Part shown: positions 1-64,000 of the stretch, piece after piece
How positions within the stretch are numbered: position 1 is the first letter of the stretch
Layout of the letters: each line of letters begins with the position of its first letter
DNA from: Dimorphilus gyrociliatus
Lineage: Eukaryota > Animalia > Annelida
Reading direction: 5' to 3'
Assembly: GCA_904063045.1 (NCBI GenBank)
Contig: CAJFCJ010000012.1
Coordinates: forward strand, 496,001-560,000
DNA: 64,000 nt
Notes under the pieces: model-generated
The model's database searches: none
The model's input: the letters and a program-made list of their open reading frames with translations, nothing else
What the model was told of the DNA's origin: nothing
Position numbers and translations under genes: made by a program

Positions 1-74
1 TTTTTTTATTAGATCTATAAACTGTTACTACTCTTACAATAGATTCGATACAAAATAATATTGATAAGGGATAA

Positions 75-1819
75 TTATTTTCTGCCACCACGTTTATGCA
101 ATCTGAATGACATGTAGTCTATGAAATTAAAGAAGAAAAAATCGATTATTTCAAGCAGGCTTAATATAGTTGATCCCAATATCAATCCAAAAGCTCCTCC
201 CACATCGGATAAAAATGCTAGTCCAGTATAGCCTTTCTTGTCAATTATTTCAGACACGGTCAAAGTTGAAAAGTAGACTTTAAGTATACAATATTGATTT
301 AAAATGAATTTTCTCGTTTGTCCTAATGCTTCACTGTTAAGTTTATCCATAAAAAAATTTCCAGCTGAATTATGCGATATTGTTTTTAAATATTCTGTTG
401 TTTTACACATTGGTAAACAATTACATTTTTCTACCATTTGATTGTTAACGTAGTCAAAAGTTTTCTTATTTGCGCATTGCTGTTCTAGTACGCTACATAT
501 TTTGGAATTCCCAATCATATATATGTCCTTGCAATGACATTTACCAATTACATAATCTGATAGACATTTTAATTTACAATTTTTAACTGTGTAGTTACTG
601 TCAGGATTACAATTGCCATAGGGTTTAGGAAGGTTAGATTTCCTAATGACAGAAAGAGCAATATTAGTTTGAGTTCCAGGACTTAAAAAAACTGATTCGT
701 CATCTCTTAATGGTAAATCACTCTTGTCATGTACGAATACCTAAAAAAGAATTAGTATACACAATTGGCAAAGGTGTCTTTGTATATATATACTGTACAT
801 ACTGTATATACTGTATATACAGTATATATCAGATTGTATTGCAAGATCAGAAACAAAAGCACTGATAACCAAATAATTTAACCATCTTAATGAAACAGTT
901 TGACATTTTAACTTAAATTTTGCATTTAATGAGATCAAATTCTAGTTTTAAGGATTTTGAAATATCAATATTTAAATACACGGATTTTTGTTATCGAAAT
1001 AGCAATACAATGAGTAAGATTAGCATTTAAAATTTTACTCTGTATCCAGCTGCAGGTGAATTTAGAGTAAAATAATCTTGTTGTCCAACAAATAAGAGCA
1101 TATCAAGTGCGAAAATAGAACCTTCTTGGCTTATTTTCCTTGATATATTATCATTATTAAACTGATAGCATAAACCCAAATCAGTTATAACAGAAGTTAT
1201 GTTTTCTCTGCTGCATGCAGTTTTCTTGAAAGTGCACTGAAAGTTTATAACAATCTGCAATAAAGATTGTTTCTATATATCCAAGTTTCTATTACCTGTT
1301 GTAATTCAATTGCTGATCTAAATGGATAAAGTTTTTCGTAAACTTCCTTAAACGTCGTGTTCCCTAATGTGTTAAATTTTCTTTTTTCTGCTTCAGTTAA
1401 TTCAGGAGCCAAAGGATTATTTATAGTCTCAAAAATTTCTGTTAAATCTTTAAAGAAAAATGAAGTATTTTCAATAATATATTAAATCTGCTTAAGAACT
1501 CACTGAGAATCTCTGCTACCTTTAGTAGATAACGATTTTCCGAACATATAGTAATTGTTGGAAAAATAAGCGATTTTTCATATCTATATTTAATATCCGT
1601 TTTAGACTTAAAAGAATAGTACGCTTTTGTTCTATTAGTTAGTTGAAAAATCATGAAACATAATCCAAAAAGAACAAGTATAGACCATGTTATTCTTCTC
1701 TTTGTAGAATTATGAGATGAAAGAAATCTTACACCCTTAAAACTTGATACTGCAAAATAGAAATCTAATTTTTTTGACCAGAATATTTTAAAAGTATCGC
1801 TTTCCAATTCTTCTTCCAT
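75..1819 (-). CDS. DEG/ENaC (ASIC/FaNaC-like) sodium channel subunit; exons approx 1819-1504, 1447-1296, 1254-1039, 740-75
   Basis: TM1 (RRITWSILVLFGLCFMIFQL), FPTITICSEN, TDLGLCYQFN, GYR|VFVHD...SPGTQTNIAL, Cys-rich thumb (PKPYGNC...CKLKC...CHC...CNCLPMC), TM2 SDVGGAFGLILGSTILSLLEIIDF. GT-AG junctions keep the frame across all four exons. Confidence 0.93.
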
Positions 1820-1831
1820 ATTAACTAAAAG

Positions 1832-4800
1832 GAGAAGCTTTTTCTGCTGAAGTGAATCAGAGAGTAGCTACACTTGCACTGAGTGAAAATTTGTATTTGA
1901 ACAACAAAGTATGTTTGTACTTAATGTCTTATAAAATAATAATGCGAAAGCAACCTTACTGTTTCCATGACGCACCTATTCATTATTAAAATGTTTCCAA
2001 GTTCCACTTTTTTATATTAATTAATAAGCATAGTATATTTTTAAAATAGTCAAATGATCAATATGATTGGTTTTGGGCTGATGGCTCTAAACTTGGGTCC
2101 AGAAGTTATTGGAAAGATAAAGCACCAACGTTAAAACCGTTTGTATTTTTTGCAAAATTGTTTAAATGATTCACTAATCAATTAATTGTGGTAAATTAGT
2201 AATGAGAGAAACTCTACTTGTGTAGTTGTTGCTAGAGACGGACAAAGTAAAAAAAATTGGATGCATAAATCGTGTGATGAATCGTTTGGTAGTCTTTGTA
2301 TGCATAAATCCGGTAAATTTAGAATATTAATTGAGTTTTTAAATAATAAAACAATAAAATTTGTATTAAAGGAACCTGCGCAGCTAATTGGGATATTCAT
2401 CATAACTATTGTTATAGATTTTTCACTACAGAAAATATGAGAACTTCGTTCAACAATGCAAATAAGTATTGCACTGATAGAAAGAGTACAATGTTACATA
2501 TAAAGACGTAAATTTTCAATAAGAGAAATATCTAGTTTATAGTTTAATAAATGTATATGAAATTTTAGGGAAAACGATCAGAATTTTGTTAATAGACGTC
2601 TTGCTGGATATTTTAGTTCTGGGGCAAGATATTTATGGTTAGGAATTAATGATGCAGGTTCAAATGATCGAGATCGATGCAAATTTAAATGGACTGATGG
2701 AACTTCTATTACAAGCACTTATAAAGTAAATTTTATTTTATAGCTTGAAATAACATAAAAGTGTTCATTTTATATTTATTTTGCAGAATTGGCTGTCAGA
2801 TACCCCTCTCTGCTTTCCCAATACGAAAATTATCTCTTATGGATATATTTTCACGGGTAATACGCATTTACAAAACTGATGGATTTTAAAAAACAAAACA
2901 ATTGTCTTAAACTTTATCCTTCTATTTTAATAGGTGATCGAGCTGGTAGATGGAGAACGAGTGAAAATCCGGCTCAATTGAACGCATTTGGTTGTAAGAT
3001 TAGAGTAGGTCAAGAACCTACTGAACCAACTCAACCTCCCGGTAACTATTTATTTATCAATTGAAAAGCATGACTTAATCATAAAAAATTGTGTTTCCAA
3101 TAGTTCAATATTCTTGCCCAAGTGGATGGAAGTTGAATGATAAAAAGTGCTATGCATTCTTCGATTTAAAAATGAATTTCTTAGAAGCCCGTGATCAATG
3201 TTTAAAAAATGATTCACAATTAGTACAAGTGTATTCTCCTGATGAAAACGCCTTTGTCACTGGTCTTAGTAACAACGTTATCTATATGGGGTTGGCCAGT
3301 CTTACTCCAAAAGGCAATTACACCTGGATAGGTGTGCCAAGTGGAATAGTACATATTTAGCCTACATATATATAAGCCGTTAGATTTTGATTATTATTTT
3401 TTTTATCAAATTCTAGCCTAGTTATACGAATTGGGCTCCAGGAGAACCTAGTCATACACATGGTAATATAGAAGAAGATTGTGGAACAATGAAATTTTCA
3501 CCTGAGACTGATAAAGGAAAATGGAATGATGTACCTTGTGATTATAAGTATAGTTTCGTTTGTGAAAAGCCTGCGAGTAAGTTGTTTCTTGTTTAAATCT
3601 TCCTTAGGTAGCAAAATATATTGTTTACGTTAACCAGGTGTGGTTGGTAATCCTACTACTCCTCCAGTGACAGTTCCAACTCGTAAGCTGTTTCAATTTA
3701 TATTCATTTTATAGCTTTAAAAACTTATTCTTTTTCACAAAGCGAGCTGGACAAATAAATGTGGTATCAATTGGTCTGATCGCCTTAGATCTCCCTATTG
3801 TTATATGGTTATATCCACAACTATTTCGTGGCTTTTCGCGAAAAGAACTTGTAATCACTATGGTGGGGAGTTAGCTTCCATACACGATGCTGCAGAAGAA
3901 GCGTACATAAGAGAACTTGCTGTTCAAGGTTCACAGTCAGCTTATTGGATAGGGATGAATGACAGATCTCAGAAAAAGTTTTGGAAATGGTCAGATGCTA
4001 GTCCCGTGAATTTTATAAACTGGGGCCCGTCTTTCCCTAATCCTTCTGCAGGTAAACGAGATTGCGGTGTGTATGTGCCAGACAAAAGAGAATGGCAAAC
4101 TCGCGACTGCCGAGGAGGAAGAAACGGTATTGTCTGTAAAAAGAGAGGAAAACTACCTGATGGTCCTGCGACATCTCCAGCAACTCCCCCTGTAACAAAA
4201 CCGGGTATGAAATATGGATGTCTAGCTGGATGGAAGGAATGGTCTCAAGGAAAACACTGTTACAAATTTATTAACGAAACAAAGACTTTTGACGAAGCCC
4301 GTAGAGGATGTCAAGATTCCGCGATAGGTGCCGATTTAGTATCAATTCAATCAACGGAAGAAAATGACTATATCTTTGGAAATTTAAATCAAAGTAAGAA
4401 ATATTTTAAGCCAACTCTAATTTATATAAGAAAATTGAATATCTGATTAGTCGGAAGTTCTAACGGCGTTCCAAGAGCATGGATAGGAATGAGAAACATT
4501 TTTGGCTATGGTCATTTTGCCTGGTTAGATTTAAGTGAATTTAGCTTTTCAAACTGGGGTGATAGTCAACCGGAAAGCTCTAATACAATTGGTTCGAAAT
4601 GTACTAGTATGAATCTACAAGTAAGAAAGTTATAAAATATTTGTTTTCCAAATATGTAATTGACCTATGACTTTACTGTTAGAATAATCGTTGGAGAACA
4701 AACGATTGTACAAACAATTTACAAGGTTTTGTTTGCAAAACGAAAAAAATTTTGGTTCCTGCAGTTACGCCAACGATAGCTAATTGTCCAATGGTCAGAG

Positions 4801-7800
4801 AAGCATTTAATATTCATTGAATTTAAAGTTGAGATGAAAAGCATATCTATATATTACAGGGCACTGACTTCGAATACAGACACTCGTGTTATAAACTAGT
4901 TAGGAATCAAATGAGCTTTGACAACTCAAGAAATAATTGTAATAGTACATTCGATGGCGATTTAGTCGATATGGCTGATAAGTAATTTTTAAATTTTAAC
5001 AATAATTTATCATTTTATTTTCATCTTTTTTATTACTAATAATGTAATATAGGCAAGAATTGGCTAGAATAGTTGGTGAACTGCCTAGACACGAAGTAGC
5101 TCATTTCTGGATTGCTTTTTCAAATAGAGGTTCAAGTGGAGGAAAGGAGTGGAAATGGGTTACAGGTATGCCAAATGCTGTAACTAATTGGGACGAAGGG
5201 GAGCCCGAACAAAAGGAAGGTTTATGTGCTGTCATTGAGTCAGGAAGACATATGGGCTTATGGAAGACTCGGAGATGTGGAATAGAAATTTGGCATATAT
5301 GCAAGAGAACGAAAATCGGTTGGACAACTCCACCATTACCTACTACAACTGCCATTCCTGTTTGTCATGAGGGCTGGGAACCCCCAAGCTTTGTAACCGA
5401 TTCTAATGCTTGCTACAAGGTTTTCACTTTTACTCAATTGTTATCAAAATATAGTTTAAATGGTTTATAGATATTTCGAGAGAGTAAAACTTGGCAAAGC
5501 GCAAGAGAATACTGTAGCAGTATCGGATCTAAATTAGCCACAATTCATAGCGATAAAGAAAATATGCACATAGGACGTCTAACGCCCTTGTAAGTATGGA
5601 TATTAGAAAAACAGAGTCTAATTATTATAACGCCAATATTCTTCATGTTAGTGACCAGTATTGGATCGGTCTATATAACAATTCCGGAAGTGAGCATTGT
5701 CTAAATTTCACTATATATTTTATTTTTATAATACACTTAATTTACATCATTACACCATAAATTCCAACCAATAGAGCATACTTGGGTAGATGAATCTCAA
5801 GTTGATTATGAAAATTGGGAGCCAAATCAACCAGATAGTCATAACGGAATGGAAAATTGTGTTCAAATAAATACTCAAGGAACTGCTGGAGATAAATGGA
5901 GATATAAAAGTTGTTTCGTTAGTCAGCCATTTGTTTGTAGATTGGAGAAAGGACAAAAACCAAAAGATCCTCCGACATTACCCCCACCACCCACTGCGAT
6001 ATGCGGCAACGATGATAGTTGGAGAAAAATAGGAGACTATTGTTATTACGTATCTAAGGTTAATGAAGATAAGAATTGGTTTAGAGCTAGAGAGTTTTGT
6101 AAGAGAAATGGTGGAGAACTAACAAGTATCCATGATGCTGATGTTAATAATAAACTGACATCTTGGGTAAAAACAATTGCACAAATACAATGATATAGTA
6201 TAAAGTGTTTTTTTAAATAGTCTAGTAGCTTAACTCATGTAAGGAAAACATTCTGGATTGGTTTGAATGAACTTGAGAGAACTGGATATAAGTAATAAAT
6301 AAAAAGTCTTTGACTTGTGTAACTCAGTTTTTTTCCTTAATTAGGTGGAGTGACGGAAGTCCTAGAGACTTTTTCAATTGGGCCCCAGGAGAGCCTAATG
6401 ACCATCATTTTGGCCAGCTATGTGTTAATTTATATAGTTTTAGCAGTGAGTTTAAAATTATACAAAGATATTTGAATATTTTGCCTAATTCATTAACTTT
6501 TAAAAGGTTTCTGGAACGACGATAATTGCGGTGACGTTCTACCCTATATATGTAGAAGGTGGAATGGAACAGGTACCCGACCAACAATTCCTCCCGATCC
6601 TCCAATGCCTGGCTTTTGCCCAGAGGGATTCTTTTCAATAGGTTAAGTCTAATTACAGATTAGAAGTTTAGTAGTATTTATAAAAAAATATTTCTTTTAG
6701 ATAATCGCTGTTATAAAGCATTCAATGACTTAAAAACGTGGGAAGATGCAGTCGTTGCCTGTAGAAATTTAAGCTCAGATTCATTAGTTCCTTACGATTT
6801 GGCGAGTGTAATAAACAGTAGAGAGCAAAAATTAATTAATGTTGTTGTTGGAGATGCCGCTTACAGGTTTTAGATTAACTAGTTTTGTCCAATAGCTCAA
6901 CTTATTTATTGTTCATATGTAATATTTAGATTTTACAAAGATAATCCTGGTACATCAAAAACTATTACATATTGGATTGGACTTTCGAGTAGAGTTAGAG
7001 TAAGTTTGGAGTAGGATAATTCTGATAGACTTTTTATGACTCGAACAATTACAGGATAGACCTCAAAAGTTCCAATGGGTCGATAACGCACCTTTTGACT
7101 ATAGCAACTGGGCTGATGGTGAACCAAATGGTCAACCTTATGAAGTGAGAAATTCCTAAATGAAAATAATTTACTAATTATTTAATTACAACATGTGTAA
7201 TTTCGTTAGGTTCAATGTACTGAGGCATATTCAAATAATGACCGTAACTATGGAAAATGGAATGATCATGACTGCAATTCGGACATTGGATATATATGCC
7301 AATATAGAAAAAGTTATTTCGTCCAAGCTATACAGCAAGCTTTATTCATTTTATTTCTTTTGTTTTTCTAGATGCTCAAAACGAGATTACCTCTGCTCCT
7401 CCACCTCCTCCCAGATGTGATAATGGATGGGATGCATACAATCATAATTGCTATAAATTCTATTCCAATAAATCAACGTGGGAGGAAGCAAACAATAAAT
7501 GTAAAGAAGGGAGAGGTTAGTTAATGATATCCTATACGGCTATACTAATCTTAACTAAATTTAATTTGAACAAACGTTTAGGAACATTGGCTTCAATACA
7601 TGGACTGGCTGAGAATTCTTACTTAGAGCTATATAACGAAATGAATTCTAATGTTGATGAACTTTGGATTGGTTTAAAAGCTATAGATTCGAATGTAATT
7701 GGCTTTTTCTTATTTATTATTTACACTTGAGTACTTCGATTGCCATTTGTTATCTTTTTTGTGTTTTTGGCTAGGCATCCTCCATAACTTACGAATGGAT

Positions 7801-9564
7801 AGATAAGTGGCCAGTTACCTATACTAATTGGGGGACACAGCAATCATGTGGAGCAGAATGCGGTTGTGTTTCAATGTCTAAAAATGGCACATGGTCGGAT
7901 ATAAAATGTTCCACGAAACAGGCATTTTTGTGTAGGCAGACTAATGGTAATTAAAACACGTTTTTAAATTAAAAATTTAATATATTTTAAAAATCATATA
8001 TAGTAATATACAGTATATATAATTTATATATTTCCGTATATAGAAGAGTTAAGAGAATTGCTTACATGCCCTCTTTTTTTTCTATTATCACATTAATTTG
8101 CTTTAGTAAGGCTGAGAACGATAAGAGAGCTTTTCATCCTTTAACAAGTAAAAAATTCATTTTAGTTCATGGCGATGAAAGATTATACAGTATTGCTATT
8201 TTAAAATGTATCAATCTTCGAGGACTAAAATCATTATAGTTCTCAACTGGTCGGCATATAGTCTAGTTTTTACTATAATTATTTTATTGCTGGTTAGTCA
8301 CAGAAAGTCTACTTACAAGAAAGAATTAATTTTAGTATCAAATGTACAATATCTTGAAAAAGTTGTATTTTATAATGTCAACTAAAGAGTAACGAAAAAA
8401 TCTTAGATAATTACTTTTGGGATGAACTTGCAATCGTGTGTATGCAATTTTACGATTAGTTTTATGCAAGGAAATAGCTTAAAGTTAAATATGCATAGGT
8501 ATAAGTATAATTATAAATAAATTGAGTATGTATGCATTTTAGAACAACCTCCAACGACTCCTCCCCCTCCTCCTCCTTCTCCTTGTATAAACGACGATTG
8601 GAAATATTTTAATGGATATTGCTACAAACTAGGCGATATGGGAAGTTGGGCTGATGGTAGAATGTCCTGCGAGTAGGTTATCATCTATTAGTTTGAAACG
8701 TTATTTCTATTACTTTTTTTTCAAAGAATGGCTGGAGCTACTTTAGCATCTATTCATGGCGAAGATGAAAACAAGTTCATATATGAGTTAGGAAAGGGAA
8801 AAATAGGAGATATTTGGATTGGAGCAGTCAAAATTGGTGGTATTAATGGAAGTGAGTGGAAAAACATTCCATATTTAGCTTCTAATCTATTTTTAACTAT
8901 TTTTCTCAGCATTTAAATGGATAGATGATACGGCATTTGGTAATTATAAAAACTGGGCCAAAGATGAACCCAATGATGATGATGGTAGGTCAATTTGTGT
9001 GGAAATGTATACGGGAACTTACGAAACAGGCAAATGGAACGACCACTTGTGTGATAAGAGATGCAATCATATTTGTAAAATGCCAGTTCGTTAGTATTCA
9101 TCAAAAACACTAGCATGAATTAATACGACTATTTATAGCTAATAATGCTTCAACGGCAACACCCTCTACAACTGTACCACCAGTTCCAACTCGGATGACA
9201 AAAACTACACAGGTCAAACCAACTGATCCCGGAAAACCGCCAGTTCGTTCAAGTGAGATATCTATTAATATAATTTAGAATAAAATTTAACAAAAACTTT
9301 TTTTCAAAAGCAATATCGCTAAGACCTTCACACTTTACGGATCCAATTAGAAGGACTAGAGGTCCTGGAGAAAAACAAACTTCAGGTCTATCTGGAGGAG
9401 CTAAAGGAGGAATAGCCTTCGCTGTAGTATGCTTACTCTTAGCAGTAATTTGTATTGGTCTTTTCGTCGCCAGAAGAAAAAATAAAATTCCTCAAAGTAT
9501 TTTAACAGTTGCTGAAGGAAGAGGCTCTGGTATTACTAATCCAGGCTATGGACAGTTAAATTAA
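1832..9564 (+). CDS. Macrophage mannose receptor-like type I membrane protein with tandem C-type lectin domains (10 complete plus 1 partial); 5' end unresolved
   Basis: Repeated C-x3-W...CY...W-x-G...NW...WND/W-x-x-x-x-C motifs across more than 25 small exons, with Pro/Thr-rich linkers. Last exon gives a TM helix (GGIAFAVVCLLLAVICIGLFVA) and tail ...ITNPGYGQLN* (stop 9562-9564). The start coordinate is the most upstream plausible exon (1832-1908) and is tentative; no signal peptide was found. Confidence 0.88.
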
Positions 9565-9807
9565 TGGATTTTTGATTCAATCTTATAAGATTTCTTCAAT
9601 TATTATTACTGTAAAGCTTTAATTCATAAAAACATTTTTACTATTCACATATTATATTCTAGTTATAAAATTACAGGTGTTAAATCAATACGCAAGTATT
9701 ATTAGTAACGCAAAGAACTAGTTTTTGGCCTACAAAAGTCAATCAATAATAACTTTCTTGTATCTGTAATAAATATATCAAATTGAAAGTTATTGATTTA
9801 TTTATAT

Positions 9808-9810
<3 letters not shown>

Positions 9811-9852
<42 letters not shown>
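9811..9852. repeat. (TA)n microsatellite; similar tracts at about 16216-16252, 37326-37350, 38791-38832, 40111-40138 and 58213-58238
   Basis: Direct reading. Confidence 0.95.
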
Positions 9853-9854
<2 letters not shown>

Positions 9855-10041
9855 TGTATATCCATATACAAATAGTTATTTTATTTTAAATGAAGAGGTT
9901 GTTCGTAGAGAGAAATAAAAAGGACAGAAGTAAATTTGCATTACATAGAGTATGCATGAAAAACAACGGAAATTTTCTATAATGATAGTTCGGATAGAAG
10001 AAGAAATAAGAGAGAGAAAGAGAGAGAGAATGCGTAAATAA

Positions 10042-12050
10042 TTATGTCTTATTATAAAACGTCCAGTAAACAATATTAAATAATGCAAACAATGCTGGAA
10101 AAAAAGCTCTGCAAAATATGTCAATAATTTTTGCTGTACTCTTCTTGTCTTTATTATTTTTCGATGGAGCTAGATGTCTACTTCTTTGGTGATCATCATC
10201 ATTTGGTATGACTCTTACTATTCTCTTCCTAATTCTTTTGTCTTTTGATGGTAGCAGTTGACTAACCTTCAAATTAATATATGAAGCAAGTTAATAGCTG
10301 CTAATAAGGCTACTTGATAAGATAATACGCACTTTTGCATTAGAAAACATTTCCTTCAAGAACTGGTTAGAGTTTCTTTGACGTCTATCTAAAAGATTTA
10401 CTAGGGGATATTCAAGAAATGCTCCAACAACCATTAAGAGACAAACCGCCATCCATATGTCAATAGCTTTGACATAAGATAATTTAGGCATTTGGGCAGC
10501 AAAATTGGAATTTTGGGTACTAACAGTTAACACTGTTAATAAGCCTAACGATATTCTAGGCGCTACAGCTTCAATTTCTATCCAAAATGTTAGCCAAGAA
10601 AGTATTACTATTAACAATGAAGGCACATAAACATTAATTAAGTAATATTCAAAATGTCTCTGGAAAAACAGGTCTGCTTTTAAGCATGAAAAATTCCCTG
10701 TCATTGTTTTGGAGTAACAGTAGGAATTTAAAATATCCACTAATTGAAATTCTGGCACTTTAAGATTTCTTGCAACCGTTGTTGGCCACTTGCTATAATC
10801 CCAAATTAACAAAAGGTCACTTGCCGTATAGCCATCTGTTTAAAGTAATCAACAAATTACTTTTATACAAGAGAAAACAACAAAAGACATTCTTATGGTG
10901 ATGAAAAACTAGAGATATTTAGATAGTTTTAAGGTAGATATCTAGCACATAAAATTTCCATATAGCTTAAATTAGTAAAACTTTTAAATAGGCTTAAATT
11001 TATGTTGTTTTTAGTTTGAGTATATAGTTTCACTATCATCCTACTTTAAGACCAATCGTTTATAAATACATCCTCTTATATAGGAAGCTGAGATCTGACT
11101 TTCTCTTGTAAGTTAAGTGCTTGGGTAGGTAAAAGGTTCTGAATTGATGATTTGACTTGGTAAATGATAACTGGGATAATTAATCCTTTAAATTTTTTTT
11201 AAACTATCGCGAAATCAAGTTACTTTAGACGAAAATAGTATGGTAATATTATACTTAAATGCTTGCAAGTCATCGTCTCAACGTTCGTGACATCTGTACT
11301 AAATAGGCTGAAATTCTTTCCTCACTTTCTTAATATATGGTACTAGTTGAATTTTTTTCTCTTTCCTTTACTAAACAACAAACATTTACATGTAATGCAT
11401 ATAATCTACTTTAAAACATATATAACATTTTGTTGCTTGCTTTGTTTAAACATTCAATTAAAATAAAATAAATTAGCAAAAGAGAAGCATTAAAAAGAGA
11501 AATTCTTACAGCTCCCAATTACTACTCGGCAGGTTTGATTGTCCAGGGGAAATTTCTTTAGTTGTAATTCACAATGTAAAGTTAAACTTAATCTTTGACT
11601 GTAAGTGATATTTCCATTTGGATACAAATGTAAAAGTCGATTAGGAACAACGATATCGTGGGTTCTTCCTGTTTTCTCATTCTTTATGAATACATCAGGG
11701 ATCCATACTTTTTCGATCTGTTTATGTGAAAGAGTATACTTCCGTGTCTTATTTAAGTGAGAAAATCTTAATCTTGGATCATTCCATTTGAGTCTTAAAT
11801 AAATATTCATATCGTACTCCTGTTGGTTATTTACAAATACATATTATTATTAAGAATGTGCTTGGTTTGTATAAACACAAACCATTCCAGCCTCTCTTAA
11901 TGCTGACAAGGAATTGATGCGAAAGTTTATTGAACAGACAACAGGTTCGTTAATGCCAATGTTAGGAGGAACTTCTCCATCGTACTGGGATGGAGATAAT
12001 AATCCACTAACTATTTGATGCATTTCTGTTCGCTGATTGGGAGAAGAATT
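10042..12050 (-). CDS. Cys-loop ligand-gated chloride channel subunit, GlyR/GluCl-like; signal-peptide exon(s) upstream of 12050 not resolved
   Basis: NIYLRLKWNDPRL, loop A WIPDVFIKNEK, Cys loop CELQLKKFPLDNQTC, SY|GY junction, loop C YCYSKTMTGNFSC (second disulfide typical of GlyR/GluCl), M1 YVPSLLIVILSWLTFWI, M2 APRISLGLLTVLT, SYVKAIDIWM, M4 IDIFCRAFFPALFALFNIVYW. Confidence 0.92.
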
Positions 12051-13748
12051 TCTGTTTCACATCATAAGAATCAATTTAGAACTCACAAATAATATATATA
12101 CCTTATTAAAATTAGTAAATATAGATAAATAATCATTGTTAAAAAAACTGTTATCTTTTTTCCACTCTCATAGTAAACTTTAAGCAATCCGTATTATTTT
12201 CGAGTTGGATGTTATACTCTCTTATATTTCGTTATTAAGAGTGTTGGTTATTAATAAAGCTTTTATATTATGATAATTAAAAAAAAAACATATGTTCGTC
12301 TGAGCCAATTAAAATAGCAGACAACTAAGTGACATATGGTAATCAAAGCATTAATTCATTTGTTTTATCCTTTTATTGTAAAAAATTCACGCTCAATATA
12401 TAAAAAGCATGAATACTATTAAGCAGTAAACTCTTACTCATATTGTACAATGATTTGTTTTTCAGTTTTATAATAATGGTATAAAGCTTTTTTTATTATT
12501 CAATGTCAGAGACCTTTTGTAAATTTTTAACATTTTTAACAAATCGTTCAGCTTTTTTTGTTGGTAAGTTACAACAAAAAGTTTGTATGCTTTTTGCTTT
12601 TCAATTTTATCTTTTTACCAGTTAAAAATAGTTATTAGGTAACTATTCAAGGTTATCATCCATTGTATATCCCTTTACATATTATCGAATTTTTACTTAC
12701 AGATGCCATTTATTTTTTGTATTTATTCGATGAAAGAACGTTGTTGATGCTTTTCGGAGTATTATTTTATTATTAATTGACTTAAAAGTATTTTTTCATT
12801 CCCTCTCTCTCTCTCTCTGTTTATCTACTTGTGTTACATTTTTTAATCAGCTAGACAATTTTTGATTTAGAAATAGAAAATATATAAAAAAAATAGACGA
12901 TTAAAAAAATTAATTGGGTACGAAAGAAAAGAAAATTATTCCTTTGTAAAGTAATTCCGAATAAGGAGGTTTTCTTTTATAATTTCTCTTTTTTTCAATA
13001 GTAAAGAAAAAGTATGGTATATTTAATATTTTGTACGTAGAATTATAAGTTTTTGTAAAAAAAATCATCATATTAGAGGTACACAGAGAGGGATTCACTT
13101 TAAATTTGTAGTTGCCCGATTATGTTTATGTGTTGGCGTGGTATAAAGTGAACAAATTTTTAGGATATACAATAAAATATGTAAAGTTATTAAATACCAA
13201 AGCTTTTGAAAGTTTAATAAGGATAAAGATATATTTAGTATTTTACATCAACAGAAACTAAGTGGATTATCAGAGTAAATTCAAATACTTAAATATCAAA
13301 AGTTTATTTTGCTCATTTTATGAATATCTCTATTTTCTGTCTACTCAATCTCTTTGCGATATCATATATCGTGTAACCAATGAAATACTCTATTAAATTA
13401 AAAATATTTTAATGAAAGCTACCTTTAAAAGTGTTTCTAAATATTCTTCTATATTAATTAAAAGTGCAATAAATTAACATCTAAATATTTTTTATTTCTA
13501 AGCACGAACGCTATTTGTATAAAACACTTAGCCATCAATATAAACACATATTATATTTTTAAACTTAATATAAAGATCATTTTTTAAATATAGTCATACT
13601 TTTAATTAGATACTGATACGTTCAAATGTTTTACCTTTAACAAAAAATATAGAGCTAAAAGCCTTCTTTGTGTCACAGTAGGAAAGGTAAAGTCACGTGA
13701 CATTAGACTACAGCAGTAATATCTCGAGCACTGTACTGTGTAGATAAA

Positions 13749-15118
13749 ATGTTTAACAATATCTCTCGTTTGTTAAACGAAAGTAATACAAATATAATGG
13801 AAATTTGTAAGAATTGTAAGTACAATGAACTCATTTTTCTATAAGTCTATTTTCAAGCGAATCTATTTAAAATTTAATTATTCTGTTTTTTATACTGGCT
13901 TATCTTTCATTTTTCTAGAAGTTGAACATTCTATATATTTTATATTCTCATTTAAACAAAACTATAGTTACTTTAAATATATTTTATATAAAACTATATT
14001 TCTTGCATCTTCAATAATACAAACTTTATGTTTCAATTTCATTTCATTCCTTAATTTTAGATGTACGGATTTCCGGAAGCAGAGGAGTAAACAATGCACA
14101 AACTATTATTCAGAATATTTTAATACCACTCTTTGCAACTTTTGCTCTTATTGGAAATTTAATAAACGCCTCCAAGTTTTTAAAACGATTTATGGTCATA
14201 AGAAAATGTTCAAAAAATTTGAAAACGTCTTATTCTTTGTTAAAATTTCGTTATGTTATTGAAAAAGCAACTTTATTTGAATTGAGTGCCTGGTCTATAA
14301 GTAATTGTTTATCATGTTTAGTAATTTTACCTCGATTCCTTGTTCCCAAACGACAAGGTATATTTTGTACCAAATCCTTCGGCTTGTATTTTGAGTTGTA
14401 TGAACCTGCAGTTAAGCAAATATTTAGATGTGAGGGGACTTGGTTAGCTGTTTTAGCAGTATGTACAAATTTTTTATGCATTAAAAAAATTCACGAAGCA
14501 CACTTATACGTATCTCTCAAAAACTTGACAACTATGATACTCTTGAGCGTCGGTCTCATCGCAGTGGGTCACATTCCCATGTTGTTCAAGTATCAGTTAG
14601 ACGCCATAGAAAACGACAAAATTACTTTTTACACCATTATTCCAGGTTGGTTAAGCGGTAAGCAGGAGCACTTTTTTTCTTGCCTATGGTTAATTATAGG
14701 ATATCTAATGCCACTTTTGCTATCAAGTTTTTGCATGGCCAAGATAATACGGACGCTTCTTACTTATCAAATAAGAAGTACACAAACGAAGAAGGCTATT
14801 AAAAAAGCAGCTGTATTAGTTTCTGTAAATGTTATATTTTTATTGCTATTTCAAACACCGTATCAAATTTTTACTTTTTTTTTATTGTTAAAAACCATGA
14901 AAAGCGTCTCTACAAATATTGTAGTATTCAGTAATATTGTAGAACTGTTAAACGTTTTGCATTACAGTTTAAACTGTTTTGTTTGTTGTTTTTTAGAAAC
15001 TTCTCCAAAAAAATGTCTTTGTATTTTAATATATAAATTTGGTCACAAAAGTGATATAAATAAATCAGTTAAATGGTCAAGAGACAGTGCAAATTTAGAA
15101 ATAGATGACCACGAATAA
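13749..15118 (+). CDS. Divergent class A (rhodopsin-like) GPCR, two exons (approx 13749-13815 and 14060-15118), FMRFamide-receptor-like/chemoreceptor-type
   Basis: Exon 1 MFNNISRLLNESNT has N-glycosylation sequons and a phase-1 GTAAGT donor. TM1 QNILIPLFATFALIGNLIN lies upstream of the called ORF in the same frame. TM5 WLIIGYLMP, TM6 FQTPYQI, TM7 LHYSLNCFVCC; seven hydrophobic segments. Confidence 0.8.
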
Positions 15119-16211
15119 ACTGATAATTGTTTCCTATTTCTTGAATATTTATTTCGGCAGTATGAATGAAAACAAAGTATTCATTCATAACTGCTTTATT
15201 AATACATTTAAAAATAATGTATGTTCTTTTATTGATTTCAATTGAAAACAACAATAAAATAAACAAAATAATATTTACAATATAGTGCTTCCATCTGGCG
15301 TGTCTTTGTTAAGTATACCTTATAAGGAATACATCTTAAATTAAGTTACATCACGTGTATTTTGATATATAAAAAGGTATAATGGGAAATGTATATTATA
15401 AGGTATCTGCAGACAGAAAGATAGATATAGAGGGGACGAAATGTTATGTTATACAGATATGAGTATAAATATTTGAACATTTGTATAAGAAGTTGTAAAG
15501 AAATTAAAGAAACCTATCTTTACAAGGAAAGTAATAAAAGACACAAAAACACGATAGAGGTAATTTAATTAAATTGTTAAATTCTATTATTCAACTATGT
15601 CAACTATTAACCAATAACTATTTATACTGCATTTTGTTTTCAATGTAGAGGAAACAAGCGTAATTTAATAAAATAGTAAAAATAGAAAAAAACGATGAAG
15701 AAGAAGGGGGAGGAGGAGGAGGAAGAAAAGATAAAGCAAAAGCTCTTCAAGTTCAGGCTAAGAGATATTGTTAATCAAATTTAGAATATCAAGAGTTTTG
15801 ATGTATACTTTTCTTTAGAAAATTCTAATTTAATAAACAAGTATCAATACATAAACGTAAGCGTGTAGGCTTCTCTCATTTTTTTAATTAGTTCTCTACT
15901 TTTAAAATATTGAAGAAAAAACAATAGATTAAAATATCATACGTGACTGATTTATTCAAAAGGAATGAACTATATAAAAAGGATATTTATGATCTTATGC
16001 CCTCTATAAAAATTAAGAAAGGCTGCTATACTATTGATAAACTAACTGTTCTGTTGTTAAAAAATTTATTATATAATTAAGAATATTTAACAATCTCTTC
16101 ATTTATTATTCGTATTATGTATTTAGTTTAAAAATGAATAGCTAGAAAAAAATACTCACGTTAAATACAGATATAATAAGAAGTATGAAGCTACAAGTAG
16201 CGTATGACATA

Positions 16212-16255
<44 letters not shown>

Positions 16256-17621
16256 CATAAAGTATATACGGTATATTGATCTAATGTGACATTCTAACAT
16301 ATACTTTAAATCATGCTTTTTCTCCATTTGAAAAACTTATTTATGAATGGTATTTAATCAATTCAAAAAAAGTATCTACTTTATAACAATGACGCTATAA
16401 AATTACAACAATCAATAGTCAGTTTTGATTTTATGGAAGAAGCCATAGCATATAATAACGCCTGTTCTTCTCTTGAGAAGCCTTATCAAAAAAAGTTGGT
16501 GATTTGAAGCGAAATTAAATGATTAGGGTGAAAAATGGATGACTTTATGTTAAAAGTAGATGAGATATTTCTCTATTTGTTTTTTGTTACTAGACTATAT
16601 AAATGTCATTTTTTTATTTTGTTTTTTAAGCGGTTTTTCAAGTACAAGCTATAATATTTTCTAACAAATATTTTGATATAATGCATGTTATGTCATGTAT
16701 AAACTTCGAAATAGTATTATTTATATAATTATTGACTGTTAATGTTGTTCATCAAGAGTCAAGGAAGATATAGAGAGATTAATTCTGCATTATTATATGA
16801 ATAAGATATGAACGTCTATCAGCGTTAGAAACTTCGTTCATCTGCACTAGAAAATGGATTTTAACAGGGCCAAATTTTCTCTTTAATTGATTATGTATTC
16901 TTTAAGTTATTGTCTTTTTCAATGACTATATGAGTTATCATTAATAACATTAATATATTGAATAATTACTTTTCATAATCGTCTTTTCATATATTAAACA
17001 ATTCTGTTTAAGAAAATACAATTCATGAATAAACAATATTGATATTTCTCTACGAATAGCACCACCTATCGACATAATACAAATAATTTTCATATTCATG
17101 TCAATACGAGAAGCGAAAACTCTTACCGTAGAAAATATATAACAATATTAGCCTTAGCAATATAATTCCCAAGTGTACGTAAGTAATTTTTATTGTTTTC
17201 TAATAATTCAATCGAAACATTAAAGAAATATCAGCGAAATACGAGAAAATTGATATTTTTCAATACAATATTTTAGATGATCATCTTTCTCTTTTTTATG
17301 TTTCAGTTCATAAATCTTCTTTATAGTTTTTTTTCCATCATAGGGTCAAAGAGATTCTTTTATATATCAGGTGTATAGTTTACCTCAAGCAAGACCTCTA
17401 ATTTTCAGTAACATTAAAAGGTGAAATATATGAAAAGATTACGGCATGTGTAATATTTTTTTTAAAAAATTATTTCTACCATATTCATTTATTCTATTAT
17501 ATTTATTCTAAAATGAACAAATATGTCTTCATTAAAGAAAATATATAATAAATCATTTGTTAATTAAAGTTTATAAATATTCATTAGTTTCAAGAGTGAG
17601 AATGAAAGAGTTTGAGAGAGC

Positions 17622-17652
<31 letters not shown>

Positions 17653-17998
17653 TGAGATAGCCAGAGAAAAAGAATAAAAGGTAAAATTTAAATAACAGTA
17701 TATTAAAATAATCTTGTGTTTCTTTCCTCCTCCTTATATCTCTCTTTCTTATTTTAACAATATATTACACAACAATACTAAGAATTTGTAGCCACCAAGG
17801 TTTTTAACCTGTAAATATCCAGCAGAGCAGAGTCTTTTTACTAAGTGTCTTACTGTTTCATAAATTCTTTTACCTTCAATTTTATAGCTTCTAATAATAA
17901 AGAAAAAGAGAGGGAAATGTATAATTATTCTCTATCTCTTTTTCATCTAAAATTCCTTTTTTTTATTGTTATTAGTTGAATTACATCAGAGAAAAGGA

Positions 17999-19103
17999 AT
18001 GGATAATACAACTTCTTCTATAAATCTTTATGCAGAACTTTTGAAAAAATACGAATTAGTTAAAAGTACGTTTTTTTTTTTCAATTATTTCAAACAATAA
18101 AAGTGCACTGAATTATCAATTACAACTATTTTATGTTAAATATACAGATGATAAGCCGACGACAATTGATGACAAAATTATTCTTCTATTTAGTCAAATT
18201 GTAATACCAACAATATCGAGTATTGGTACTGTTTTGAATATGGCCAATATTGTAATTTGTATACACAAGTTCAAAAATCGAATTAACTTAGAAGAAAAAA
18301 CGAAATATATTGGTTTATTGTTTTGGTTCAGCTTCTGCTTTTTGGCATGTATATGCCTAATTCCACAAGCTTCATCGCCTTATCCAAGAATTATTTTTGT
18401 CAATAAATCTTTTAGTTTTTACTATCAAATGTACGGATCTACTCTGCAATTTCTATTCAGTCAACAATGCATCTGGGCAGCAATTTTAAATATAGTTATG
18501 CAATGTATTTGTACCTATCGAAGAAGAACAAATTATGCATCAAAGATATCTCCCAGATACTTTGTAACAATTATTTCTGTAACTTCCCTTGTAATTTTTT
18601 TCGGACACATTCCAATGATTTGGAAATTTCATTGTGAGACGATAAAGGATGAAACAGGAAAAAAAATTATTTATTTCGTTCACCCAGGCAGATTCTCCTT
18701 CAAAATTGAATTGATCGTTTCGTGGCTATGGTTAATTTTTGGATATCTTGTTCCACTAACAGTCTCAGTAGCTTGTTTTTTGATTATCAAAATTCGTTTG
18801 ATGGCTGATGATGAGCACATGGATCTAAGATATAGAAGAAATGTTAGGAAGAGTTTGCATCTGGTTGTTATTAATATCTCTTTGCTAGTAATTTCTCAAA
18901 CTCCAACTCAAATTTGTCGTTTTACCTTGTTATTGGAAAATACTCAGAAATCTCTACTTCTTTTCGCCGCTTTTGCAAATCTGCTATCATCTTTACATTA
19001 TGCATTTAGCTGTTTTATTTACTGCGTAATCGACAAATCTCTTTGGAAATCATGTCGTGAAAATAGGGGGGATGAAGAGGAAAATAGTGCGATAGCACTA
19101 TAA
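17999..19103 (+). CDS. Divergent class A GPCR, tandem paralog of 13749-15118; two exons (approx 17999-18065 and 18149-19103)
   Basis: MDNTTSS start and the same phase-1 N-terminal intron. TM1 QIVIPTISSIGTVLNMANI. Shares GHIPM, WLIFGYLVP, SQTPTQI and LHYAFSCFIYC motifs with the first copy. Confidence 0.8.
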
Positions 19104-19840
19104 AATACAGAACGTTAATGATTATTTAAGCATAAAATATACACTTTGTTTACAGTATATATACATTGTAAAATTGAATTGTATATATACTGTATATTTG
19201 TCTTTGATACTCAAACTAATATTTTTCAGCCAGTATATCTAAAAAGCTTGGAAAAAGAGTATATCTATAAAAAAACTGCGTGAACAGTTTTATATAATAT
19301 ATAGAATATACAATATATTCATTTGGAAAGATGAAGAATAGAAAGATGTACGATTGCTTTCCAAATCTATAAGAAATTTATAAGAAAAATTACAAGGATA
19401 AAATAACTAAAACAGTTACTTTTGTTTTTAAAGAAAAACAGTAAGAAAGATAGATCGAGAACATTTTAAATAAGCCTCTAAAAGATAGATTTTTTCATTA
19501 CAAAAGATCAACAAAAGAATAACACCCAAAGATTTTTTTATGTAAAAAAATTGTACTCTCCAATGCTTGTACTTTCAAAGTGTATCTTCTTTATAAATAA
19601 CGAAAAATAGTAATTAGGCTTTTTTCTAAGTTTCTTTTATTATTTTCTTTTTGTTATATAAAACAATGAAAAAAAAACCATTACAGAAATAACATAAATG
19701 AAAAAATGAGAAATTTTGAAATCATGAAAAGGAGGAGAGGTCTTGAGAAGGAAATATATTATTTAAAATAAGTAATGCATTTACATCTTGTTAAAGATTT
19801 CAACTTAAAGATAGGAAAAGAATGAAACAAAAATAGAATA

Positions 19841-20520
19841 CACAATGGCCACAAAAAGTAACTGTAACAGTAATGAAAATGACTAAAAATGTAGATTTCT
19901 TGAATTAAAAAGTATGTTTTAAATATTAAATCTTTGTTTCTATAAGATAAATGTCTTGTATAATATCCAAGTGTTGATCAATTTAGTTAGATATAAAGTA
20001 ACTGTAAAATTTTGAAATTCATCTTTTATTATTTTTATACAATTTTACAGAATCATTTAACTTTAGATATTCACATTTCTTCTCAGCCTTTAATCTCCTT
20101 TCAATGGATACATAGGGGGTTTGGATTTCTAAATTGGAAATTTTTCAAAATTTCCCTCTAAACACCTCTCGTAGCTCTTCATTGTCTCTTGGCTGCCTTA
20201 GCTTCATTTTCTCAATGCAAAGCCCCCAAAGAAGCTCAATATTATTAAGATCAGGGCTGCTTTGCAGACCATTTTTTTGCAGTAGCTTGGCCTTTCTTAT
20301 TAAAAATTGACTGTTTCTTTTTGCTATATGACAGCTGGTTTCATCTTGTTAGAATATTTTATTCCTCTGTAAGTTTGGTATACAACTATTTTTAAAAATC
20401 TAGATAATACATCAAAATTTTACGAAATCATTTATCTTATGGAAACAAACATTTAATTTAAGAAATTTACCTGTTTAGTCATTTTCACTACTGTTACAGT
20501 TATATTTCGTCATCATTGTA
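19841..20520 (-). mobile_element. Internally deleted Tc1/mariner-family DNA transposon (about 680 bp) with terminal inverted repeats and a transposase C-terminal remnant
   Basis: Inverted repeats: 19860-19887 taactgtaacagtaatgaaaatgactaa matches the reverse complement of about 20475-20502 at 27/28, with similarity extending about 100 bp. TA dinucleotides flank both ends (19839-40, 20521-22). Minus-strand translation of about 20370-20085 reads IF*QDETSCHIAK...QSSPDLNNIELLWG...PRDNEELREV...IQTPYVSIERRLKA, matching the Tc1 FQQDNAPCH / SPDLNPIE consensus with two stops. Confidence 0.88.
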
Positions 20521-23500
20521 TACTTTTTAAAATATCTTGAGTTATCTCTTAAATTTTATAGATAATCTTGAATACAATTAAATATCTTGAAATGTATTTA
20601 GTGTCACTTCTCTCTTACATTTCATTTGTATTATTTGAACTACTTAAGAAATAAAAAGATTTGCATTTATTCAAGTAAACATTTATTTATTTAATTAAAT
20701 TATACAATACACTAAAATCTTAAAATATTATCAAAGTCATGTATAATTAGGAAGTAACCAAATGTTCTGTAAAAAACTATTATACTGTCTATACTTTTCC
20801 TTAATTAACATGTCATGTAACTACCATGAGTTATTTTTTTCTCCGATAGATGGCTGTCCTCGTTTCCTAGTTTTTTATTATGAATTCCTGTGTTTGTATT
20901 TTATATATAAACATATATATATTAATATATATTATATATATAAGATTTCAGGAGAAAATGAGGGTGTACAATTGTTTAGTTTTTGTTGATATTTTTCCAT
21001 TAGAGACGAGATTTATCGTCGAAGTTTTTTCTTATATAACGTTCTGCTTTAAAGCTATATCTTTATATTTATCAGTTAGCTTGAAGGTCAATTAGGTATC
21101 CATTACATAAATCCAAATAGATTAGATAAAATTGAATATTATATTTTCGTGTAGAGAATTCTATAATTACGCTAATTATAAATATTCCTGATGATGATAT
21201 CTTATCCATCTGTATATTTTTAATTACCATAGAGCATAATATTTTCTTTTATATATCAGTAATGCGAATGATTAATTTTCAGCTGGTGTATATAGAAGAG
21301 GCGAGGGGGAAAGGGGACTTAGAGTGAGGGATATTATACTGTACCTTTATTATTCTTCACTACTGTATATTAGTACTTATCTTAGTTGAAAAAATATTAT
21401 ATACCTTATCTTTATGATTGGAATAAATAGAATAAATAGACTAGAAACTTTTGCAAATCGTCATAGCTTGGGTCTTTAACAAAAGATGATATATTTTTCC
21501 TTTTTTCTTAAAAAAGGGTTTGAGTGAAAATTTCCTTCTAGGGGCAAATGTCAGCCGAATATTGATAGATCAATAAAAGACCTATTGAAAATGACAAACA
21601 GGTTATAATTAAAGAGTTGAAATTTCTCAGCGTTGAATATTCTACACGAAAATATATATTTTCTATTTAATTCCCTCAAGAAATTTTCTCATAGATAGAA
21701 ATAAAATTATATTTACTCATAAAACATGTCTATTAAGAAATGGTCCTATACTCTCATCGATTTTTTTTTCAGGTGATTTTAATACGTACACTCAAGCATG
21801 ACGATTTGTATAAAATTCACTCGAAACCTCTCGTCCTCAAACTATATTTTCGCTCATAATGTATTAAAGTTTATTGTTGTTTATATAGCATGTAAAATTT
21901 TTTTTATATTAATTATTATATTAAATAATATCGATATTTATCGCGTCTGGCAAATAAACTCTTTTGGTTTTAACAGAAAGCCAAAATTCGTGACGCTGTA
22001 AATACTCGTAGGCCAAAAAAATCTATAATACTTGGTCATTGTTCAATTCAGTTAGTACTTGCTATTTGAAACATATCGGATTGCTTCTTACTTTATATTT
22101 TGCAGTTGAGCCTGAAATCAGTACGAAAGTGTTCTTGTTTGCGATTATATCTTATTTACGTTAAATTATTAAAGGTTAGTTTAATTTTCTAAATTTTCAC
22201 AGCTTATTCAGCTTATATTTTCTTGCTAAAGTTAACAACAACAAAAATAGTTCAGTCGCATTTAAAAACACTAAATACACAAGGTTATTATATGGATAAG
22301 CGATTATACTCAAATATACTATATTTAAAATTATATATAAAGTATATATGTACAACCGTTCAATTTATTATCCATCTATATTTAAAAAAAATCCCTTCTT
22401 CAAAATGCTATATAGGAGAAATGAAGCATAAACAGTTTCTTTTTAATAATTTCAGCAATTTTAACGATTTTACCATAAAGATAAACTCTTCTTCGATACG
22501 ATTTATTGGTACCATTCTATCCTTGTTCTTCGTATTATTATCATTGGTATTACTGTAAAAAGAAAATTGAAACATATCGCAAGTAGATAGAATAGCTTTT
22601 TTTTAACGAGCCATTTAAAGATTAATAAATGACACATTTTCACTTGAAATATCACTCTACCTCTCATGATAGATTTTTCTTCTACCTTTCATATATTTCT
22701 ACCTGTCTTTTTGAAGGCATTTTCGTTTCATATTAACAAAATAATAGTGTATTTTTGTTTTGAGATACTAAACGTTTATTTTAGACTTTAGTATGTCTCT
22801 ATTTGAAACCATAAGAGTGTAGTAATCGGAGAACAGATTAAAATTATAAAAGGTAGTAGGAAAGGGAAGGGGGTGGATGAGAGACATAGCACGTTTTAAG
22901 TAGCTATTTTGAAGTAATTTAATCAATCATTTCCATAAAAAATCTATTGAAATTTAACTGTCTATAATCATTTTTTTAAAAAATTGATCTACATTTTTCC
23001 TTTTTATCAATTATCTTTGTCTGCGTTTGATAAAACTTCATAAGAACATTATCATAAGAGATTCTTTTTTTTTGTTTTATTATCCTTAAAAGATTTTTTT
23101 TTAAAGAAAATCTTTTTTAATCGTAAAAGGGAAAAGGGAATAAAGACTATTTCTTATATTTCATTTTTAAAATAAGCATACTAGTAAAAATCATTGAATT
23201 TGTATCATTAGACATGTTAATAATGTAATATTACTTAATTAGGATTTAAAATCATTTAGTTTAATAGAGAGCAAAGAGTCTTTATTGATAGTATTTTATT
23301 ATTTATAAGAGAAATGTATCTTAAATATTATCATTATATACATTAGTATATACTGTATATACCGTAGACTTTTACTTATTTATTTACTTTTTCACTTATT
23401 CAGCTCACATAACATATAAAATAGAATGTTTATATTCGTAATGAGCGAAAATAAGGACAGTTTGAAATTGTTTTATGAAAGAAACAGCTTTTTCTCTTCT

Positions 23501-24206
23501 TAACAATGTAAAAATTTTGTGATAAAATTTAAACGAAGCTCTAAAAGGCCATTGTCAATTTTCTCAAAGTAAGTATTATTCCTATTTTCTTTACACGGAT
23601 ACAATCCGATTTCATTGGCCTAAAAATGTGATAATTTAATACAATTAAGCACAAACGAGAGCTGAACTGTATAATAATTAAGGAAAAGGATATAGTATTG
23701 AAGAGGAGAAGACAGGGTCCTTCGATAGATATGTGGATTGCAATCTTATTACTTAAGACTTAGCTTCAAGGTTACCTTTAATATTTACACGATTCGGTGA
23801 ATACTCTCTATTCGAATAATGATAAAAATCTCAGAAAGATTCTTTCGTTTTATTGTTTTATATACTATACATGATAAAATCTTTATGATAAGAATAAAGT
23901 AAATGCAAAATCTCTTAAAAGTTTCACTCCATCGTTCCTATCAGATTCTTTTATAGTTAGCCAACATCTTAACGCTGAATAACATAATCTAAAAAAATAT
24001 AGAAATAAAACATTATTCCGTAGAAAATATTAAAAAGTATATAAAATATTATCAAAATACAAAAAAATTATTGATCTATTTGAGTAAGCTGCTAGTTTCA
24101 ACTTTTTCTTATCTGAATATTTTTGATAACAGCTTGAATATTCTAACTATATTGTTCAATTTTTTTTTCCAGACAGTCTTTTTTTTCTGATAATTCCTCG
24201 TTCAAA

Positions 24207-24509
24207 ATGCCTCTAAAAATCTTTGGAAGAAAAAAGGGTAAGGAAAAAAAACAAGAATACGAAAAAGATGCCGCATTAACAGAAGAAGAAGCAAAGGCTA
24301 TACCGCAATTAACAAGACGTGATAGAAACGTCTCGATCTCAAAATCTGGAAGGCACAAAATGCAAAAAGGCAACAGGAAAAGTGTTTTGGAAAACGATAT
24401 CTTTCAAAGAAGTACAAAAGGAGAGGAAGGTAATGCCAGTGACGCAACATCTGTGTCTGAAAGTGTGACTTCAACAGGCAATTGCTCTACTACTTCACAT
24501 GGATATTAA
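24207..24509 (+). CDS. Small (100 aa) basic/acidic protein with a PRR15/PRR15L-like motif
   Basis: Single coding exon after a strong acceptor (ttttttttccag, about 24172). The segment RDRNVSISKSGRHKMQKGNRKSVL resembles the recalled vertebrate PRR15 core [23 protein letters not shown]. Composition is coding-like within very AT-rich flanks. Confidence 0.65.
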   Translation: MPLKIFGRKKGKEKKQEYEKDAALTEEEAKAIPQLTRRDRNVSISKSGRHKMQKGNRKSVLENDIFQRSTKGEEGNASDATSVSESVTSTGNCSTTSHGY

Positions 24510-26761
24510 GACTTCCTGCAAATGCATTTTTTGATGAAAAATTGTGTACATTGTTTTCTTGCAGAAACATTTCCAATGCATATATCAATGAAAACTATAC
24601 TCATTAGATGTATAATTTACTTAAGTAACTAATATGAATATTGTTATGTGCCATTTTACAAAAATAGTAATGATTGAAGGAAGGAAATAGAAGCTTGTAA
24701 AAAAAGAAAATCGAAACAAATACAAGTTCCTATTCATATTTCTCACTAATATTAACTTTCTTTCTATAGAATATTAGCAATTCTTTATCTATAAAATTAT
24801 AAGATGTTTCAGCCTATAAATTGTAAAAAAAGAAATACTGTAAGGTATTGAGATTCAACGTTTATAACTTATTAAAAATATAAAACTATCTTTTATGTAT
24901 TAAGTTTAGTATATTGTATTACTTTTTAAATTAAATGTCATACACTTATAATATGTCTGATTAATAGCATCAATCAACAATAGATGGAGTTGTTAAATTG
25001 TTTATATTATGTTTCTTTTTTGTATAGGCTTAGCCTCGATTGTTTTTCTTTTTTTTGCTTCCCCTGTAATTTGATTTATAAATGATATAAAGGTATATAT
25101 TTAGATAAATTAGATTATTTAAATAATTAAAAAGCCTGATTTTTCTTTGAGAAAAAAAAACAACAACTAGGATCACATGACTAACAACTTTCCTTACGTA
25201 ATTCTTTCTTTTATAGTGCAATTTTATAGTGCAATTTTATTCGACGGTTTTACGCGTATTATTTATATAGATATCTATGCATAAAAGGTAGAAAATAAAG
25301 TGAAATAGCTTAATTTTAGTTTAGCTATTTAAATATTGGTTTGTACCGTTAAAAAGAGCTAATTACAAAGCATTAAAGAAGCACACTTAAAATAATGAAT
25401 ATATCAAATATAAGGGAGTTATAGTACTTGTTTGCAGTTGATACAATATACTGTATATTTTCTCACAACGACTATTCCAGCTATGTTATCCCATCGAAAA
25501 GAACAAATTTATAGCCTCTAAATACTGAGTGTTTGTGATTTTGTCAAATGAATAATCTTTTTAAAGCACGAGAAAACGAATGTATAAAGCCAACTTTCTC
25601 TATCTATTTTTATGATTTAGCTGTTGTTTCGTTTTTACAAATCGTGTTATTCAACAATATTTTACATTCGTTTTTTTATAAACATTATTAGAATATTCAC
25701 ATTACTTATATTCTATCATATTCATTATTAATTATTTAGTCTTTATCTTTAGAAAAGTTCTTCTATTTCCCTTTCTTTATTTACTGTTTATTCACAAACG
25801 TATCTAAAAAAGGAATAACATATTTTTAACGGGATATCTTTAAAGTCTGATTGAATATTCATAAAACCACATCTGTACGTCATATACACTTTGATTTAAG
25901 GAATATGTATGAGTAAAGGGTTTAGCGTGTAGTTTCAACAACTTTTTTTAAAAATTTATTGCACCTTTGTATAAAATTTTCTTTTGAATTTCTAAACTAC
26001 ACCTGGTCTCACGACTCTAGACTTAAAATAGGCCTACAAGTCAACAAGCGCAAGTTCGTTTAGGCAAACTATACCAAGAAAAGAAAGGATAAAGATAGAT
26101 TAACAATGTTTTGAAGACATAAATAGTTGCGTTAAATCAGTATTCTTGTTAGATAGTTGAATATAGTTAATAACGGAAATTATACGTTGGCGATATTAAA
26201 AAAGAATTTAAGTTATAAGTGTTTAATTGCACTTAAAATCTGCTTTTAGACAATGTTTTCTTTTGTTTATAAAATAAATAGTATATATTGTACAATATAA
26301 ATACATCTCATGAATTGTGAGTATATATATATATATCTGTATAGATCTACTTATATATAATATCTCTAGTACACGTATTCATTTAACTATATATAAATCA
26401 GAGATAAAACCTCCCATATGTATATATGCAAGTATATAAAGTATACTACTGTATATTTGAAAATAGTAGAACTATACTTATTCTATGAATTTTCTTTTAA
26501 AGTGATATTTGTCAAATAATAACAACCCGGAAATCTAAGGAAAGAATTCAATATGACTCTCGTTGTTAAATACAAGCTTACATACAAAAAGAAAAATTCT
26601 ATAAGTAGGACTAATTTATTTAATTATAACAGATGATTTGAGCTTGTAATTATTCAATACTAATCTGTTTTAACTGCTCTTTTCCTAGAATTATTGTTCA
26701 TAGTGTTATGTATCTGATATTAAACATAGACTAAAAAACTATAAATTTTTATTCAAAAATG

Positions 26762-26775
26762 CTAGGTGGCGCTAT
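26762..26775 (+). promoter_or_regulatory. CTCF-like motif (cTAGGTGGCGCTA) about 870 bp upstream of the PstS-guanylyl cyclase
   Basis: Matches the 3' core of the CTCF consensus (YAGRKGGCGC) but lacks the 5' CCAC. Motif match only. Confidence 0.25.
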
Positions 26776-27644
26776 TTCATTCTACAGAATGAAAAATGCG
26801 CTTCAGGCATTAATAGTTGGTAATTTTTTCTAAGGGTTAAGAGCGATGTCTCTCTTTTTGAATTGTATAAACAGTTTGATAGAAAAATTAATGGATTACT
26901 ATTTTAGTGTAAAAAAAAGAAAACGAGTTTTTTTCGTAGTTGGAATCAAAAGCGTAACGAAAAGATCAACGAAAACAATCATTGACAAACTTATAGCGTT
27001 TGTAGATCATACAAAATGGAAAAGGGGAAGAATTAATTATACTCTTGAGATAATACATTTATTAATTATATTTTCTAAGGAATTTACAATTCCCTCTCAT
27101 TATTATTGATAAATTATTTTATCAAGTAATGGATAGGGAATATGTATAATATTAGTCTAATTTTCTTGGAATAAGCAAAAAGATAAGTGATTTTATAAGG
27201 AAAAATAGAAGAAATGATAAAAGAGCTTCTAATTTAGATATTTTTATTAAATACATTACTAAAATATGTAAAAATTGTAGAATTTATGATGGAGAATTAC
27301 TATAGAAAATTTAATATTATTTAAACAAGATTTAATTAAGTAATGTTGGTTGATAAAGATTTTTTTTTTGATAGAAAGAAGAACGTTTTTAATACTATTC
27401 TTTAACAAGTCTACTTTATGATTTAATCTAATAGAGAAAAAAAAGGAAATCTCTCTCTATTTATTAACTTTATCTTATGAATGAAACTTATTCAGGTTTT
27501 TTATTCTATTCTTAGCAAAATTAACTTTTATTAAATCACAATCAGCACATCAGCACCTTAAGTCAATCACTGCACTAAATATTTACTCAAGATAAGATAA
27601 TTAATAAAGATTGCCTTGACGTCAAATGTGTTGATCATGTAGAA

Positions 27645-30600
27645 ATGATTGTGGTGTCTGTACTGTTATTTCTATTCCTAATAAATACATCCTTTCCTCA
27701 GAATATAAAATTGCACGGATGTGGAGCATCTTTACCGGCAGAAGTTTATGAAGCTTGGGTACCAGCGTTTGAAAGTTATCGCCGTGAATTTGTGAATATT
27801 GACTTTGAATATTACGCGACAGGAAGTGGAGAAGCTATTCAGGCCATACATGGGGGAAACGAATCAAGTTTAAATGTGTGTCTACTTAATGATCTAGGAT
27901 TTTTCGGCTCGGATATTCCATTGTCACCAAGCGATTATGATAAAAATCCCAATTTACAAATGCTCCCTATTCTAGGAGGGTTAGTTTTATTACTATCTGT
28001 CAATGTTTAAATTAATTCTTATATTATATAAATACTTAATTAATCGAATAATCCTATGCGAGTGTATGTTTAAATTCATTAGGAGTGTTGCCCTGGCCTA
28101 TAATTTAAAAGGGATAAAAAACTTGGTTCTTGAAAAAGATCATGTTGTAAAAATATATGATGGAACTTTTAAATGGTGGAATGAAACCGAATTACAAAGC
28201 GCTAATCCAGATATTAAACTACCTGAAGAAAGAATATCAGTTGTAGCAAGGTCTGACAACTCTGGAACGACGCAAATATTTACGGAAACATTAAGTGCAA
28301 TATCAAAAGAATGGAAAGAAAAATATGGTGTTTTTTCAGAAGGTTTTAATGAAGCTAATGGTTCCTCAAAATGGCCAGACGGAGTTATTTCATTTCGCCT
28401 TAAAAGAAATCGAGGTGTCTCGGGAATACTGTTGTCTTACCAAAATTCAATCGGTTACATTTCAACAGCTGATGCAAACACAGCGCTGCTAACTTATGCT
28501 CGAATCAAAGAGGGTAACAAAATAGTCGACATAGAACCGGATAGAATGCAGGAAACCATGCAGAGAGCTATGAGGCACTTTACAAATAGAATGACTGTTA
28601 CTTTAGCAGAGCATACATATGCCGACGAATACCCATTCATAGGATATACGTATATGGTATTTAATAAAACCTCAGAAAGCAACTGTAAAAGGATGAGAGA
28701 GTTAGTCCGATATTTTTATTGGATTACAAAAGAACCATTTCCACAAAATGATGCCAAAGATTTTAAAATGGCTGGTGTCCCAAAGAAAGTATCAGATTAC
28801 CTTTTTTCGGAAGTTATAGATAAAATACGATGTGGTGGGGATAATATGCTAAAAGTTGCTAGGGATCAAATGGATGCTGAAGAGCTATCAAAGCAAAAGT
28901 GGCGAATTCCTGTAATAATTGCCATTCCAATTATAAGTCTGCTAATTTTATCGTTGATATCCTACTTGATAGTTCAACAGGTTAAATTTATAAAATTCTT
29001 ATTAATATTTAAGCTTTTACTCATTTCATAAGGCTTTTATATTCATTTCTTATTCAACAGATTCGACTAAGAAGATCCCTCTTAACGGATGATTGGAAAA
29101 TACCGATAGAAGAAATTATTCTCAGATGGTCCAGAAAAGATGGATTATTAAGGCCCGACGGCTCAAAATACCAAAATTCTATGCAAAGTGTTGCTTCATT
29201 AACAGTTTCTGCTATAACTAACTTTTCGTATACAACAACAACTGGAGGGACAGGTATAGGAAAAAGTGTTGAGGCGATTGGATTGTGGAAAGAAAAGGCC
29301 GTTGTTTTAAGGTCTTTTCCCAATGCTTTGAGCTTGGAGAAGATAACATGCAAGAAATGTCTCATCTTTCTAAGGGATAAAATTAACCACTTTAATGTTG
29401 TCTCTTTTCTTGGTGTAACAATACTGGATGACGCAGCTTACTTAGTAAGCGATCATTCGCCCAAGGGAACTTTACGAGACGTTGTTCAAGATGATCGATA
29501 TAATTTGGACGAGAACATTAAATTTTCATTGGCATTAGATGTCGCTGGAGGTTTGAAATATTTACATTCACAAAATCTAAGTCACGGCAATTTGACAAGT
29601 GATTCATGCGTTGTCGATCAACGCTGGAACGTTAGAATCGCCGATTGGGAATACTCCAAATTATCCGAGTTCTCAATCGGTTTAAGTAATGCTACCTTAA
29701 ATTCAAATTTCCATGATTCTGAAAAAGATTATGATGTGGAAGCTAGGAATTCTATGTGGCATGCACCGGAGGTTCTAAAGGTAATATATACTTTGTTTTA
29801 ATTTTTCTCAAAATCTATCACTTGCTTAGCGAAGAAGTTAACAGACTTTCTTCATTTCGACATCCTGCTACCTTATACTATCCAATTTAGAACTAATTAC
29901 ATGCGTTTATACTAAATATAGCACATATAGATTTATTAAGATACTATATGTACTAAACGTATGTAAAACTATATATTTATTTATTTATTTATAGAATACA
30001 AAAAGATTATTTCATGTTTTATATTCTATTTAAATTCTATCAAAAAGAAGCGTCTCTTTAGTCGTTTTCCTATGATTTTAGGGAGAATGTACGACGAAAG
30101 CCTCAGATGTCTATAGTTTTTCTATTATTCTGGTTGAAATATTTACGAAGGAAGATCCATATTATGACTTAGCGGAAAGTTTAAGTCCTGTAAAGATAAT
30201 TGAAGAAATAAAAACTAAAGACATACGACCAAACTTAGACGATCCAAACTTAACCTCAATAAAGAACACTTTAGAAAAATGTTGGTCAATAACACCGAGC
30301 AAAAGACTATCGTCATCAGCAGTTTGTAAAGAATTGAAATCTCAGAGGCCCAGTAAAAAGAGTGTCGTAGATTGTATGATGGAAGCTGTTGAAGGGTATG
30401 TAACCAAACTAGAAGAAAAGGTTAAGGATAGAACGAGGGAGTTGGAAATGGCGAATTTAGCAACAGAAGCTTTGCTTCATCAGATTTTGCCGCCATCCGT
30501 AGCTAAAAAGCTGTCTTCAGGCGAGATTGTTGATCCAGAAAAATTTGATGGCGTAACAATTTTCTTTTCGGATATTGTTGGATTTACATCTTTATCTGCA

Positions 30601-31232
30601 GAAAGCTCACCTTGGGAGATTGTGCAACTGCTGAATGAATTATATTCAGTTTTTGATACCATTATTGATAAAAAAGATGTTTATAAAGTTGAAACTATTG
30701 GTGATGCTTATATGGTAGTATCTGGATTGCCGTCTCGAAATGGAGATAAGCATGCCGACTGCATAACCGAAATGGCTATAGATTTCTTAGCAAGTGTCAA
30801 AATATTCAAGATAAGACACAAGCCCGATAAGAAGCTATTGTTAAGAGCTGGTGTACATTCCGGTCCAGTTGTTGCAGGAGTTGTTGGACAGAAAATGCCA
30901 AGGTAAAAAAAAATACAATAATAAGATTGTTATAAATAATGGATGAATTCTTGTAATTGATCGTGTTTTTTTCCTTGTTTTAATCCATTAGATATTGCCT
31001 ATTTGGAGATACAGTTAATACAGCAAGTAGAATGGAATCCACTTCAGAACCTTTAAAGATTCAGATATCACCGGAAACATTTCAGCTTTTAAATAAAAAG
31101 AGGGAATATTTGTTTAAAGAGAGAGAAAATGTTGAAGTTAAAGGAAAAGGGAAGATGACAACATATTTCGTAGAGAGCAAAATAAATTATCAACCATACA
31201 TTCCTCCAAATCTTTTTGATAGTAACTATTAA
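27645..31232 (+). CDS. Receptor (transmembrane) guanylyl cyclase with an extracellular PstS-type phosphate-binding domain; exons 27645-27979, 28083-28980, 29061-29780, 30082-30902, 30992-31232
   Basis: Signal peptide MIVVSVLLFLFLINTSFP. PstS-like [66 protein letters not shown]. Kinase-homology domain (HGNL, DVYSFSIILVEI), coiled-coil hinge LEEKVKDRTREL, cyclase FSDIVGFT...KVETIGDAYMVVSG...RYCLFGDTVNTASRMES. All introns are GT-AG and frame-consistent. Confidence 0.95.
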
Positions 31233-33576
31233 AAGACATTTGTCTAAAACATATTTATAGTAAAAACTTATCAAAATGTGCAATATATCTCAATTTTTTG
31301 GTTTGTGAAACGACCTAATATAATGAAATATGTGATTTCCTGCAGTTTTCTGTTTTTTACAAAAAAGGTACCATAATAATTTTTGTGGTTTGCAGAATTT
31401 AAATAAAATATTTTATAACTTTCTATATTTTTTTACTATAACAATGAGTTAATCATTAAGTTAATTTGCGCATAACAAATCATATTTCTGATAATACCAT
31501 GAATAATAAATAAATATTGCTCATGCGATTAATCAACTAATTGAATTATTTACTTCTGTGAAAATAAAAATATTCTATAATTGTTTTCTTAAATATTATA
31601 TAGTAATTGATTACTATTTCCACTACACGAGTTACCCTCTTTCTCTCTCTTACTCTTTCTATGTAGAATATATATCTCTATCTCTCTTTATAATGCCTTC
31701 TTTTAGTCTACTTTCTGCCTAGTTTTTTGTTAACTTATACCAAAGGGGGATAGTTTTCTAAGAGTTGCAATCCCTTAAGAGTAACTTATTTCTTTTTTTT
31801 AAATCTTGAAAAAAGAACTGCTACACAGTCAGCAATGTAATTCTTTCATGAATGCTAATAGCAAAACTATCGATTTTTTGAAGACGAAAGAAAAACATAG
31901 AGGATGCTTATTTATATTCCCTAGTGTTCATTCTTTTGCATGCATCTAACATACTTTTATCATTCATTCTATCTAATCAATTTTACAAGCATTTTTTTAT
32001 GAAATATAAAAGGTGAGTAAAACGTATAAACCCGATATACTATTTAATGTTATACTAATAAACAAAGTTTCTGCAGTTTCCAATTTACCTTACAGTCTAT
32101 TTATAACGATCACACTTTATATCTTACTACAAAAGAATAGTACTAATGCACTATTTTTTTTTATCTCTCGGAAAGTATTCTAGACAGTTGTACTTGATTA
32201 TATTAAATAAGAAGGATCTTTTATGTCTTTTAGATGGAATATTTTAAAGGAAGTCAAAGAATTTAAACTAATAAACATAGAAACAAGATTATTTAATAAT
32301 TTCAAACGATATACTTTTTGCATATAAAAATTTTCAATTCATCTTTGACGATCAACAAATGAAACTTAATATAACATTCTTTACTAATATTCTTAAGTAA
32401 TTATATTAATATTTATATATTCATATATAATTATGCAATTTTCCTGATAATGTTTACCAATTATTCGTAAAGAGTATTCATAATTGATTAAATGAGTTTG
32501 TAATATAATTAAACTATAAGTTGTAAACGGCGAATAACCTTTAACAAGATTTTTTTCTTTGAATTTGTATCATCTAGTATATTGAGACAGGTCCATGTAG
32601 TATATGCTTCTTTCTCTTATTATTAAATATACACTTAATAACTTCTTAATTATTTTTTTGTGGCCGTAGAGTAATGTAATTTACCTCTTTAATATCTACA
32701 ACAAAAGTATTATTTTTCCCGTCTGTAATTGATTTTAATAAAGAAAAATTGCCAACTTAAACATAATGAGAGTACGATGGAAATCGTCTAAATTGTCATT
32801 AGGCTCTTGATAAATAGCATTGATTAATGACTGAAATATCTATTAGGTCTAATCAAAGAGCTTCAGTCAGTTTCATCTTTAAATATCTCACAGATTCTTA
32901 AGTATTAGCTCTTTGAATGTCGTTGATGCTAAATAATAAGTAATTACATGTATATTTCCACTAAAAATCATTACAAACGCTAAAGCAAAAACAAAAGACT
33001 ATTCAGAGGGAATAATTGATCATATTGGAAGGCAAAAGTTGGAAGATTACATTTGACTAATTCGATAAAATAGAAACGAATTAAGCAAAATCCCCTAGTT
33101 TAGATGAAGGAAAGGGTATCAAAATATTTTAGACTCTTGATTATTATACCATAAAAATGCAATTTATCTTTATAAGAAAAGGTCTAGGACATAAAGCTCG
33201 TAATCTAATAAAAATTAGAAATAAAATGAATCCAACTTTGCAACGTTAGCGATATATAGTTCTCTTATTTTTCATCCTTAAAAAATAGCTTACCTTTTTA
33301 ACTCAATGTCACGATATCAAATTCCCCACTTCTTAACGTTTTAATAGAGATCATGGTAAAAGTCGAATAAATTCACCTGTCACCAACAAACTGTTAACGA
33401 TAGACAACAGAGAATCATGTTTATTTTACAATGTTTTATTCAAGTAAGAAAAAACTTTAAGAAAATTATGTTTTTTTTTCTTATAAGAATAAAGTTGAAC
33501 AGAAAAATTATTAATTTGTTTTCAATTTTTCATATCATTTTTCTAATTGGAAGAAAGCAGTAAAACCAAAATTCTA

Positions 33577-34626
33577 TCATTTAAGAAAATTACAACTGCA
33601 ATATAAAAACAAATCTTTTAGCGATTTTCTAAACGATTTAGATGAAAAACTATACAAGAAAAAATTAACAGAAAAGTTTACATAGTAAAACATTTGAAAA
33701 ACATCTTGCACTTGCTTTAATTCTAGCGTCACATAATTATTGCCACGCTTTACTATAAAAAATAGCTTTATACAGTATGATGGTGCACTAAGCAGAACGA
33801 AACATGCGGCTATAATAATCAGAAGTTTAGCTGATCTTCTTTGTCGCGCTCTGGAATTTTCAGGACAATTATTTTGAATTTCACTATTTATTTGCAAAGG
33901 TTGATTGCATTCGGTCGCTTGATCGGACGATACTCTTCCGTTTTTTGAAATAGATGTACTTGATCTATTTCTAGGAGGAGTATATTTTAATAATCTTGCA
34001 GCTAATAAGACATTTAAAGGTACAATTACCAGAAATGGAAGAAAAAGATTAACAAAAGCATCAAACGCGTTCATAATTTCTATAAGTTTATAGAGCGAAA
34101 GTCTTGGAGAGCAATACCCTCCCTCATTTACATAGTAAGACCATAAAACGAAGGAATATAATATAGCAGCAAAAACAACAAGACAACTGCATATTTTAAC
34201 AGTACTTTCCCTCATTACCCATCTTTTAAATTTTAAAGGAAAGAATACAGCAAAAAACCTTTCTAAAGTGAACAAGCACATAACCCATGTACTCAAAAAA
34301 CTGCACACAAATGTTACATACGGTATTAACTGACATAAAACCGGAAGATGGTAGATATTTATTTCAAACATTCCAAGCCATGTTAATAGAAGGGCTATAA
34401 GAAAGAGGTTGTCAGAAACAGCAAGGATTGAAAGGTAGATTCCGCAATTCTGATGTTGTAGTTGCTTGAAGCGTTTCATGGCAAAAACAAATATTGATAG
34501 TGAGTTTCCCATAAGACCAATAGCAATAATTGCTGGTAGACAATATAAATTCAAGTAATGCGTAAATAATCCAAGAGCCGTTTCCCTTAAATTCGACGTT
34601 GTTAGGTTCTTAGTAGAATTATCCAT
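33577..34626 (-). CDS. Single-exon class A peptide-receptor-like GPCR (TRH/FMRFamide-receptor-like orphan)
   Basis: TM1 GLMGN, TM2 LAVSD, TM3 TLERFFAV, TM6 FVLLSAPSY, TM7 NFSVNFFLY; N-terminal sequons. Confidence 0.9.
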   Translation of the reverse strand: MDNSTKNLTTSNLRETALGLFTHYLNLYCLPAIIAIGLMGNSLSIFVFAMKRFKQLQHQNCGIYLSILAVSDNLFLIALLLTWLGMFEINIYHLPVLCQLIPYVTFVCSFLSTWVMCLFTLERFFAVFFPLKFKRWVMRESTVKICSCLVVFAAILYSFVLWSYYVNEGGYCSPRLSLYKLIEIMNAFDAFVNLFLPFLVIVPLNVLLAARLLKYTPPRNRSSTSISKNGRVSSDQATECNQPLQINSEIQNNCPENSRARQRRSAKLLIIIAACFVLLSAPSYCIKLFFIVKRGNNYVTLELKQVQDVFQMFYYVNFSVNFFLYSFSSKSFRKSLKDLFLYCSCNFLK

Positions 34627-37450
34627 GACTTCAGGCGGACATATGACAAAATATAAACTAAAGCTATAGGTGTCGCTCTAAGAAATTCACCAAAGGCGAA
34701 ATAGAAGAAATAATGCATATAAAAATAATATCTGATTTTAACAAAATAAGAAGTAGTGATCTATTCTCTAATGAAAAATTATCATTAGTTTAAAAGGGAA
34801 TATGATTTATATCTTTACTAATGACAAAGACTGTCCTTCGAATCATTCCAATTTCAGAAAATACAATAGCAATTAATGCCATATTTCTTGTTTATTGTTT
34901 AAAATATAATATATTTATATATAGATTATGAATAATCTACTGTATTATGTCACTTGAAATATTTTTAATAAGTAAATCTTATTATTAAAGCTAATCCATT
35001 TTTGTCTTAACCTGTTTCCATAAAGTAGATAAATTCTTTTTCAAAATGTCTCTTTTTTTTCTTAATCGCCATAAATAAGCCAACTGTAGGATATGTTATT
35101 TTCATTTTATCTTCAACAGATCATCTTTATTCTAGGACTTTGACCTATAATAAACTTGAACCCATGTTTGTCACACTTATTAGGCCCTAACTGAAAATCT
35201 GAACTTGTGTCTAACTACGTTTTAATTTCTTCTATCCACTCCTCTAGACAGATATATTTTATCTGCTGTCTTCTGGCATCAATCTAGAGTTTTAAGCAAT
35301 TTTCTATATTTCATATTGGATCAAACTAGTCTTTTATTGTCAAAAAATATATTTCCAAACATAATATATATTAGCTTTATTTTATATACAGTAAATATTT
35401 TGCAAAAGTAAAAAGTGCCTACCGTTTATTAAATGACAAACTATAGTTTAAGAAACTATAGAAATAAGAAAAGCCTCATATTTATTGATTATTTGCTGCA
35501 AAGCGGCAATTTAAAAACGAAATGTTCAAATGGAGGCCACACAGATATTTTCAATGAAATATGCTCTATTCTTTAAGTTGTAATGACTTCCTCGATATGA
35601 GGTATGCACTTAGATAACTTTAAATACTTGTAGATTATATTTCCTGCATTAAACGTTTACCTTTATTCGTTTTATTTTAGTATTTGTGACTTCAGTAAAT
35701 AAATATAAAAAAGAAACACAAATTAACGCGACTTTTATTACATCTAAATTAAAGATATATGATAGATGAACGTAATATTTTCAAATTCTACTGAAATCTT
35801 TTAAAGTTGAAGAGAGACCTTAAAAAGACGCAGGTGGAATTGATTGTTGTCAAATGGATTTTGTCCTCTTACTGTGATTGAATACATAATAAATTACATC
35901 TTATGCTTTAACTGACCTGAATATTTAGTACACAGTTATAGAATATATGAAAATACATTTTATTCTTTCTAAATATTTATCCGTATTAATAACGATTTTC
36001 TTCTACTCAATCAATCAAGTAGGCCTTGTCACCAGTGAACTAAACATAGTAACCTACAAAATGTGTAAGAATATATGTGATTAAAGAACGGGGTGAAGAA
36101 ATATTAAAGGTTATTTGGCAAATAGTAAGTTCAAGAAGAGTATCCGTAGGTTTTATAATTAGGCTATGTGAAGATATTGTTTAACGCTTTATAGATAATT
36201 GTATCACGTGATCAAAGCAAATAGGAGAAGAATACTGCAAATTTTGTTCACTATATGCCTTATATTTAGATATAGATAAATAAAATGCTATAAACAAAAA
36301 TACTTAATATGTATAATGCGTACAACCGCTATTAACTAACCTCTATTTTCTATAGTAAACAATTGAAATTGATTTAATCGAAATAAAAGATGTAAAGGCT
36401 CTACCAAAAGAAAGAAAAGTAGTACATACAATTTTAAAGGTTTGAAATTTGAAATTTCATATAAATTTATATACACACACATATATATATACAGTATATA
36501 TATATAAATATATAAATGTATACAGTATATATAACTTTAACCTTGTTATAAATACGTACAACACAAAGTCTGAAATATACGCCGAGTTTCTGAAGATATG
36601 CTACACCTTTTGATGATTTATACTTTACTTTTCTCATATATGCATTTATAGATAACACTTTTTGTTTTTGGCCAGAAGACTTATACGACCCTTTGAATTT
36701 AAGTTTATGCAAATGAAAACTTGAATTAAATCTCCTTTGTTATCCTAATGGCTTGCTCTTTTTTGAATAAAACGTGATCGGAATAACTTTTAAAGTAAAC
36801 CGTTAAGCAAGGTAGTATATTACCGTTTCAGATTCTCAAAACAATGATTGTACTGCATTGAGTCTTCTATTACTTTTAGTTGAATATAGAATGCAATGAT
36901 GTAAAAAATATATATTGTCAGATGACTTAGCTAATACATACCATGATATGATACGTTCCAAAAAGTTACACCGCAAAGTAATATCTAAATGATTTATAGA
37001 TATATAGATAAGGAGTGAAATCTGATGTACTGAAATCTTATTAAAGAACATTAAAATTTACTAACATAAATATAAAATTCTTTTAACTGTCCTTTCATGT
37101 TATTCTTCTCTTGATCGAGTAAACAAAGACATCAATCTATACATATTTATTCAAGTATGCTAAGGAAGCAGATTTTCCGTGGGACAAATTTCTTGGAAAT
37201 ATCTTTATGTAAGGCTTCTATGTGACTTCCTATGTTGTCACTGTTAACCTAGTTATTAAGCTCAATGAGGCATAGTTTTTAAAAAGATAGACATTACTAT
37301 ACAAAAGACTTAGTATCAGCAATACAATATATATATATATATATATATATTGCATTAATTGGAACAGAAAGTTTAAAACTGTATTGAAATTTTTTTTATA
37401 TGATAGAATGATATATTAAAAAAAGAACACGGTAACGTCATAGAAAACAA

Positions 37451-38509
37451 TTAACAGTATCCTATTTTCAACAAGTGTCGTAGAGCTTTTCTAAATACTT
37501 TAGAAGATAAATTGTATAGAAAAAAATTAATGGAAAAATTTACATAATAAAGAATCTGAAATAATTCTTGTAATTGTTTCAAAGTATTTGGCAATAATGA
37601 TTTATTTGGAATTAGTATAAAATACAGCCTTATGGCATAAGATGGCGTACTTAGTAGCGTAAAAAAGAAAGCAATAGTAAGTAACAGTTTCGCCGATCTT
37701 CTTTGCAATGCTCTGTAATTCTCTTCCATTATTATCTGGAAACCAGTTTCGTTTTGCAGTTGTAGAGCTTCGTCTATCGTTATATTCTCACCCGGTAATG
37801 TTTGCAAGCGAGTATTAATTTCAAATATTTCTGTTGATCTTCTTTCTCTTTTAGCATATTGTAGTAATTTTATGGCTAACAATACATTTAAAGGAACAAT
37901 AATTAGTAAAGGCAAAAATAGTGTAATAAATATATCCATTCCATTCATAATATCGATCAGTTGGTTAAAATTAGGTCTCTGAACGCAACCTAAATTTTCG
38001 TCTACCCTGTAACACCATAGAGGAAAGGAGAAAAATATTCCTCCGAAAAATGTTAGAAATAACGACATATGTATTGCGCTCTTCCTCACACTCCATCTCT
38101 TCAGTTTTAAGGGGAAAAATACAGCAAAAAACCTTTCTAGAGTGAACAAGCACATTACCCATGTACTCAAAAAACTACATACGAATGTTACATACGGTAT
38201 TAACTGACAAAAAACCGGAAGATGGTAGATATTTATTTCAAAAATTCCAAGCCAAGTCAGCAGAAGAGCTATTAGAAAGAGGTTGTCAGAAACAGCAAGG
38301 ATTGAAAGGTAGATTCCGCAATTCTGATGTTGTAGTTGCTTGAAGCGTTTCATGGCAAATACAAATATTGATAGTGAGTTCCCAATTAAACCAATGAAGA
38401 TTATTGCTGGTAGACAGTATAAATTCAAGATATTTGCAAATAATCCCAGAGTAGACCTATCTCCCGTCTTGAAGAACTGACGAGTAACATTTTCTGTATA
38501 ATTGTCCAT
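37451..38509 (-). CDS. Single-exon class A GPCR, tandem paralog of 33577-34626
   Basis: Same motifs (GLIGN, LAVSD, LERF, LSTPSY, NFSINFFLY). TM1-TM3 is nearly identical to the neighbour. Confidence 0.9.
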   Translation of the reverse strand: MDNYTENVTRQFFKTGDRSTLGLFANILNLYCLPAIIFIGLIGNSLSIFVFAMKRFKQLQHQNCGIYLSILAVSDNLFLIALLLTWLGIFEINIYHLPVFCQLIPYVTFVCSFLSTWVMCLFTLERFFAVFFPLKLKRWSVRKSAIHMSLFLTFFGGIFFSFPLWCYRVDENLGCVQRPNFNQLIDIMNGMDIFITLFLPLLIIVPLNVLLAIKLLQYAKRERRSTEIFEINTRLQTLPGENITIDEALQLQNETGFQIIMEENYRALQRRSAKLLLTIAFFFTLLSTPSYAIRLYFILIPNKSLLPNTLKQLQELFQILYYVNFSINFFLYNLSSKVFRKALRHLLKIGYC

Positions 38510-40108
38510 TTTTCCGAAAAAAATGCCAAAGATACCTATAATATATTACCGTTGAGATAACGAAAGATGTCGCTTTATACTCTTTTATGTTAATGAAGTG
38601 AAAAAACACAATAAACAAATTTTAAATTCAAACAATTACTTCTTTATAACCCTATTAGCCTTGCATTAAAACCAGATTGTCATCATAATACAGATTGTTA
38701 CAAATTTTTTTTAGATGGTATGAAAGAATGCTAATTTTAGTCTTGATAATCTCTGCTCACAAAATGTTATGAATAAAGAATAACAAGTCATATATATATA
38801 TATATATACTGTATATGTATATATATATATATTTATTTATATTAATGCACATATGTGGAGACAGAATTATAAATTTGCTAACTCTCTTCCATGAAATTTA
38901 ATATTGCAGATGGCAAATTATCTTTCTCTAGGAAGAGACAAGACAGCACTATGTTCTGAGGATTACCTTGTAAGGAAAGCTAAAAGAGATATGTGCGTGT
39001 TATAGATTATCTATATATCTAAGATGACCTACTTTTTTAAGATTTTCTCATGTAATAAGAGAAATTAGTCTATATAATAAAAGTAGAGAACCTGTCACAG
39101 AATGTTATTAATATAAAAATCTTAAACTATTTTGAAACTAACCAAACTGATAGAATGTTATAACCCAATCACTAATGAAAATTTATAGGGTTACTGGATA
39201 AGGGTTTTACAGAAGATATAGTAGATAGATATATATGTTCACTTGCTTATATATTTAAAGAATTAAAGGATGTCATTACTATTTATTCTTATCGTCTAAG
39301 TTTTCATATCAATAAATGTCTATAATATTTCATATTTAGCTGAAAGTATAACCAAATACCCAAAAACATTTATTGAAAATCTGGCACTGAAAGAAAATTT
39401 ATATACTTTTAGTTATGTTACATATTTCCATTAATCCCTCCTCTTATTATAATTTAAGTAGTATTTAATCTACTTTTCATAAAATATTTTAAACAACTCA
39501 TACATTTACAGTATAAATATGAAATATTATAACATATTACAACTGAACTAATATATTCTTATGCTCATTATTTCGCAAAAATAATTATAATACTTTATTT
39601 AGATATATTTAAGAGTAGCTGTCTTTAAAACAACTATCATAGAATGATTTCTAATACGGGCAAGATAATTTTTCTTGCTTTTTCTATCAATATTCTTATA
39701 TCTTTATGCGAATATCGTCAATCTTTAACTCTTTACGAAAGAATATTAGTTATATGACACAATATTTAAAGATTATGAGTACTATCTGACTTTTGCTGTT
39801 ATTTACTTTAAAAGTTAATTTACTAAAAATGACAGCTATATCATTTAGCACGAAAACAGCCTATTATTATCATCATTTTACAATTATGTTATTTTATTTC
39901 CTTTCATTGTTGATTTTGGGTATCAATAAATGATAAATGTAGAGTTTACAAACTATAAACAGTATATTCTCTGCGAAAGAACAAGACATAAACATCAGAT
40001 AAATGGAGTATTTCAACTATCATAATCCGAATTGTAATGTAAATATTAGAATATAATAGTTATCTTCACTTTGTTTTAGAGAATTTTGTATATACATACA
40101 TGTATATT

Positions 40109-40139
<31 letters not shown>

Positions 40140-40501
40140 ACTAAAAATATACTGGTGCATCTTCTTTCTTTCAATCTACTAACATTAAACATAGTTAGGC
40201 ATACTCTACATTTCTATTATTCCCAATGTGACTTACACTAACCAATATTAATTAGTTATATACTGAAAACTGACCAGTATAGATGGTATTGTAATAGTAA
40301 TGAATTTTAAAATACTACAATTTTTATAAAATATAAAAGAATCAATACTACTTTGTATATCGAATAAATGATAAGATATCAGCTAAAACGTGTATTGATT
40401 TTTACATGATTTCTTTAATGTTTAAGAATTAACTGCTATCAGCTCTTCTCTCTATATGCTCTTTATTTTTCATTTGATATATTTTATCCATTGGGAAAAC
40501 G

Positions 40502-43115
40502 ATGAATTATTTTAACAGAATTTGTCTTACAGTTATTTTAATATATCAGGTTATTAAAAATTACTCAGACGTTTAATTCATTAAATATCTAAAAGAATTA
40601 TTACAACAGGTACAATCAAATACTAATTTCAGTAGCGCCGAAAAATCCACTGGGGAGACAACTGTCTATAGTGGCATTTCAAGTACAACTGTAGTACCTT
40701 CGAAGAGAACTACAAGATATGGATTTACTTGTAAATTTACTATTTTTCTGAAATTGTATTGTAATTATAAGTTATTGCATTTCATTAATAAACATCTCAG
40801 TAAGACCCTGTAGTAGAGGATACTATGGATATGGCTGCTTTCTTAAATGTAGATGCCTGAATCCTTCGGAAGCATGCGACACGCTAACTGGGAGATGTTC
40901 GAATTGTCGTCAACCGTTTACAGGACCGGGCTGTAATGAAGGTTATAAAACTACTCTAACGAATATAAACATTAATCTAGTTAAAATTAACAGTTGAATT
41001 CAAAGGAACACCCTCTATAACAATCGTTTTGGCATTGATGGTTATTATCTTAATTGTTAGCTCTCTCTTGTTACCTTTTATAAAACCGAAGAGGAAAAAA
41101 CAGCTACTCAATCAACCATTAGTTTCAAATGTATATTTTCGGCAAGCTGCAATAGAAGTTCCACCAACATTAAATTCAGGCAATAACAACGATGGGTACG
41201 AGGAACAAGAAGCACCTATTGAAAATGACTATGCTAATATTCCCAAGAGCACTTCTTTTAATGTAGCCGACTCAGAGTCCTATACAGATTCAATGCTTTC
41301 GCCCAATGTACCCAGAATTAGCGAATTGGATATTCAAGTTATGTCCGATATATTAGGAAAAGGTCGATTCGGTGATATTTTAAGTGGATTTATTGTGGAA
41401 GGAGGAAAACGTAAAAGAGTTGCTTTTAAGACACTAAAAGGTTTTTTCTTATCATCACAATAGATATAACACATATATATAACCTTTGAAATAGATGGTG
41501 CTAGGAAAGAAGAAAGAGAGAATTATTTAGCTACAATCGAAGTGTATTCTTCGTTAGAACCACATCCGAACATAATAAAATTTTACGGCATTTGCTTCGT
41601 TGATGGTGACTAATTTACCTCAATTTTTTTCTCACTTAATTAGCAATCTAAAGAAAATTTAAATTAACTAAAGGTCAAAAAAATTACAGGTCAATTTTTT
41701 TCCGCCTTCCAAGAAGCTGATAATGGAAATTTGAAAAATTTTTTAAAGATACACAGGGTAGACGAAGATCTTGTAAATCCAAATATGCTATTAAAGTACG
41801 CGCAAGACGTCGCCACTGGGATGTGCTACTTAGTGAATAAAGGGGTTAGCTGCATTTACAATAAATCTATTATTAGATAATTATTATTGGAAACAAAAGT
41901 CTTGAAATTTATTGAAGAATGAAGAGAAAAAGATAAATATACATTAAATATAAGATTACTTTATGGAATTTCAGATTATTCATGGTTCATTACAAGCCAA
42001 GAGAATATTAGTTTCTAAAGATTATACTGCAAAAATAACAGGCATTCAAAGATTGAAAGAAGATTATGGTTACTGTAATATACACGATAAGGTTATTTTG
42101 TTTCATTTTCCTTACCATTCTGCATGGGTTTAAAGAAACGGTTACGTAAGCTGATTAAGGAAGAAAAAAACCTTTTTAGAGAAAAATGCATCTATTTTTA
42201 TGACGTTAGTCAAATAAGTTATCAAAATCAATCATTGAGAGTAATCATTTCGTTAATTTACTTAGTACACTGCTCTTATATTTCTTTTGAAAATATTACT
42301 TATGTAAAAATTATGTTTTAACCTACCAGGATCCTAGAATAAGATGGTTAGCTCCAGAGAGTCTTACAGAAAATATTTCCAATAATTACACGGATGTGTA
42401 AGTGTCATATTTTATATATTAAATTATCATTCTATTATTCTTCTAAAATCTTATTCTTAGGAATGAACAATCTAAAATAATATTAAGATAGAGTGTATTC
42501 TCCATACTAAATGAATTACATTGAGGTTTTTTTGTTATACAGATGGTCTTATGGCGTTTTGCTATGGGAAATTATGTCTATAGGAGAACAGCCGTACACA
42601 AATGTTAAAACTGAAGACGTATTTAATTTATTAGAAACTGGCTATTTTCTAGAAAAACCAGAGAACTGTAATAAGACAGTGTACGTTTAGATTATTTACC
42701 ATTATACCTTTCACTTTGATGATGATATAGCATTTTTTCGAAATATTTTATTAATTAATCTTCCTATTAGATATGCACTTATGAAATGGTGTTGGAGTAG
42801 AGATCCTTTGGAAAGACCAAGTTTTATAGCGCTAAGTGACGGTTTCTTTGAAATATCCAGATCTGGTCAGGTACAAAAAAGAATAATATATACAAATAAA
42901 GTGATATGAATACTTTTGATAATCATCGAATTTATCTAATTTAGCTGCATAATACTTCTGAAGCTATATCTCCAGAGAATATGAAAGGCGATAGACCCTA
43001 CGATGAGCCTTCAAACCTTATTACTTCTACACCAAAAAAGGAAAAAGATGAAGCCGAAAATGTTTACAGCGAAATTGTTTTCAATCCTACAACGCATAAA
43101 TCAACTGAAGCGTAA
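40502..43115 (+). CDS. Single-pass receptor tyrosine-kinase-like protein with a Ser/Thr-rich stalk, one laminin/MEGF-type EGF module and a degenerate (pseudo)kinase domain
   Basis: Signal MNYFNRICLTVILIYQ|VQS; CSRGYYGYGCFLKCRC...CDTLTGRCSNC...FTGPGC; TM ITIVLALMVIILIVSSLLLPFI; LGKGRFG, VAFKTL, HPNIIKFYG, LLKYAQDVATGMCYL, IRWLAPES, DV|WSYGVLLWEIMSIGEQPY, CWSRDPLERPSF; about 11 small GT-AG introns; stop 43113-43115. Confidence 0.88.
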
Positions 43116-43353
43116 AGATTCCTCAATAAAAAAGACAATACTTGTTCTTTTATTTAACTATATACACATTTGATAAATGATTCAATATTAACATATAATA
43201 AAGAAGATACAGATTGTTTAAATGATAAAACATGTACAATATACTAATATTTTTGTATTTTTATTTGATATAATATCATAATTTATTTGTTAAATATAAT
43301 TATAAACTATTAATTGAATTCAAGAAATCTGTGTGGTGAGGAGTACGCGATTT

Positions 43354-46300
43354 TCAAGTTTTGGCAGAGACAACTTTTCTCGTTGGGAAGTTTGCTGTAA
43401 TGGAAATATGTAAATTTATTAAACTAGGAAAATAATTTTAATATTCATAATCAATATGGTTATACATTAAATATTTGTGATTTGTGATATAAATATAATA
43501 TGTTACATTCCTTTTTTCTATCAAAACTAGTGTAATAAAAATATTTCACATGCATTTTCATTGACAATGATTTTTATAAATAATATATTGATAAGTATCA
43601 TGCTGTCTTTGAGTTTACTTGTACCTGTAGAAGTAATTCTATCAACCATTTGTTTAGTTCTCAGGTATTTCCCAATCTATTATTCAGTAAATGTTAATTT
43701 AAATAAATCAATTTAATTTATTTTACTTATGTCTATAGTATATACTGTATATATATACAATATGTATTGTACACTATTTAATAGAATGTTATTGTTAAAT
43801 ATTTATTCATTTCTTACCGATATGAAGGCTTGCATATTCTTTCGTAATAACTTCTTGTAATTGCAATCGTGCGAATAGCCGTGCTTATCTTTCTGAGAAA
43901 AAGACTTGACTCTCTTAATAACAGGTGTAGTATCGTCCCAAGAGTATTTCGTGTGATGCAATTTAATCTTTTTCTGCTTTCTCTCTGTACAACTTGTTGG
44001 CAAGTTTGAGTTTTGCCAATTATCTGGATTTTTTGCTTTACTACTTGGAAAATTATGTATAGATGGCAACTTTGATTCTGGATCTTCTAATTCTAAGAGA
44101 TTCGATTGAGTTAGATGAAAATCAATAGAATCAAATAGGCTAATACTGTCTTGTTGTTCTTTCAAATCAGGTAGCCTGTTTAAATTAGTTAAATCATTCA
44201 TTGGTAAAGGCAAATCAAAATCATCATTTAATGTAATAAAAGGAGAGAGAAAAGGTTTTAAGTCATAAAAGGAATATGACTTTTCATTAGGCAAATCTAA
44301 AGAAAAACGTTTTATTTGTTGATGACTTGGAATTTTTGTGAAATTTGGACAATATCTGCTGAAAATAAGGATATCTTTTTTATGCGTAATAGATAGTAAA
44401 AATGCAAGTTATTTTACTAGTAAAGATTATATGGTATAACTAATTAATGCATGTTTAGTATTGATTTCCTTACTTTTTTTCAAGTTTTCGACTCGTCTCT
44501 AGCTGTGAGGGGACTTTTCCTTTAGGGCCTCTAGGAGAAACCCCTTCTTGATTAACTTTTCCTGAACGCCAATGCAAGGCCAGCAAACCGTATTTTGATG
44601 TTCCCTCCCTGCAGGTATGAGAAGATTATATTCAATCAAAGGACTGTATACTCAAAATAGCACTAACTCCGTATTCGCATGGATACCATGCCTGCCAGGC
44701 ATACTTTCCACAACATGTTTCTTGACCTCAACCTCCTTCAGGGACAGAATTAATTACGTTTATTGCTTAAATAAGATCATATACTAAATAAAAATTTACT
44801 TGGATATTTTCAAATTCTACTTTTTTCAAGTACCGCATACCCATGTCTGCATTTTTGATGTCGGGTAATTCACCTTCTCTGGGTGTTATCTGCCTAGGCT
44901 TATATGGTGGAACTTCACTCTTTATAACTTTAAAATTACTTAATGAAGCTAAAGATTTCTTCCAATCTGTTTCTGAAGATGTAAAATAGGAAAAATTTAT
45001 AGTTTATATATATTTTGTGTATATACATATGATACATTCCAGTTTTTTTACACTTACCAATAAAGACATCTACTGGTTTTATTTGATTATCATAAATTTG
45101 ATCAATTCTCTTAGTTGCATTAGTCATTTTATCTTTTCTTTCCTCAATGGAAACTTTATCTTCAATCTTATGATCTGTGTTGTCTTTTATATCGATCTCT
45201 GTTTAAAAAGTTTATTTACTGCATAAAAACAAAACTTTATCTATATAAATTATTTTTCTGTTGACTTATTCTGATTAAACTATTCAAGATTACACATTTT
45301 AAACTAAATTAAATTAATAAAAGAACAGTCTAATGAAGTTAGTTAACTTAGGAGGTTTTCGTTTACATTTGATGAATTTTAATAACTTCAAAACCTTGTG
45401 GGTAATCCGTCTTTAAATTTGTGTCATAGCAATGTAGGACTGATGGAGAGGGCGTTGACATGTTAATTCCTTCACCTGTGGACATTGACAAATTACACAC
45501 GTGATTTAAAAAGTTTATTTGATGAATTAGAATTACTTTTTAACGGAGATATACTATTTTCTATTTTTTCATCATTGTTTAACATAGGAAGTTCGGCCGC
45601 TTTTTCTTCTTCTGTCAGATTCTTCATTGGTCTATATTTAGACAAAAAAGACAAACAATAGCCCTTTGTTTATAAAAATTTGAATAAAATAATCATACGT
45701 TGTTGTAATATCAACTTGTAGAACATTTAAGGAGCTTTATGAAGAGAAAAATAGTATAATTATTCTATTTAACTTTAAGGATAGAATTTACTTTGATGTT
45801 TCGTCTCTATCCAGGGGAGTTTGCCTTTCAGATAAATTAAAAGTTGATGTATTATTTACTCTCTTCTCCGCCTTTGATTTGACCTTCTTCGAGCCTTTTT
45901 TTTTAATAAAACAAGAGCATAGTACATTATTCTATAATAAAATTGATTTTATGTTTTGTATAGAGAAAAAATAAGCACGTTTCTTGTTTTATAAATATTA
46001 AAAAGTTATAGAAAATCATTTTTACAAGCAAAATCAATTAGTCTTTAATGGAAATTATGAAAAAATATTGGTTAAGGAGGCACAAAAGTTTTAATTGATT
46101 AATCTTATATGTTAAAGGTGTTTAGGTGAATATTTTACCACTATTTGCGGTTTTAGATTCCTTTTGAAAAGTTTCTTCTAAAACATTGGATTCTGTTAAC
46201 TCTGTAATATATCTTTCATTTTCTATGGTTTCTTTGATGTTTAACTTTAATGGTTCATTATCCGATTTTTTTTCGCAGTTGGATGTAATTTTAGTTTGAT

Positions 46301-47890
46301 CATTCTCTTGACAGAGAATGGTTGGTGGTGGACTTAATATAGATACTGTCAAACCCTTATGCTGAATATCTTCTTCAATATTGGCTGTTTGTCTGTGAAA
46401 TTTCCCAACTTCTGGCAGAGGATGCAAGTCGATGTTATGTAAAATTATGGACTCTGGAGAAATTATCTTTTCCCGTTTAACGCTTAAACTATTCACAGAA
46501 TATCTTTCTCTATCCGTTCTCTTTGAACTCTTTGTACCTTTACACCTCTTCAGCTCTAAATCCTCAGATTCACTAGTTATTTCGATAGATTCTTGACTAA
46601 TATAAGATTCATCTAACTGGGTGTCTATATAAACACTTTTGGATAACACACTTTTTAAATCAACGGTTAGGTGTGCATTTGGTGATTCAATAAAATTTAA
46701 ATTAGGCAAATCATCAGAGTTAGAATAACCTTCATTGAAGTCAGAAGATGACTCAGATAAATAAAAATCCCTTTCATTATTATTCTGTTCTCTGGAATTT
46801 AAGTGTAAATTCTTTTGAGATGTTGAATTAGATAGTTTGAATGTAGATTTTGAAGAGTCCGTTGAATTCGTAGTCAAAGTATCATTAAGTACATCTTCAT
46901 CTAAATTATAGATGTATATTTATATATAAATATATATATATATCAATATCAGGAAATATAGGAGAAGTTTTGAATAAACTTAATAATAGTATACTTAATT
47001 TAGAATTTATATATACTGTATATAAGTTACATATTCTACATTTTAAGAAATTTTCAATCATACATTTACCTTTTTTATGATTCTTTATCTTTTTAGTACT
47101 TTTACGTTCTTTTATTTTTTCCATTACCTGATAAATAGGTATATTACATTAAATAATAGGATATTTGAAAGGATTCTATCGTTTCCTTTCTGACCTCTTG
47201 AAGTTGTTGAGGATTTTTTAATAATTCAGGCATATCTTCAATTAATCCTAAATCATCCATATTCTTTTCATCTCCTTCAGACAATTTGGTTAGAATCTCT
47301 TCTAACAATATCTTCTGTTACACATAAATTTTCTTAGAAAACATAGTCAGAAGTGATAAGTATAATAGTATATTTTTATATAGCATTTATGTATCTTTGC
47401 GCCTACTCTATGTAAGAATTGTATCAAATAGTACAACTAGTAAAACAATATCTGTTATACCTCATCCCCGGTTTTGAAGTCGATACTCTCTAAAATCTCA
47501 TCTAGCTTGGTTGAATTTCCAAGAATTTCTTTTATTTTTTTCCATCCTTTTCTTTTCTTTTCTTTCTGTTTTATATTGAAATTATATATCGATTGTATTT
47601 AATGTAAAAACCGGAATTATTTTGATGTATATATATATTTGGATATTTTAGATAATAGTTTATATTTGCTTATATAAAATATATAAATATATAGTATATA
47701 TTGTATATACTCTAAATATACATATACATATTAAAAACGAGTAAAATATTCCATTTTAAAAGCATTTCTATAAAAAGAAAAGATAGCTAATGAAGTTAAG
47801 TATGATGTTATTTAACTCAACAAACCCTATGTGAATCAAATGTTATAAAAATAATTTTGAGGGGGAAGTGAAGCAGAGAAAGGGAAAGAT

Positions 47891-47941
<51 letters not shown>

Positions 47942-50900
47942 GAGAGGGATAGGACAGAAGATCAATCGAAATGAAGAAGAGAATAGGAATAGAAAAAAAA
48001 GTAAGAAAAAGCAACAGTGTAAATTATTAAATTCATCAAAGTCATAGTTTAATCGAAAAAGGTCAAGTCTTTTTATTATATTTCTTATTATTTACTATTT
48101 TTTGCTCGCATTTATCAAACCTTTTTATTCATTAAAGAATGTTTTGCCTCATTTTCCTGGGATACGACTAACGAGCTCTTTTTGTTATATCGTTTATTTT
48201 TATCTTTTAATTTTGTGGGGGAATCTTTATAGTTTTCCTGATCAGCGTTTATAGGGTCTAATCGTTTCTTTTCTGCTGTTCCTTGCATTAGACTTATGCC
48301 ATTCTTTTTATTGTTAATTTTTGGTAAACTAATATCATTCTTTAATGAAGAAGCTATTTCTCGACCCTTTTTTAATGTTTTATCAGTACTATTTATAGAT
48401 TTTTTTCCATCCTTTATAAAATATGAAAATAGCAAGTTAATTAATCTATAATAAATCCTAATTAAATTTTGATTTTATTCAGATTCTTATTATAGAATTA
48501 AGAGGTATAGTTACCGAATTTTTTCTTAATACAGTTTGGTTAAAATTATCCCCAAGGGTAACTACTGACATCTGTATTGTGAAAGTAAAATGAAGTGATT
48601 TTAAGTACTCATAATGTTTTCTGTATGTTGGAAAACATCGAATAATAGGAACAGAATAAAGTATATTACCATTGATTGATTTTTTTCAACAGAATCAACT
48701 GTTTGGGAGACCTTTTTTGAGGGAATTTCCGTGAAAACATTGAAATTTTATTTTAGCATGCATTTTATATACATTATATATATTAAAACTATGATATTAC
48801 CATTGACTGATTTTTATCAACAGAATTAAGTGTTTGGGAGGTCTTTTTTGAGGGAATTTCCGTGGAAACATTGGAATTCTATTTTAACATGCATTTTATA
48901 TATACATTGTATATAAAAAAAAAGTTTATTATTTACAGTGGAACTAGGAGTTTTGGGTAACACTTCAGCTAAAGCCAGCTTCCGTTCCATCCCGAAAGCC
49001 TCTAAGACTTTAATAGTATTTTGCTTCCTCTCGTGTGACGGATGCTATTTAAAGTTATTCTCTTTAATTATATCTTTAGTGTCTATCAAAATTAATTCTA
49101 TATTGAAAGAAGAAACAAACGTTTAACTGGTCTGTCAATTCAGTAAGAATTAATTGCAAAAGTTCAGGGGGGTATCCGAAATTTCTGTTAAAAAGGAAAC
49201 AGAATAAAACCCAGGAAAAGATATATTATTGAAAACAGTAACATTTTCTTTTTTCTATACTTACTCATTAATTTCGATTAGATAGTTGCATATAGCTTTG
49301 TGGGAATGGTCGTTGCAATTTCGTGTTATTTCTATCATAGCTCTAATTATACTTTCAGGGTTATTGGGAACATTTCTCATAAACCATCTTTCCTTTAAAA
49401 TTCTTTGAAATATTTCAGGTAGCTATTATTTATATTAGAAAACTTGTCAATAGAACAATCAAAGGTAGATTAAACACTAAAGTACCTCAGATTTTTTATC
49501 CTCGTTAATGGAATCCCTTTTACCAGATTTTGTCCCTTTACCCCATAAATCATCACCAAGTTGTACTTTGGGAAGAGTTAAATTCTTTCCTTTATATTTT
49601 TCTGAAAAGTGAAAGAAAGATATTATAAAATATAAGTATTGACATAATCGATTTAGGTTAAGATATAAACGACAAAATACCGTGCCCATTATACAATAGT
49701 TAACAATATTTCTTATATATGCATACAATATGATTACTTGAAGGGTTTATTACGGTATTAATTAGTTACACCAAACAAAGTCGCAACAAAAAAACAACCC
49801 CAAATAATTAAAAAAAAAGCGGGATATTTCGGTAGGGGTTTTTTTTATTAATTTATCTGATTTTATCTTTTCCCCTTTTCAATAGCAACACAATATTTAA
49901 GGTGAAGTGCAACATTTATTGTGCACCGATATTAGCCTGTCACTATTACCAATTATTGCATCGGTATTCGGCATAGAACTCTCATTAATTCCTGGAAAAG
50001 ATTTATTAATAATTGCAGTTTTTCATATCTTCAGAGAGCAGATAAGGAAAGCCGAAATCAACTTTTAGTACATAGATTAGAAATATTTATACGTTTTATG
50101 AGAGGGAGAGAAAGAGAAATAGAAGGAGAAGGAAGAGAGAGAGAAGAAATAATAAGAGTAAAGATAAAAAAAGAGCGGTAAAGGAGATAAAGGAAGAGAT
50201 AGTCTCTTGGATAGTTGAATTTGAGATATTCACATCTATTGATATTACGTAATCTACCTAAAATTCTATCGATTTCTCTTAATCTCAATGTTCTAGGAGA
50301 AGGTGGCTTATAGAGGGGTAACTTTTTCCTGTTAGCTCTTTCCTCTAATACTTTCTTTCTTCGTTCTTTCCATATAGCCTCTAACTCTTCATCGTCATAC
50401 TCTCTAGTGTATTTTGTAGATTTTTCCACTTTATATCAAAATAGAAAACTTTTTATATATAAATAAACTGTTGAATAATAGTGTAGAATTAAGAGATCAT
50501 AAACAGTGCTAATTTATAATATTACTATTTTCTCAAATCAAAAGTTGATAACATGCATGCAATCTTTTATAAAAACACTTACCCGAAACACGTGTAGATT
50601 CTTTAGATAAATTAGGAGTGGGTGTATTCTTTATTATATCTTGATCAGCAAAGTCTAGGTCGACATCCTGTGTACGATTTAATAGAAATATTTTAACTAA
50701 ATGAATAACGCTGAGAATTAGTTTATTAATTAATTGATTGATTGATTGAAATGTATTATGTGTTGAAAAATGATATCATTTTTAATTTTGACACAAAGCA
50801 ATCTATCTATAAAAGTGATTAATATGATATTTGTTAATGAAAAGGAAGAGTTTAAATAGTGACAATTTATTATTAAAATAGTAGGAACATATGATATATT

Positions 50901-51631
50901 TAAAGTTTATTACTGCTATTTGGTTAATTAGTTCATTGGGAAGTAGCTACAAGGCTTCCTTCTCTACTAGAGTTTTTAGTTAAATATATGCAAGTACTTG
51001 TAGCTATTATTAGAGTAATATTAGTAAATTATGTCATTTTGAAGTTGAAGTGAATTGTTGAGTTTCAAGTGATTAAATATAAAATTGTTCTATATGGAAA
51101 AAAACCTCTGTAGTAATTTCACTATTAGATCTCCCGATGGGTTCAACTGCAATTGCAGTTTCTACAATTTTTGCTGCTGCAGTCTTTTTTTCCTTATTAT
51201 AATATGAATAAATTTAAAATTTATCTTTATATAAATGAAATGTATAAGCTAAAAAAAGTCTAAGAAAACTTACTATTGTAACATGCTTCGATCTTAAATA
51301 GTCCTTTTCAAAATCAGACAACGGAGGTAGCTAAAAATATAAGTTAACAATAAACTCTAAGTAACAAAATATTTAATTACAGGTGGAGGCTGCCAAATTT
51401 CCGATTTATCTTCTTTTTCAAGTTGACTTATATCATTCCAGCTAAACGCCTTACGAATAGCAGAATTCGGTACGTAGCCTAATTTTTTTTAACTTGATTA
51501 GAGAATAACGGTATAAAATGAAGTAAAAAAGGTCAAGAACCGTCGGGTGGAATAGGATATTTTCTTCTTTCTTCCTCGGTAAGACTGATGGGCTTAAGTT
51601 CAGCTAAACCCTTTTCATCTTTATTCCTCAT
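43354..51631 (-). CDS. Large multi-exon uncharacterised protein, Lys/Glu/Ser/Asn-rich low complexity; no domain recognised
   Basis: Chain of open minus-strand exons with GT-AG borders (MRNKDEKGLAELKP..., GYVPNSAIRKAFSW..., EELEAIWKERRKK..., ORFs 48115-48435, 46122-46877, 43803-44294). Several junctions, especially 44480-44750, and both ends are uncertain; this could be two genes. Confidence 0.6.
47898..47936. repeat. (GA)n microsatellite; similar tracts at about 12802-12818, 17620-17650 and 63187-63211
   Basis: Direct reading. Confidence 0.95.
48661..48915. repeat. Tandem duplication, two copies of about 131 bp, each containing a 78-nt exon-like segment
   Basis: tattaccattgattgatttttttcaacagaatcaactgtttgggagacc... 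(48664) versus tattaccattgactgatttttatcaacagaattaagtgtttgggaggtc... (48795); clearly alignable with scattered substitutions. Confidence 0.9.
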
Positions 51632-54600
51632 TTCTAATAATAATTAAAGAGAAAATAGCAAAATTTACTTGAATATACAATAAAAGCTATGGAGTAAGTT
51701 ATCTGATCAATAAACTATACCTGATGAAATTAAGATAGTTTTGTTATTTTTATCCTTGTAGTTGCTGTGGTTGATCAACCTATGAGAGAAAGAAGGAAAA
51801 GTACAACGATTAAACACGAAAAAATATTTTTACAGCCACTTAAATTTCTTTTCATATATTAATAGAACAACTTTTTATTAAATGTTCTATTTATAATATG
51901 TCATAATATCTTAATAAATCTTAACTAATTTTCTTTTACTAACTATTCACAAATAACGCTTTAAAAATTATAGATATAGTCACACTTTAATATTTATTCT
52001 CCTATACCCAACTTCGTGTTCAATATAACCAGACAAAGAAAAATACTGTAATAGCTCTATGACAACAAGGCATCGTTTAAATTTTGCATCGTAAATTTGT
52101 TTCATTGAACGAAAAGAAAAAAAAATATACTAGGCCTACAAGGGGGAAGACTAAGGTTGATGTACTGTCTTTGTTTGTGTTTACATTTTAATTTCATTGA
52201 ATAGGACTATGATAGAAAGTAAGACAGAGAAAGATAGATAAGAGAAAGAGGTTAATTTATATACTGTGGACAGTAAACAAGTATATTTGAAATATAATGA
52301 TGTTTAAAAGAGAAATTACTGTATTATTTAGTCAAAATTTAGGACATTTTTTAATTTAATATATCTACAAAAAAGCAATATTATTAAAGGATTTTAATAA
52401 AGGATTAATGATTGAAAAGTGTCACAATCCGTATAATTTTGATTTGATCCTAACGAAAATAAACATTTAATTGATTATTTACATTTTCATTCGTTGATAA
52501 CCTCCTCTAAATAAATATTTTACAAAATAAGACTTAATCTATATATATACTGTATATGTAAATAAAAAGTATATCCACTATATAGGCTATATCTAATTGA
52601 ATCAATTAAAGAAGCCATTAATAATTAGTTTCAGTGGAAAATTGTTACCTGAAACATATTCGAAAACAAGTTTAAATTGTACTTAAAAAACATTGCCATA
52701 TTAAAATTAAACTTACCAATTGAGTTATTCAGAGCTTTCTGTGAAATATTGAATGTTCTGAGAATGACCTTTTATTCTCTTCAAAGCGATTGTTTTCTAA
52801 CAAATTTTTATCCACTTGATTTTTATTTAAATGTTAATAAAAGGCAAACTTGAAGGAAGAATTATTTCAATATAAATTCTCCGCTAGAAGATAATCCCTG
52901 CAATTTTAATTTTCTCATAATTTCTACGTATCCAAGACAAAAAAGATCATCTAGTAAATAATCAATTCATTCATGTCGTCGCCTTAATCAACTATCGAAC
53001 GTTTCGGTATTGATTTCTTTAATATAGATAACTGCTATGACAGTATTTTACAAAGAGGAGATTCACTAGAAAGTGACAGAGTTTTGCGATGAACTGTTTA
53101 CTCAATGATCAATATATAACGGGAGTGTAGCCAAATCTCTAAACTGAAAAAGGGTAAAATATTTAGGGTGTAAAATGGTCTTGTTGGATTATCGACTTAA
53201 TCTCTGCTTTGATATGAAGCGCTTTACGAGTTTTGGGCAAACGATTTGTTGACATTAGTGAACAGCTCTAGAGTTTAATGACACTTGTAACTTTTATTTA
53301 CAGAGCAGGTGTTGCTTGTAGCAGACTATTTTGTTCGATATTCCTATGGAAATCTATTATAGGCCTGAAAGCTGACACTTACTTTTTTTGTTTTAGAAAA
53401 CAACCATAAATAGAACTAGTCTAACTAAGATGTTTCATTATCAAACTAGGTAAGGAAAAGAACAAACAATCAGAAGAATTGTAAACAAAAGTGTAAATAC
53501 AAGAGAAAGTTAGGAAATTATTTAGATTAAACAAGAGTATACTCCTTCCTTCTTTTATATAAATACTTACAAAAAAGGATACTCTTTATACAGAAATATG
53601 TTTATTAAACCGATATTCAAGAAGGTTAAATGTATTTATATATATTATACATATTTCCTTTTTGTTGTATATTTCTTGATAAAGAAATGAGATCTTTCAG
53701 TTAATAATTCGTTTGAATAATCTAAAAGAGAACATGAACGGCTATTTCTTATATATACAATCAGTTATTTATCTATATAGAAGTATTAACACTTAGAAAA
53801 ATATTATTCCATGGCATAAAAAAAGAAAAATGACTTCATCAGCCTATTTTGTGCCTTTTGATTGTATTATACAAACGTGTGAAATATAAAAAAATGCCAA
53901 TTACCTGAAGGGCTAGTTATGTTGAATAATATCAATTTTTTATAAATTTTAGTTATACCAGAGCGTTGGAGAAAGTAGAGAAGAAAGGGAAAATCTATTA
54001 ATTTTTTATAATTTTATACAACAATTAACACCATTCCTTCTTTTTCATATTTCAATAATATTTATGTATCTCCTTTCTCTGTATACTGTGTATTATGTAT
54101 ATATTCTTATATATATTATAAATTTCTCTTTTTTCATTTACGAGACAAAAATGCCATAAAAAAGTGTTTGATTATGGTAATTCCTGTCAATAGGCCTTTA
54201 TTTGCAGGTTTCAAAACAATATCGATATCGTTAACGGTAGGTCACAACTCGACAATTATATTATAAAATACTTTGTCTAATTAATCAATTATACTTTTGC
54301 AATACACTATTATATTCGTTTTTAATTGTTGTCTGTCATTTTCATCTTCTATTCAAATATTAAGTCTCTTAAAATTTTTCCACATTATTCTCTCTTCCCA
54401 CTCTTTTTTTCTTTCTTTTCGCATAGTTTTCCATTTTCATTCTTTTCCATTGTTCAATGAAAAAGAAAAAAAACGGATTTATAAATAATCAGTAATCTAT
54501 TGAACACCAGGATTTTATATCACAACGCCATCTACAGAATAGAATTAATCTTATTGTAGAATATCAAAGGTTTAGTAGAGAAATATTATATTATTAAAGA

Positions 54601-55334
54601 AAAGTATACAATAAGCCAAGTTGCGTAACCTTTGAGTTGGATAATTGAAATTAATATATATATATATATATAATATATAAGTAAAGTTTTATATTAATCT
54701 TGTTATACAAGAGAGTTATTTAAGAGATAAATCAATTTCTTCAAATCAATAGAAAAATAAAAAAACATGAAGAAAATTTTGTAATAATTTCTTGTCCAAT
54801 TCATACAATTGAACGACTACAGCAAAATGTTTCGTACTATTCAGAGTTACTAAATGTACAAAGTAAAAAATAGCAATTTCTTTTTAATGTACAGTAAATT
54901 GAGGACATTAAACAATCATTTCTATCCTATCTTCTCATTTCAAATAAAACACACATTTCTTTATCTATTCTTCTTCTTCTTCGCTCTCTTCTTCATTTTT
55001 CAGCTGGAATTTATAGCGTTCTACTTTTTTTTCCATAAGTTATTTAATCCTTTATTACGAGGCTGAATGAGCACAAAGTAGACAAGTATTTTTCTAATAG
55101 TAGGATAATTGACAAAAGGTAGCTCTCTCACAGCTATTAATGCTTGAGCTGAATATTCAAAAATGAATAAAACATGAAGGCCTGTATGCAAATGTATTAT
55201 TTAAAAACAGTCATTCTCGCCTATCTTGCCAACTTACTGCAAACGGTTACTTTAAATTATAGTAAATAAAAATTTTATATGATTATCATCTAGGATCAGG
55301 AGATTTATAAAAAATATTGAATTTGCTTTTAACG

Positions 55335-57828
55335 ATGCTACGATTCTTTCAAGTTCTAACATATAGTTGCTGTATTTTACTATCCTATAGTAAATTAACA
55401 GAAGAAATTGAATCAGCTAAAGATTTTTTAGAGTCTTACAATAGAGAAGCTGAAATCGAAAATACTCTTTTATATAATGCAATATGGAATTGTTACACAA
55501 ATATTACCGATTATAATCAGAATTTGATGGTGAGAAATTTATTAAAACAACTAAATTAACGTAATTTTTTGTATTTATTAAACGCTTGAATATACATACT
55601 TATTACTTTAAAAAAGACAAAAGCCCAACAAAGGTTTGCCCGTTTTGGAAAAGATAAATGGGAAAAATTAAAAAAATGGAATTGGAGAAATTTCACGGAT
55701 GAATATATAAGAAGACAATTTCAAAAGATTTCCGATGTAGGCGAATCCGTTCTATCTAACGAAAAATATCAAAGATACTCAGAAATAAAATCGGACTTGG
55801 AAAAATTATATTCAACGGCAAAAGTTTGTAAAAAACCTGGAGATTTAAATCCAGAGAAATGTTATAGCTTAGAACCAGATTTAAATCAATTAATGGCTAA
55901 TTCGACTAATTGGGATGAATTATTGTGGGCATGGAAAGGTTGGAGAGACGAAACTGGTCAAAAAATGTATAAAATGTTTGACGAATATGCTGAATTATTT
56001 AGAGAAGCTGCTCGAATTAATGGATTTGAAAAGGCAGATGAATATTGGAAAAGTTGGTATGAAATGGATAATTTTGATTCCGAAGTTGATCGTTTATACG
56101 AGCAAATAAAACCGTTTTATCAACATCTACATGCGTACGTAAAAAGAAAATTAAAGAAAACGTTTAAAGATAGAAAATTTCCGGATAGTGACCACATACC
56201 AGCTCATTTATTAGGAAGTATGTGGTCAAATAGTTGGGTAAACATTTTCTCTCAAGTTGCCCCTTTTCCAAATAAAACTAACATCGAAGTTACGAAAGAG
56301 ATGTCAAATCAGGTTTAATTTTAAGTTAAACATATTAGCATAAACAAAATAACAAATAGTTATCAAATTTCTTTTATTTATTTTAATACTCTTTAGAAAT
56401 ATACAGTGAAAAAGTTGTTTAACATATCGGAAGAGTTTTTCCTATCATTAAATTTAAAAGCAATGCCTAAAAGTTTTTGGAAAGACTCTATGCTTACTAA
56501 ACCACAGGATAATAGAACTGTTTTTTGTTTTCCCTCGTCGTGGGACTTTTACAATCAAAAAGATTTTAGGTAAATTATAACCATTAACCGTAATGGACAT
56601 GGTAGTATTCTTTCCTAATAATCTTCTCCTATATTTAGGATACTGCAATGTACGGAGATAAATATGGAATGGTTAGTTATAACTCATCACGAAATGGGTC
56701 ATATTCAATATTTTCTTCAGTATAAACACTTACCAGTTGTCTTTAGGGACAGTGCTAATCCAGGTAATGAATATGAATTATTTAAAATCTATACATTATA
56801 ACCTTTTTTATGCTAAATCAAGCATTTCACGAAGCTATCGGAGAGCTATTAGCTTTGTCTGTTGTTACACCAGAATACCTACAAAAGATTGATCTATTAC
56901 CAAAAATAAACAATGATTTAGGTAATAACATAATAATAGAACTATTAAATCGTTTTGCATAAATATCTTTATTTTGATACCTAGATATGGATATTAATTT
57001 TTTAATGAATCAAGCCTTAAGTAAATTGACATTAATACCATTTGCCTATTCATTGGAAAAATGGAGATGGGGAGTTTTTAATAATAATATAAAAAAGGAA
57101 GAATATAATAAGGCATTCTGGAAATTAAAGTAATTATAGCATTATTGTATAATAATAATTAATATAGTATTTTTTTTTCCTTAAAGATGTAAATATCAAG
57201 GATTATCACCTCCTATAAAAAGACATGACCATGATTTAGATCCAGGTTCCATCGTTCATGTACCGTATGGCGTACCATATATTAGGTAAATAATGACAGA
57301 ACCTTGTAGAGTTCTCTTTAGTTTCTAGTTCTATTCACTTTTTATTACTACCATTACAGATATTTCATTAGCCATATTGTTCAATTTCAATTCCACGAAG
57401 GTCTATGTAAAGCTTTAAAGCATAAAGGACAACTACATCGCTGCAATATATTCAAGTCTAAAGAAGCTGGTAGTCTATTGAGGTTTGTTTTATTAATCTT
57501 TTAAAAGCAGATACTTGTTTGCCTTTATAATTGTTTCTAATTTTTATCCTTTCCAAAGTAAAATGATGAAGCTAGGCTCATCTAAGAAATGGAGCGTAGC
57601 CATGGAAATTATTACGGGTTCGTAATACAAAAGAAACTATAAGAGGAATAATTCTATTTATTGATATGTTTTTGTCTTTCAATGCGTAAAAAAGGTCAAT
57701 CAAAGATGGACGGAAGTTCTTTACTAAAATATTTTGAACCACTGATAAAATATCTCGAAGAAGAGAACAAAGGTCATAAGATAGACTGGAACGAAGAGTG
57801 TTCAGACAGCTATGTAATCGAGCTTTAA
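55335..57828 (+). CDS. Single-domain angiotensin-converting-enzyme family peptidase (M2)
   Basis: Signal peptide; [20 protein letters not shown], zinc motif [32 protein letters not shown]|YF...[17 protein letters not shown]. About 9 small introns. The C-terminus may splice further at 57814. Confidence 0.94.
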
Positions 57829-58276
57829 ATATTAAATATAATATTCTATTAATATTACTTCATTTTACAATAGAAACTAGTATCGATCAACGGTAAACGA
57901 GAAAATTTACTTGCCGAATATATTAAAATACAACTTTTTATGATAATTTGTATTAATTTATGTATTAATCAAATAGTAATAGTATTTTGAATATATAAAT
58001 ATTCAAATGATTGACAAAATGAATGTATTTTCCTTAGATAATTGATATGCTTATATGTTAATATGTATATTATAATTAGAAATCATTTTTATTAAAACAA
58101 TAATTTATAACACATTCATAAAACTTGTACGGTAAAAACAACGATAAATGGATAGTTTAACTTTGAAGATATGAAGAAAAGTGTTCAAAAAGTCTCAATT
58201 GAATAATTGAGATATATATATATATATATATATATATACTGTATATATACAATAATAAATTAAAAAAGACATGTAT

Positions 58277-61200
58277 CTAAAATGGCCTTGGAAAAAGAGT
58301 TATAAGTGACGAAACTATTGCAATAAAAAAGAAAATAAAGAAAAATCTATCCAGAGTCATAGCTACAATCTGCCATTCTAATTTTAATTGTCTTATTTCC
58401 TTGGAAGTCTGCTTTTCTTTCATTGTACAATTCAAAGCATCGACAGCTCCTTCAATTTCTCGTAAATGTTTTTTAACCATTAGAAAATGTGAATCGAGAC
58501 AATGTAGCATTTGAATTTTATTTGTTGGAGATTTTGGAAAATCTTCTAATTCAATTTCATCGTGATCTTCTTCAATATGAGTAATACGAAATGCTCGCAT
58601 TCTTTCATTAGATTTTTTACAGTTTTTAGCTTTTTTCCGAAGAGGACTTGTGAAACTATTCGATGTTATCGACTTCGTTCTGGCTTCTATTTTTGAGCAA
58701 AATATTCTGGCTAAACCTTTAATAGATACCTGAAATAATAAAAAAGAGGAATAAATATACGCCAGACATTCAGAAGAGTTTTATTAAATGTTTAAGACTT
58801 TAATCCAAAGTAACAGCAATACATATTTTATTAACATATATAGATTTATATTATATATGCATTATATATAAAAATAGTTAATAAACTTTAAGCTTTAATC
58901 ATTTTTAAATAAGTTATTTAATTTTTAATAAACTTCAACATTTCTGCCGTTTCTTTTAATAGAATTTCTATAGGTCTCTTTTCGATTTATTCTTTCTCGT
59001 TTTCTTTTATATACCTTTTTAACAAGAAAACGAAATGCAAAGAGACCGCCCAAAAGCTAGATGAATGAATGAACCAAAAGATTGAAAGAAAGAGAAGGAA
59101 AGAAAAATAATCAATCGAATAATTATTCAATTAAACAATAGGCTACAATAGCTTATAGTGTCTTTGATAGTATATTACAAAGTTAAACTTTATTGTACTT
59201 ATTCAATAAATTCAAAACAATGGACTAATTCCTTTTCCAGTTAAAAATAAAAATATACTTTAAATAAAATATTCCAATATATGAAATAGAATAATAAAAA
59301 GAGTATATTTTCGTAAGCAAACACGATAAAGCTGTCAATATTTCATGAATAAAAGTAAGTATCGAATATCTAATGAAAATCATAGATTTATAATAATACA
59401 AAAATTGATTACTTTCCATAATAACTTTCCATAATTATTAATGTCATTAATATTCTAAGAAATATCTTTGAGTTTGTTAAAATCTATTGAGCAATATTTT
59501 CATTTTTTTTATTGCAGGACTCTTAAAAAATACTAGTTTATAACTTTTTCTCTCTATAAAAGGTAATCGATCAAGAGAAAAGGTCAATAAAGATTATTTT
59601 TCTTCTTGTCATTTTTGTTAAGTGTAAATCTTTTATTATTATCATTATTATTATTATTATTAAGTATAGATGCTATTGTTTAGATATTTTTCTTTGTTTT
59701 TTAAAAACTAAACAGAAGAAAGATGATAATGAAAGATCTATGAATAATTTAACTTCTCCACTTTTACCTCCTATTGATATTATCTCCATCTCTTCTTTTA
59801 TTTATAGTTGTAGTATTATAAGTATAAATTTCTCTGTTAGTTACGTTTACCTGAATATTTCTGCTCTTTTATAAAAATTTTAGTGTTCAACAGTTTAAAA
59901 ATACTTTCAAAATAGAATAAGAGCAAAGAGTAAAAACTAGATGGCATTACTGATTTAATTGACATATTTAAAAAATTGTCTTATTATTCTTATTTGTCCT
60001 AATTCTTCAGGTCGAAGAGAATGATAAAAGAGTAATAACAAATATATTAACCTCTTAATCAGACATATACATATTCGTATACATTTCTATGGGCGTTTTT
60101 TTTTTAAAAAACAAAATGTAGATTATGAATCATAAAAGCTAATGTGATTATCTTACTCTCTACCACTTTCTCTCTCTCTTTTTTTTTCTATCTATCTATC
60201 TATCTTTCGTTCTCTATCTATTTGTATTCCTCTCTATTCTCATTTATGTGTTGGTAGCAATAAAATAATATTTTATATTAAGCATACTACGTATTGAATT
60301 TCAATTTCTAACCAGTAAAATTCTTACGTATCTAAACATTAGACAAAGTGAGTTGAGAAATGGATTTCTATCATCTTGAAGAATATTATATTAATAAATA
60401 AATAAATCTTATTCCAAGTTAACAACTATCATGAATAATAGCGTAGTTTGCGTATCAAACCTAATCGTTAACTCCTGTCTTAACAACCTCACTTAAAATG
60501 AGAAATTCCTCTTCCTCAGCCTAGAAGAATATTAGTACATTTTTATATTTATAAAATGAGTTGTAAGTTCTTAAGTATAACCGAACAAAAAAGACATTTA
60601 AACATAAAAATTCTGCCACTATCGGTTAATATTGGAAAATTAGATTAATTTAACAATAAGTGAGCGTTGTCTTAACAATTTAATAAGTTTGATTTTGTTT
60701 CCTAAGCATTTAAATGATAACTAATTAAACTGATTATACAGCAGATTTAGAGTGAGATTTAACTAAAACCAAAAAGTTGAAGTTATGTAAGCAAAAAAAA
60801 AATCAAATTAAAAACCATCAACAACCATCTTACTTTCAAGATTTTCCTTGTGGTAACCTACGAAACTAAATAAGAGACAATTATCACACAATCACGGTAA
60901 AACTTACCGTCTTTAACCAGGTTGGAACTGGTTCCATAGCATCTCCTCTTCGACTTATATTAATTACCACAGTAGAGAGAAATATAGATAGCATAATAAG
61001 GACCATATTAAAACAATAGTACACCCCTGCAAAAGAAATTAAGAGAATAAATCAATGAAACATACGAATTGGAACAATAGGCCAGCGTGAAACATAAAAT
61101 CAGAAACGACGTCAATGGTATGACCTAATTACATGCTGTCGATTGTAATTTTTTCTAGGTTAATTAGAGGCTAAGAGCTACAAATTAGAATTAACTTGTT

Positions 61201-64000
61201 GCCTATATATATATATCTAATATATAAAAAAGTATTGGAAAAAATTTGTTATATAATTTTTTTTCATTATTTAAATGAAAAGATTATTAAACTGTAATTT
61301 TCTATTATTAACTGTACATCTAAAAGGAGAAATTTTTCAATAATTAATGGTGTTCAATAAAATCATTTTTTTGCTTGGCTCTATGAAAATGTATTAAGAA
61401 GGAACAAAACTTAACAGAAAAAGGTAAAGAAAATGACTCTAATTCTAATAGAGAAAGGTGAATCTGCCAAAAAGATTTATATAAAAAATGCTTCTGAGCA
61501 ATACAACTGTCTCTAAATTTCTTAAAAAACAAGGAAGCTAATAAAGAAAACCAGTAAAATGTCCTAAATTTGATAGATTAATAACATACAACAAAAGTTT
61601 TCATTTGTTAAACGAGCGAATGGCTCAAGGAATAACTCTTTTTTTAAATATAAGTAATAAGGTAATATCTACTGATGATAAAAGGAAAGATGTTTTTTAA
61701 GGGCGATTAAGGGAAGGTGGTATAAAGATATAGGCAGGAACTCTATGGAAATAAAAACTACCCTAGCATCACTAAAAACATGGATGCCAGTCGAAAACTA
61801 GCTAGAGGTTTAAACCATCTTTACAGAAGGGATTAATTTCTTATACAAAATGTTCTCGTATCACTGGGTTGCTCGTATCAAAGAGTGAAATCTTAAAGTG
61901 GCCAGCGAATTTTCCAAACAACCAATATTTTTATAATAACTTTAAAGCATTATAAAAACTTCTTCCCTACAATCAAAATTTCACTATGAATACAATTTTT
62001 CCTCCTACTGTACATAGTAGTATATTGTATATAGTGTATAGTGATTGTAAATTATCATATATTTAGCATACTGCTATCAATCAACTACATGTGTTAATGC
62101 AATTAATCAATCGCTTAGATAAATAAAAAAATTATTAAAAGTTGTTATAAGTAACCGAGTATCTAAATACTTTTAATTATACAAAACCCATTTCTAGTTC
62201 ACAACAACGCTATTTATTAAAATAATGATGAAAGAGGTCTTCCTTTTATCATTCGTATAAAAAAATTTTTATTGATATAAACATAAGATAAATATGTCTA
62301 AATGATTTGCTATAAATCATTGCTTTCGTCATACTACGTAAAATTGATTGTTTACTTAAAAACATCCCTAAACTTAATGCAAAAAAAGGCTTTATATGGT
62401 TAGTGCTATTAGACAATATGAATAAAACTTGTAGATCGAAGAACTGAAAATACATATTTATTATTAAATAAGCAGTTAATAAACTATATTTTTAAAATAT
62501 TCTATGCTGAATGATTAAGGTAGTAAAATTTCTACAATATTACTAATTTCGTGATTTAATCAATAAAGATTATGCTCAGATTATCTTCTACGATAAGAAC
62601 TACTCCCGTACTCTCTTTAATGTAGAGCATAATATAATATGTTACACAAATTAGGAAAACTCATTATTACGTCTAAACTCGACATAAATTAGACAATCAT
62701 GATTATTTCAGGACTTTTTCAAGTTGAATATAGTTATGACAATTTTATACAGAGTTTTTCCATTATCTGCCAACCAAGCCATTGTATTTATAGATAAATA
62801 TTTTCCAATTTAAGTAAATGACCTTTCAAATCTAAATACTGTTCTATGTCATATACTATACAGTATTACACTTAAAGGTGTTTGCAGACATCGTTCTAAA
62901 ATATACTGTATACACTATTTATACATACGAGAAGGTTTTGTACATGCCGTTCTAAAGAGTTTAAAATAAATGTTACCTAATGTTGGAACTGATGATGCAG
63001 TTGGAGGAGCTGCCTCGACTAAGATGAGGAGTAACAGAAGGAAGCTTGAAAATAGGCTCATAGCTGTATAAATTACACAATGAAAAATATATTAAGTGTA
63101 CAGTGGAAGTTCAAAAACGAAATTTTTGTAGAGAGAAGGGAAATATTAGAAACGTTTTCCTTCGTTAAAATTACCATCTAAGTCTATTTCTCTCTCTCTC
63201 TCTCTCTCTCTTTATATTACTCTTGTATTCTCCCTAAAATAATTTTTTTTATAAAATACTTAATTCAATAAAATAAAAAGAATTCTAATCTTTTAACCTT
63301 TTACATAAAAAAATAAGGAGATTATTGGATTTAGAAAAAATTTTTTATCCCTACTCTTTCATTTTGCTATATAAATTTGATTAGCATATCCTATATACAG
63401 TATATATAAATTTATATATACAGCATACAGTATACTATATACAGTATATATAGTATATATAGCATATATATACTGCGTCATCAATTAATTAGTATTTAAA
63501 GAGCACTTTTTCTAATGTAATTACAGCTGTACATTTAAAAAATATAAATAAATCATATTACATATACTTTATGACTGTTTTTTATATATATTTTGATTAT
63601 TTATAAAAATACTATAGAGTAAGTTAACATCCAAAATCTTTGAAAGCTGCTTAATTAAGAAAATGTATGTAGTTTTCTTTCATTTTCATTTTCTCTGAAT
63701 TAGTTAGGTAACTATCTTGTTTAGTTGATAAAGACTAGTTTTTTTCACATATATATACAATATATAGAATTTTACTTGTTATTACGCAACGATATGGTCA
63801 TTAGCAATTCATTTATAATGGAAACGTAACTGGAGCGGAAAAAATATAAGTCATGGTTTTCTTACTTTCCTTTAAATACTATTTTTAATTAAGATAATTT
63901 TTTTATATCCTGTACTTACCTAAACTAGTCCGATCGGGTCTTTCAGGAGGCAGCCAAAAGACAACTAGTGTCATACATGCCAAGAAAATGCAGGGTAAGG
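58277..64000 (-). CDS. Nicotinic acetylcholine receptor-type Cys-loop subunit, 3' part (M1-M4); 5' part lies beyond the window. Exons 64000-63920, 63063-62977, 61026-60908, 58729-58277
   Basis: M1 LPCIFLACMTLVVFWLPPE, M2 ...LLILVEAAPPTASSVPTLG, M3 GVYYCFNMVLIMLSIFLSTVVINISRR...VPTWLK, M4 LEWQIVAMTLDRFFFIFF. Splice phases are consistent. Confidence 0.92.

Follow-up and report, generated by a model that had tools for sequence, protein, structure and literature searches.

To our knowledge, how animals sense extracellular inorganic phosphate (Pi) is an unsettled matter, and the sensors proposed for it, namely the transporters PiT1 and PiT2, the calcium-sensing receptor and FGFR1, all have other primary jobs. 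An initial annotation of a gene from the annelid Dimorphilus gyrociliatus had read it as a receptor guanylyl cyclase whose ectodomain is a bacterial-type PstS phosphate-binding protein, which raises the question of whether this locus could encode a receptor for phosphate. The gene was analyzed within a stretch of 64,000 nucleotides (contig CAJFCJ010000012.1, positions 496,001 to 560,000), referred to here as the window, and all coordinates below are counted from its first nucleotide.

The gene lies on the plus strand at 27645-31232, the limits given in the initial annotation, which coincide exactly with the start and stop codons of the coding sequence. Its five exons are separated by four introns, all of the GT..AG type, and they form an intact open reading frame of 3015 nt, that is, 1004 amino acids plus the stop. 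A single transcript contig of 3127 nt (X1) matches the gene with 0 mismatches and with all four introns removed, in the blocks 27698-27978, 28082-28972, 29053-29778, 30080-30900 and 30990-31397, so that the 3' UTR extends to at least 31397. A spliced orthologue transcript from a related species (X7), with an identity of about 88% as estimated from mismatch counts, is spliced in the same way. The features of the gene are the following:

27645-27979, plus strand: exon 1, with the start codon, the signal peptide (residues 1 to about 19) and the first part of the PstS domain
27729-27734, 27825-27827 and 27912-27914, plus strand: ligand codons of exon 1 (S29/L30, S61 and D90, respectively), from the ligand mapping
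27980-28082, plus strand: intron 1, 103 nt, GT..AG, phase 2; joint 27978>28082 in the X1 and X7 contigs
28083-28980, plus strand: exon 2, with the remainder of the PstS domain and the TM helix
28249-28269, plus strand: phosphate loop R168-x-D170-x-S172-G173-T174, in exon 2
28684-28686 and 28831-28833, plus strand: eukaryote-specific Cys pair (C313 and C362), in exon 2
28906-28974, plus strand: TM helix, I387-V409, in exon 2
28981-29060, plus strand: intron 2, 80 nt, GT..AG, phase 0; joint in X1 and X7
29061-29780, plus strand: exon 3, with the juxtamembrane region, a Ser/Thr-rich stretch, the Gly-rich loop and the N-terminal two thirds of the kinase-homology domain
29781-30081, plus strand: intron 3, 301 nt, GT..AG, phase 0; joint 29778>30080 in X1
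30082-30902, plus strand: exon 4, with the C-terminal part of the kinase-homology domain, the signalling helix and the N-terminal two thirds of the cyclase
to about 30348, plus strand: C-terminal part of the kinase-homology domain, in exon 4
about 30400-30513, plus strand: dimerisation/signalling helix, in exon 4
30532-30902, plus strand: N-terminal two thirds of the cyclase domain (D815, E855, D859, R906)
30903-30991, plus strand: intron 4, 89 nt, GT..AG, phase 2; joint in X1 and X7
30992-31232, plus strand: exon 5, with the end of the cyclase (C927, N934, R938), a short tail and the stop codon

In the X7 contig, the intron-3 junction is shared with X1 and is followed by 15 diverged letters.

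Because one spliced contig spans all exons, the PstS and cyclase exons are carried by one mRNA and not, as the initial annotation had allowed for, by separate transcripts. An artefact, whether from a chimeric gene model, contaminating bacterial DNA or a pseudogene, is exceedingly improbable: the four introns are spliceosomal and one of them lies within the PstS domain, the spliced contig is free of mismatches over all exons, the reading frame is intact, the exon structure is kept in a related species, and the GC content of the gene is low (0.27-0.34), like that of the remainder of the window. The neighbours in the window are animal genes, including rhodopsin-type GPCRs, a C-type lectin, a Cys-loop channel and ACE. 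An intronless GPCR of the window matched proteins of the bdelloid rotifer Adineta steineri at an identity of no more than 25%. Contamination and a chimeric model were rejected on the introns, these neighbours and the single spliced contig. Tandem paralogues and alternative ligand exons were sought across the window and none was found; the gene is single-copy there.

The spliced protein has the architecture that was first read from it, namely a signal peptide, a PstS-type domain, one TM helix, a kinase-homology pseudokinase, a coiled-coil helix and a class III cyclase, and it contains every motif that had been quoted. Hydropathy peaks are restricted to residues 1-19 and 384-414, and the ectodomain carries four N-glycosylation sequons. 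The Pfam matches are PBP_like_2 on exons 1-2, PK_Tyr_Ser-Thr on exons 3-4 (1.6e-16 on exon 3), the end of HNOBA on exon 4 (residues 758-795) and Guanylate_cyc on exons 4 (7.6e-41) and 5 (6e-21), while no Pfam match to ANF_receptor (PF01094) was found in exons 1-2. In the kinase-homology domain (KHD), which aligns to that of NPR1, HGN replaces HRD and DWE replaces DFG. Among solved-structure sequences, the best match of the intracellular half is ANP receptor 1/NPR1 (E 4.6e-70, 239.6 bits).

The identification of the ectodomain as PstS holds by profile, by sequence match to solved structures and, through an orthologue model, by fold. With the NCBIfam profile for PstS, TIGR00975, exon 2 alone gives 141.7 bits (E 2.7e-41), and exon 1 adds 20.1 bits over profile positions 1-48; the exons were scored separately, and neither they nor their sum reach the equivalog cut-off of 205 bits. 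Phmmer against PDB sequences retrieves the Yersinia and E. coli PstS proteins with E values from 2e-21 to 5e-20, and the identity to E. coli PstS is 27.5%. By sequence, then, the PstS domain of the window is a divergent homologue and not an equivalog. The structure was modelled for the ectodomain of an Owenia orthologue (P0006:1-440, 40% identity) and not for the window protein; this AF2 model has a pLDDT of 93.2, superimposes on E. coli PstS with a TM score of 0.87 and an rmsd of 2.9 A, and its top 49 PDB matches are all phosphate-binding proteins. Foldseek searches against the AFDB clusters and the Atlas agree on the fold and add no further taxa.

The nine positions of the phosphate site are all retained. 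Residues T10, F11, S38, D56, R135, D137, S139, G140 and T141 of E. coli PstS correspond here to S29, L30, S61, D90, R168, D170, S172, G173 and T174, two of them as substitutions (T10 to Ser and F11 to Leu). These two changes, the low identity to the E. coli protein, extra residues inserted between the regions of S61 and D90 and the summed TIGR00975 score below the cut-off would all fit an ectodomain that binds some other tetrahedral oxyanion or phosphorylated ligand, such as arsenate, phosphite, pyrophosphate or a polyphosphate end, a phosphoester or a phosphorylated peptide, in which case the receptor would signal that compound and not free orthophosphate. We consider this quite unlikely, however, given that the phosphate-site residues are retained in nearly all of the 16 animal relatives compared and that the side-chain ligands are kept across them, including D90 and the R168-D170 pair. 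In E. coli PstS, the counterpart of D90, D56, selects protonated phosphate over sulfate, and residue 11 contributes only a backbone NH.

Of the 175 relatives fetched, 49 combine PstS, KHD and cyclase, and those with a name belong to molluscs, annelids, a nemertean, a priapulid and a tardigrade. As the initial annotation had suspected, automated annotations exist for other invertebrates; they bear the names "ANP receptor-like", "speract receptor" and "retinal guanylyl cyclase 2-like", which are misleading about the ligand. The gene is one member of a protostome-wide family already present in databases. A literature search of limited coverage found no description of a PstS-ectodomain cyclase, and no 100% protein match was among the hits, so that the window protein is not visibly recorded in the collections searched.

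PstS-type domains are also fused to other receptor modules in protists: to a 7tm_3 class C GPCR in Plasmodiophora (P0130 and P0093), to ANF_receptor in Rigifila (P0101) and to a cyclase without a KHD in Andalucia godoyi (P0125). The Cys pair, C313/C362 in our protein, is common to the eukaryotic PstS-type domains, protists included. In a careful unrooted tree of 46 rows, a branch with 99/96 support splits all 19 bacterial-type PstS sequences from every eukaryotic domain, and a quick tree of 163 rows shows the same split, both trees with limited bacterial sampling. The term "bacterial-type" therefore suits the fold and the binding site and does not suit the lineage, since the eukaryotic PstS-like receptor domains, with their Cys pair, stand apart from the sampled bacteria. 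A recent bacterial-to-animal transfer is not supported, the sampled bacterial PstS sequences forming a separate clade. That the window row groups with Entosiphon in the tree (84/77) is probably due to long-branch attraction.

At the other end of the protein, the catalytic and specificity set of the cyclase is canonical at seven of seven positions (D815, E855, D859, R906, C927, N934 and R938), with both metal-binding Asp residues, the transition-state Asn and Arg, and the guanine-specifying Glu and Cys all in place; the site reads as an intact one of the homodimer type, specific for GTP. Every domain is under purifying selection: against the orthologue L001, in which the nine ligand residues are identical, dN/dS amounts to 0.11 in the ectodomain, 0.03 in the KHD and 0.02 in the cyclase. 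Degenerate cyclase sites occur in many members of the family, so a cGMP output is not shared by all of them.

These data also bear on a second reading, in which the PstS domain would be a permanently Pi-loaded or ligand-free structural ectodomain and the cyclase would be controlled elsewhere, by Ca2+-sensor proteins inside the cell, by phosphorylation of the KHD, by temperature or by a protein that docks as a ligand on the PstS surface. Regulation that needs no ectodomain ligand is known from retinal cyclases and some nematode GCYs, and a Ser/Thr-rich stretch precedes the KHD in our protein, as at the phosphorylation sites of NPR-A. Moreover, and this counts against Pi sensing as well, E. coli PstS has a Kd for Pi of about micromolar, and a site of such affinity, if kept, would be saturated in body fluids and give no signal unless it faced dilute water or its affinity had been retuned. 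A purely structural module, however, would not need its phosphate ligands conserved from priapulid to mollusc, and the low ectodomain dN/dS together with the identity of all nine ligand residues in L001 speaks against it as well; we regard this reading as unlikely.

The intact set of phosphate ligands and the intact catalytic set of the cyclase make "candidate Pi-to-cGMP receptor" a fair reading, and the protein is a strong candidate for a receptor through which the cell is informed of phosphate in its surroundings. The best-supported mechanism, which we hold to be rather probable, is that of a type I membrane receptor guanylyl cyclase with a PstS clamp and cGMP signalling regulated by orthophosphate. 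Orthophosphate (HPO4 2-/H2PO4-) would bind between the two PstS lobes and close them; the closure would be relayed, by way of a short helix close to the membrane and the single TM helix, to the pseudokinase and the coiled-coil, and this movement would alter cGMP synthesis by the dimeric cyclase. The coupling of ectodomain to cyclase is conjecture, because PstS is monomeric and the characterised receptor cyclases signal through ectodomain dimers. As for the direction of the effect, we lean slightly toward Pi activating rather than inhibiting the cyclase, by analogy with the behaviour of other ligand-gated receptor cyclases. The receptor would most likely serve to detect phosphate in the extracellular space or the environment, for chemosensation or homeostasis, with cGMP effectors reading the signal.

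A broader proposal, to which we would give somewhat less than an even chance, is that receptors with PstS ectodomains constitute an overlooked, ancient eukaryotic class of dedicated receptors for extracellular phosphate, with an output to cGMP through the KHD-cyclase cassette in protostomes and, from a PstS domain with the same putative disulfide, to class C GPCR, cyclase or other modules in protists, and that the catalytically competent gene described here would be the first dedicated ligand-gated phosphate receptor of an animal. The fusion of the best-understood phosphate-recognition module to a well-understood second-messenger enzyme makes the Pi-to-cGMP hypothesis direct and cheaply testable. 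If it is true, a general eukaryotic route of phosphate sensing could emerge from this family and its protist counterparts, and the chemotaxis toward phosphate or phosphate homeostasis of aquatic invertebrates could find an explanation. The family could also supply a natural scaffold for phosphate biosensors.

Among known systems, NPR-A/GC-A, GC-C, the retinal GCs and the sea-urchin speract receptor resemble our protein in their single TM helix, pseudokinase, coiled-coil, homodimer-type class III cyclase and Glu/Cys pair. The difference lies in the ectodomain, which is an ANF_receptor (class I PBP) in the receptor guanylyl cyclases characterised so far and a PstS-type class II PBP here, so that the predicted ligand is an inorganic anion instead of a peptide. 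With E. coli PstS, a component of the PstSCAB importer, the ectodomain shares the fold (as judged from the orthologue model), the nine phosphate-site positions and a sequence match of E ~5e-20. In contrast to the E. coli protein, it is encoded by a spliced animal gene, continues into a TM helix and a signalling enzyme without PstCAB partners, and has the extra conserved Cys pair and N-glycosylation sequons.

The nematode GCYs, among them the salt-sensing gcy genes of the C. elegans ASE neurons, GCY-14 and GCY-9, sense ions, pH or CO2. They are receptor cyclases that directly sense small inorganic solutes, as is predicted for our protein, and they likewise form expanded paralogue families with some degenerate sites, but their ectodomains are ANF-receptor-like, and we know of none with a PstS domain and of none that acts as a phosphate sensor. 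The protist receptors share the eukaryotic PstS-type domain, its Cys pair and its fusion to signalling modules; they have other outputs, and none has the animal cassette of KHD plus cyclase. Finally, the Venus kinase receptors are invertebrate single-pass receptors with a bacterial-PBP-like Venus-flytrap ectodomain and a small-molecule ligand (PMC2680970, PMC4026697). As described there, they combine a class I flytrap with a tyrosine-kinase output and amino-acid ligands (PMC2680970, PMC4026697), whereas the protein studied here combines a class II PstS domain with a cyclase.

The gene for the receptor guanylyl cyclase with a PstS-type ectodomain was modelled from open reading frame pieces and the sequence, and consists of five exons:

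27645-27979, plus strand, exon 1
28083-28980, plus strand, exon 2
29061-29780, plus strand, exon 3
30082-30902, plus strand, exon 4
30992-31232, plus strand, exon 5

Joined, they form a CDS of 3015 nt that is open throughout its 1004 codons, and the four introns (103, 80, 301, and 89 nt) all have GT..AG boundaries. The 301-nt intron 3 contains, at 29964-30000, a short run of simple AT-rich repeats (tatt/tttat units), which was skipped in read placement. A tblastn search with the gene product found no second copy in the window.

In transcript run X1, 77% of the words sampled from the stretch are present, and alignment to 27500-31400 gives a single 3127-nt contig that has 0 mismatches, is interrupted precisely at the four predicted GT..AG introns, and spans from 27698 (exon 1) to 31397 (3' UTR). 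A spliced orthologue of 3322 nt, with the same junctions and about 88% identity (a rough estimate from mismatch counts), is present in run X7, which comes from another organism; the orthologue's 15 unaligned letters at intron 3 correspond to diverged exon sequence. Therefore, one mRNA carries the PstS and cyclase halves in two species. Separate transcripts for the two sets of exons, which the initial annotation had named as a possible refutation, were not seen, the X1 contig joining all five exons, and we regard an artefact as extremely improbable. In the coral metatranscriptomes X2 and X3, an unspliced relative is found on a 4763-nt contig (L001), whose ORFs follow the order PBP, kinase, cyclase of the window gene. 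This orthologue retains its introns and has approximately 75-90% protein identity, and its presence in coral-associated samples indicates that a close relative of the window's organism lives with corals or serves as their feed.

The window is AT-rich (GC 0.24-0.36) and its genes are of animal type, including rhodopsin-type GPCRs, a C-type lectin, a Cys-loop channel fragment, and an angiotensin-converting enzyme (ACE). The three GPCR genes lie near the cyclase gene, and the other three features, considered here for context only, appear to be ordinary animal genes:

3805-4446, plus strand, C-type lectin exon
10291-10812, minus strand, Cys-loop receptor TM region exon
14192-15118, plus strand, rhodopsin-family GPCR, single ORF
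33577-34626, minus strand, rhodopsin-family GPCR, single ORF
37451-38509, minus strand, rhodopsin-family GPCR, single ORF
55797-56318, plus strand, angiotensin-converting-enzyme-like peptidase exon

Nematode chemoreceptor profiles (Srx/Srw/Srsx) also match two of the three GPCR genes, and the sole named relatives of the one at 37451-38509 are proteins of the bdelloid rotifer Adineta steineri, at 25% identity.

In Pfam, PBP_like_2 matches exon 1 weakly and exon 2 at 4.5e-14, PK_Tyr_Ser-Thr matches exons 3 and 4, the coiled-coil linker is recognised by the C-terminal end of HNOBA, and Guanylate_cyc matches exons 4 (7.6e-41) and 5 (6e-21); ANF_receptor has no match in the product. For the NCBIfam PstS equivalog TIGR00975, the scores are 141.7 bits (exon 2) and 20.1 bits (exon 1), significant and under its 205-bit cut-off. 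Against PDB sequences, exon 2 retrieves Yersinia and E. coli PstS (E 2e-21 to 5e-20) and exon 1 gives a weak alignment with the N-terminus of PstS, while the C-terminal half of the protein finds ANP receptor 1 (E 4.6e-70). Apart from a signal-like segment at the N-terminus and a single TM helix (I387-V409), hydropathy reveals no hydrophobic segment; the ectodomain has four N-glycosylation sequons. The kinase-homology domain (KHD) is a pseudokinase, as in other receptor cyclases, because HGN replaces HRD and DWE replaces DFG.

Since the window ectodomain is split by an intron, we modelled that of its orthologue from Owenia fusiformis (P0006:1-440; 40% identity to the window's) with a 48-row alignment. 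The model (mean pLDDT 93.2, pTM 0.86) shows a PstS fold, next a short helix, and last the TM helix, and all of its Foldseek matches in the PDB at ranks 1-49 are phosphate-binding proteins, headed by E. coli PstS (TM by target 0.87, rmsd 2.9 A, 348 columns). The architecture first read by eye, a PstS-like rather than ANF-receptor ectodomain resembling E. coli PstS, followed by TM, KHD, and cyclase, is thus borne out by the five-exon CDS, the profile and PDB-sequence matches, and the orthologue's fold.

Ligand positions were mapped in an alignment of E. coli PstS (MG1655), the spliced ectodomain, and 25 relatives. In E. coli PstS, the crystallographic phosphate ligands are established as T10, F11 (backbone NH), S38, D56, R135, S139, G140, and T141, with D137 the partner of R135, and their numbering is confirmed by the PDB-sequence alignment of exon 2. 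T10/F11/S38/D56 correspond to S29/L30/S61/D90 in the window protein, and R135/S139/G140/T141 with D137 to R168/S172/G173/T174 with D170. Nearly all of the 16 animal relatives checked retain this set, and identity to L001 at these positions is 9/9. That the ectodomain binds a different oxyanion or a phospho-ligand instead is improbable in our judgement. In the cyclase alignment, the residues for metal binding (D815 and D859), guanine specificity (E855 and C927), and the transition state (N934 and R938), as well as R906, are all canonical, in agreement with the initial reading of the metal Asp, guanine Glu and Cys, and NTASR as intact; they make up the complete residue set expected of a homodimeric, GTP-specific cyclase. 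Compared with the L001 orthologue, the ectodomain is 74-77% identical at the protein level, the KHD 91%, and the cyclase 86%, with Nei-Gojobori dN/dS of 0.11, 0.03, and 0.02, respectively, rough values given that dS is near saturation.

An exhaustive HMMER search with exon 2 yielded 76 clusters at 50% identity (E<1e-30), many of 850-1150 aa, and nine of the ten long matches scanned combine PBP_like_2, kinase, and Guanylate_cyc. Among 175 proteins fetched by blastp, 49 have PstS, KHD, and cyclase, and a further 34, many of them partial gene calls, have PstS and KHD. The initial annotation had anticipated similar automated annotations elsewhere, and we found them in the following animals:

Molluscs: Haliotis, Gigantopelta, Patella, Liolophura, Solemya, Argopecten, Bulinus
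Annelids: Owenia, Paralvinella, Helobdella
Nemertean: Tubulanus
Priapulid: Priapulus
Tardigrade: Paramacrobiotus

Their presence in these protostome phyla indicates that the fusion predates the Spiralia/Ecdysozoa split. Their automatic names ("atrial natriuretic peptide receptor-like", "speract receptor", "retinal guanylyl cyclase 2-like", "gcy-x-like") mirror the intracellular half alone. All seven catalytic residues are kept in 12 of 41 alignable cyclases (40 relatives and the window's, which is among the 12). Mollusc paralogues (P0004, P0011, P0025, P0151-P0158, and others) are mostly degenerate at the cyclase, having lost several to all of the seven residues and kept the phosphate ligands, and may be pseudo-cyclases or obligate heterodimer partners.

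After the animal family, the next-best HMMER matches of exon 2 are protist proteins, not bacterial PstS. PstS-type domains occur there in these contexts:

Chromosphaera perkinsii: four PstS domains in tandem
Entosiphon: tandem PstS repeats, four matched stretches per protein
Palpitomonas: PstS and Ephrin_rec_like
Rigifila (P0101): PstS and ANF_receptor
Plasmodiophora brassicae (P0130) and another eukaryote (P0093): PstS and class C GPCR 7TM
Andalucia godoyi (P0125): PstS and cyclase, without KHD
A protist protein (P0166): PstS-type domain and PARP

Such fusions could serve as phosphate receptors that have other outputs. A Cys pair (C313 and C362 in the window protein) is invariant in 24/24 animal rows; in aligned protist rows the first Cys is present in 5/5 and the second in 4/5 (one row is gapped there), and the pair is absent from 17 of 18 bacterial-type rows. 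A quick tree of 163 rows groups the cyclase-linked ectodomains in one clade (SH-aLRT 99), separate from a bacterial clade (98), and in a 46-row careful tree a 99/96 branch parts 19 bacterial-type rows from all eukaryotic domains; the tree is unrooted, with bacteria represented by best-scoring matches only and many rows without known taxonomy. This separation argues against a recent animal capture of a bacterial gene and favours PstS-type receptor domains being an old lineage within eukaryotes, putatively joined once to a KHD-cyclase cassette.

Our comparisons establish a cell-surface topology, a phosphate clamp and a cyclase that are both intact, and constraint on the two. With these features, the receptor probably mediates orthophosphate (Pi)-regulated cGMP signalling: Pi binding would close the clamp, and this movement would pass along the membrane-proximal helix, TM helix, pseudokinase, and coiled-coil to alter cGMP output, with activation somewhat favoured over inhibition and a sensory or homeostatic role favoured. 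The main physiological objection is affinity, since a micromolar site would saturate in body fluid; the domain would therefore either be exposed to dilute water outside or have a shifted affinity. The alternative of an ectodomain that is structural or permanently loaded, with the cyclase regulated from elsewhere, is unlikely, if slightly less so than a different ligand.

Among the papers covered by our full-text search, none describes a receptor cyclase with a PstS ectodomain. Since public databases already contain the family's proteins with their Pfam domains, the architecture can be retrieved, yet it is apparently unremarked. It merits attention because how animals sense extracellular phosphate is an open question, which the PstS-cyclase turns into a simple assay. 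Receptor cyclases and PstS are each textbook subjects; what is new is that they are combined, and that both sites are intact and conserved in several animal phyla.

What the first reader, a model, noticed from the sequence alone, without database searches (positions are those of the whole stretch)
27705..28460. All canonical phosphate ligands of PstS are conserved in the cyclase ectodomain
Seen, mapped by hand to mature E. coli PstS: T10 to S (GASLP), F11 to L (backbone contact), S38 (TGSG), D56 (GSD), R135, D137, S139, G140 and T141 (ARSDNSGT), and N177 (KRNRG vs KGNDG). Known: D56 accepts the phosphate proton and excludes sulfate; R135 pairs with D137. Inference: the domain is under selection to bind orthophosphate rather than being a relic scaffold. 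The unusual Glu after GSG (GSGE instead of GSSG/GSGG) and a roughly 10-residue Cys-containing insertion before GSD could lower or tune affinity toward a sensing range.
Basis: partly seen in the sequence, partly recalled or inferred. Interest (0 to 1): 0.78.

Follow-up and report, generated by a model that had tools for sequence, protein, structure and literature searches.

The report
Phosphate-binding ectodomain on animal guanylyl cyclase
A small marine worm (Dimorphilus gyrociliatus) has an expressed receptor guanylyl cyclase whose outer domain is a bacterial-type phosphate-binding protein with its whole phosphate pocket preserved under selection, which makes it a testable candidate for a direct extracellular phosphate receptor in animals.

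Summary
Observation confirmed. The window holds a five-exon, transcribed gene (27645-31232, +) of the annelid Dimorphilus gyrociliatus. It encodes a receptor guanylyl cyclase whose ectodomain is a complete PstS-type phosphate-binding protein.

A profile alignment to E. coli PstS puts the window residues on T10, F11, S38, D56, R135, D137, S139, G140 and T141. Six of the eight canonical ligands are identical. Two are conservative: T10S, and F11L, which is a backbone contact. N177 is also present, but the ligand list I could cite omits it, and it varies in the family.

The ligand set is kept in about 55 cyclase-bearing relatives from molluscs, annelids and a nemertean (R135 55/55, G140 54/55, S38 20/20, D56 19/20; permutation p<1e-5). 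It is also kept, wherever an exon was found, in both paralogs of this genome, and in an ortholog contig (dN/dS 0.08-0.12). An AlphaFold model of the exon-2 product matches PstS-phosphate crystal structures (TM 0.83).

Selection on the pocket is therefore shown. Phosphate binding and phosphate-gated cGMP synthesis are inferred. The Glu after GSG, an Ala at the otherwise invariant G41, a Cys at position 7 and the Cys-bearing insertion are specific to this gene and conserved in its ortholog. Their effect on affinity is unknown.

I found no paper on this fusion. The scan's other notes on this gene cover this same stretch, not other DNA.

The parts
27645..27979 (+). Exon 1. It encodes the signal peptide (about residues 1-19) and the first part of the PstS N-lobe, which carries the T10, F11, S38 and D56 equivalents.
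   Evidence: The ORF and the GT donor are. The spliced contig joint 27979|28083 is. Exon 1 matches TIGR00975 positions 1-48 (E 2.8e-4).
27980..28082 (+). Intron 1 (103 nt, GT..AG). It falls at E. coli PstS residue 77/78.
   Evidence: Exon 2 starts at E. coli residue 79.
28083..28980 (+). Exon 2. It encodes the rest of the PstS domain (E. coli residues 79-302 and beyond) and the single transmembrane helix (28906-28974).
   Evidence: PF12849 at 53 bits (cut-off 27). TIGR00975 at 142 bits. PDB PstS chains at E 2e-21. The AlphaFold model has pLDDT 96 and TM 0.83 to PstS-Pi complexes.
27729..27734 (+). Codons for Ser29 and Leu30, the equivalents of PstS T10 and F11.
   Evidence: hmmalign. In the family, position 10 is S in 15/16 and position 11 is F in 15/16.
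27825..27836 (+). Codons for the S-G-E-A motif: Ser61 = S38, Gly62 = S39, Glu63 = G40, Ala64 = G41.
   Evidence: S38 is 20/20 in the family. G41 is invariant in 20/20 family and 25/25 bacterial-size relatives but is Ala here. Glu at 40 is 0/20. Both changes are kept in the ortholog.
27849..27899 (+). Approximate bounds of the lineage-specific insertion between the S38 helix and the strand leading to D56. It contains Cys79 (27879-27881).
   Evidence: The S38..D56 span is 30 residues here, 19-25 in the family (mode 22) and 19 in E. coli. In the ortholog the sequence has diverged but the Cys is kept.
27720..27722 (+). Cys26 at PstS position 7, three residues before the T10 equivalent. It is unique to this gene and its ortholog.
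   Evidence: 0 of 16 family members have Cys at this position. The ortholog keeps it. A disulfide with Cys79 is an inference only.
27912..27914 (+). Codon for Asp90, the equivalent of PstS D56 (the proton-accepting ligand).
   Evidence: D is 19/20 in the family, with one E.
28249..28269 (+). Codons for R-S-D-N-S-G-T, the equivalents of PstS R135, D137, S139, G140 and T141.
   Evidence: Family counts: R 55/55, D 48/55 (+4 E), S 51/55, G 54/55, T 45/55 (+9 S).
28408..28410 (+). Codon for Asn, the equivalent of PstS N177. It is present, but it is not a canonical ligand and is not conserved.
   Evidence: N in 24/55.
28684..28686 (+). Family-conserved Cys (aligned to E. coli position 267). It is the likely disulfide partner of the Cys at 28831-28833.
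   Evidence: Cys is present in 54/56 at each of the two columns and absent from E. coli PstS.
28831..28833 (+). Family-conserved Cys (aligned to E. coli position 314).
29061..29780 (+). Exon 3: the juxtamembrane region and the first part of the kinase-homology domain.
   Evidence: The joints are. PF07714 at E 1.6e-16.
30082..30902 (+). Exon 4: the end of the kinase-homology domain, the linker helix and the first two thirds of the cyclase catalytic domain.
   Evidence: The joints are. PF00211 at E 7.6e-41, and the HNOBA-type linker.
30992..31232 (+). Exon 5: the last third of the cyclase domain, the C-terminal tail and the stop codon.
   Evidence: The joint is. PF00211 at E 6e-21. The translation shows the guanylyl-type Cys and the catalytic Asn/Arg motif.

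Best explanation
The finding lies in the ectodomain of a single-pass receptor guanylyl cyclase of Dimorphilus gyrociliatus. The domain order is signal peptide, PstS-type two-lobed binding domain, transmembrane helix, kinase-homology domain, linker helix and a guanylyl-type cyclase domain.

Shown:
- The ectodomain is a true PstS homolog with the PstS fold.
- It carries the complete set of phosphate-ligating residues.
- Those positions are under purifying selection, both across a large spiralian family and in this gene itself.

Inferred:
- One orthophosphate ion binds in the cleft between the two lobes, through the same hydrogen-bond network as in E. coli PstS. Asp56 accepts the phosphate proton and so excludes sulfate.
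- Lobe closure on binding is passed through the C-terminal end of the domain, about 25 residues from the membrane, to the dimeric intracellular part. This changes cGMP synthesis.
- The gene would then be a phosphate-gated cyclase. It would read either ambient phosphate (chemosensation) or body-fluid phosphate.
- The features peculiar to this gene (Glu40, Ala41, Cys7, the Cys-bearing insertion) are functional, because they are conserved in the ortholog. What they do is unknown.
For: Homology and fold:
- Exon 2 matches PDB PstS chains at E 2e-21, TIGR00975 at 142 bits and PF12849 at 53 bits.
- The AlphaFold model of the exon-2 product has pLDDT 96.3. Its best 49 PDB matches are all phosphate-binding proteins, led by E. 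coli PstS-Pi complexes at TM 0.83 and rmsd 2.3 A.
- The complete ectodomain of the Owenia relative gives TM 0.88.

Ligands: the mapping is, and the canonical list is from PMC6549937.

Selection:
- Ligand columns have a mean top-residue frequency of 0.94, against 0.55 for all columns (p<1e-5).
- 48/55 relatives keep the C-lobe set and 15/16 keep the N-lobe set.
- The paralogs on contigs C6 and C1 keep the ligand residues in every exon I found.
- Against the ortholog, dN/dS is 0.079 for exon 1 and 0.119 for exon 2. The stretch from IKLHGCGAS through FEY is identical in both species although dS is above 1.3.

The gene is real and transcribed: a spliced contig has four GT..AG joints and no mismatch.

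Signalling output is intact: kinase-homology and cyclase domains are present, with the metal-binding Asp residues, the Glu and Cys that specify GTP, and the catalytic Asn/Arg.

The topology fits an extracellular domain: an N-terminal hydrophobic leader, one 23-residue hydrophobic helix followed by basic residues, and four N-x-S/T sequons beyond the leader peptide, with a fifth inside it.

Precedents:
- Pi-loaded PstS activates the Pseudomonas chemoreceptor CtpL (PMC8050422).
- NIT-domain guanylyl cyclases of Platynereis use a bacterial-type anion-sensor domain (bioRxiv 10.1101/2023.08.02.551600).
Against: - No binding or activity was measured, and no model of the window's own complete ectodomain was made.
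- This gene sits on a long stem branch (0.8 changes per site). Exon-wise it scores below the TIGR00975 equivalog cut-off (about 162 bits against 205), whereas the relatives P0006 and P0011 pass it.
- It changes an otherwise invariant Gly (G41A) and places a Glu in the first turn of the helix that starts at S38. It also has an extra insertion, and Leu where the family has Phe at position 11.
- Buried polar cleft residues could be kept partly for folding.
- The N-lobe statistics rest on only 16-20 sequences, because most database gene models lack exon 1.
- Some family members have lost a ligand. One paralog in this genome has no detectable cyclase domain. The family is therefore not functionally uniform.
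Confidence: 0.62

Rival explanations
1. Phosphate is a permanently bound structural cofactor, and the real signal is something else. That could be a peptide, a protein or a surface ligand that docks onto the closed, phosphate-loaded domain, much as loaded PstS docks onto PstCA or onto CtpL.
For: - PstS proteins bind Pi very tightly (KD about 9 nM for the Pseudomonas protein, PMC8050422). An unmodified site could therefore be saturated in most waters.
- In bacteria it is the loaded PstS that a partner recognises.
- The family has its own conserved Cys pair and surface insertions, which could form an interface.
- From my own knowledge, the ANP receptor ectodomain holds a bound chloride.
Against: - No partner is known, and nothing in the window suggests one.
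- The same ligand conservation is expected under direct sensing.
- The changes near the S38 helix in this gene fit altered affinity at least as well.
Confidence: 0.15
2. The pocket binds a different small ligand, such as arsenate, vanadate, phosphite, pyrophosphate or a small phosphoester, rather than orthophosphate.
For: - This gene departs from the family at F11L, G40E and G41A and has an insertion.
- It sits on a long branch.
- PstS relatives are known to bind arsenate weakly (my own knowledge of the PBP/DING work).
Against: - All eight ligand positions, together with the Arg-Asp salt link, match PstS.
- In PstS the closed cleft buries the ion completely and leaves no room for a larger group (established structural knowledge).
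- The best 49 structural matches are all phosphate-binding proteins.
Confidence: 0.12
3. The domain is a ligand-free scaffold or dimerisation module. The conserved residues are kept only because they stabilise the fold.
For: - Many receptor ectodomains derived from periplasmic binding proteins have lost their ancestral ligand (general knowledge).
- No binding data exist for this family.
Against: - The ligand columns are far more conserved than the average column (p<1e-5).
- That includes surface-of-cleft hydroxyls (S38, S139, T141), which contribute little to core packing.
- They stay conserved across phyla, paralogs and the ortholog.
Confidence: 0.06

Closest known systems
E. coli / Yersinia PstS, the periplasmic phosphate-binding protein of the PstSCAB transporter (PDB 1IXH, 2ABH, 2Z22)
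   Same: - Same two-lobed fold: TM 0.83 for the exon-2 product and 0.88 for a relative's whole ectodomain.
- Same eight phosphate ligands and the R135-D137 salt link.
- Best family match is the PstS equivalog TIGR00975.
   Different: - It is not a free periplasmic protein that serves an ABC transporter.
- It is the N-terminal ectodomain of a eukaryotic single-pass receptor with intracellular kinase-homology and cyclase domains.
- It has introns, N-glycosylation sequons and a family-specific Cys pair.
- It is 28% identical to E. coli PstS and, scored exon by exon, falls below the equivalog cut-off.
NIT-domain guanylyl cyclases (Platynereis NIT-GC1/2; bioRxiv 10.1101/2023.08.02.551600)
   Same: - An animal membrane guanylyl cyclase whose usual ligand-binding domain is replaced by a bacterial-type small-anion sensor domain.
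- Found in spiralians among other phyla.
- The assay used for NIT-GC1 (a cGMP reporter in COS-7 cells) could be reused directly.
   Different: - The sensor domain is unrelated. NIT is helical, whereas PstS is a type II binding-protein fold.
- No PstS or PBP domain is mentioned in that paper.
Canonical receptor guanylyl cyclases (natriuretic peptide receptors, sea-urchin speract receptor, retinal GCs, C. elegans GCY salt receptors)
   Same: - Same intracellular architecture and intact guanylyl-type catalytic motifs.
- Database pipelines name the relatives after these proteins.
- From my own knowledge, C. elegans GCYs are proposed to be direct receptors for inorganic ions.
   Different: Their ectodomain is the ANF_receptor (LIVBP-like, type I) fold. 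Pfam finds PBP_like_2 here and no ANF_receptor match.
Pseudomonas aeruginosa CtpL chemoreceptor with PstS (PMC8050422)
   Same: PstS serves as the phosphate-recognising input of a signalling receptor for responses to low phosphate.
   Different: In Pseudomonas, PstS is a separate protein that docks onto the receptor and the output is chemotaxis signalling. Here the domain is fused to the receptor and the output is cGMP.
Venus kinase receptors of invertebrates (PMC4026697)
   Same: A binding-protein-type clamshell ectodomain joined by one transmembrane helix to an intracellular catalytic domain.
   Different: It has a different clamshell class, a tyrosine kinase output and amino-acid ligands.

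Membership tests
PstS phosphate-binding proteins (Pfam PF12849 PBP_like_2; NCBIfam TIGR00975) | Sequence match above the Pfam gathering score | tested here: met
   The exon-2 product scores 53.1 bits against a cut-off of 27. The exon-1 product alone scores 17.9 bits.
PstS phosphate-binding proteins (Pfam PF12849 PBP_like_2; NCBIfam TIGR00975) | Score above the TIGR00975 equivalog cut-off (205 bits) | tested here: not met
   Exon 2 scores 142.2 bits and exon 1 scores 20.1 bits, roughly 162 when added. The joined protein was not scored. The relatives P0006:1-400 (214 bits) and P0011:1-420 (206 bits) do pass.
PstS phosphate-binding proteins (Pfam PF12849 PBP_like_2; NCBIfam TIGR00975) | Two-lobed type II binding-protein fold superposable on PstS | tested here: met
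   The exon-2 model has pLDDT 96 and gives TM 0.83 and rmsd 2.3 A to 1ixi/2abh. The relative's whole domain gives TM 0.88. The window's N-lobe part (exon 1) was not modelled.
PstS phosphate-binding proteins (Pfam PF12849 PBP_like_2; NCBIfam TIGR00975) | The eight phosphate ligands T10, F11 (NH), S38, D56, R135, S139, G140 (NH), T141 | tested here: met
   The window has S, L, S, D, R, S, G, T. The ligand list is from PMC6549937. S at position 10 occurs in 10/25, and L at position 11 in 1/25, of the bacterial-size relatives.
PstS phosphate-binding proteins (Pfam PF12849 PBP_like_2; NCBIfam TIGR00975) | Measured high-affinity, sulfate-excluding orthophosphate binding | not testable with these tools
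   This needs the purified ectodomain.
PstS phosphate-binding proteins (Pfam PF12849 PBP_like_2; NCBIfam TIGR00975) | Works as the free substrate-binding subunit of a PstCAB ABC transporter | tested here: not met
   The domain is fused in one spliced transcript to a transmembrane helix, a kinase-homology domain and a cyclase domain.
Receptor (membrane) guanylyl cyclases | Signal peptide, one transmembrane helix, kinase-homology domain, linker helix and class III cyclase domain in that order | tested here: met
Receptor (membrane) guanylyl cyclases | Guanylyl-type catalytic residues (two metal-binding Asp, the Glu and Cys that select guanine, and the Arg and Asn of the transition state) | tested here: met
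   The motifs FSDIVGFT, VETIGDAY, LRAGVHSGP and YCLFGDTVNTASRME were read from the exon 4 and exon 5 translations. The assignment of roles is from my own knowledge of the family.
Receptor (membrane) guanylyl cyclases | ANF_receptor (PF01094) type ectodomain | tested here: not met
   Pfam finds only PBP_like_2 in the ectodomain of the window gene and of seven relatives.
NIT-domain guanylyl cyclases | NIT domain in the ectodomain | tested here: not met
   The Pfam scans show no NIT match.

The most novel reading that the evidence does not exclude
This gene and its spiralian relatives are phosphate-gated receptor guanylyl cyclases. They would be the first direct, single-protein receptors for extracellular orthophosphate known in animals. 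They would have been built by fusing a PstS-type binding protein to the cyclase signalling core, with paralogs tuned to different concentration ranges.
Probability: 0.45. Interest if true: 0.85.

Novelty: new variant of a known kind. Interest (0 to 1): 0.7.

Why it matters
How animal cells detect extracellular inorganic phosphate is still unsettled, and no dedicated phosphate receptor with a defined binding pocket is known.

This is a receptor with a well-understood output (cGMP). Its input domain is the best-characterised phosphate pocket in biology, kept intact under selection in molluscs, annelids and a nemertean.

The question becomes directly testable with standard tools: ectodomain binding assays, point mutants copied from 30 years of PstS work, and a cGMP reporter in cultured cells.

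It also widens the small group of animal cyclases that use bacterial-type anion sensors, of which NIT-GCs are the known example. Annotation pipelines currently name these proteins after natriuretic-peptide, speract or retinal cyclases, which hides the unusual ectodomain.

Tried and rejected
1. Two-chain prediction of the exon-1 product with the exon-2 product, to see the window's own whole cleft without joining exons. The tool did not fold it, because it treats one chain as possibly microbial. This gives no verdict, and I did not try it another way.
2. Joining the five exon translations into one protein for searching or folding. As a result, the window's own annotated protein was not recovered from the databases. 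Only the exon-2 product and a relative's full ectodomain were folded.
3. N177 as a ligand: rejected. It is not in the published ligand list, no paper in the library links Asn177 to PstS, and it is variable in the family.
4. Recent bacterial contamination or a fresh horizontal transfer: rejected.
   - The gene has spliceosomal introns that are removed in a transcript.
   - It has host-like AT-rich composition.
   - There are two paralogs on other contigs.
   - The animal sequences form one clade apart from the bacterial ones (95 SH-like support, FastTree only).
5. Literature searches for a PstS-cyclase fusion found nothing. The library is open-access only, so this is weak evidence of novelty.
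6. A literature check that a Leu occupies the F11 position in DING-type phosphate-binding proteins found nothing usable. That point rests on memory and is not used as evidence.
7. RNA evidence. Only one run holds the stretch, and its library type is not on record. It shows splicing, but not expression level, tissue or transcript ends.
Full report
**What is at the coordinates.** The window is AT-rich (24-36% GC) and comes from an animal. The paralog on another contig of the same assembly is 100% identical to the protein DgyrCDS4228 of the annelid Dimorphilus gyrociliatus. The finding (27705-28460) spans the end of exon 1, a 103-nt intron and the first part of exon 2 of one gene on the + strand.

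The exons are 27645-27979, 28083-28980, 29061-29780, 30082-30902 and 30992-31232. A 3127-nt contig in a public run lies on exactly these five blocks. It has four GT..AG skips and no mismatch, so the model is confirmed and the gene is transcribed. The run's library type is not on record.

**Domain content, exon by exon.** The hits are PBP_like_2 (exons 1 and 2), a protein-kinase-like domain (exons 3 and 4), a linker helix, and Guanylate_cyc (exons 4 and 5). A hydrophobic leader and one 23-residue hydrophobic helix followed by basic residues place the PstS-like part outside the cell. The cyclase motifs are those of an active guanylyl cyclase (the roles of the residues are from my own knowledge).

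**Checking the observation.**
- Exon 2 matches solved PstS structures at E 2e-21 (Yersinia 2z22) and 4e-20 (E. coli 1ixh).
- The printed alignment puts R-S-D-N-S-G-T on R135-A-D137-G-S139-G140-T141, and K-R-N-R-G on K175-G-N177-D-G.
- Exon 1 alone is weak against the PDB (E 0.04-1.6). It does match the first 48 positions of the PstS equivalog model TIGR00975.
- To get one register for both exons I fetched E. coli pstS and built a profile from 40 full-length domains. I then aligned the two exon products as separate rows.
- The result is T10->S, F11->L, S38=S, S39->G, G40->E, G41->A, D56=D, R135, D137, S139, G140, T141 and N177=N.

The published ligand list is T10, F11, S38, D56, R135, S139, G140 and T141, giving 12 hydrogen bonds (PMC6549937, citing Luecke and Quiocho 1990). 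D137 is the salt-link partner of R135 (my own knowledge; the D137 mutant entries appear). N177 is not in that list.

**Is the pocket under selection?** A search of 1.8 billion representative proteins with the exon-2 product gave 67 hits below 1e-30. Many of the best are 800-1150 residues long and carry PBP_like_2, kinase-like and cyclase domains.

The named hits come from these groups:
- molluscs: Haliotis, Patella, Gigantopelta, Batillaria, Bulinus, Argopecten, Mercenaria, Liolophura;
- annelids: Owenia, Paralvinella, Dimorphilus;
- a nemertean: Tubulanus.

In 55 cyclase-bearing members (median pairwise identity 40%) the counts are as follows. The N-lobe samples are small because most database models lack exon 1.

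| Position | Count |
|---|---|
| R135 | 55/55 |
| G140 | 54/55 |
| S139 | 51/55 |
| D137 | 48/55 (+4 Glu) |
| T141 | 45 Thr + 9 Ser |
| Position 10 | Ser 15/16 |
| F11 | 15/16 |
| S38 | 20/20 |
| D56 | 19/20 |

- The eight ligand columns have a mean top-residue frequency of 0.94, against 0.55 for all 320 columns. No random set of eight columns out of 100,000 reached that value.
- N177 is Asn in only 24 of 55.
- 48 of 55 members keep the whole C-lobe set, and 15 of 16 keep the N-lobe side-chain ligands.
- The two other paralogs in this genome (contigs C6 and C1) keep the ligand residues at every position for which I found an exon.

**Selection on this very gene.** Two contigs from other public samples carry an ortholog that is 75-78% identical in protein. 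Nei-Gojobori estimates give dN/dS of 0.079 for exon 1 (dS 1.89) and 0.119 for the exon-2 ectodomain (dS 1.34). dS is close to saturation, so the ratios are rough, but they are clearly far below 1. The stretch that carries the T10, F11 and S38 equivalents is identical in the two species.

**Fold.**
- The exon-2 product, folded with a 56-row family alignment, gave pLDDT 96.3. Its best PDB matches are E. coli PstS-phosphate complexes (TM 0.83, rmsd 2.3 A over 258 columns), and the first 49 matches are all phosphate-binding proteins.
- The complete ectodomain of the Owenia relative gave pLDDT 95.9 and TM 0.88 to the same entries.
- The tools give no coordinates, so I could not measure ligand distances.
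- The window's own exon-1 part was not modelled.

**What is peculiar to this gene.** It differs from the family in these ways:
- Leu at position 11, where the family has Phe in 15/16;
- Glu at position 40 (0/20 in the family);
- Ala at position 41, where Gly is invariant in 20/20 family and 25/25 bacterial-size relatives;
- Cys at position 7 (0/16);
- an S38-D56 span of 30 residues, against 19-25 in the family.

All of these, including the Cys inside the insertion, are kept in the ortholog, while the rest of the insertion has diverged. They are therefore real and constrained. The two lineage-specific cysteines may form a disulfide, but that is inference only. On a FastTree tree of the domain, the gene and its ortholog sit on a long stem (0.8) inside a well-supported group that includes the annelid Paralvinella. 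Whether these changes shift affinity cannot be decided here.

**Mechanism.**
- Shown: a PstS-fold ectodomain with a complete, selected phosphate pocket, fused in one transcript to an intact guanylyl cyclase signalling core.
- Inferred: orthophosphate binds as in PstS, the lobes close, and the movement reaches the dimeric intracellular domains through the short segment before the membrane, changing cGMP synthesis.
- Precedents: Pi-loaded PstS activates the Pseudomonas chemoreceptor CtpL, and animal NIT-domain cyclases use a bacterial-type anion sensor.
- Rivals: phosphate as a permanent cofactor with another true ligand, a different oxyanion, or a ligand-free scaffold. The last is disfavoured by the conservation data.

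**Comparison and novelty.** The protein works like a PstS joined to a receptor cyclase. It meets the fold, Pfam and ligand criteria of PstS. It fails the criterion of being a free transporter subunit, and exon-wise it fails the equivalog score. It meets all intracellular criteria of receptor guanylyl cyclases but lacks their usual ANF_receptor ectodomain.

Public pipelines record the Pfam domains. However, they name the relatives natriuretic-peptide receptor-like, speract receptor, retinal cyclase-like or gcy-like. Six literature searches found no description of the fusion. The library is open-access only, so an earlier description cannot be excluded. I rate it a new variant of a known kind.

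**Earlier notes of the scan.** The look-up showed three first-reader notes on this same stretch and none on other DNA. I saw only their titles.

Noticed in passing
L006 (G000:C1:2183000-2192999), exons near 4747-5103, 5444-5554, 5561-6028, 6441-6914, 6962-7762; downstream ORFs 7811-8359 and 8450-8788: This is a third paralog. It has a PstS-type ectodomain (S/F at 10/11, D56, R-E-D-K-S-G-T) and a kinase-homology domain. The ORFs where the cyclase domain should lie give no Guanylate_cyc match, so the cyclase may be degenerate or lost.
   Followed up: partly
L005 (G000:C6:314000-323999) 3348-5954 minus strand, plus an upstream exon at 7119-7313: A second paralog (DgyrCDS4228) encodes everything from PstS residue ~79 to the end of the cyclase in one 868-codon exon. 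The public 914-residue model starts inside the N-lobe and lacks the exon that carries the T10/F11 equivalents.
   Followed up: partly
window 28684-28686 and 28831-28833: Two cysteines are conserved in 54 of 56 family members and absent from E. coli PstS. They are probably a family-specific disulfide near the C-terminal end of the ectodomain. A third Cys column (aligned to E. coli 288) is present in 33/56 but not in this gene.
   Followed up: partly
P0003 (Chromosphaera perkinsii, 2386 aa), P0162 (Palpitomonas bilix, 1315 aa), P0175 (1360 aa): Unicellular eukaryotes have large proteins with PstS-type domains. P0003 has four, plus Ephrin_rec_like repeats and a weak, sub-threshold TRP-channel match (27.7 bits against a cut-off of 28.5). 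P0162 has PBP_like_2 plus Ephrin_rec_like. An unnamed protein, P0175, combines PBP_like_2 with a PARP domain. PstS-type sensing modules therefore seem widespread in eukaryotic surface proteins.
   Followed up: no
window 27979/28083 (intron 1): The first intron falls at E. coli PstS residue 77/78. By my recollection of the PstS fold, that is the first crossover between the two lobes. The two paralogs appear to be split at the same place.
   Followed up: no
window 33577-34626, minus strand: An intronless 349-codon ORF about 2.3 kb downstream of the cyclase gene encodes a rhodopsin-family 7TM receptor (7tm_1, E 6e-18, with weaker matches to nematode-type chemoreceptor families).
   Followed up: partly
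P0006, P0012, P0053 and the consensus of alignment A1: Several mollusc relatives score much lower on the cyclase domain (E 1e-16 to 1e-24) than the window gene or Owenia (E 5e-66). Many catalytic-region columns of the A1 consensus are variable. Part of the family may be catalytically altered.
   Followed up: no
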